A stretch of 32,000 nucleotides of DNA, taken from positions 450,001-482,000 of the forward strand of contig MGBH01000001.1 of the NCBI GenBank assembly GCA_001790095.1. Direction: 5' to 3'. This document shows, piece after piece, positions 1 to 32,000 of this stretch (the first letter of the stretch is position 1; the number at the start of each line of letters is the position of its first letter). A model generated the notes under the pieces. It did not search any database. It was given only the letters and a program-made list of their open reading frames with translations, and was not told the origin of the DNA. Made by a program: the position numbers and the translations under genes. Source of the DNA: Candidatus Saccharimonadota bacterium. GTDB taxonomy: Bacteria > Patescibacteriota > Microgenomatia > UBA1406 > GWC2-37-13.

Positions 1-1
1 T

Positions 2-340
2 TGGAACAAGGGTTTTATTCTTCCTTCTGATCTTATTACTTTTTTTGTTGCATCATTAACTCTAGCTTTAGTTTTTTATATAATCCTACCCTTATCCAAA
101 ATTATTTTGCTTCCCCTTAACATTATCACCCTTGGACTCGTTACATTTGTGGTTTACTTAGTTATTCTTCACTTTAGTGGAGCAAGTCTTCACTTATTTG
201 AAATAACAGAATGGAACTTTCAAGGCTTAAATATTGCTTTTATTTCCATTCCAAAGATGCATATTTCTTATTTAGGAAATTTGGTTTTGTCTTCTGTATC
301 AATATCAAGTATAATAAATGTATTTGAGCAATTGCTTTAG
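2..340 (+). CDS. DUF360 / phage-holin-superfamily-IV-like 4-TM membrane protein (5' partial, runs off window start)
   Basis: Frame 2 is open from nt 2 to TAG 338-340. The segment LPLNIITLGLVTFVVYLVIL matches the hallmark LPxNIxTLGLFxFVxN stretch of YvlD/DUF360 proteins. Lies 6 nt upstream of secG. Confidence 0.55.
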   Translation, partial: WNKGFILPSDLITFFVASLTLALVFYIILPLSKIILLPLNIITLGLVTFVVYLVILHFSGASLHLFEITEWNFQGLNIAFISIPKMHISYLGNLVLSSVSISSIINVFEQLL

Positions 341-346
341 GTCTTT

Positions 347-565
347 ATGAAAAATGTATTAATTATTATCAACATCGTTGTTTCTATCGTCATTGTTGCG
401 CTTATCTTGATGCAGGGAAGAGGTGCTGGCTTAGGAAGCGCATGGGGCGGAGGGGGAGAGATGTTTGCCACACGAAGAGGAATTGAAAAAGTAACTCTGC
501 GTATAACAGTTCTTTGTATTATTTTGTTTTTCATCATATCTCTCATTAGTTTTTTTATAAAATAA
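347..565 (+). CDS. secG: preprotein translocase subunit SecG
   Basis: 72 aa with two TM segments. The central motif LMQGRGAGLGSAWGGGGEMFATRRGIEK is the SecG signature (Q.gkg.GlgsafGgg...fg.rg). Confidence 0.85.
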   Translation: MKNVLIIINIVVSIVIVALILMQGRGAGLGSAWGGGGEMFATRRGIEKVTLRITVLCIILFFIISLISFFIK

Positions 566-571
566 CCCGTC

Positions 572-1936
572 ATGACGAGAGGGAATATAAGCATCCGGTA
601 CTATTACTGGCTTAGCATAGAATTTGTAAAGAAACACTCAAAACTCATTTTTTTAAGTGCGCTTATTTCTACGATTTTTATTGTAAGCTCTATCACTATT
701 TCTCCCTACTTGATAACCTTACTATCACCTCAAAATACGGTCGTTGGTATGGTTGGTTCTTACACTATTGACACCTTGCCAGAGGAAGTTTTATCTAAAG
801 TCTCAAATGGACTTGTCTATATTAATGAGAGTGGAAAGATCGTACCGATACTTGCCGAATCATGGGAATTGTTAAAAGGTGGAAATACGTATCGATTCCA
901 TTTAAAAAAAAATGTCTTGCTTGACGATGGGTCGTTTTTTGTAGCAAAAGATATTAATTATTCGTTCAAAGACGTGGAAGTACAAGTAGTGGGTGATTAT
1001 GTGATTGAATTTACCTTAAAAAAACCTCTTGCCACTTTTCCCATTTATTTGACAAAACCTGTTATTAAATATCCATATATTGGAATAGGCGGGTTATACA
1101 AAGTCAATCGCATGAAGCAAAAATACGACAAAATATCAGAGATTAGTCTCACTCCAAACAAGAAGGATCTTCCTAGACTAACCTACAAATTTTTCGCTAA
1201 TGAGCTGGAGATGATAAGCGCTTATAAGCTTGGACAAATAAGTCAATTCACGATACAAAAAAAAAGCGTGGCAGATGTTTTTCTCTCGTGGAAAAATACA
1301 AAAGTGGAAAAAATAGTCGACTATTCGAATCTACTTACCCTTTTTTTTAACTTTAACAACCCATTTCTTAAAGAAAAAGAGGTTCGATCCGCCATTGAAT
1401 TAAGTATAGATCGAAGTAAATTTGCAGAGGTAGGAGTAATGGCTAAAAGTTCAATACCTCCCTCATCCTGGGCCTACAATAAAGATTTGAAAGATCAGGT
1501 GTTTGATAAAGAACTTGCGCAAAAGATAATACGAAAGTACAAAACCGGTACTGATTCGGCAAAACTTAATTTTAATACTTTCTACGACTATCTTGATATT
1601 GGGGGCGATATAAATAGCAGTCTCAATGATATAGGAATCTCAACCAACCTTAATGTCATTTCTTATTCTAATTCTAATGATTTTGACGTCATGCTTGCGT
1701 TTCTCAAAATTCCAACTGATCCGGACCAATACTATTACTGGCACTCAACTCAAAATTTATCAACTCTTACTGGGTATCGAAACCTTAAGGTAGATAAGCT
1801 GCTTGAAGAAGGAAGAGGAAGTTTTGATCAAGGCGATAGAATAAAATATTATATGGATCTGCAGAAAAACCTAGACGAAGATAATGCAGCAGTATTTTTA
1901 TACTTCCCCTACTCATATACTATAAAACGGAAGTAA
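572..1936 (+). CDS. ABC-transporter family-5 (peptide/nickel type) solute-binding protein-like, N-terminal membrane anchor, no cognate permease or ATPase in window
   Basis: The motif ILAESWELLKGGNTYRFHLKKNVLLDDGSFFVAKDINYSF matches the SBP_bac_5 core (lAesWe.s.dg.tytF.Lrk.v.f.DG.p..a.Dv.ys). N-terminal hydrophobic helix present. ATG start, TAA stop at 1934-1936. Confidence 0.7.
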   Translation: MTRGNISIRYYYWLSIEFVKKHSKLIFLSALISTIFIVSSITISPYLITLLSPQNTVVGMVGSYTIDTLPEEVLSKVSNGLVYINESGKIVPILAESWELLKGGNTYRFHLKKNVLLDDGSFFVAKDINYSFKDVEVQVVGDYVIEFTLKKPLATFPIYLTKPVIKYPYIGIGGLYKVNRMKQKYDKISEISLTPNKKDLPRLTYKFFANELEMISAYKLGQISQFTIQKKSVADVFLSWKNTKVEKIVDYSNLLTLFFNFNNPFLKEKEVRSAIELSIDRSKFAEVGVMAKSSIPPSSWAYNKDLKDQVFDKELAQKIIRKYKTGTDSAKLNFNTFYDYLDIGGDINSSLNDIGISTNLNVISYSNSNDFDVMLAFLKIPTDPDQYYYWHSTQNLSTLTGYRNLKVDKLLEEGRGSFDQGDRIKYYMDLQKNLDEDNAAVFLYFPYSYTIKRK

Positions 1937-1955
1937 TTGTTATAATCGTATAAAT

Positions 1956-2036
1956 GCCCGGGTGGTGAAATGGCATACACGCAGGACTTAAAATCCTGTG
2001 ACGAAAGTCGTGAGGGTCCGACTCCCTCCCCGGGCA
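1956..2036 (+). tRNA. tRNA-Leu (anticodon TAA), type II with long variable arm; CCA not encoded
   Basis: Hand-folded cloverleaf. Acceptor GCCCGGG/CCCGGGC, anticodon stem CAGGA/TCCTG with loop CTTAAAA, variable arm TGACGAAAGTCGT, T stem GAGGG/CCCTC. The T-loop reads TCCGACT, which is unusual (see findings). Confidence 0.88.
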
Positions 2037-2045
2037 CAACACAAT

Positions 2046-2062
2046 AAATTGCTGCGCAATTT
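2046..2062. terminator. short hairpin between convergent tRNA-Leu and NUDIX gene (possible bidirectional terminator)
   Basis: AAATTGC-tgc-GCAATTT forms a 7-bp stem. There is no clear U-tract, so support is weak. Confidence 0.25.
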
Positions 2063-2079
2063 GAGCGCTGTTGAAACGC

Positions 2080-2523
2080 TTAAACCAAGGGTTTATTGCG
2101 TTTCACTTCGAGAAGTTTTGACGCTTCCAGCGCAATATCGTAGGCAAGAGGAAGAGTTTTCAAATTTTTTATTTCCTCGATAGTAAACCAATCAAAAGCC
2201 ATGGCTTCATGATTCAGAATAATGGGTTTGTCTAAAGAAGTAAGCTCACATATATAACATATAAGAAGACCGTGCCATGTATGTCTCAAGGGAGAAAATA
2301 TGCGTGGAATAAGATCTTTAATCGTAATTTCAACCTGAAGTTCTTCTTTAACTTCTCTTTTTAAAGCAGTTATTGGATCTTCGCCAAACTCGATCCCTCC
2401 GCCTGGAAAGTTCCAACAATGCCCAAAAGATTTATCTTCAATATCAATTTCCTTTCTCTTGGTTAACAAAAATCTATCTTTATTGTGAATGACCGCTATG
2501 GCAACAGGAACAATTTTATTCAT
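2080..2523 (-). CDS. NUDIX hydrolase (MutT-like)
   Basis: Complete Nudix box GGGIEFGEDPITALKREVKEELQVE (GX5EX7REUXEEXGU). 147 aa. The ATG lies 4 nt downstream of the tRNA-Arg 3' end. Confidence 0.88.
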   Translation of the reverse strand: MNKIVPVAIAVIHNKDRFLLTKRKEIDIEDKSFGHCWNFPGGGIEFGEDPITALKREVKEELQVEITIKDLIPRIFSPLRHTWHGLLICYICELTSLDKPIILNHEAMAFDWFTIEEIKNLKTLPLAYDIALEASKLLEVKRNKPLV

Positions 2524-2527
2524 GGTG

Positions 2528-2601
2528 TGACCCGGGTGAGACTTGAACTCACAACCTACTCCTTAGAAGGGAGTTGCTCTATCCAATTGAGCTACCAGGT
2601 C
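2528..2601 (-). tRNA. tRNA-Arg (anticodon TCT)
   Basis: The reverse complement folds as GACCTGG / GCTC-AATTGGATA-GAGC / ACTCC-CTTCTAA-GGAGT / AGGTT / GTGAG-TTCAAGT-CTCAC / CCGGGTC-A. Confidence 0.9.
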
Positions 2602-2608
2602 AGTCTTG

Positions 2609-2680
2609 AGCCTGGACGCGGATTTGGACCGCGGACCTGCTGTTTACAAAACAGCTGCTCTACCGCTGAGCTATCCAGGC
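2609..2680 (-). tRNA. tRNA-Thr (anticodon TGT)
   Basis: The reverse complement folds as GCCTGGA / GCTC-AGCGGTA-GAGC / GCTGT-TTTGTAA-ACAGC / AGGTC / CGCGG-TCCAAAT-CCGCG / TCCAGGC-T. The T-loop has C where U55 is expected. Confidence 0.85.
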
Positions 2681-2693
2681 TATAACAACAAGG

Positions 2694-2774
2694 TGCCCGG
2701 GAGAGGACTTGAACCTCCACGGATTGCTCCACAGCCTCCTCAAGACTGCGCGTATACCATTTCGCCACCCGGGC
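2694..2774 (-). tRNA. tRNA-Leu (anticodon GAG), type II
   Basis: The reverse complement folds as GCCCGGG...CAGTC-TTGAGGA-GGCTG, long variable arm TGGAGCAATCCGTG, T arm GGAGG-TTCAAGT-CCTCT, acceptor CCCGGGC-A. Confidence 0.9.
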
Positions 2775-2784
2775 CGTATAGTTT

Positions 2785-2850
2785 AAATCAGTTAAAATCA
2801 GATTTTGCACAATACAATTTTTACCTATTTTAACTGATTTCAACTGATTT
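2785..2850. repeat. inverted repeat built from four copies of an AATCAG/CTGATT 9-mer, between ruvB stop and the tRNA cluster
   Basis: Left arm AAATCAGTTAAAATCAG (2785-2801) is complementary to right arm CTGATTTCAACTGATTT (2834-2850), 16 of 17 positions, with a 32-nt AT-rich loop. Confidence 0.6.
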
Positions 2851-2871
2851 TAACCGCATTGTAAGATTATA

Positions 2872-3864
2872 TCAAACCAGCCTCTCTTGTTCTAATGGTT
2901 TTTCGGAGTTTTTAATCTTTAGATGTTTTAATGCTTTGGGTGTTAAAATTCTACCACGTGGGGTTTTTTTGATAAGGTTAAGCTGAAGAAGATATGGTTC
3001 AATAAACTCTTCAACTGTCTGACGATCTTCAGAAAGAGAAAGTGATATGGTTTCGATACCTGTTGGAATATTCTGATATTTATCTCCAACTAAACGCAAA
3101 TACTTAATGTCAATGTCAGTAAGTCCCATTTCGTCAATCCCGAGCAGGATAAATAGTTCATCTAAAAGATTGTTTGTAATTGATTTGTATTTATTTACCT
3201 CAATTACATCACGTGCTCGTTTTAAGATACGATTTGCAATCCGGGGCGTCCGTCTAGATCGTTTAGCTATATGATGTGCTGAAGTCTCATCAAGGGGTAC
3301 ATTGAGGATTGAGGCCGCTCTTTTTATGATCAAAATCATCTCATCTTCATTATAAAAATCAAGGCGCAGGATAAGCCCAAATCTGTCTCTCAGGGGTCCA
3401 GATAAAAGAGCAAGTTTTGTCGTTGCACCAACTATGGTGATCTTAGGGATTGGCAAGCGGACAGTGCGCGCACTAGGACCTTTGCCTATGATTATATCCA
3501 GCGCATAATCCTCAATTACAGGATAGAGCATCTCCTCAACTGCTTTTGGTAATCTATGGATCTCGTCAATAAATAAAATGTCGTTTTGTTTTAAGTTAGT
3601 AAGTATTGCAGCTAAATCTCCAACTTTGGTAATCGCCGCACCTGATGTAATCTTTATGTCTCCTTTTAATTCATTGGCAACGATAAAAGCAAGAGTAGTC
3701 TTCCCGATACCAGGTGGGCCATATAGCAGTATATGTTCAGACGCAATACCTCGTTTATTTACCGCATCAAGAAAGAGTTTAAGGGTCCTAACTACTTTTT
3801 GCTGCCCAATGTACTCGTTAAGCTTATGTGGTCTCAAATTAAGGTCATTTTTTTTGTTTTCCAT
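2872..3864 (-). CDS. ruvB: Holliday junction branch-migration ATPase RuvB
   Basis: LRPHKLNEYIGQ, Walker A GPPGIGKTT, FIDEIHRL and the RTPRIANRILKR sensor region are typical RuvB. 330 aa. Confidence 0.95.
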   Translation of the reverse strand: MENKKNDLNLRPHKLNEYIGQQKVVRTLKLFLDAVNKRGIASEHILLYGPPGIGKTTLAFIVANELKGDIKITSGAAITKVGDLAAILTNLKQNDILFIDEIHRLPKAVEEMLYPVIEDYALDIIIGKGPSARTVRLPIPKITIVGATTKLALLSGPLRDRFGLILRLDFYNEDEMILIIKRAASILNVPLDETSAHHIAKRSRRTPRIANRILKRARDVIEVNKYKSITNNLLDELFILLGIDEMGLTDIDIKYLRLVGDKYQNIPTGIETISLSLSEDRQTVEEFIEPYLLQLNLIKKTPRGRILTPKALKHLKIKNSEKPLEQERLV

Positions 3865-3875
3865 AAGATCTACAA

Positions 3876-4463
3876 TTATTTCTTTTGCACTGTAAGTTTG
3901 AGTGCATGTTTAATCTTATCTTCAATACTTAAGTTGTTTGGAAGTCTTTGAAATAGGGTTTTTGCCTCATGTGTTTTATACCCAAGAGCAACAAGCGCAT
4001 CAATTACTATTTTGTCCTCATCTGAAAGCTGAACGCGATCAAACTTAAATTCTGACTTGATTTTTTGAGAAAGTTCAAGAATGATTTTCATAGCAGTTTT
4101 TTTCCCAAGGCCAGGAACTTGTGTAAAATAATCTATATTATTCTCTTTAACTGCAGTAAATAAATCGCTAGTTATTGTGTTTGAAACCACGCTAAAAGCC
4201 GTTTTGGGACCAACACCCGGAACTGTTAGCAACAGTTTAAAAAAATGATGCTCATCTTTTTCCTTAAAGCCAAAAAGCACAAAAGCATCATCGCGTACCT
4301 GTAAATACGTAAAGACTTCAACTTCGTGCCCCACTGTAACTGTTGAAAGAAGACGACTAGTCAAATAAAGCTCATATGACACCCCACCACTTGTTTCAAT
4401 CAATCCTACACTGTTTTCAATAGATGTAAGAGTTCCTTTTATTTTTCCAATCATATTGCTCAT
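3876..4463 (-). CDS. ruvA: Holliday junction DNA-binding protein RuvA
   Basis: MIGKIKGTL...GVSYELY N-terminal OB domain, two HhH motifs (LLTVPGVGPKTA, TQVPGLGKKTAMKI) and a C-terminal domain III. Lies 11 nt upstream of ruvB. Confidence 0.9.
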   Translation of the reverse strand: MSNMIGKIKGTLTSIENSVGLIETSGGVSYELYLTSRLLSTVTVGHEVEVFTYLQVRDDAFVLFGFKEKDEHHFFKLLLTVPGVGPKTAFSVVSNTITSDLFTAVKENNIDYFTQVPGLGKKTAMKIILELSQKIKSEFKFDRVQLSDEDKIVIDALVALGYKTHEAKTLFQRLPNNLSIEDKIKHALKLTVQKK

Positions 4464-4472
4464 TATACACCG

Positions 4473-5744
4473 TTATTTTCCAAGTTCATCTCTCTCAATT
4501 TGCCATAACCGATTGTATTTAGATACTCGTTCTCCTCTAGTCGGTGCCCCAAACTTTACAAACTCTGACTGAATACCAACAGCTAAATCGGCAATAAAAC
4601 TGTCGTTTGTCTCAGAAGACCGCGCTGCAACTATGTAGGTTAGATTGCTTCTGCGCGCTATATTTACCAGTTCCAAAACCTCAGTTATAGTGCCTATTTG
4701 GTTGGGCTTGATAAGAAAGCTTGTGCACGCATTTTCACGTATGACATAACCCAACCGATCTTTACTCATACGTATGTTTTCATCACCAATTACATAAATA
4801 TTTGATGAAATATGTCCGCTAAATTTCTTCCAACTATCCCAATCATCTTCGGCAAAAGGGTCTTCAAGAGCCAAAATAGAATAATTTTGGATAACACTTG
4901 AAAGAAAATCGATATATTCGTTTTTGTTAAGGGGATGATTTTTATCTTTGATAAGATACTGTCCATTTTTATAATAATGGCTTGCAGCCATATCAATTCC
5001 TAAAAAAATATCTAGTCCACATCTCATTTTTTTTTGAGTTATGGTCTCTGTCAATATTTCAAGAGCGTCTAAGTTGGTCGTCAGATTTGGACTGAACCCA
5101 CCCTCTTCACCGACGGCAGTTGTAGCGTTGCGATACTCAAGCACCTTTTTTAGTTCAAAAAAGATCTCAACGGCTTTTTGATAAGCTGTGCCAAACGTAA
5201 AAGAGGAGGAGGGAATTATCTGAAACTCTTGAAAATCAATCGTGCTGTTTGCATGAGCTCCTCCATTTATCGTATTAAATATGGGTGTCGGAATCTTCTC
5301 GAGCGGAATTTCTTCTTTATAGATAGACTGATACAGTTTATTTATATATTTAAAAAGAGGAGCTTGTTCCGAAAGTGCGGCCGCCTTCACTAAAAGTTGA
5401 GACACCGTAAGAATTGTGTTGACTCCGAGTCGAGATTTATTGCGCGTACCATCAGCTTGAGAAAGCCACATATCTATCTCCAGTTGTTTATGAACAGAGG
5501 CGCCCTTGATCTTTGGAGCAATGAGATCGTTTACGTACGATACCGCATGCGAAACTCCCATACCAGTAAAGCGGTTTGGGTCTTCATCGCGTAGATCCAC
5601 TGCTTCTTTGGTTGATTGGAAAATAGCACCGGGAACTGACGTTATCACATAACTATCGTTGTCCAGTGTAAGCCTTGCTTCAATGGTAGGATTGCCTTTT
5701 GAGTCTATGATCTCATAGGCATGTATATTTTTGATTGTTGACAT
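4473..5744 (-). CDS. eno: enolase (phosphopyruvate hydratase)
   Basis: The N-terminus I..I.AYEIIDSKGNPTIEA, the GGAHA, LIKPNQIGT and SETNDSFIADLAV motifs, and 423 aa all fit enolase. Confidence 0.95.
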   Translation of the reverse strand: MSTIKNIHAYEIIDSKGNPTIEARLTLDNDSYVITSVPGAIFQSTKEAVDLRDEDPNRFTGMGVSHAVSYVNDLIAPKIKGASVHKQLEIDMWLSQADGTRNKSRLGVNTILTVSQLLVKAAALSEQAPLFKYINKLYQSIYKEEIPLEKIPTPIFNTINGGAHANSTIDFQEFQIIPSSSFTFGTAYQKAVEIFFELKKVLEYRNATTAVGEEGGFSPNLTTNLDALEILTETITQKKMRCGLDIFLGIDMAASHYYKNGQYLIKDKNHPLNKNEYIDFLSSVIQNYSILALEDPFAEDDWDSWKKFSGHISSNIYVIGDENIRMSKDRLGYVIRENACTSFLIKPNQIGTITEVLELVNIARRSNLTYIVAARSSETNDSFIADLAVGIQSEFVKFGAPTRGERVSKYNRLWQIERDELGK

Positions 5745-5747
5745 AAA

Positions 5748-8090
5748 TCATTTACCTTTTTTTATGCTATCAAAGTGTTTTTTTTCTATATGATAGATAA
5801 GTTCACGTGTACGATCTACCGCATCCGGATTGACCGATACGCTTGTAATACCTGCTTTTACTAGGCGTTCAACTATGTCTGGATAGTCAGATGCCGCTTG
5901 TCCACAGATGGAAGAGGTAATACCATATTTGGTAGCCGTGGATACGATATATTCCAAGACTTGGACTATGGCAGGATTACGCTCATCATAGACGTTTGCA
6001 ACTTCTTGATTGTCACGATCTACTCCCAAAAGCATCATAGTAAGGTCGTTTGTCCCGATTGAAACTCCGCTAATACCAACCTTGATAAACTCTTCCAGAT
6101 TCAAAGCGCAGTAGGGCACCTCGACCATGATCAACAATCGAAATCCTTGATAGTTTAATAGGCCGGATTTCTTGACAATTTCCTTAATCTGTATGATTTC
6201 CCACGGGACTCGCACAAATGGAATCATGAGATGTAGATTTGTGTAACCCATGTCCCATATCTTTTTAATTGCTTCAAGTTCAAGCTGGAACTCATGGGGA
6301 TCTGCTATATAACGACTTGCTCCTCTAAATCCTATCATAGGATTTTCTTCATGGGGTTCATAGTATTGACCTCCTTTAAGATGTCTATATTCATTGGTTT
6401 TAAAATCAGTGGCTCGATAGACGATAGGTCGAGGACTAAAAGGTTTAACGAATTTAAGCAAATCAGTGGTCAATTTTTTTACATATATATGTTCCTGGTG
6501 GTGTTTAATAAACTCTTTTGGATGAGTACCAATGCCTGCGACCATAAACTCAGCTCGAAGAAGACCGATACCATCAGTATCAAGTTTGGCTACCTGAGAA
6601 GCGATCTCTGGTTCAGCAAGATTAACATATACTTTAGTTAGTGTTTTGTATTTATGTTTCGGTGCAGCAATTTTTTCTTTAGCCGCAATAGCCCTCATCT
6701 CAGAAAGAACGCTTCCTTTATATATCTCCCCGGCTTTTCCATCAACCGAAATAATCATTTGATTTTTTAACTTCTTAGTCGCTCCCTCAACTCCAACTAC
6801 TGCAGGAATACCAAGCTCTCGTGATACGATAGCGGCATGAGAGGTTCGACCGCCCTTTTCTGTCACGATCGCAACAGCTCTTTTCATAGCTGGAACATAG
6901 TCCGGATTAGTCTGAGGAGCAACAAGTACATCCCCTTTTTTCACTTTATCGATCTCTGAAGGTGAATGTATAATCTTTACCAGTCCGATTCCAATCCCAG
7001 GAGAGGCGGGCGATCCAGTTAAAAATGGATTTTTTTTTGTTCCTGCAAGAGCATCGGTTGACTTATTATTTGTTGTGGTAATAGGACGAGACTGGACCAC
7101 GAAAACTGTCTCGCCTTCAATGGCCCATTCAATATCTTGAGGAAAATAATAATGATCCTCTATCTGTTTGACAATAAGCGCCACTTCAACTATCTCTTTT
7201 TGCGATAATTTTTGCGTTGACCCCTCTTCTTTAAATAGTTTTATCTCTTTATTACCCATACTAGACCGAACATATTTTAAATTTTGGTACTTAATATCTT
7301 TAAGAAGGAGTACAAAAGACCGCTTATCAACTTCATAATGATCTGGGGTTACCTTTCCTTGTACAATATATTCTCCTAGTCCAAAAATCGCCTCTATGAC
7401 GATTTTCGTTTTATCGTTTGTAACCGGATCAATGCTAAAGGCAATACCTGATTTGTCAGATTGCACCATACGCTGTACCACAGCAGCAAGACCGACCTTA
7501 AAGTGATCAAACTTTTGTTCATGACGATAATAAATGGCGCGTGGGGTAAATAAAGACGCCCAACAGCGTTTCACGTAATCCAATAGGTGTGCTTCACCTT
7601 TAACATTGAGAAATGTTTCTTGTTGACCAGCAAAAGATGCTGTTGGCAAATCTTCAGCGGTTGCGGATGAACGTACTGCAACAAGTGGGGGATTGTAGAG
7701 ATGTTTTACTCTTGTTAATGCCTTACTTAATAGGTGCGAATTTTTATTAAAATAAGCATCCTCTTTCAGGGTAAGATTATCATAATAAACCAGTATTTCA
7801 TTTACTAAAGAATCAGACATGTTTGCCTTCATGATAAGGTCTTGAATATGTTTAGATGCCTGATGAAGCTCTGTTGCATTATCGAAGTTGATGAGTGAAA
7901 GGAATCCTTCGATCTTTTTTTCTAGTTTGTTGATCTTAATAAAATGAAAATATGCCTCGGATGTAATCACAAAGCCGTATGGAATTGGAAGGTGCGCTCT
8001 TGTCATCTCGCCAAGATTTGCACCCTTGCCTCCAACTAAGCCAACATCTTTTTTACCAACTTCTTCAAACCATACAATATTTTTTTTCAT
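5748..8090 (-). CDS. ppsA: phosphoenolpyruvate synthase (pyruvate, water dikinase)
   Basis: 780 aa. N-terminal ATP-grasp (VGGKGANLGEM), phosphohistidine swivel motif GGRTSHAAIVSRELGIPAVVG and a C-terminal PEP-utilising TIM barrel (SIGTNDLTM). Stop is 3 nt before the eno start. Confidence 0.9.
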   Translation of the reverse strand: MKKNIVWFEEVGKKDVGLVGGKGANLGEMTRAHLPIPYGFVITSEAYFHFIKINKLEKKIEGFLSLINFDNATELHQASKHIQDLIMKANMSDSLVNEILVYYDNLTLKEDAYFNKNSHLLSKALTRVKHLYNPPLVAVRSSATAEDLPTASFAGQQETFLNVKGEAHLLDYVKRCWASLFTPRAIYYRHEQKFDHFKVGLAAVVQRMVQSDKSGIAFSIDPVTNDKTKIVIEAIFGLGEYIVQGKVTPDHYEVDKRSFVLLLKDIKYQNLKYVRSSMGNKEIKLFKEEGSTQKLSQKEIVEVALIVKQIEDHYYFPQDIEWAIEGETVFVVQSRPITTTNNKSTDALAGTKKNPFLTGSPASPGIGIGLVKIIHSPSEIDKVKKGDVLVAPQTNPDYVPAMKRAVAIVTEKGGRTSHAAIVSRELGIPAVVGVEGATKKLKNQMIISVDGKAGEIYKGSVLSEMRAIAAKEKIAAPKHKYKTLTKVYVNLAEPEIASQVAKLDTDGIGLLRAEFMVAGIGTHPKEFIKHHQEHIYVKKLTTDLLKFVKPFSPRPIVYRATDFKTNEYRHLKGGQYYEPHEENPMIGFRGASRYIADPHEFQLELEAIKKIWDMGYTNLHLMIPFVRVPWEIIQIKEIVKKSGLLNYQGFRLLIMVEVPYCALNLEEFIKVGISGVSIGTNDLTMMLLGVDRDNQEVANVYDERNPAIVQVLEYIVSTATKYGITSSICGQAASDYPDIVERLVKAGITSVSVNPDAVDRTRELIYHIEKKHFDSIKKGK

Positions 8091-8098
8091 ATAATTTA

Positions 8099-8128
8099 AC
8101 TATACACAAAAAATCTATTTGTTTGCAA
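8099..8128 (-). promoter_or_regulatory. candidate sigma70-type promoter of the ppsA-eno-ruvAB operon
   Basis: On the minus strand: TTGCAA (8123-8128), 18-nt spacer, TATAGT (8099-8104), then 8 nt to the ppsA ATG. No SD. Confidence 0.45.
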
Positions 8129-8148
8129 CTAGGATTTTTAAATATCGC

Positions 8149-8177
8149 TTGACATCGGTTTTTGCCTATGGTACTAT
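8149..8177 (+). promoter_or_regulatory. candidate promoter of the tRNA-Ala/23S rRNA transcription unit
   Basis: TTGACA (8149-8154), 17-nt spacer, TACTAT (8172-8177). Divergent from and back-to-back with the ppsA promoter. Confidence 0.5.
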
Positions 8178-8387
8178 TCTTATTACCAATGAATATTTTC
8201 TATTCATAAGGCACCATTGGATGCACAATCTGCCTCCTAACAGCCTACTTTAAGAAACCAAAAATCAATCCGAAAGAAGAATTTTGTGGTTTTTTTTGTG
8301 TTTGAGCACTTTTTAAATTTTTAGAATGCATTTAACTCTGAATGCAACAGGGTTTACCGGGTTCACCCTGAGGAGTAAAACGACGAA

Positions 8388-8461
8388 GGGCCTATAGCTC
8401 AATTGGCTTGAGCGTCGGATTTGCATTCCGAAGGTTAGGGGTTCGAGTCCCCTTAGGTCCA
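8388..8461 (+). tRNA. tRNA-Ala (anticodon TGC)
   Basis: Folds as GGGCCTA / GCTC-AATTGGCTT-GAGC / TCGGA-TTTGCAT-TCCGA / AGGTT / AGGGG-TTCGAGT-CCCCT / TAGGTCC-A. Carries the G3:U70 wobble pair that is the AlaRS identity element. Confidence 0.92.
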
Positions 8462-8593
8462 CACTTCGCTCATTGAGATTATATGGAGCTTCGTAGTGGC
8501 ACAGCCATTAAGAAGTTTCATTATCTAATATTAATAAGCGAAGGGTGTCCTCAACGAAGTCAAGCTTAGCTTGACGAAGTAGGATAAATAATT

Positions 8594-8606
8594 TGTTCTT
8601 TGACAA
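8594..8606 (+). promoter_or_regulatory. boxA-like rRNA antitermination element
   Basis: TGTTCTTTGACAA differs from the enterobacterial boxA TGCTCTTTAACAA at 2 positions. It sits immediately 5' of the long 23S processing stem, the canonical position. Confidence 0.4.
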
Positions 8607-8650
8607 TTTGCGCAGATTGTATAGAAAATAACATCTTTTAACTAACATAA

Positions 8651-11630
<2,980 letters not shown>

Positions 11631-11735
11631 GTTGGTTAAATTTTTTTTATGTCTTTCTGCGCAAATTCTGCATTTTATAATTTCTTGCATACTATTTATA
11701 CTCTTTCTAGCTTTATAGTATAATAATGAACTGCA

Positions 11736-13106
11736 ATGAAATACCGTCGTATCCTCTTAGTAAATCCACCTAAGGTTGATCAGGGGGGATATAAACCAAG
11801 CCCGCTTGGACTCCTTTATCTTGCTGCTTATTTGCAAAAACATTGTCCTCAAGCTCAAGTACGAGTTACAGATGGAGCTATACAAGGAAAAGAGGCAGTA
11901 CTCCAGACTTGTCGATCTTTTAGGCCTGATCTTATCGGTATATCTATTCTTACTCCAGGTAGACATCAAGGTCTTCATATAGCAACAGAGATAAAAAGAT
12001 TACTTCCTCGATCCAAGACCATTTTTGGCAATGTGCACGCAACCATTATGTGGAAACAATTGATGTCGCAGTACAAACAAGTAGACTATATCGCAAGAGG
12101 AGAGGGGGAACAAACGTTGTATGAACTTGTAGTTGGAAAACCTACTTCTTCAATAAAGGGTTTGGTATGGAGATCTAGAAAAAAAATTCTGAAGAACATT
12201 GATCGTCCTATGATCGTAGATCTTAACAAACTTCCCTTTCCAGCATGGGATCTTGTTGATCCGCTTATGTATCCTGCCCGAGGAGAAGGTTTGATCAATG
12301 ATATAGATCTGGCAAAAGAAGTAAGATTTCCAGTTATTTTTTCTCGCGGTTGCATGGGTGCGTGTACATTTTGTTCAAGTTGGATGATATGGAAAGGGTA
12401 TCGATACCGCAATGGTAAACTAGTTGCGGATGAAATTGAGATGTTGTGCAAAAGGTATAATGCAAAACATTTTGTATTTCAAGACGATACACTGACTGGA
12501 AATCAAAAAGAAATAATAAGCTTCTGTAAAGAAATAATAAAGCGTAAACTCAAGGTTGCAATATACGGTACTACACGAGTAGACAAAGTTAATCTTAAAA
12601 TGCTCAATTATATGAAGAAAGCTGGATTTTATGAATTGAGTTTTGGTATTGAGTCTGGTTCACCTGCCATGCTTCTTAAAATTAATAAACGAACTGATAT
12701 ACAGCTTATTAAAAAAGCAGTAGACCTTACTAGAAAAGCTCATATTAAAGTAAATGCACTTATGATGTATGGACTTCCAAGAGAGACAAATGAAGATAGA
12801 ATACTATCAAAAAAACTTATTAAAAATATTAACCCCGATGAGGTTGGAACTGTTGGGGCTGTGTGGATTTTTCCTGGGACTGCCTTGTATGAGCAGGCAA
12901 AACAAGCCAAGCTACTTGACGATTCGTTCTGGCTTGGACCAAAACCATACTATATATATAGGGGAGGAATCGGCGAAGATAAAATTGACAGAAAACAGCA
13001 AATAGTCGATGAAATACATCTTTATTTTTCACATACGCGTGCATATAAAATGTGGCACTATGTCACCTCACATGCATTACGAACACTGCATAAATTACAA
13101 AATTAA
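11736..13106 (+). CDS. B12-binding-domain radical SAM protein (class B rSAM)
   Basis: N-terminal cobalamin-binding-type Rossmann region (ILLVNPP...PLGLLYLAAYL...DLIGIS). Radical SAM cluster motif CMGACTFC (CX3CX2C) followed by FGIESGS. 456 aa. Confidence 0.85.
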   Translation: MKYRRILLVNPPKVDQGGYKPSPLGLLYLAAYLQKHCPQAQVRVTDGAIQGKEAVLQTCRSFRPDLIGISILTPGRHQGLHIATEIKRLLPRSKTIFGNVHATIMWKQLMSQYKQVDYIARGEGEQTLYELVVGKPTSSIKGLVWRSRKKILKNIDRPMIVDLNKLPFPAWDLVDPLMYPARGEGLINDIDLAKEVRFPVIFSRGCMGACTFCSSWMIWKGYRYRNGKLVADEIEMLCKRYNAKHFVFQDDTLTGNQKEIISFCKEIIKRKLKVAIYGTTRVDKVNLKMLNYMKKAGFYELSFGIESGSPAMLLKINKRTDIQLIKKAVDLTRKAHIKVNALMMYGLPRETNEDRILSKKLIKNINPDEVGTVGAVWIFPGTALYEQAKQAKLLDDSFWLGPKPYYIYRGGIGEDKIDRKQQIVDEIHLYFSHTRAYKMWHYVTSHALRTLHKLQN

Positions 13107-13108
13107 TA

Positions 13109-13804
13109 TTAATCATTTTTACCCTTTGAACTTTTACAATGATTCGATTTTAAATCGCATTCATTGTTACAGGTTGGATCATCTATCCAAATTTTGGGAC
13201 ACTCGCTTAATTCTGGATATACAAATAAAGTACAGTGACCATCATTACCAAGCCCCGGGGCACAGACATACTCCAGCAAGTCAATAGTCGGCGTTGGCGT
13301 TACCTGTGGGGGAACTTCAGAGGAGGGGGTAGGAATGATGGGAGCTGAACAAAAGTCTAGACCAGTATTAGGACTTGAGAATCCATAATTATAATTGCAA
13401 TCTGGACCGCATCCGTTGGAACATCCAACATATGCTATATCTGTATCTTCATCATTTTCTAAATTTGCATACACTTTGTATTGGCTGTTGCACGCAGCGT
13501 TATCGGTCTCATATAGATAGGGAAGATGCGTCAAGGGATCACAGGGAACAGAGTCAAGAAGCATTGAGTTTTCAAGCTGTATTTTTTCACCACATGCAGG
13601 TAAATATAGCGGATAACAAAGTGTAGAATCGTAGTATTCTTCAAGTGCTTTATTTAATTGCTTAAGCTGAAGTTTCCTTTGTGCATCTCTTGCTTTGGAT
13701 AGTTGCTTTGCAAGACCTAGAGCACTGACTATGGTAACTGCACCTAGGAGAGAGATTACGATAAGCACTTCAACCAATGTAAAAGCAGAATTGCGTAGGC
13801 GCAT
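13109..13804 (-). CDS. type IV pilin / T2SS pseudopilin-like protein with Pro/Thr linker and Cys-rich C-terminal extension
   Basis: Prepilin-type N-terminus MRLRNSA-FTLVEVLIVISLLG with Glu at +5. GspG-like region (ARDAQRKLQLKQLNKALEEYY..YP...PCDP...YLY...YKVYANLE). Then PIIPTPSSEVPPQVTPTPT and a Cys-rich tail. 14 Cys in total. Confidence 0.75.
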   Translation of the reverse strand: MRLRNSAFTLVEVLIVISLLGAVTIVSALGLAKQLSKARDAQRKLQLKQLNKALEEYYDSTLCYPLYLPACGEKIQLENSMLLDSVPCDPLTHLPYLYETDNAACNSQYKVYANLENDEDTDIAYVGCSNGCGPDCNYNYGFSSPNTGLDFCSAPIIPTPSSEVPPQVTPTPTIDLLEYVCAPGLGNDGHCTLFVYPELSECPKIWIDDPTCNNECDLKSNHCKSSKGKND

Positions 13805-13874
13805 ATATAACTATACCAAATTATAAATTCAAAAATGTATCGTTTAGCTTGAAAAAAATTTGCTAGAATATAAT

Positions 13875-14267
13875 ATGAAGATAAACGAAGTCATTGAGGA
13901 ATTGAAAAAAAAATACCCGGGTAAACCCATTATACTTAACAACAAGACAGATTTAACCGAAATTTTGTGCGAGATAGAACCAACTGACAAACATACATCG
14001 TTTAGTACTGCTATAGCAGTTATTGATCTTACTTTGCCTCATTATCATAAAAATACTGTCGAAGTATATGAGGTATTAAAGGGCTCACTCACACTTACTG
14101 TTAATAACAAGAAATATAATCTTAATATTGGTGAATCATTTACCATACAACCAAACGAAATACACAGTGCCAGAGGAGATGAAACATGGGTAAAAGTAGT
14201 TGCACGGCCCGGCTGGAGATCAGGTGATCATTTTACTGTTACCGGTGTACCAACGTCAACCCAATAA
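13875..14267 (+). CDS. cupin-fold protein
   Basis: PHYHKNTVEVYEVLKGSLTLTVN...GESFTIQPNEIHSARG resembles the two cupin motifs. ATG 13875 is preferred over the TTG at 13860 used by the ORF track. The 3' end overlaps the convergent L,D-transpeptidase gene by 40 nt. Confidence 0.6.
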   Translation: MKINEVIEELKKKYPGKPIILNNKTDLTEILCEIEPTDKHTSFSTAIAVIDLTLPHYHKNTVEVYEVLKGSLTLTVNNKKYNLNIGESFTIQPNEIHSARGDETWVKVVARPGWRSGDHFTVTGVPTSTQ

Positions 14268-15484
14268 TAGAGTCGTTCTACTTCAGCAAAAGGCACATTC
14301 ACACAACCATGGCTACCCACATAGGGGTAATCCTGTGTCCCATAAACACTTCTCCATGGGGCATCATGCAATCCATATCCTTCAAAAAAAGGCATCCAAT
14401 ACGTTACAAAATTGTCGTAATACTCATTGGGAAAAGGAGACCTCATTCGAAAGTGGGTTTGTTTATAATATATTGCAAACTGCCCCTTTACCGTCTCGAA
14501 TCCATTTTTGCCACTTGTAATTGGTATGGGATTTGAAAAAATGGATACGCCGTCCTGATATGCAAATAGTCTCTGTTGGCTAAGGTCAATTACTACTTCT
14601 TTTCCAGTACCTATTTGCGCTTGTGGGATTCCTGAAAGTGATTGAAGTCGTCTTTGTTCCTCAAGCCACGCTCGGTGTTCTTCTTCTTGGATTTGAGCTT
14701 TTGTTTTCCTTGGAAGAGATAGAAGCGGGTAAAGATCTTGCTGAATAATTATTTCAAGCTTATCTGAATTCAGTCTATTATATTGCGATGATAAAATTTC
14801 ACTTGCTTTTTCCCGATAGAGAAATATATTTGTTTTTTCTTTCTGCATCCCACCGCGAGTTTCATAAAATTTTTCAAGTTCTTCAAGTTCAGAAAAGGAA
14901 GCATTTACTTGTTTTATGAGTTGTTCTATCTTTGACTTTTCAACCTCATAATCAATCTCATAACCCAGTTCTTTTATTCGTGTAAGATGCTCGTCTATCT
15001 TCATGATAGTTAGATCTGCTGATGAGGTAGAGGTAGTAATGGTATCAAGTTCTTGTTGAATTCGATCCCTAGACGGTATGCTATAAGGATCAACGATGAT
15101 AAGCTGCAGTTGCATATCTTTTAACTTTGAAGATAAAAGGTCTTTCTTTGCATCCACGTTGAGGACATAGGAATTATGAAGGTCAGATTCCAATAGATTT
15201 ATCTCTGTCTGCAATCTTTTGTACTGTGTAGTAAAAATATATACATAGGGTGAACTTATCTCTTCTTCAATTGTATTGATTTTAGTTTCAAACGCTGACA
15301 CGTCAAACCCGGAGTTCTTTGCATAGGTTAGTGAATCTTTAAGTTTAAGAAATCGTGTGGCGGTTGACTTCTTTTGACCTGAAACATAAAAGAGCAATGA
15401 TATTATAAACACAAAGATTATGACTATCTCTATCTTTACAATTAGAGAATATGCTGTCTTATTGCTTATGATCGGACTATTCAT
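14228..15484 (-). CDS. L,D-transpeptidase (YkuD domain) with N-terminal TM anchor and long coiled-coil
   Basis: C-terminal GYGLHDAPWRSVYGTQDYPYVGSHGCVNV is the YkuD catalytic His...SHGC motif. The start is ambiguous: ATG 15484 (MNSPIISNK...) or the TTG at 15508 given by the ORF track. Confidence 0.8.
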   Translation of the reverse strand: MNSPIISNKTAYSLIVKIEIVIIFVFIISLLFYVSGQKKSTATRFLKLKDSLTYAKNSGFDVSAFETKINTIEEEISSPYVYIFTTQYKRLQTEINLLESDLHNSYVLNVDAKKDLLSSKLKDMQLQLIIVDPYSIPSRDRIQQELDTITTSTSSADLTIMKIDEHLTRIKELGYEIDYEVEKSKIEQLIKQVNASFSELEELEKFYETRGGMQKEKTNIFLYREKASEILSSQYNRLNSDKLEIIIQQDLYPLLSLPRKTKAQIQEEEHRAWLEEQRRLQSLSGIPQAQIGTGKEVVIDLSQQRLFAYQDGVSIFSNPIPITSGKNGFETVKGQFAIYYKQTHFRMRSPFPNEYYDNFVTYWMPFFEGYGLHDAPWRSVYGTQDYPYVGSHGCVNVPFAEVERLYYWVDVGTPVTVK

Positions 15485-15537
15485 ACTTGATTCTGTATAA
15501 TATAACAAAGATTAAGGAAAAATAACACTTAAACACT

Positions 15538-16491
15538 ATGTTGATAGATGAAGCATACATAATTATTTCAGCAGGTAAAGGAGGCAATGGATTTGTCGCT
15601 TTTTTCCCTGGAAAAAAATCGGGTCCCTGTGGAGGGGATGGTGGAAACGGCGGCAATGTTTATATAAAAGTTAATCGAAATATGACTTCGCTTGCTCAAT
15701 ATGCTGGCAAACACAAAATTGAAGCAGACGATGGAGGAAACGGTGGCTCATTTAATAAAACCGGTGAAAACGGCGAAGATCTTGTATTAGAGTTTCCTTT
15801 AGGCACCGAATTTGTTGAGACCGGCACAAAAAAGTTAATTCAACTACCCTCTGACGATAGACTTATCTTAGTTTGTCAAGGAGGGAGAGGGGGATTTGGC
15901 AACGATCATTTTAAATCATCAGTCAATCGTACGCCCAAACGAGCAGAAAAAGGTCATCCCGGAGAGACACGTACCTTTAAAGTTATCATGAAACTTATCG
16001 CAGATGTAGGATTTATAGGTCTTCCCAATGCGGGCAAAAGTAGTCTCTTAAATGAATTAACTGCCGCAAGCGCAAGAGTCGCACCTTATCCTTTTACCAC
16101 CCTTGAACCAAACCTAGGTTCTCTTGACCGGATCATCATTGCAGATATTCCAGGCCTTATTGAAGGGGCCTCATCTGGAAAAGGATTGGGGATTCGCTTT
16201 TTAAAACATATCGAAAAAGTTAAGTTATTACTCCATTGTGTTGCAGCGGACGAGGATACTAAGCAAATGATCAAGAACTATAAAACAGTAAGAAAAGAGC
16301 TTACGGCATATAGCACGACCCTTGCAACAAAAAAGGAAATAATTTTACTGACTAAGTCTGATCTTGTTTTACCAAGCGAACGTACTGCAAAATTAAAATC
16401 ATTTAAAAAATTAAACTCCCTTGTCTACTGTGTTTCGATCTATGATTTGGAGGCTCTTGGAAAAGTAACACAGATCATTAAAGAATCTTAG
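15538..16491 (+). CDS. obg: GTPase Obg/CgtA (short form without C-terminal extension domain)
   Basis: Obg-fold N-terminus with glycine-rich repeats (GKGGNGFVAF, GGDGGNGGNVY, GGRGGFGN). G domain GLPNAGKSSLL, DIPGLIEGA, TKSD. 317 aa. Confidence 0.9.
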   Translation: MLIDEAYIIISAGKGGNGFVAFFPGKKSGPCGGDGGNGGNVYIKVNRNMTSLAQYAGKHKIEADDGGNGGSFNKTGENGEDLVLEFPLGTEFVETGTKKLIQLPSDDRLILVCQGGRGGFGNDHFKSSVNRTPKRAEKGHPGETRTFKVIMKLIADVGFIGLPNAGKSSLLNELTAASARVAPYPFTTLEPNLGSLDRIIIADIPGLIEGASSGKGLGIRFLKHIEKVKLLLHCVAADEDTKQMIKNYKTVRKELTAYSTTLATKKEIILLTKSDLVLPSERTAKLKSFKKLNSLVYCVSIYDLEALGKVTQIIKES

Positions 16492-16495
16492 AAGA

Positions 16496-16630
16496 TTATA
16501 TTCTTATAATAAGACGTAAACTCAGCGCAAATATGGTGAATACGGTAAGAAGCATAAATACCATACTTAGATACTTATCTACCGCTGAAACCTTAGGAAG
16601 ATAATTGCGACGAACTGTCTTTATTTGCAT
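16496..16630 (-). CDS. tentative 44-aa single-TM small protein (below ORF-track cutoff)
   Basis: Hand translation: MQIKTVRRNYLPKVSAVDKYLSMVFMLLTVFTIFALSLRLIIRI, TAA stop at 16496-16498. An extended -10-like TGGTATAGG (16635-16643, minus) ends 4 nt before the ATG, the same layout as other genes here. Confidence 0.35.
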   Translation of the reverse strand: MQIKTVRRNYLPKVSAVDKYLSMVFMLLTVFTIFALSLRLIIRI

Positions 16631-16683
16631 GTCCCCTATACCATACATCATGGCCTATATTGTACTAAAATATGAGGAATCTG

Positions 16684-17718
16684 TCAAGTTTTTAAGGGCT
16701 GATTAAGGAAATCGATTAATAGCTTTTTGAGCTCAACGAGTGACTCTATTTTCATTAGTTTGTCTCGCAAAATTCTGCTTCCGGCAAAGCCTGTACAGTA
16801 CCATGCTAGATGCTTTCGCATGGGAAAAAGTTTGAGCTTTTGACGATATTTTAAATAAAGCTTGCTATGCTTTAACATTGTACCAAATCGTTCACTGAGT
16901 AAGGGAGACTTGTTTGTAAATACCCACGGATTACCCAGAGCCGCCCTACCAATAAGCGCTCCCTGACAACGATACATTTTACAATGGGCCTTTGCTTGAG
17001 ATACAGAGTTTAGATCACCATTCCCAAACAACAAGGTATTTGTGCCCTTAGTTAATAAGCTTGCTTTGGCTATCTCATCCCAGTCAGCCTTTCCCTTATA
17101 CATCTGAAGAAAGGTCCTTGCATGAATACAGATTGCATCTGGTTCAACCTCAAGAAGTGTAGAGATCCATGGAACAGTGTCGTGTTGATTAATGCCGGTT
17201 CTTGTTTTGATGGAGACTGGCTTATATGTTCTGTCAACTTTTAAAGGTTTGTTTCTTTCAATCCAGCCAAAAGCTTCATCCCGCAAGCTCAAGCTTTTTA
17301 ATGTTTTACCGTTCTGCCAGTCCTTAACAGCCTGTTTTACTGCTTTAATTATCGTTGCTGCAAGTACTCTTTGGTTTATGAGACTTGCTCCTCCTCCCTT
17401 TTTCATAATATTCCTGTCTGGACAACCCATATTGATATCAATCCCATCAAAACCAAGCTCTAACACAATAACGGCTGCTTTGTAAAAAGCTTTTGGGTCA
17501 ACACCAAATAGTTGTGCTACTATCGGTGTTGTTGTTTTGTGCTTTTGTAAAGAAGAATAAAGTCGCGTAGCTCCATGTGCCACTCCTTCAGCTGGTACAA
17601 ACTCAGTAAACAATATGTTGGGCTTACTAATAAGATCAACGGTCTCTCTAAATGCAGCATCGGTTATTCCATCCATTGGTGCAAGACCTATTATTGGCTT
17701 GCTTAAATTTGTCCACAT
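16684..17718 (-). CDS. tRNA-dihydrouridine synthase (Dus family)
   Basis: GLAPMDGITDAAFRE, GFDGIDINMGCP and KTRTG are Dus/FMN TIM-barrel motifs. ATG 17718 is preferred (TATAAT 17725-17730 ends 6 nt upstream). The ORF track extends to a TTG at 17763. Confidence 0.85.
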   Translation of the reverse strand: MWTNLSKPIIGLAPMDGITDAAFRETVDLISKPNILFTEFVPAEGVAHGATRLYSSLQKHKTTTPIVAQLFGVDPKAFYKAAVIVLELGFDGIDINMGCPDRNIMKKGGGASLINQRVLAATIIKAVKQAVKDWQNGKTLKSLSLRDEAFGWIERNKPLKVDRTYKPVSIKTRTGINQHDTVPWISTLLEVEPDAICIHARTFLQMYKGKADWDEIAKASLLTKGTNTLLFGNGDLNSVSQAKAHCKMYRCQGALIGRAALGNPWVFTNKSPLLSERFGTMLKHSKLYLKYRQKLKLFPMRKHLAWYCTGFAGSRILRDKLMKIESLVELKKLLIDFLNQPLKT

Positions 17719-17795
17719 ATTTAAATTATACTTGATTACTATATTCTCAAAAGGGGTTGACAAGCCTATAATATTATGCTATAATACATATAGAT

Positions 17796-17840
17796 CTTCA
17801 GGTTTTTGGCACTTTTGCCCAGAAGCTTGAAGGTTTTTTT
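17796..17840. terminator. GC-containing hairpin with T7 run on the plus strand, between the 540-aa gene stop and the dus start
   Basis: CTTCAGG-tttt-TGGCA-cttt-TGCCCA-gaag-CTTGAAGG is followed by TTTTTTT (17834-17840). The canonical intrinsic-terminator orientation is plus, but both flanking genes are minus. Confidence 0.4.
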
Positions 17841-17841
17841 A

Positions 17842-19464
17842 TTAGATTATCTCTTCTTTTCGCTTTCTCACAAAAGAAATCCATTCCTCAACAACTTCAA
17901 AAATAAGTTTGAACGGAGCCTCAACTAAAAAATCAAAAACAAATATAAGAAAGTTTAATCGTGCCAACTCTCCGCTAAAAAACTTGCCCAAAGAAAGCAC
18001 TGGCATAAAGAAGAAATCTATCATAGGAGTCAATACGCTTTCCTTCTCCTCAAGTCTATACATATTAACTATTTGTCTGATTCGATAGGAGAAAAAGGTA
18101 ACTACACTGACAAAGAATATAAAAACTGCCATACTTATAAGATTAAACTCCAAAAGAAGCAGTACCTCATATATGAGAGTAAGTGTAACGATAAAGGTTA
18201 GAGAGTAAAAAATTGTAAAACCAAATATCAGCATTGGTTTTTTTACTCTGGATTTTTTTGGCATATAGGAAATGCTTGTTTCAAACCTTGTATCTTTATC
18301 AATGACATTCACGATTCGATTAAAAATGTTTTTTGTGTTGTCTTCTCCGGGCACTTTAAAAAAAGAAACAATAAGAAGCATAAGGATGGGAGGAAATATC
18401 GAGTTAATAATCACTGATTTTATGTTGACATCTCCATAAAGGTATTTGGATACAGGAAGCTCTAATATTAAAGCGAAGATCATTTTTGTCAAGAAAATAT
18501 ATATAAAACTTCGTATGGCCAAATTTCGTATACGTGTACTTAACTGTTGATATTTCTCCCTGCATGAAGTATCTACCTCTTGCCATAGTTTGTTCTTGTC
18601 AGTAAGAATTTTATTTATTGATTTCCATTTGTCTTGAATAATACTAAACAGTATCAAAAAGGGTGGAAGTTGTTTACGTGTGTAGTGAATTAAGTTCTCA
18701 ACAAAGGGGTTGGTAAGTGTTTCATCAATTTTCTTGAATATTTCAGGCAGTTTGATAGAAAAATCTTGAAGATCTCTTTTGCTATATTGATTAAGAGGCT
18801 TATAAAAAGTGATAAAAAGGTGGTAGCGCTGATAAGATTTATCACTTTTCCTATATGATCTCTCCAGTGCAGCCAAAAAATATGCATCTTTTTGATCTTC
18901 GCTTAACCCCTCTATTCGAATCTTTTTTCTTAGTACTTGATAGATAAAAAAAGTAAAGCTTGAAAATTTACTTGCATTCTCAGGGCTTAAAGTTTCTTCT
19001 ATTTCGCAGGTTAACATCTGGATCAAAAATTCGGCTAAATACTGTTGGACTTCAATAGGTCGACCTGCAATTAAGGATCGTTTTATAGATATGTATTTAT
19101 CTATTATTTCTTGAATGGTAATAAGATCGTGGCCGCCAAGACTTCCATTTGAAAAATAGCGTGCCCAGAGAAGTTCACGAATGATATTTTCAGCTTCACC
19201 TCTGCCTTCTGGATTAAGCATTAACCGTCGCTTTAAGATCCTTTCAATTGCTGCACGGCGGATCAAATGATCTTCTCTATATTCAATTGCATTACGTATC
19301 CGTTCATACACAAGGGCAAAAAGAGAAACAGCTTGTGATACGTTTATCTTTGATAGATCATCAGGCCTAAGTCGAGGCTTAATCTGTTTAAGATTCTCAA
19401 GAAGCGCAGTCGTAAAATGTGACAAAAAAAGAGGATCTTGCCGCTCTGTAGCTGTTTCTGACAT
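17842..19464 (-). CDS. conserved-looking membrane protein of unknown function (about 330-aa helical soluble N-domain plus 4-5 C-terminal TM helices)
   Basis: Long uninterrupted ORF of 540 aa with a consensus promoter directly upstream. Hydrophobic segments lie in the last 200 aa. I recognise no diagnostic motif. Confidence 0.7.
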   Translation of the reverse strand: MSETATERQDPLFLSHFTTALLENLKQIKPRLRPDDLSKINVSQAVSLFALVYERIRNAIEYREDHLIRRAAIERILKRRLMLNPEGRGEAENIIRELLWARYFSNGSLGGHDLITIQEIIDKYISIKRSLIAGRPIEVQQYLAEFLIQMLTCEIEETLSPENASKFSSFTFFIYQVLRKKIRIEGLSEDQKDAYFLAALERSYRKSDKSYQRYHLFITFYKPLNQYSKRDLQDFSIKLPEIFKKIDETLTNPFVENLIHYTRKQLPPFLILFSIIQDKWKSINKILTDKNKLWQEVDTSCREKYQQLSTRIRNLAIRSFIYIFLTKMIFALILELPVSKYLYGDVNIKSVIINSIFPPILMLLIVSFFKVPGEDNTKNIFNRIVNVIDKDTRFETSISYMPKKSRVKKPMLIFGFTIFYSLTFIVTLTLIYEVLLLLEFNLISMAVFIFFVSVVTFFSYRIRQIVNMYRLEEKESVLTPMIDFFFMPVLSLGKFFSGELARLNFLIFVFDFLVEAPFKLIFEVVEEWISFVRKRKEEII

Positions 19465-19469
19465 GCTAT

Positions 19470-19498
19470 ATTATAAGATAAAACAGGCTATAAATCAA
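19470..19498 (-). promoter_or_regulatory. near-consensus promoter giving a leaderless mRNA for the 540-aa membrane protein
   Basis: On the minus strand: TTGATT (19493-19498), 17-nt spacer, TATAAT (19470-19475), then 5 nt (ATAGC) to ATG 19464. Confidence 0.55.
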
Positions 19499-19511
19499 AT
19501 AGAGACATAAC

Positions 19512-20348
19512 TCAAGAAAGATAAGATTTACCGATAAGTTGAAGAAGCTCCGTATGTATGTGACCGTTTGTTGCTACAATTCCACGGTTGAGCGATCTAT
19601 AATGATAAGGATGACCAAAAAAGTCTGTCACCAACCCACCTGCGGCGCGTACCATGAGGACACCTGGAGCAATATCCCACCACTTTGGACCCTTTCCCTC
19701 CTCCTGAGGGGGACAGATAAAACCTTCCACTATGCCTACTGAGGCATTAAAAAGAGCTTCAACGTCCCATGGGGTAGAGCGGAGTCTGTATATGCTTTTT
19801 GTTAATGATTCTAAAAGATGTATGTATGGCTTGAGGGTCCTTTCACTCATGGGACAAGTCGGCAAAGAAAATGAAATCATGGACTTATTGAGTGTTTGAG
19901 AGGATGATCTTGATGCTTGATGATTGTTTACTCGAACACCATTTTTAACTGAGCCGCAAAACATACGTTTAATTTCTGGCTGATATCCAGCTCCAACCAC
20001 CAATTCGTTATTATATTCAAGAGCAAGCAGGGTATAGAAGTAGGGGGAATGCCGTATATATTCTTTAGTTCCATCAAGTGGATCAATTACCCATTCAAAC
20101 TCACTTTTTGATAACAGACCTTCTGTTTCTTCTGTCAGGATACTATGGCCTGGATACTTTTTCTTTATTTCATTAATAATGTATTCTTCTGCCGCAAAAT
20201 CTGCATTCGTTGAAATATCCAAAGATAAAGGATCTTTTGTTTTTTTTATTTTGTATGTGTCCTTAAAGGATAAAAGTATTTCCCCTGCTTTTCGAAGAGT
20301 TAGTTCACAAAATTCTTCAAATTGTTGAACTTCGTTTGCTGTTAACAT
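19512..20348 (-). CDS. inositol monophosphatase family protein (SuhB/IMPase-like)
   Basis: ILTEE, WVIDPLDGTKEYI and WDIAPG motifs of the IMPase/FBPase fold. The start overlaps the upstream stop (TAATG at 20346-20350). Confidence 0.85.
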   Translation of the reverse strand: MLTANEVQQFEEFCELTLRKAGEILLSFKDTYKIKKTKDPLSLDISTNADFAAEEYIINEIKKKYPGHSILTEETEGLLSKSEFEWVIDPLDGTKEYIRHSPYFYTLLALEYNNELVVGAGYQPEIKRMFCGSVKNGVRVNNHQASRSSSQTLNKSMISFSLPTCPMSERTLKPYIHLLESLTKSIYRLRSTPWDVEALFNASVGIVEGFICPPQEEGKGPKWWDIAPGVLMVRAAGGLVTDFFGHPYHYRSLNRGIVATNGHIHTELLQLIGKSYLS

Positions 20349-21772
20349 TAACGTAACGAGTCTACATTAACACCCGTATCAAAATCAACTTCTTTTAGCG
20401 AATGTAGAATATGTGCGATCTGTTTTTTTAGCACATTATATCTACTCTTAGTTTTAGCTTCAAACTTTACAGTGAGATAGGGACCATTTTGAGATGCTCG
20501 TACGATCAGCATTTCGGATTTTGTATCCATCCTAACTCCATCTATCTCCGTATATTTTGCTTTTGGGTAGAGATTTTTTATAGATGCACCAATTTTTTTG
20601 CTAACAATATCAAACTTTATTGCATCCAAACATCCAACCTTGATCTCGGGGCTTGAAAAATATGAAGGAAGTTGCTTAATGGCATTGCTTAGGCTTATTT
20701 TTTTTCTGGTTAGATAAGCAAGAAGTCTAAGACTTGCTATAGCACCATCATCATGACCATAAAAGTTGTCTACGAAATAAAAGTGCCCGCTTAGCTCGCC
20801 ACCAAATGGAGCACGTTCATCTCTCACTTTTGCCTTAATAAAAGAATGGCCTGTCTGCCAAATAATAGCCTGTCCACCAGCCTGCTTTACCACATCATCT
20901 ACTTGTTTGGAGCAAAGGGTGTTAAAAATAATCTTTGATCCAGGAAGAAACTCTAAGATATCCTTTGAAAACAAAGCAAGCAGCGTGTCGTTCCAGATAA
21001 GGTTTCCTTTTTCATCCACCACCCCAATCCTATCTCCATCAGTGTCATAGGAAAACCCCACATCTGCTTTTTCTTTTATGACCCGCTTTGCAAGCCGTTC
21101 TTGAACCTCTTTTTCAGTTGGATCAGCGACTCCGACCGGGAAATTGCCATCAAGTTTAGTGTTTTGCTCAACCACTTCACACCCAATCATTCGGAATAAT
21201 TTGGGAAGAAACAGTCCCGTTGTAGCGGCACAAGAATCAACAACAACTTTAAAATGTTTAATATTATCAATTCTTCTCAGAATATCGTCTAAGTACTCTT
21301 CTGAAACATCCTTTTTAATATGCTTGCCCTTTGGTTTGCGAGATATGAATTTGCCAGATTTGGCAAGTTCTCTAAACTCGATTATGTCCTCAGTCAGCAT
21401 TGTCTCTGAAAAACCTACTCCAAATTTAAAACCATTAAATTGTTTAGGATTGTGCGAAGCCGTGATCATTACCATACCCCTCGTACGAAAATAATATTGG
21501 GCAAAATAGCATATCTGAGAAAGAGTTATGCCGATATCATAGACAGTGATACCTGATTCGGTCAAACCCTTGACCATAGAGTCACGGAATGAGGGACTTG
21601 AGAGTCTTGAATCAAACCCAACCACACAATCAAAGATGCGTCTTTGCAAAAGCCATGTTGCATATGCCTTCCCTAAATTCTCAACTCGTGCTTCATTTAA
21701 ATCGGCACCAACAACTCCACGAAGGTCATAACCGCGATATACATGGTCTGGAATGATAAGTGATTTATTCAT
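20348..21772 (-). CDS. phosphomannomutase/phosphoglucomutase (alpha-D-phosphohexomutase family)
   Basis: Active-site loop ITASHNPKQFNGFKF, metal loop GFSYDTDGDRIGVVD and sugar loop GGELSGHFYF. 474 aa. Confidence 0.9.
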   Translation of the reverse strand: MNKSLIIPDHVYRGYDLRGVVGADLNEARVENLGKAYATWLLQRRIFDCVVGFDSRLSSPSFRDSMVKGLTESGITVYDIGITLSQICYFAQYYFRTRGMVMITASHNPKQFNGFKFGVGFSETMLTEDIIEFRELAKSGKFISRKPKGKHIKKDVSEEYLDDILRRIDNIKHFKVVVDSCAATTGLFLPKLFRMIGCEVVEQNTKLDGNFPVGVADPTEKEVQERLAKRVIKEKADVGFSYDTDGDRIGVVDEKGNLIWNDTLLALFSKDILEFLPGSKIIFNTLCSKQVDDVVKQAGGQAIIWQTGHSFIKAKVRDERAPFGGELSGHFYFVDNFYGHDDGAIASLRLLAYLTRKKISLSNAIKQLPSYFSSPEIKVGCLDAIKFDIVSKKIGASIKNLYPKAKYTEIDGVRMDTKSEMLIVRASQNGPYLTVKFEAKTKSRYNVLKKQIAHILHSLKEVDFDTGVNVDSLR

Positions 21773-21781
21773 ATTAGTATA

Positions 21782-22468
21782 TTATAAATAATAGCAGGCC
21801 AATATCTCAAGTGATTTCTTCACTCCATATGGATTGTTGCCTGATTTTGTTGAAGACTCAATTCTATACAAACCCTCATAGAACTTAACTAGTATATTTT
21901 GACTCCATCTGGCAGCTTGTGAATGTAATTTATGCTGCTGCCATGATTGTTGTCTTGGAGAAAATATACGCTCATATGCCAATATAAGTGAACGAATGTG
22001 GCGATAAATCATTATAAATATAAAAGTTGCATCATGTGAGTCACAAATCGTCTGTAAAAGTTGCACAAATACGTTACGATTTCCTGGATAGCAGGACTCA
22101 AGAAGTTTAAAAATACTGTCATGGGGCTTAAATTCTTTTATTTGAGCAATATCCTTCAGTTTGATATCGCGTCCCGACTTTTCTTCCCAATCATAAAACT
22201 CAATGTCTTTCCGATTTGCTATGGTGGTCACTACGTCCTCGTTTTTTTTACCTCGTTTGCGTATTATGGAAGCTTCCAGATGTTCGGTAAAAAAAACTTT
22301 TTTGTCAGAGAATAAGCTCAAATTGTCAGCAGACCAACTAAGCAATTCAGGGATACTTTGAGCTGTTATATCTTTTACCTCTATATTTTTTTTTGTAAAA
22401 TCGTTCTTTATATTTGCAAAAAAATTCCTTGAAGTTACTGTGTCTTCACCGCAAATGATTATCAACAT
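21782..22468 (-). CDS. probable compact DNA polymerase III delta subunit (HolA-like)
   Basis: The N-terminus (IICGEDTVTS...SLFSDKKVFF) and the C-terminal pattern (IFKLLES...GNRNVFVQLL...FIFIMIYRHIRSLI...QAARWSQNILVKFYEGLYRIESSTKSG) resemble the delta-subunit clamp-loader layout. Only 228 aa. Confidence 0.45.
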   Translation of the reverse strand: MLIIICGEDTVTSRNFFANIKNDFTKKNIEVKDITAQSIPELLSWSADNLSLFSDKKVFFTEHLEASIIRKRGKKNEDVVTTIANRKDIEFYDWEEKSGRDIKLKDIAQIKEFKPHDSIFKLLESCYPGNRNVFVQLLQTICDSHDATFIFIMIYRHIRSLILAYERIFSPRQQSWQQHKLHSQAARWSQNILVKFYEGLYRIESSTKSGNNPYGVKKSLEILACYYL

Positions 22469-22657
22469 GAAGTTATTCTATACCACTCTGCTTTGATTTT
22501 GCAACTCTTGATATGCCAATCGAAGCTTTCAAATGAAAAGTTTAACTAAGCTTAGTAACTTAATTTTATTTTAAATCAAAGCTTCGTTGGGTATAATACT
22601 TGCAGTTGAAAGCGAAGTGGTATAACAATTATTTGCATAATTTTATATACTTAAACT

Positions 22658-23566
22658 ATGTATGATTTAATTACCATTGGCAACATTAGCATAGATCTTT
22701 ATTTTCAAGGAAAATCTTTAACCCAAGAAGATAATCGTTTTCATCTTGCCATCGGTGGTAAATATAGCGCCGATCATTTTTATGAGACCCTCGGTGGTGG
22801 TGGCGCAAATGTTGCAATTGGAGCAACTCGACATGGGCTTACAACAGCTATAATGGGTAAAATCGGTAACAATCAGTTTAAAAACATGATCCTTCAACAC
22901 CTAAAAGAACACGGCGTAGCTCATGAACTTTGTACTTTTCAGGATGATTATTACAAAATTTCAAGCATTCTTCTTTCTGCTGTTGGAGAACGAACTATCA
23001 TAAACTATGAGACACCCCATGAGCATATTTTTCAACACCAGAAAGAGCTTGATTCATTAAAAAAAGCACGAATCGTTTATGTATCCAATTTGCCTAAAGT
23101 ATCACTTGAAGAACGAAATCACATGATGAGTTTTTTAAATCAGCACAAAATACCTTGCGTGCTTAATCTGGGCATACTTGACTGTAGAAGGCCAATCCAA
23201 CAACTGATTCCTCTTCTCCACAAGACTAACATTCTTATCCTTAACTCTCACGAATTTGGGGAAATGATTAAACATGACTATCAATCAATTAATTTCAAAA
23301 AGGACGTGAGAAAATATATCGATGTACTTTGTGATAAAACACTTATCATTACTGATGGTGAAAAGGGCAGTTATGGCTATTTTGATGAGACGGTTCACCA
23401 CCTCAAAGCCCTTGTGCCTAAGCAAATTATTGACACAACAGGAGCGGGGGACGGATATACTGCTGGATTTATTGCAGGGTATCTAAAACACACAGATATC
23501 CCCCAAGCGATGGAAATCGGCGGAAAATATGCATGTAAGGTTCTTGAAAAAGTAGGGGCTAACTAA
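22658..23566 (+). CDS. PfkB-family carbohydrate kinase (ribokinase-like)
   Basis: N-terminal GNISIDL and GGGGANVAIG motifs. C-terminal anion-hole motif DTTGAGDGYTAGFIAGYL. 302 aa. Confidence 0.85.
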   Translation: MYDLITIGNISIDLYFQGKSLTQEDNRFHLAIGGKYSADHFYETLGGGGANVAIGATRHGLTTAIMGKIGNNQFKNMILQHLKEHGVAHELCTFQDDYYKISSILLSAVGERTIINYETPHEHIFQHQKELDSLKKARIVYVSNLPKVSLEERNHMMSFLNQHKIPCVLNLGILDCRRPIQQLIPLLHKTNILILNSHEFGEMIKHDYQSINFKKDVRKYIDVLCDKTLIITDGEKGSYGYFDETVHHLKALVPKQIIDTTGAGDGYTAGFIAGYLKHTDIPQAMEIGGKYACKVLEKVGAN

Positions 23567-23653
23567 TCTATAAGTAAAAAATTTTAGCAACCCAGAGGTC
23601 TTTATATCAAAGAAAAGAAGTAGTAAGAATCAAGAAATAGATCAATACAGATA

Positions 23654-24142
23654 TCAATAATCAAGTAAGTTTTTCTTCATGCAGCAATATGCAAAAGCTG
23701 TTGCTATTGCATCGGCTCGGTCATCTTGTTCAAGCTCTTGACTTAATCCCAGGCTCAAACGGAGCATTTTTTGAATATTTTTTTTGTCAGATTGACCGTA
23801 ACCAGTGACAATCTGTTTTATTTGTGGAGGTGTCAAAAAAAGGGCTTCAATATGATATTGTGCAGCAAGCAATAAGATGACTCCTTGTGCTTGTCCTACC
23901 ATAACAATTGTTTTTTGATTTTTAAAAAAAAATACGCGCTCCAATACGATTATGTCCGGCTTATTATTTACTATCAAACTCTCAAGCGAACTATAGATTT
24001 TTTCTAATCGTATTTCAAGTGCTAGTTTTTTTTCAGTCTTGATAAGACCAGATGATAGATAAGAAAAGTCTGCAGGGCTTTTTTTTCTAAAAAAAGCATA
24101 TCCAACACGCTCCACACCCGGGTCAATACCTAAAATGATCAT
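23654..24142 (-). CDS. ruvC: crossover junction endodeoxyribonuclease RuvC
   Basis: MIILGIDPGVERVGYAF (catalytic Asp), VLERVFF, GYGQSDKKNIQKM and DRADAIATAF. 162 aa. Confidence 0.9.
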   Translation of the reverse strand: MIILGIDPGVERVGYAFFRKKSPADFSYLSSGLIKTEKKLALEIRLEKIYSSLESLIVNNKPDIIVLERVFFFKNQKTIVMVGQAQGVILLLAAQYHIEALFLTPPQIKQIVTGYGQSDKKNIQKMLRLSLGLSQELEQDDRADAIATAFAYCCMKKNLLDY

Positions 24143-24195
24143 GTGGATATTGTAGTTGAAGTTTGCAAAAATATAAAGGCCTTAGGGGATTTATA

Positions 24196-24224
24196 TTGAC
24201 AATCTGACTATTCTTAATTAGTAT
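24196..24224 (+). promoter_or_regulatory. candidate promoter of the aminotransferase gene
   Basis: TTGACA (24196-24201), 17-nt spacer, TAGTAT (24219-24224). In-frame ATGs follow at 24228 and 24234. The geometry favours a near-leaderless start at 24234. Confidence 0.45.
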
Positions 24225-24227
24225 GTG

Positions 24228-25442
24228 ATGTACATGTCCACCTATAAATTAGAAAAACACCTCGCTACCCGCCTCAAGAACATGACCTGCAGCGCAATAC
24301 GAGACATGCTTAAACAAGCGGGCAGGCCTGGATTTATTTCCCTTGGAGGAGGATATCCTGATCCTGAAAGTTTTCCAATAGACATTATTCGCTCTTTACG
24401 TATTTTGGTCAAGCGAAAATACAAAAATTCGATTTACCAGTATGGAAGAAGCGAAGGGCTTATTCAACTTTTTGAACAACTTATTCCCTTTTTTAAACGA
24501 ACCAATCGAAGTATCAAAGCTACTCCTCACACTATCTCCATTACTACTGGCTCCCAACAAGCTTTAGCGATACTTGCTATGATGTTTATTGATCCTGGAG
24601 ATTATATTGCAGTTGAAACCCCAACATATTTAGGCGCACTTCAAGCTTTTAATCCATTTCAACCACGCTATATCGAACTGGAGGTAGACGATGAGGGAAT
24701 TGTCCCAGACAAATTGGACAAAACTATAAGCAAATATCCAAATATTAAATTCATCTATATTATTCCGACATTCCAAAATCCAACAGGCAAAACTCTGTCT
24801 CTTGACCGAAGAGTTCGTATTGCAAAGATACTAAGGAAACATGATGTAATAGCTGTAGAGGACGATCCTTATAGTGAACTTAGATATGAAGCAGAGCCTA
24901 TACCTTCTCTACAATCTCTTATCCCCGAAAAAGTCATTCATCTTTTTACTTTTTCTAAGACGTTTGCACCTGATTTTAGGATTGGAGGAATTGTTGCTCC
25001 ACCTGAAGTCTGTGAAACCGCAACAATGATCAAACAAGGTCTTGATTTATATACTAGTAACTATAATCAAGCTATGGTCACTGAATATCTTGCAGGAGGA
25101 CATCTTGAACCACATCTCAAAAAAATAATTAATCTATATAAACCACGACGAGATCTTATGATGTCTCTTATCGATACATATTTTCCGCTCGAAATCAGTC
25201 ATACAAACCCCCTGGGTGGTATGTTTGTCTGGGCTTATAGTAACAATTCAAAAACTATACATATCAATACTATTTTGGATGAGGCGTTAAAGAAGAATGT
25301 TGGCTTTGTTCCGGGCAATCCCTTTTTTGCAAGGAAAAAAAATTCGCCTTTTTCCATGCGCTTAAATTTTACGAACCAAAGTAATAGCAATATAGAGAAA
25401 GGCATTAAAATCCTGGGGCAAATCCTTCATAAATATTTATAA
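24228..25442 (+). CDS. PLP-dependent aminotransferase, class I/II fold (LysN / 2-aminoadipate aminotransferase-like)
   Basis: ISLGGGYPDPESFP, YG.SEG, NPTG, DDPYSELRY and FSKTFAPDFRIGG (PLP lysine) motifs. Start candidates are GTG 24225, ATG 24228 and ATG 24234. Confidence 0.85.
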   Translation: MYMSTYKLEKHLATRLKNMTCSAIRDMLKQAGRPGFISLGGGYPDPESFPIDIIRSLRILVKRKYKNSIYQYGRSEGLIQLFEQLIPFFKRTNRSIKATPHTISITTGSQQALAILAMMFIDPGDYIAVETPTYLGALQAFNPFQPRYIELEVDDEGIVPDKLDKTISKYPNIKFIYIIPTFQNPTGKTLSLDRRVRIAKILRKHDVIAVEDDPYSELRYEAEPIPSLQSLIPEKVIHLFTFSKTFAPDFRIGGIVAPPEVCETATMIKQGLDLYTSNYNQAMVTEYLAGGHLEPHLKKIINLYKPRRDLMMSLIDTYFPLEISHTNPLGGMFVWAYSNNSKTIHINTILDEALKKNVGFVPGNPFFARKKNSPFSMRLNFTNQSNSNIEKGIKILGQILHKYL

Positions 25443-25499
25443 ACTTCTTTTAGATTCTATATCTAATATAGTATAATCGGAAAATATACCTATATAAAT

Positions 25500-25787
25500 A
25501 TGAAAGAATGCTGTGGACCAAAGATATGGATTAAATTTTTTAAGGCTGTTGCCGATCGCCATCGTCAAAGGATTTTATCACATATCAGTGTACATAAATC
25601 TATAAACGCAGGTGACATCGAAAAAAAAGTTGGATTGTCCCAACCCACCATCTCTCATCATCTCAAGATGCTTATTGACGCTGGGATTATAATTGGCGTA
25701 AGAAAGGGAAGAGAAATCCACTATTCACTAAATCAAAAAAACATATCTTCATGTTGTACAGGATTTATGGAGAAGATGTTGAAATAA
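25500..25787 (+). CDS. ArsR/SmtB-family metal(loid)-responsive transcriptional repressor
   Basis: 95 aa. Winged-helix core ADRHRQRILSHI...GDIEKKVGLSQPTISHHLKMLIDAGII...GREIHYSLN. Vicinal cysteines at Cys4-Cys5 and Cys85-Cys86. No CXC site in helix 3. Confidence 0.88.
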   Translation: MKECCGPKIWIKFFKAVADRHRQRILSHISVHKSINAGDIEKKVGLSQPTISHHLKMLIDAGIIIGVRKGREIHYSLNQKNISSCCTGFMEKMLK

Positions 25788-25812
25788 TACTACTTTGATC
25801 TTGTTTTATATA

Positions 25813-25842
25813 TTGACATATTTAAATGTATCGATATATAAT
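25813..25842 (+). promoter_or_regulatory. consensus promoter downstream of the ArsR gene
   Basis: TTGACA (25813-25818), 18-nt spacer, TATAAT (25837-25842). The palindrome TATCGATA (25829-25836) lies within the spacer and is a possible operator. Confidence 0.55.
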
Positions 25843-25848
25843 ATTTAT

Positions 25849-25977
25849 ATGTCCGACTACGCTCATGTTCGTCTCGAGACTTACATCTTCGCAGACGAAA
25901 TATTCGCTTCGACGGACTCAAGAATCCGTAATTGCTCATTTAACAGTTCACAAACGGATTCTAGAGAAAGGGGGTGA
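25849..25977 (+). CDS. tentative leaderless 42-aa ORF (alternatively a structured 5' leader of the Cys-rich peptide gene)
   Basis: The ATG lies 6 nt after the -10 box. Translation: MSDYAHVRLETYIFADEIFASTDSRIRNCSFNSSQTDSRERG. Its TGA (25975-25977) lies inside the SD of the next gene, 4 nt before that ATG. The same RNA can form GUCCG/CGGAC, UUCGUCU/AGACGAA and AGAAUCCGU/ACGGAUUCU helices. Confidence 0.3.
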   Translation: MSDYAHVRLETYIFADEIFASTDSRIRNCSFNSSQTDSRERG

Positions 25978-25981
25978 TACT

Positions 25982-26158
25982 ATGTTTTTTGCAAAACACT
26001 TTAAAGATCTGAAAGTTTCAATGACCAATAAAGGAGAAGAACTTCTTATCTCAGTAAAAGGAGATAAGGAAAAGCTTGCCCACCTTGAGAAAAAACTTGG
26101 CGCTGTAAAAGAGCTTTGTTGTGGGTGTTGTGATGAAGAAGAGGAAGGCTGTTGTTAA
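25982..26158 (+). CDS. 58-aa Cys-rich peptide (C-terminus CCGCCDEEEEGCC), candidate metal(loid)-binding peptide
   Basis: Strong SD AAGGGGGTGAT ends 4 nt before the ATG. Translation: MFFAKHFKDLKVSMTNKGEELLISVKGDKEKLAHLEKKLGAVKELCCGCCDEEEEGCC. An intrinsic terminator follows. The upstream in-frame extension in the ORF track (from 25826) would start inside the promoter. Confidence 0.65.
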   Translation: MFFAKHFKDLKVSMTNKGEELLISVKGDKEKLAHLEKKLGAVKELCCGCCDEEEEGCC

Positions 26159-26164
26159 GAATAA

Positions 26165-26194
26165 GCAAAAGACTTAGCTAGCAAGTCTTTTTGC
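26165..26194 (+). terminator. intrinsic terminator after the Cys-rich peptide gene
   Basis: GCAAAAGACTT-agctagc-AAGTCTTTTTGC: a 9-11 bp stem running into a T-run. Confidence 0.5.
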
Positions 26195-26195
26195 T

Positions 26196-26220
26196 CTAGT
26201 ACGCTTCGGAAGTGTACTAG
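26196..26220. terminator. second hairpin between convergent genes
   Basis: CTAGTACGCTT-cgg-AAGTGTACTAG: an 11-bp stem including one G-T pair. No U-tract. Confidence 0.3.
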
Positions 26221-26286
26221 ACTGTTGATAAAGCCTAAACTAATAAATATCAAGAGATAGTAACAAAATATGAAGAATTTGTTGCT

Positions 26287-26967
26287 TCAAATTTTTTGAA
26301 ATCTTATCAAAGAAAGTGGTTGTTCGGTAAATGGATTATTCGAGATATTTATATATAGTCCCTGGGGTTTCATACTTTTTGCTTTTTCAATAGCTCTTGG
26401 CCAAAATTCTCTTTGCCACGCTCTTGGGATTATAAAATATGCTACACCTCCCCCAATTAACACTCTATCAAGCTCTGCTAATGCTTGAAGAGATAAGTCA
26501 ATAGGGTATTCACCCGTAGGACACTTTCTGCCATATGGAGGATTGACTATGGCTATTTTTTGTGACGCATCTTTAAGAGGTAGACGTTTTGCGTCCCATT
26601 CTATAAAATGTTGAGGCTGTCCATTATATTTATATTTTCTTCTGAAGCGTTTAAGTCCTTTATACGGATTTTTATATTCATGATGATATTTTATATCTCC
26701 TGTAATCGTTGATATTCCTTTGTAATCAAAAAAATTGGTCATCGAACCTGGGCCTCCAAAAGGTATAAGAATAGTATCGCCTTTATTAATATCATTAAAT
26801 CGAGTCATTTCATTGAAGATAAGCTCCAGTTTTTGTGTACCCAAACAAAATTCCCGAAGGCGTTTTGGAAAATATGCTTTATGAGCGTTTAGCGGTAATG
26901 GTATCCCTTCGCCAAGATGTAAGGTCATAAAATTTGAAAAAAGTATATAGCCACCAGGGACTCCCAT
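26287..26967 (-). CDS. SAM-dependent methyltransferase with NPPY motif (UPF0020/RNA m2G- or N6-adenine-type), start uncertain
   Basis: Motif I-like ILIPFGGPGS and motif IV IVNPPYG about 70 aa later. The first 6 codons (MGVPGG) are encoded by a tRNA-Lys remnant, so Met14 (ATG 26928) is an alternative start. Confidence 0.65.
   Translation of the reverse strand: MGVPGGYILFSNFMTLHLGEGIPLPLNAHKAYFPKRLREFCLGTQKLELIFNEMTRFNDINKGDTILIPFGGPGSMTNFFDYKGISTITGDIKYHHEYKNPYKGLKRFRRKYKYNGQPQHFIEWDAKRLPLKDASQKIAIVNPPYGRKCPTGEYPIDLSLQALAELDRVLIGGGVAYFIIPRAWQREFWPRAIEKAKSMKPQGLYINISNNPFTEQPLSLIRFQKI
26949..26966 (-). pseudogene. internally deleted tRNA-Lys remnant (5' GGG fused to the last 15 nt of the tRNA), preceded by a second copy of the tRNA leader motif
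   Basis: AGCCACCAGGGACTC at 26949-26963 is identical to 27066-27080 (3' T-arm plus acceptor of tRNA-Lys). The leader 14-mer TCCTCAGGGTAAAC occurs at 26991-27004 and 27150-27163. CGACGAA-GGG junctions are present in both units. Confidence 0.5.
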
Positions 26968-27063
26968 TCGTCGCTTTTAAACTATATGGCTCCTCAGGGT
27001 AAACTTCTCGTCCCTAACAACTTCGTCAATCTCTGTGCGAAACACTGAGTTTGCCGAAGTGTG

Positions 27064-27136
27064 TGAGCCACCAGGGACTCGAACCCTGAACCACCTCCTT
27101 AAGAGGGAGATGCTCTACCAGTTGAGCTAGTGGCCC
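27064..27136 (-). tRNA. tRNA-Lys (anticodon CTT)
   Basis: The reverse complement folds as GGGCCAC / GCTC-AACTGGTA-GAGC / TCTCC-CTCTTAA-GGAGG / TGGTT / CAGGG-TTCGAGT-CCCTG / GTGGCTC-A. Confidence 0.9.
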
Positions 27137-27198
27137 TTCGTCACTTCGTTCCTCAGGGTAAACCCTTGCACTTATAAGCTTAACTTTAGATTTCAAGC

Positions 27199-27477
27199 TT
27201 ATAAGGGTAACCCCCTATCTTCATCAGCGTTCAAAATCAGTTCTAGTTTCTTTTTTCTATTCCAACCTTTGATTTCAGCTTCCCGTTTTGCTGCTTCAGA
27301 ATGAGTATTATATAGCTCGCTAAATACTAAAATCACAGGGATTTTACTCTTTAGAGATTTTGCACCTTTTTTTAAATTGTGTTCCTTTATTCGTCGCTCA
27401 ATATCGGTTGTTATCCCTGTATAAAGTGACTTATCTCTACATCTGACTATATATAAGAACCAATCGTTTTGCTTCAT
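27199..27477 (-). CDS. GIY-YIG nuclease family protein (UPF0213/YhbQ-like, stand-alone domain)
   Basis: FLYIVRCRDKSLYTGITTDIERRIKEHN...REAEIKGWNRKKK shows the GIY-(10)-YIG spacing, the conserved Arg/Glu and the K.W.R.KK tail. 92 aa. Confidence 0.85.
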   Translation of the reverse strand: MKQNDWFLYIVRCRDKSLYTGITTDIERRIKEHNLKKGAKSLKSKIPVILVFSELYNTHSEAAKREAEIKGWNRKKKLELILNADEDRGLPL

Positions 27478-27559
27478 TTCTTAATAGTGTCTAAAAAAAC
27501 AAACCAACCTTCAATAACCCAAGCGTACTTGCGCTGAATCCCCATATTGCGGGACGAAG

Positions 27560-27633
27560 TGCGCTCGGGGTGACTTGAACACCCAACCCTTGGTTCCGAA
27601 GACCAATGCTCTATCCAATTGAGCTACGAGCGC
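27560..27633 (-). tRNA. tRNA-Arg (anticodon TCG)
   Basis: The reverse complement folds as GCGCTCG / GCTC-AATTGGATA-GAGC / TTGGT-CTTCGGA-ACCAA / GGGTT / GGGTG-TTCAAGT-CACCC / CGAGCGC-A. Confidence 0.9.
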
Positions 27634-27681
27634 AAGTCACAAAAGCTACTAAGAACGTCAATTTTATATTATACTATACAG

Positions 27682-28227
27682 ATGAGTGCTTTTTTATATC
27701 TGTTCCTCCTTGTCCTTGAACTCCTTTTTTTAGTGGGTTTAAGCTCCTATTCTATTGGTCTTCTTTATTCGTCCATCATGGGAGCTCCCTATGTCCCAAC
27801 CTCAAAGAAACAAATAGATACAATTCTAGAAAGAGCCAAACTCAAAGCGGGACAAAGATTCATTGAGCTGGGAAGCGGTGACGGCAGAATTGTCCGTAGG
27901 GCTGTACAAAAATACAGCGTATACGGAGTCGGAGTCGACATTAATGTGCTCCTTGTTTTACTATCACGAATCTATGCAAAAAAACAGCACCTATCAAATA
28001 TCTCCTTTAGAAAGGAGAACATCTTTTCAACTTCCCTTAGTGAAGCTGATGTAGTATATCTTTTTCTCATGCCAGATACCATAAAAAAAATACTTCAAAA
28101 GTTTGAAAAGGAGTTAAAACCAAGTACTTTATTGATTTCTCACGGCTTTAAAATCCCCGGTTGGGAAAAAAAACAGATTGATGTGATAAAATCTGAACCT
28201 TTCTCAACTTTTTTTTATCGCGTATAG
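27682..28227 (+). CDS. membrane-anchored class I SAM-dependent methyltransferase, ATPSCKMT/ANTKMT (FAM173)-like putative protein-lysine methyltransferase
   Basis: One N-terminal TM helix, then GAPYVPTSKKQIDTILE...FIELGSGDGRIVRRA...GVDINVLLVLLSR...ADVVYLFLMP. This parallels the LPFVPATTKQIE...VDIGSGDGRIVIAA...GYELNPWLVWYSR pattern of the FAM173 family. The ORF-track start 27619 overlaps tRNA-Arg, so ATG 27682 is used. Confidence 0.7.
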   Translation: MSAFLYLFLLVLELLFLVGLSSYSIGLLYSSIMGAPYVPTSKKQIDTILERAKLKAGQRFIELGSGDGRIVRRAVQKYSVYGVGVDINVLLVLLSRIYAKKQHLSNISFRKENIFSTSLSEADVVYLFLMPDTIKKILQKFEKELKPSTLLISHGFKIPGWEKKQIDVIKSEPFSTFFYRV

Positions 28228-28239
28228 CCACTTGTTGTA

Positions 28240-28269
28240 TTGACAGGATAATTACGTTTAGAGTATCAT
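28240..28269 (+). promoter_or_regulatory. promoter giving a leaderless transcript for the glucosaminidase-like gene
   Basis: TTGACA (28240-28245), 18-nt spacer, TATCAT (28264-28269), then 6 nt to ATG 28276. Confidence 0.5.
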
Positions 28270-28275
28270 ATATCT

Positions 28276-28863
28276 ATGCTTAAAAAGACGTTCTACCTTT
28301 TTTTAGTTTATTTTCTTTTAGTTGGATTTAATTTATTAATCGCACAGCAAATTGTAAAGAAAGACCGAAAAATTGCATTTTATAAAGCTATTATGAATGA
28401 TCTTACCGAGATTGGATCAGCACTTCAAAATGAAGAACCATCTCAGAATCAAGAAGAAATTTTAAAGGAGTTTGCTACAAGTGATATCCGTACTGCCAAT
28501 CTTAAGTACTTTTTCAGGAAATATAACTCACCCCTATATGACCATGCGCAGACTTTTGTCGATTTCGCAGATAAATATCAGTTTGATTACCGTCTTTTAC
28601 CAGCCATTGCTATGCAGGAATCAAATCTGTGCAAATATATCTATGAAGGTTCTTATAACTGCTGGGGATGGGGGATCTATGGCGGCAAGGTCACCCGTTT
28701 TAGCTCTTACGATGAAGCGATTGAAACTATTAGCCGTGGTATTAAAACTTATTATATCGATAAGGGCCTGACAACACCTGAAGAAATCATGCGCAAATAT
28801 ACACCTCCCTCTAATGGGAGCTGGGCACACGGGGTAAATACTTTTTTAAAGATAATTGAATAA
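28276..28863 (+). CDS. secreted/anchored glucosaminidase-like (FlgJ/LytD-type) peptidoglycan hydrolase domain protein, paralog A
   Basis: N-terminal hydrophobic anchor. SPLYDHAQTFVDFADKYQFDYRLLPAIAMQESNLCK...NCWGWG...FSSYDEAIETISRG resembles the glucosaminidase pattern (..a..ygi.p.l..AqailESg.G.s....nN.FGi......F.sy.eSi). Paralogous to 30491-31054. Confidence 0.5.
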   Translation: MLKKTFYLFLVYFLLVGFNLLIAQQIVKKDRKIAFYKAIMNDLTEIGSALQNEEPSQNQEEILKEFATSDIRTANLKYFFRKYNSPLYDHAQTFVDFADKYQFDYRLLPAIAMQESNLCKYIYEGSYNCWGWGIYGGKVTRFSSYDEAIETISRGIKTYYIDKGLTTPEEIMRKYTPPSNGSWAHGVNTFLKIIE

Positions 28864-28920
28864 ATATCAAATGGCAAATTTAAATGTTTAATTTAAAATA
28901 TTTTAATAGATTTGATATTT
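28862..28920. repeat. AT-only inverted repeat between convergent genes
   Basis: AAATATCAAAT (28862-28872) is perfectly complementary to ATTTGATATTT (28910-28920). The loop is 37 nt. Confidence 0.5.
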
Positions 28921-28930
28921 GAGATATCTT

Positions 28931-29554
28931 TTATTGTACGCTTCTGGCAGTTGAAAGCTCCTGGGAAAGAGAATACTGAGTTCCACTTTTTTTTGAACGT
29001 GCAGCAAACAATGATCCTCTTTTTTTCTTTTTTGACATAAGTGCTTGCATCCATGTTTTTGATTCGCCCATTTTTTCTCTCATGAGTCGTAAAGCTCTTA
29101 AAACAATCTCCAAGAAACGAACATGATATATACCCGGTTTTTCAGGTAGGGAATCGATTGCAATTTTTTCGATGTCTTTTACTTCTTGTAAGAGTGATTT
29201 GTCAGCTTTCTTTATATATTCTATTTCTTTACGTATTTGCTCAACAAGCTGTTGTATCTCACGCTTCACCAGTACTGATTCATGATATTCGTTGTAATTA
29301 AATATGTTTGCTTCTTTCTTAGATTTGGCTGAGACCTTATGTTCTGAAGCCTTTTGTCCAAATTCATTTCCAAAAGAATTGTTTTCATTCTTATCAACAT
29401 ATCCTCCGAAGAATTGATCAAGCACACCACTTCCAAGATCCTTTAAAGAAGATCCAATATTGCGAACGGTTGATGAACCAAGGTCTTTGAGAGACTCTAC
29501 AGTGTTAGCCTTGATTTGACCTGAATTTTGTTTTACTATAGGCTTATTTGCCAT
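28931..29554 (-). CDS. hypothetical protein, co-transcribed with trigger factor (12-nt gap)
   Basis: 207-aa ORF. N-terminal internal repeat (SLKDLGSSTVRNIGSSLKDLGSGV), a central coiled-coil-like segment and a basic C-terminal tail (KKKKRGSLFAARSKKSG). I recognise no diagnostic motif. Confidence 0.6.
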   Translation of the reverse strand: MANKPIVKQNSGQIKANTVESLKDLGSSTVRNIGSSLKDLGSGVLDQFFGGYVDKNENNSFGNEFGQKASEHKVSAKSKKEANIFNYNEYHESVLVKREIQQLVEQIRKEIEYIKKADKSLLQEVKDIEKIAIDSLPEKPGIYHVRFLEIVLRALRLMREKMGESKTWMQALMSKKKKRGSLFAARSKKSGTQYSLSQELSTARSVQ

Positions 29555-29566
29555 AGTAAGATTATA

Positions 29567-30433
29567 CTATAAGCTAATTAAGAAATCAAGTGTTTTTTGC
29601 TTGCGTAGTACAGATGCATAAAAATAAGAATTAGCCTTGGCTGCCTGTTGTTCTTTTTCGGTTTTCAGTGCCCCGAAAAGCTTATCCAAATCAGCCTGTT
29701 CAACCTTAATTTGCTCTTTGTCAGCGATCTCAAGAAGAATAAACTCCAACTTGTACATGTCGGTTATTTCCTTTGTATACTGTTCTTTCAATTTATCCAT
29801 AGTCAACCCCTTCGATTGAAGATAGTTATCAACAGTCAAGCCAATTTTTTGGACATCATCAATAAGAGCTGTAAGCTTACGATTTAGTTCTGATTCGATA
29901 AGAAGTAGGGGAATCTCACATTTAACTTCTTTAAGGATAAGAGAAAGGGCTGCACTCAATATTTTATCATTTTTTGCAGCCTGATCTTCTTTTTTAGCCT
30001 CATCTTTACCAGGTACCCAAATATCATCTTTTTTCATACCTGCTTTAATATCCAATAGTTTCTTTCTATATTCTCCTAAATCAACTGTCGGTTTTTCTGC
30101 TAATGTGGCCTTTATTTGCCAAGTTTCTTTTTCTTTTGCCTTAACAAGATCTATTTTAGGGGAAACAATAGGTTTTAAGCCTTCTTTCTTTATAATTTCC
30201 TCATAAATACGGGGTAGCAATGTACGAATAAGTTGAGAATATACCTGATCTTTGGGAATGTGTTTTTGAGCAATTTGGCTTGGAACTTTTCCTTTACGAA
30301 ACCCTTCGAAGCTAAATTCAGCAAGGATAAGATCAAATGCGGTTTTATATTCCTTTTCAATTTCATCCCACGATATCTCAATGATTATTTCAAATGTGTT
30401 GGAGGGAAGTTTTTTGACTGTATGTTTTATCAT
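29567..30433 (-). CDS. tig: trigger factor lacking the central PPIase (FKBP) domain
   Basis: The ribosome-binding signature GFRKGKVP sits in the N-domain. After ...KPTVDLGEYRK the sequence continues directly into C-domain-like helices (IPLLLIESELNRKL...VDNYLQSKGLTMDKLKEQY...KLEFILLEIADKEQIKV). 288 aa versus about 430 for the canonical protein. Confidence 0.8.
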   Translation of the reverse strand: MIKHTVKKLPSNTFEIIIEISWDEIEKEYKTAFDLILAEFSFEGFRKGKVPSQIAQKHIPKDQVYSQLIRTLLPRIYEEIIKKEGLKPIVSPKIDLVKAKEKETWQIKATLAEKPTVDLGEYRKKLLDIKAGMKKDDIWVPGKDEAKKEDQAAKNDKILSAALSLILKEVKCEIPLLLIESELNRKLTALIDDVQKIGLTVDNYLQSKGLTMDKLKEQYTKEITDMYKLEFILLEIADKEQIKVEQADLDKLFGALKTEKEQQAAKANSYFYASVLRKQKTLDFLISL

Positions 30434-30464
30434 TCAATAATGTAAATTGGTATTATACCTCGAA

Positions 30465-30481
30465 GTCCCGCTTAGCGGGAC
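30465..30481 (-). terminator. GC-rich hairpin 9 nt after the stop of the paralog-B gene
   Basis: GTCCCGC-tta-GCGGGAC is a 7-bp G+C stem. It is followed on the minus strand by TTCGAGG, so the U-tract is poor. A TATAAT for tig follows. Confidence 0.35.
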
Positions 30482-30490
30482 GAAGTGGCA

Positions 30491-31054
30491 TTATAATTCT
30501 ACTGTATTGCCGTTCAAAAGCAATAGGTTTTTTTCTTCTTTTTTAAACTGTTCAATAAAGTAAGACACTTTTGAAGACCATGTATTACCCTCACAATAAA
30601 TGTTTCCAATCTGTTCCACTGTAGTTGCCCCCTTATCAACATAATTTTCACGCAAACCTTTTCCAACAGTTAAAATCGCTCTATCATAACCGTCAAACTC
30701 GATAAGGCCACGACCCCATCCGAACGGATTGTTTGTACCAGTCTTGATAAATTTGGCAAATGTAGATTCAACTCCTGATATAGCAGGCAATAAATAACAG
30801 TCAAGGTTATACAACTGGCAAGCTTGAATAAAAGCATCTACATGATCAATGAGAGGAGTTTGAAATTTTGATAAATAGTTTTTTATCGCTCGCTTTTTTA
30901 TAAAATAGGTCTGATCGTTTGTGAACGATGCGCCATCAGATTCTGTATAATACATATTTGCAGAGTTACCAGCCACCAAATCAGCACTTACTGGCTGTGT
31001 AAAGATAAGCAAAAGTATTGTCAGTAAAAGTCCTACAAAGTGTTTTATGTGCAT
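30491..31054 (-). CDS. secreted glucosaminidase-like peptidoglycan hydrolase domain protein, paralog B
   Basis: Signal peptide MHIKHFVGLLLTILLLIFTQPVSA-D. TPLIDHVDAFIQACQLYNLDCYLLPAISGVESTFAK...NPFGWG...FDGYDRAILTVGKG aligns along its length with 28276-28863. Confidence 0.5.
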   Translation of the reverse strand: MHIKHFVGLLLTILLLIFTQPVSADLVAGNSANMYYTESDGASFTNDQTYFIKKRAIKNYLSKFQTPLIDHVDAFIQACQLYNLDCYLLPAISGVESTFAKFIKTGTNNPFGWGRGLIEFDGYDRAILTVGKGLRENYVDKGATTVEQIGNIYCEGNTWSSKVSYFIEQFKKEEKNLLLLNGNTVEL

Positions 31055-31060
31055 AAAAAA

Positions 31061-31099
31061 ATCCTAAAGCTTCTCTAGCAGGTAGAGGAACCTTAGGAT
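31061..31099 (-). promoter_or_regulatory. 5'-leader hairpin plus U7 immediately upstream of the paralog-B start codon; SD-like AGGA buried in the stem
   Basis: Minus-strand RNA: GAUCCUAAGGUUCCUCU-accugcu-AGAGAAGCUUUAGGAU, then UUUUUUU and AUG (31054). Confidence 0.5.
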
Positions 31100-31107
31100 C
31101 TTTGGTT

Positions 31108-31136
31108 ATTATAACACACTTAACAAATAAAGTCAA
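31108..31136 (-). promoter_or_regulatory. consensus promoter for the paralog-B gene
   Basis: On the minus strand: TTGACT (31131-31136), 17-nt spacer, TATAAT (31108-31113). The predicted start site falls right at the base of the leader hairpin. Confidence 0.55.
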
Positions 31137-31171
31137 ATATCTTATAATTATATGAAATCTATATAATCAAT

Positions 31172-32000
31172 ATGTATAAACAAATTCGATTTACCAGTTT
31201 TAGCTTTGGCTGTCGAGTTAATGAAGCAGAACGCATTGAAATGAACAGGGAGATGATTGCGGCGGGATTTATATTAGATCACAAGCGACCAGATCTTTTT
31301 ATTATTAATAGTTGTGCTGTTACAAACAAAGCGGAAAGGGAGGTCAGACAGCTTATCATGAAGCTAAAAAGAGATAATCCGAACCTAAGATTGGTTGTAA
31401 CTGGATGTGCAGCAACGTACTGGAGAAAAAACAAACTTTGGAAAAATATACCCATAGATCTTATTATAAGTAATAATCAGAAAACTTCCTTGATTTCTCA
31501 GATTAAGGAATATCATATAAGTAACCCATCAAACCTGGCTGTTTTCCAACCTAGACAGTCGAACAGCGATCAGTTACAGCAAGATAAATTCATATTGTCA
31601 GGCAGAGTTATGATAAAAATACAAGACGGTTGTCACAGATTTTGCAGTTACTGTATAGTTCCACACCTACGCGGCAAACCAAAATCAAGAAAAATATATG
31701 AAATTATACAAAGGGTCAGGGAAAATCAGCAAGGAAATCATATTAATGAAATTATATATACCGCCATTAATACCGAAGCTTTTGGAAAAGATACCGGTGA
31801 GTCTTTACTTCAGCTTATTAAGACATCGATACATCAAATAAAAGTACCCCGAATAAGTTTTGGTTCCATCCATCCATGGAGTATCACCAAAGAGTTTCTC
31901 GACTATTACCGAGTCAATATTGCTAGAAAAAGACTGAGTGATTTTTTTCATGTTCCAATCCAGTCGGGTTCAAATAAAATTCTCAAATATATGAATCGCG
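31172..32000 (+). CDS. MiaB/MtaB-family radical SAM tRNA methylthiotransferase (MtaB-like), 3' partial
   Basis: Hand translation is open from ATG 31172 to the window end. It is absent from the ORF track because there is no stop. Motifs: UPF0004 N-domain FSFGCRVNEAE...INSCAVT...VTGC, radical SAM IQDGCHRFCSYCIVP, and FHVPIQSGSNKILKYMNR. Confidence 0.8.
   Translation, partial: MYKQIRFTSFSFGCRVNEAERIEMNREMIAAGFILDHKRPDLFIINSCAVTNKAEREVRQLIMKLKRDNPNLRLVVTGCAATYWRKNKLWKNIPIDLIISNNQKTSLISQIKEYHISNPSNLAVFQPRQSNSDQLQQDKFILSGRVMIKIQDGCHRFCSYCIVPHLRGKPKSRKIYEIIQRVRENQQGNHINEIIYTAINTEAFGKDTGESLLQLIKTSIHQIKVPRISFGSIHPWSITKEFLDYYRVNIARKRLSDFFHVPIQSGSNKILKYMNR

What the first reader, a model, noticed from the sequence alone, without database searches (positions are those of the whole stretch)
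25500..26220. ArsR sensor with terminal Cys-Cys pairs plus a 58-aa peptide ending in three vicinal cysteine pairs: candidate minimal metal(loid)-sensing/sequestering module
Seen in sequence. The ArsR/SmtB regulator lacks the helix-3 CXC site; SINAGDI stands where R773 ArsR has ELCVCDL. It does carry vicinal cysteines at both termini (Cys4-Cys5 in MKECCG, Cys85-Cys86 in SSCCTG). Directly downstream are a consensus promoter, a 130-nt segment and then the strongest SD in the window (AAGGGGGTGAT). This SD drives a 58-aa ORF whose last 13 residues are CCGCCDEEEEGCC, followed by a terminator. Established knowledge. ArsR proteins with non-canonical sites use vicinal cysteines at the C-terminus (Acidithiobacillus AfArsR Cys95/96/102) or the N-terminus (Corynebacterium CgArsR Cys15/16/55). 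The ArsD metallochaperone binds As(III)/Sb(III) through vicinal Cys pairs. Tetracysteine motifs bind arsenicals tightly. SmtB-type repressors control metallothioneins. Inference. The peptide may be a metallothionein- or ArsD-like sink or chaperone under ArsR control, in a locus with no arsB/acr3, arsC or P-type ATPase. I cannot name a family for this peptide. Alternatives are a Cu/Zn/Cd buffer, an Fe-S or redox peptide, or a RiPP-like precursor.
Basis: partly seen in the sequence, partly recalled or inferred. Interest (0 to 1): 0.7.

Follow-up and report, generated by a model that had tools for sequence, protein, structure and literature searches.

The report
ArsR-controlled cysteine-tailed mini-protein module
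A tiny, unannotated but widely conserved two-gene unit in candidate-phyla-radiation bacteria pairs a thiol-based ArsR repressor with a 58-residue protein whose floppy tail ends in cysteine pairs; this is most likely an on-demand sponge for toxic metals or metalloids, built from a protein family that no database describes.

Summary
The window (Ca. Roizmanbacteria) carries a 95-aa ArsR/SmtB repressor (25500-25787). It is followed by a perfect sigma-70 promoter inside a palindrome, an extended SD and a 58-aa ORF (25982-26158) ending CCGCCDEEEEGCC.

The ORF is a true gene. I collected 102 distinct homologues, all "hypothetical", with no Pfam, NCBIfam or PDB relative. They share a confidently folded beta-hairpin plus helix core and a hypervariable Cys/Asp/Glu/Gly(/His) tail. 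100 of 102 tails contain CC and 91 end in it.

Every locus with enough upstream sequence has the same ArsR subtype directly upstream. Its alpha5 CC is present in 47/48 distinct sequences, and most also have an N-terminal CC, CxC or C. A 24-bp palindromic operator that contains the -35 box lies between the two genes. Flanking genes are not conserved, so this is a self-contained module.

Most likely (about 0.55) it is a functional analogue of SmtB-SmtA: thiophilic metal(loid) binding releases the repressor, and the thiolate-rich protein sequesters the inducer. The ligand is unknown. Redox or electrophile sensing is the main rival.

The 116-nt leader is a lineage-specific insertion, not a conserved RNA element. 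Two relatives replace the protein with 11- and 19-aa peptides ending CSC and CC.

The parts
25449..25477 (+). Promoter-like site upstream of arsR (TTTAGA-17-TATAAT). No operator copy is present here.
   Evidence: One search gives a 10/12 match. The operator pattern occurs only once in the window, at 25812-25835. I therefore infer that arsR is not autoregulated through this operator.
25500..25787 (+). ArsR/SmtB-family repressor, 95 aa. Candidate sensory thiols are Cys4/Cys5 (N-terminal arm) and Cys85/Cys86 (alpha5). It has no alpha3 CXC motif.
   Evidence: PF01022; NF033788 at 75.7 bits. It is 100% identical to OGK62436.1 of Ca. Roizmanbacteria. The alpha5 CC is present in 47/48 distinct relatives. 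An N-terminal CC, CxC or C is present in 42/48; the other 6 are mostly truncated by contig ends.
25806..25841 (.). Palindromic operator. The core at 25812-25835 reads ATTGACATATTTAAATGTATCGAT. It spans the -35 box and the spacer and ends 1 nt before the -10 box, which the outer palindrome arm (to 25841) overlaps.
   Evidence: I2: 18-nt arms, 83% complementary; unique in the window, 0 expected; one copy per locus in 20/21 related loci, always between arsR and the peptide gene. It is a perfect 12+12 palindrome in L021.
25813..25842 (+). Consensus sigma-70 promoter of the peptide gene: -35 TTGACA at 25813-25818 and -10 TATAAT at 25837-25842.
   Evidence: 12/12 match. Both hexamers are conserved across loci.
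25851..25966 (+). Lineage-specific insertion of about 116 nt in the 5' leader. It forms two hairpins (25851-25917 and 25917-25966) and has no assigned function.
   Evidence: It is absent from all other loci, where the stretch between the -10 box and the ATG is usually about 25-50 nt. It has no other copy in the window or in 125 loci. It has no Rfam match at E<=10. Its fold z-score is only -1.7.
25968..25978 (+). Extended Shine-Dalgarno sequence AAGGGGGTGAT, with 3 nt between it and the ATG at 25982.
   Evidence: Homologous loci have AGGAGGTGA at the same place.
25982..26116 (+). Peptide gene, residues 1-45: the conserved folded core (beta-strands 11-16 and 21-26, helix 29-48).
   Evidence: AF2 with 31 sequences gives mean pLDDT 81, with 91-94 for residues 11-40. 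Nearly invariant positions are N16, G18, L21, G27, K38, A41 and L45. Pairwise differences by codon position are 0.345/0.14/0.628.
26117..26158 (+). Peptide gene, residues 46-58 plus the stop codon: the disordered thiolate tail CCGCCDEEEEGCC.
   Evidence: pLDDT is below 50 for residues 53-56. Of 102 distinct homologues, 100 have CC in the tail and 91 end in CC. The median is 5 tail cysteines, range 0-9. Cys codons vary between TGT and TGC among loci.
26164..26221 (+). Two adjacent stem-loops after the stop codon, a probable transcript end. The next gene (26287-26967) is convergent.
   Evidence: -24.4 kcal/mol, z = -3.4; I3, I9. The consensus scan did not call them as an intrinsic terminator.

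Best explanation
I read this as a self-contained, inducible thiolate 'sponge' module of Microgenomates/Roizmanbacteria (CPR) bacteria.

Proposed mechanism:
1. The ArsR dimer sits on a 24-bp palindrome that contains the -35 box of a consensus promoter and keeps it shut.
2. A thiophilic inducer is bound by the repressor's all-cysteine site. The most likely inducers are soft metals or metalloids: As(III)/Sb(III), Cu(I), Cd, Hg or Zn. The site consists of the nearly invariant alpha5 Cys-Cys plus one or two N-terminal cysteines.
3. The repressor leaves the DNA.
4. The consensus promoter and the extended SD then drive high-level synthesis of a ~58-aa cytosolic protein. Its small beta-hairpin/helix core carries a flexible, acidic, glycine-rich tail with 4-6 cysteines ending in a vicinal pair, and often a His/Cys/Met-rich N-terminus.
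5. The tail chelates the inducer and lowers its free concentration. This restores repression, giving negative feedback as in SmtB-SmtA.

Shown here: both genes are real and conserved, they are strictly linked, the cysteines are conserved, and the operator/promoter architecture is conserved.

Inferred: repression itself, the identity of the inducer, and metal binding by the tail.
For: Gene reality:
- 12 close homologues.
- About 27 distant small-protein clusters among 1.84 billion representatives.
- 54 clusters by profile search.
- Codon-position differences of 0.345/0.14/0.628, with conserved Cys residues whose codons vary.

Linkage:
- All 15 distinct loci retrieved through the peptide have the ArsR directly upstream on the same strand.
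- An independent operator-based scan of metagenomes returned 54 peptide loci. 51 have the ArsR directly upstream, 1 (L104) has the ArsR followed by a 300-nt insert, and 2 are cut by the contig end.

Operator: the palindrome overlaps the -35 box, is present once per locus and is unique in the window. The same operator precedes canonical CVC/CAC-type arsR genes in 16 other loci, so the DNA-binding mode is that of bona fide ArsR repressors.

Sensor: the alpha5 CC is present in 47/48 distinct ArsRs, plus an N-terminal CC (17), CxC (13) or C (12). 9 carry a further Cys after the CC. This is the '2+1 thiolate' pattern of known As(III) sites (PMC11868830).

Effector:
- The number and spacing of Cys is hypervariable and interspersed with Asp/Glu/Gly/His, for example CDCGCDCGCGCC.
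- The Cys cluster has moved to the N-terminus in L050 and L098.
- The core is replaced by bare 11- and 19-aa peptides ending CSC and CC in L037 and L060.
- These are hallmarks of a chelating tail rather than a fixed redox or catalytic motif.

Context: no conserved neighbours. No flanking family occurs in more than 7 of 70 loci, so the pair works on its own. ArsR/SmtB-controlled metallothioneins are an established precedent (SmtB-SmtA from my own knowledge; AzuR-NmtA in PMC8790569).
Against: - There is no experimental or expression evidence of any kind.
- No metal transporter, ars gene or other metal gene is consistently nearby. The exceptions are one locus beside Zur-ZnuABC and one beside a canonical ArsR-Trx-ArsP operon.
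- Several neighbourhoods instead hold thiol, redox or electrophile-stress genes. These are AhpC, DsbD-Trx and Msr in L006; nitroreductase immediately downstream in 6 loci; and glyoxalases, DoxX and HxlR in L020.
- The strongly conserved folded core is unnecessary for a simple chelator and hints at a partner or at oligomerisation.
- Cytosolic sequestration of As(III) is not an established bacterial strategy (PMC11868830).
- Asp/Glu/His residues in the tails are not arsenic ligands.
Confidence: 0.55

Rival explanations
1. Thiol-stress module. The ArsR senses oxidants, electrophiles or sulfane sulfur by forming vicinal or inter-site disulfides (or adducts) at its Cys pairs. The induced protein is then a sacrificial or buffering thiol, a protein-encoded substitute for a low-molecular-weight thiol.
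For: RexT is an ArsR-family H2O2 sensor that works through a vicinal Cys-Cys disulfide (PMC8960804; PMC11672702). Redox and electrophile genes recur near the module. L006 has AhpC/Redoxin, a DsbD-thioredoxin fusion, PMSR and glyoxalase. A nitroreductase lies immediately downstream on the same strand in 6 loci. L020 has glyoxalases, DoxX, HxlR and MarR. L009 has thioredoxin, glutaredoxin and rhodanese.
Against: These neighbours occur in a minority of loci and follow local synteny. The tails look like chelators. Cys number and spacing vary, CxC/CC runs are mixed with Asp/Glu/His, and N-termini are rich in His and Met. A fixed CxxC redox motif in a fold is absent. In RexT the vicinal pair is in alpha3, not in alpha5 or the N-terminus.
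Confidence: 0.2
2. Metallochaperone or co-sensor. The conserved core docks onto a partner, which could be the ArsR itself, a transporter encoded elsewhere or a metalloenzyme. The tail then hands over or removes a metal. The protein traffics or tunes the response rather than storing metal.
For: The beta-hairpin/helix core is far more conserved than the tail and is confidently folded. That suggests a specific interaction surface. The ArsD and MerA tails are precedents for vicinal-Cys hand-off (from my own knowledge).
Against: No candidate partner is conserved in the neighbourhood. In L037 and L060 the core is dispensed with altogether. There is no fold or sequence relation to ArsD, CopZ/HMA or other known chaperones.
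Confidence: 0.12
3. Precursor of a ribosomally synthesised, post-translationally modified peptide or bacteriocin, with the Cys-rich tail as the modified core.
For: The products are small with a Cys-rich C-terminus. Gly-Gly runs precede the cysteines in L037 and L060.
Against: No modifying enzyme, protease or exporter is conserved nearby. The 'leader' would be a conserved folded domain. Control by a thiolate-sensing ArsR is not expected for a RiPP.
Confidence: 0.03
4. Cysteine-codon attenuation leader. The small ORF would only serve to sense Cys-tRNA charging in front of the hairpins.
For: A run of Cys codons lies at the 3' end of a short ORF, followed by stem-loops.
Against: The next gene is convergent in the window and in most loci. 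The N-terminal 45 residues are under protein-level selection and fold confidently.
Confidence: 0.02

Closest known systems
SmtB-SmtA (Synechococcus), BxmR-BmtA and AzuR-NmtA: an ArsR/SmtB repressor controlling a bacterial metallothionein
   Same: An ArsR/SmtB-family repressor lies next to a small (~55-60 aa) Cys-rich cytosolic protein. The operator is an inverted repeat at the effector promoter. The logic is sensing, then derepression, then sequestration (AzuR-NmtA: PMC8790569; SmtB/BxmR from my own knowledge).
   Different: The effector is unrelated to SmtA/BmtA. It does not match the Pfam metallothionein models, and it has a beta-hairpin/helix core with a disordered tail instead of a zinc-finger-like cluster fold. 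The genes are tandem here, whereas smtB and smtA are divergent. The sensor site is all-Cys (N-terminus plus alpha5), not alpha3N or alpha5 with His/Asp/Glu.
As(III)-responsive ArsRs with non-canonical sites: AfArsR (Cys95/96/102), CgArsR (Cys15/16 + Cys55'), ArArsR (Cys41/80/82) and SpArsR (two Cys, MAs(III))
   Same: It has the same fold and the same LSQPTISHHLK-type recognition helix. The operator is shared with canonical CVC-type arsR genes. It has one vicinal Cys pair in the C-terminal helix like AfArsR and SpArsR, and another in the N-terminal arm like CgArsR. The third ligand 'wanders' among relatives (PMC11868830).
   Different: The combination of an N-terminal pair with an alpha5 pair is none of the four described site types. 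In the window protein there is no third Cys after the alpha5 pair and no Cys55 equivalent. It controls no ars gene.
Cys/His-rich metal-storage proteins and tails: MymT, Hpn (EEGCC motifs), the C-terminal tails of SlyD and HypB, and the MerA C-terminal Cys-Cys
   Same: These are short flexible segments rich in Cys, His, Asp/Glu and Gly, in which vicinal cysteines bind soft metals. MymT is copper-induced (PMC11672702). The other examples are from my own knowledge.
   Different: There is no sequence homology. Here the tail is attached to a dedicated, conserved 45-residue scaffold and is controlled by an ArsR-type regulator.
RexT (Nostoc), an ArsR-type H2O2 sensor controlling a thioredoxin
   Same: It is an ArsR-family regulator whose signal input is a vicinal Cys-Cys pair, and its target is a thiol protein (PMC8960804).
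   Different: The RexT pair lies in alpha3 and its target is a canonical thioredoxin. Here the pairs are in alpha5 and the N-terminus, and the target has no redox fold.

Membership tests
ArsR/SmtB transcriptional repressors | Winged helix-turn-helix domain scoring above the curated cutoffs | tested here: met
   PF01022 scores 38.5 bits against a cutoff of 22. NF033788 scores 75.7 bits against a cutoff of 55. PDB relatives include CgArsR, CzrA and SmtB at E of 1e-7 to 1e-8.
ArsR/SmtB transcriptional repressors | Imperfect inverted-repeat operator overlapping the regulated promoter | tested here: met
   A 24-nt core palindrome contains the -35 box. It is conserved in 20/21 loci and unique in the window. 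The same motif lies upstream of 16 canonical arsR genes. Binding itself was not tested.
ArsR/SmtB transcriptional repressors | Inducer-binding ligand set that allosterically releases DNA | not testable with these tools
   Candidate ligands are conserved: alpha5 CC in 47/48, and N-terminal CC, CxC or C in 42/48. Neither binding nor allostery can be computed here, and dimer modelling was not available.
Type 1 As(III) ArsR (R773) | CXCXXC (Cys32/34/37) in alpha3 | tested here: not met
   Residues 34-40 read SINAGDI. There is no Cys between alpha1 and the recognition helix.
Type 2 As(III) ArsR (AfArsR) | Vicinal Cys pair plus a third Cys a few residues downstream in the C-terminal helix | tested here: not met
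   The window protein has CC at 85/86 but no later Cys. 9 of 48 relatives do carry one, for example CCGGFMRKFC. Positional equivalence to Cys95/96 of AfArsR was not verified, because no AfArsR sequence was retrieved.
Type 3 As(III) ArsR (CgArsR) | N-terminal Cys15/16 plus Cys55 from the other subunit | tested here: not met
   The N-terminal CC is present, but the GGCGP insertion that carries Cys55 has no counterpart (alignment).
Bacterial metallothionein (SmtA/BmtA type) | Sequence or profile match to the family | tested here: not met
   None of the 31 family members matches a metallothionein model at E<=0.1. The window peptide matches no Pfam or NCBIfam family at E<=10.
Bacterial metallothionein (SmtA/BmtA type) | Small Cys-rich protein that binds several metal ions in thiolate clusters | not testable with these tools
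   The tail holds 6 Cys in 13 residues, and the family median is 5 tail cysteines. Binding is untested.
ArsD metallochaperone | Thioredoxin-like fold with Cys12/13/18, and an ArsA partner | tested here: not met
   The peptide matches no Pfam family. The AF2 fold is a beta-hairpin plus helix. No ArsA was found in the window.
RiPP precursor | Co-located modifying enzyme, protease or exporter | tested here: not met
   No flanking family recurs in more than 7 of 70 loci, and none of those that were scanned is a RiPP enzyme.
Attenuation leader peptide | A regulated gene downstream on the same strand after the terminator | tested here: not met
   The downstream gene is convergent in the window (26287-26967, minus strand) and in most loci.

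The most novel reading that the evidence does not exclude
The functional unit is a gene-encoded vicinal dithiol. Under this reading these reduced-genome bacteria make, on demand and under a thiolate-sensing ArsR with a previously undescribed N-terminus-plus-alpha5 site, ribosomal stand-ins for phytochelatin- or glutathione-type thiols. These range from 58-aa scaffold-plus-tail proteins down to bare 11- and 19-aa peptides ending in CSC or CC (L037, L060). They would capture As(III), methylarsenite, Hg(II) or Cu(I). If so, this would be a new class of bacterial metal(loid) or thiol defence and a fifth type of ArsR sensory site.
Probability: 0.15. Interest if true: 0.8.

Novelty: new variant of a known kind. 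Interest (0 to 1): 0.6.

Why it matters
Only a handful of bacterial metallothionein-like families are known, and none from the candidate phyla radiation, whose metal and thiol physiology is essentially unexplored. This module offers three things.

1. A compact, portable sensor/effector pair. It comprises a 95-aa repressor, a 24-bp operator and a 58-aa effector, and could be tested in E. coli within weeks.
2. An ArsR sensory-site geometry that is not among the characterised types.
3. An unnamed protein family that gene callers mis-start or miss. The GenBank model of this very gene begins about 39 codons too early.

If the ligand turns out to be arsenic, it would be the first bacterial case of inducible cytosolic arsenite chelation. 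If it is copper, cadmium or zinc, it is a new metallothionein class. If it is oxidants, it is a new protein-encoded thiol buffer. Any of these would help annotate hundreds of CPR genomes and could serve as a biosensor part.

Tried and rejected
**Riboswitch or structured leader.** Rfam found nothing between 25400 and 26300 at E<=10. The fold z-score is only -1.7. The segment is absent from all homologous loci. I rejected it as a conserved element.

**Leader as a repeat or MITE.** There is no second copy in the window or in 125 loci. Its origin is unresolved.

**Known protein family for the peptide.** Pfam and NCBIfam gave nothing for the single sequence. All 31 members gave only sub-threshold noise such as KH, DUF2067, NikR_C and CopK. 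A PDB profile search returned only designed ferredoxin-like or coiled-coil peptides at E>=6e-4. Foldseek against the PDB found nothing at E<=1e-3. The AFDB50 library was unavailable.

**Source names.** Every source that names a member calls it 'hypothetical protein'.

**Literature.** No paper links CPR bacteria to metallothionein or to an ArsR-linked Cys-tailed small protein.

**Conserved neighbours as functional clues.** Clustering 261 flanking proteins from 70 loci gave no family present in more than 7 loci.

**AfArsR positional equivalence.** The AfArsR structure did not appear among the PDB hits, so the equivalence of Cys85/86 to Cys95/96 remains unverified.

**P0012.** This apparently divergent homologue proved to be a frameshifted copy in an indel-ridden long-read contig (L005), and I excluded it.

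**Spurious HMM hits.** The four long K/E-rich hits of the HMM search (P0013, P0016, P0019, P0040) are compositional and were ignored.

**Other readings.** The attenuator, RiPP and toxin-antitoxin readings were considered and rejected on gene order and context.
Full report
**1. What is in the window**

- The ORF at 25500-25787 (+) encodes a 95-aa ArsR/SmtB protein. PF01022 scores 38.5 bits and NF033788 scores 75.7 bits, both above their cutoffs.
- Its only cysteines are Cys4/5 (MKECCG) and Cys85/86 (SSCCTG). The alpha3 position of the classical CXC site reads SINAGDI.
- It is 100% identical to OGK62436.1 of Candidatus Roizmanbacteria RIFOXYB2_FULL_38_10.
- Twenty-five bases after its stop codon comes a 12/12 sigma-70 promoter at 25813-25842. 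The promoter is embedded in a 36-nt palindrome at 25806-25841.
- Next come a leader of about 125 nt, the extended SD AAGGGGGTGAT (25968-25978) and a 58-aa ORF (25982-26158) ending CCGCCDEEEEGCC.
- Two strong hairpins follow at 26164-26221 (z = -3.4), and then a convergent methyltransferase gene.
- The 30 ORFs of >=90 aa in the window that I scanned are housekeeping genes and include no arsB/acr3, arsC or P-type ATPase; the unscanned ones overlap the 23S rRNA gene or a longer annotated ORF.
The one qualification is that the consensus terminator scan did not call the hairpins.

**2. The small ORF is a real gene, and GenBank mis-starts it**

- A word-seeded search found 12 homologues at 46-76% identity.
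- An exhaustive HMM search of 1.84 billion cluster representatives found 32 hits, of which about 27 are proteins of 41-91 aa.
- A profile search of 5.8 billion clusters found 54.
- Together with ORFs read from fetched loci, I assembled 102 distinct sequences.
- Pairwise differences at codon positions 1/2/3 of the conserved core are 0.345/0.14/0.628. The conserved cysteines switch freely between TGT and TGC. This is protein-level purifying selection.
- All homologues start at the Met corresponding to 25982, behind an AGGAGGTGA-type SD.
- The exact 58-aa product is absent from the 15-billion-protein collection. Gene callers extended the ORF upstream through the leader: the GenBank model OGK62437.1 is 97 aa, and other callers give 110 aa.

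**3. Anatomy of the protein family**

- Residues ~10-45 form a conserved core, DLxxxxENxGxxLVITxxGDKEKIxxLEKKLxAxxxL.
- With a 31-sequence alignment, AlphaFold predicts strands 11-16 and 21-26 and a helix 29-48. Block-mean pLDDT is 91-94 for residues 11-40. The last ~10 residues are disordered.
- After the helix comes a tail that varies in length and composition but is always built from Cys, Asp/Glu and Gly, sometimes with His or Lys.
- Of 102 tails, 100 contain CC and 91 end in CC, with at most two residues after it. The median is 5 cysteines, range 0-9.
- Example tails are CCGCCNDEGGCC, CDCGDEEGGGCCGCC, CCDADGKCDCGCDCGCGCC and CCSSEGCGHSDEKGCCN.
- 79 of 102 also have two or more His/Cys in the first ~10 residues, for example MHGHM.., MMHGHF.., MCHCG.. 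and MFHSGFMHHCC...
- In L050 and L098 the main Cys cluster sits at the N-terminus (MFSCCKDGEDCCKD...) and the C-terminus is reduced to LCCD or LCCE.
- No member matches any Pfam or NCBIfam family convincingly.
- PDB sequence and fold searches give nothing significant.
- Every source that names a member calls it 'hypothetical protein'.

**4. The ArsR subtype**

- Relatives at 50-66% identity and the copies read from loci give 48 distinct sequences.
- The alpha5 pair (consensus I-S/x-x-C-C-x-G-F) is present in 47 of 48.
- The N-terminal arm has CC in 17, CxC in 13 and a single C in 12. The remaining 6 are mostly cut by contig ends.
- Nine carry an extra Cys 6-7 residues after the alpha5 pair.
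- Cysteines between alpha1 and the recognition helix are rare (6 of 48).
- The conserved ligand set is thus a vicinal pair in the dimerisation helix plus at least one further thiol whose position wanders. Described As(III) sites show the same behaviour: R773 Cys32/34/37, AfArsR Cys95/96/102, CgArsR Cys15/16 + Cys55', ArArsR Cys41/80/82 and two-Cys SpArsR for methylarsenite (PMC11868830).
- The N-terminus-plus-alpha5 arrangement is none of these.
- By alignment to CzrA and SmtB, Cys85/86 fall in mid-alpha5, between the two halves of the classical alpha5 site. They would therefore lie near the dimer dyad. This is an inference, because I could not model the dimer.

**5. Operator and promoter**

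- Alignment of the arsR-peptide intergenic regions shows that the block ATATTGACATATTGAAATGTATCGATATATAAT is the best-conserved DNA in the locus.
- Its core, ATTGACAyATTn·AAATnnnTCrAT, is a 12+12 inverted repeat and is perfect in L021. The left arm is the -35 box, and the -10 box follows immediately.
- The pattern is unique in the window, with 0 matches in 100 shuffles. It occurs exactly once in 20 of 21 related loci, always between the two genes. L006 has a one-base variant.
- No copy precedes arsR, which has its own weaker promoter-like site (25449-25477, 10/12 match).
- I scanned all metagenome contigs with this pattern and sorted the 104 matches:
  - 51 are arsR > operator > peptide.
  - 2 are contig end > operator > peptide.
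  - 1 (L104) has a 300-nt insertion between arsR and the operator.
  - 2 are arsR > operator > a different tiny ORF (see section 6).
  - 16 lie in front of other ArsR types that carry the classical CVC or CAC alpha3 motif. These are followed by ArsP-like permeases, thioredoxin-like proteins, FAD oxidoreductases or FMN reductases.
  - 4 lie beside divergent arsR genes.
  - 28 have no ArsR. For a pattern with 18 fixed bases this is about what chance predicts.
- The operator therefore belongs to the large ArsR clade with the LSQPT(I/L)SHH(L/M)K recognition helix. This is good indirect evidence that the window protein is a functional DNA-binding repressor of that clade.

**6. Linkage, context and variants**

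- All 15 distinct loci found through the peptide have the ArsR directly upstream on the same strand.
- Named genomes are Microgenomates, Roizmanbacteria or Patescibacteria MAGs. One MAG is labelled Gammaproteobacteria, but its neighbourhood is that of the Microgenomates loci, so it is probably mis-binned.
- I clustered 261 flanking proteins from 70 loci. No family is present in more than 7 loci.
- The recurrent families reflect local synteny, with two exceptions that lie immediately downstream on the same strand: a nitroreductase in 6 loci and an unannotated 341-aa protein in 4 loci.
- Individual neighbourhoods include the following:
  - AhpC, a DsbD-Trx fusion, Msr and glyoxalase in L006.
  - Zur-ZnuABC in L007.
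  - A canonical ArsR-Trx_3-ArsP_1 operon plus PadR-glutaredoxin and rhodanese in L009.
  - Cupredoxin, glyoxalases, MarR, DoxX and HxlR in L020.
- The pair is thus an autonomous module.
- In two loci the same ArsR and operator drive bare peptides, each with an SD and a canonical terminator:
  - L037 encodes MSLLGGGACSC (11 aa).
  - L060 encodes MMRSNKRSIEKFGGGGSCC (19 aa). A second ORF follows, MSKIQMLGGGCGGGKKMIGGDECDSCGSGGCSC.
- The Gly-linked terminal dithiol therefore appears to be the irreducible element.
- The window's leader segment at 25851-25966 is absent from every other locus, where the stretch between the -10 box and the ATG is usually about 25-50 nt. L017 and L020 carry different, longer leaders. 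The window segment has no second copy anywhere I could look and no Rfam match. It is a lineage-specific insertion.

**7. Mechanism**

- The best-supported reading is a sensor-sponge circuit. The ArsR occludes the -35 box. A thiophilic inducer binds the Cys site and releases the repressor. A consensus promoter and an extended SD then give a burst of a thiolate-tailed protein that binds the inducer and resets the switch.
- Shown here: the reality of both genes, their obligatory linkage, conservation of the cysteines, and the operator/promoter geometry.
- Inferred: repression, the inducer, and metal binding.
- Several tail features argue for chelation rather than a fixed redox or catalytic motif:
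  - Cys number and spacing vary.
  - CC and CxC runs are interspersed with acidic residues and His.
  - The cluster can be relocated to the N-terminus.
  - The tail can stand alone as a peptide.
- I cannot name the ligand.
  - The all-thiolate '2+1' sensor, and the kinship of DNA recognition with arsenic-type ArsRs, point to As(III)/Sb(III).
  - The His, Met, Asp and Glu decoration of the effector points to Cu(I), Cd, Zn or Ni.
  - C-terminal vicinal cysteines are also classical Hg(II) ligands, as in MerA (my own knowledge).
- The main rival, at about 0.2, is thiol, redox or electrophile sensing. It rests on the RexT precedent (PMC8960804) and on the redox-flavoured neighbours in a minority of loci.
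- A chaperone or co-sensor role (about 0.12) would explain the highly conserved core.
- The RiPP-precursor and attenuator readings fail on context and gene order.

**8. Comparison with known systems, and novelty**

- Functionally the module looks like SmtB-SmtA, BxmR-BmtA or AzuR-NmtA. The effector, however, is not a member of the SmtA/BmtA, MymT or ArsD families by sequence or by fold.
- The ArsR fails the defining cysteine patterns of site types 1-3.
- I therefore rate it a new variant of a known kind. The regulatory logic is known. The effector family is unnamed and the sensory-site layout is undescribed. The lineage is the CPR, for which no paper in the library mentions metallothionein together with the candidate phyla radiation.

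**9. Caveats**

- All functional statements are inferences from sequence.
- ORF starts in fetched loci were trimmed by a heuristic.
- Small ORFs are under-called in databases, so family size and taxonomic range are lower bounds.
- Only monomer structure prediction was available.

Noticed in passing
window 25849-25977: The lineage-specific leader insertion (25851-25966; two hairpins at 25851-25917 and 25917-25966) carries a 42-codon ORF, MSDYAHVRLETYIFADEIFASTDSRIRNCSFNSSQTDSRERG. Its ATG sits at the predicted transcription start, about 7 nt after the -10 box. Its TGA stop (25975-25977) lies inside the SD of the peptide gene. It could be a leaderless upstream ORF coupled to the main ORF, or it could be chance. 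The origin of the insertion is unknown.
   Followed up: partly
window 25826-26158: Public annotation of this gene is mis-started. GenBank OGK62437.1 (A2334_05350) is 97 aa, and other callers give 103-110 aa running through the leader. More than 100 homologues and the SD support the 58-aa product starting at 25982, and that exact product is not in the 15-billion-protein collection.
   Followed up: yes
L037 760-795 (+); L060 1188-1247 (-) and 921-1022 (-): Here the same ArsR subtype and operator drive bare mini-ORFs instead of the 58-aa family. They encode MSLLGGGACSC (11 aa), MMRSNKRSIEKFGGGGSCC (19 aa) and a second 33-aa Gly/Cys peptide. Each has an SD and a canonical terminator.
   Followed up: partly
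L022, L035, L036, L044, L051, L052, L065, L071, L077, L080, L088, L089, L091, L095, L121, L124: The 24-nt operator ATTGACAyATTnAAATnnnTCrAT also sits directly upstream of other arsR types from higher-GC organisms. These have CVC or CAC alpha3 motifs, some of the form CCx4-5DRVCACD. They are followed by ArsP-like permeases, Cys-rich thioredoxin-like proteins, FAD oxidoreductases or FMN reductases. It may be a widely shared operator of the LSQPTISHHLK recognition-helix clade.
   Followed up: partly
L009 1558-3149 (also L010, L011): Immediately downstream of the module lies a second, canonical ArsR (GNHCVCEL) with a Thioredoxin_3 protein and an ArsP_1 permease. After these come YgaP-like, PadR-glutaredoxin and rhodanese genes. 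Two ArsR systems thus sit side by side.
   Followed up: no
L008 5216-5851; L013 5289-5921; L015 5253-5885; also L054, L067, L078: A 211-aa nitroreductase-family gene follows the peptide gene on the same strand within about 40-100 nt in 6 loci. It may be co-transcribed. This is the only recurrent functional neighbour.
   Followed up: partly
L005 2432-4180: This long-read contig is riddled with frameshifts. It holds two operator copies (at about 2802 and at 3914) and two broken peptide copies, beside a broken arsR. It is either a tandem duplication of the module or an assembly artefact. P0012 comes from here.
   Followed up: no
window 8388-11626 and 11736-13106: The 23S rRNA gene (8653-11626) is preceded by a tRNA (8388-8461). 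It has no 16S or 5S rRNA gene next to it in the window. A B12-binding radical SAM gene follows directly at 11736.
   Followed up: no
window 27064-27633: A 92-aa GIY-YIG nuclease-domain ORF (27199-27477, minus strand) is wedged between two tRNA genes (27064-27136 and 27560-27633). A similar 95-aa GIY-YIG ORF lies about 1.1 kb from the module in L018 (1683-1967).
   Followed up: no
L014 4846-4940; L104 (about 300 nt between arsR and the operator); L017 4883-4980: The intergenic DNA of the module repeatedly acquires unrelated insertions in different lineages. L014 has a GC-rich hairpin segment. L104 has a 300-nt insert upstream of the operator. L017 has an ~85-nt leader. The window's own 116-nt leader insert fits the same pattern.
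   Followed up: no
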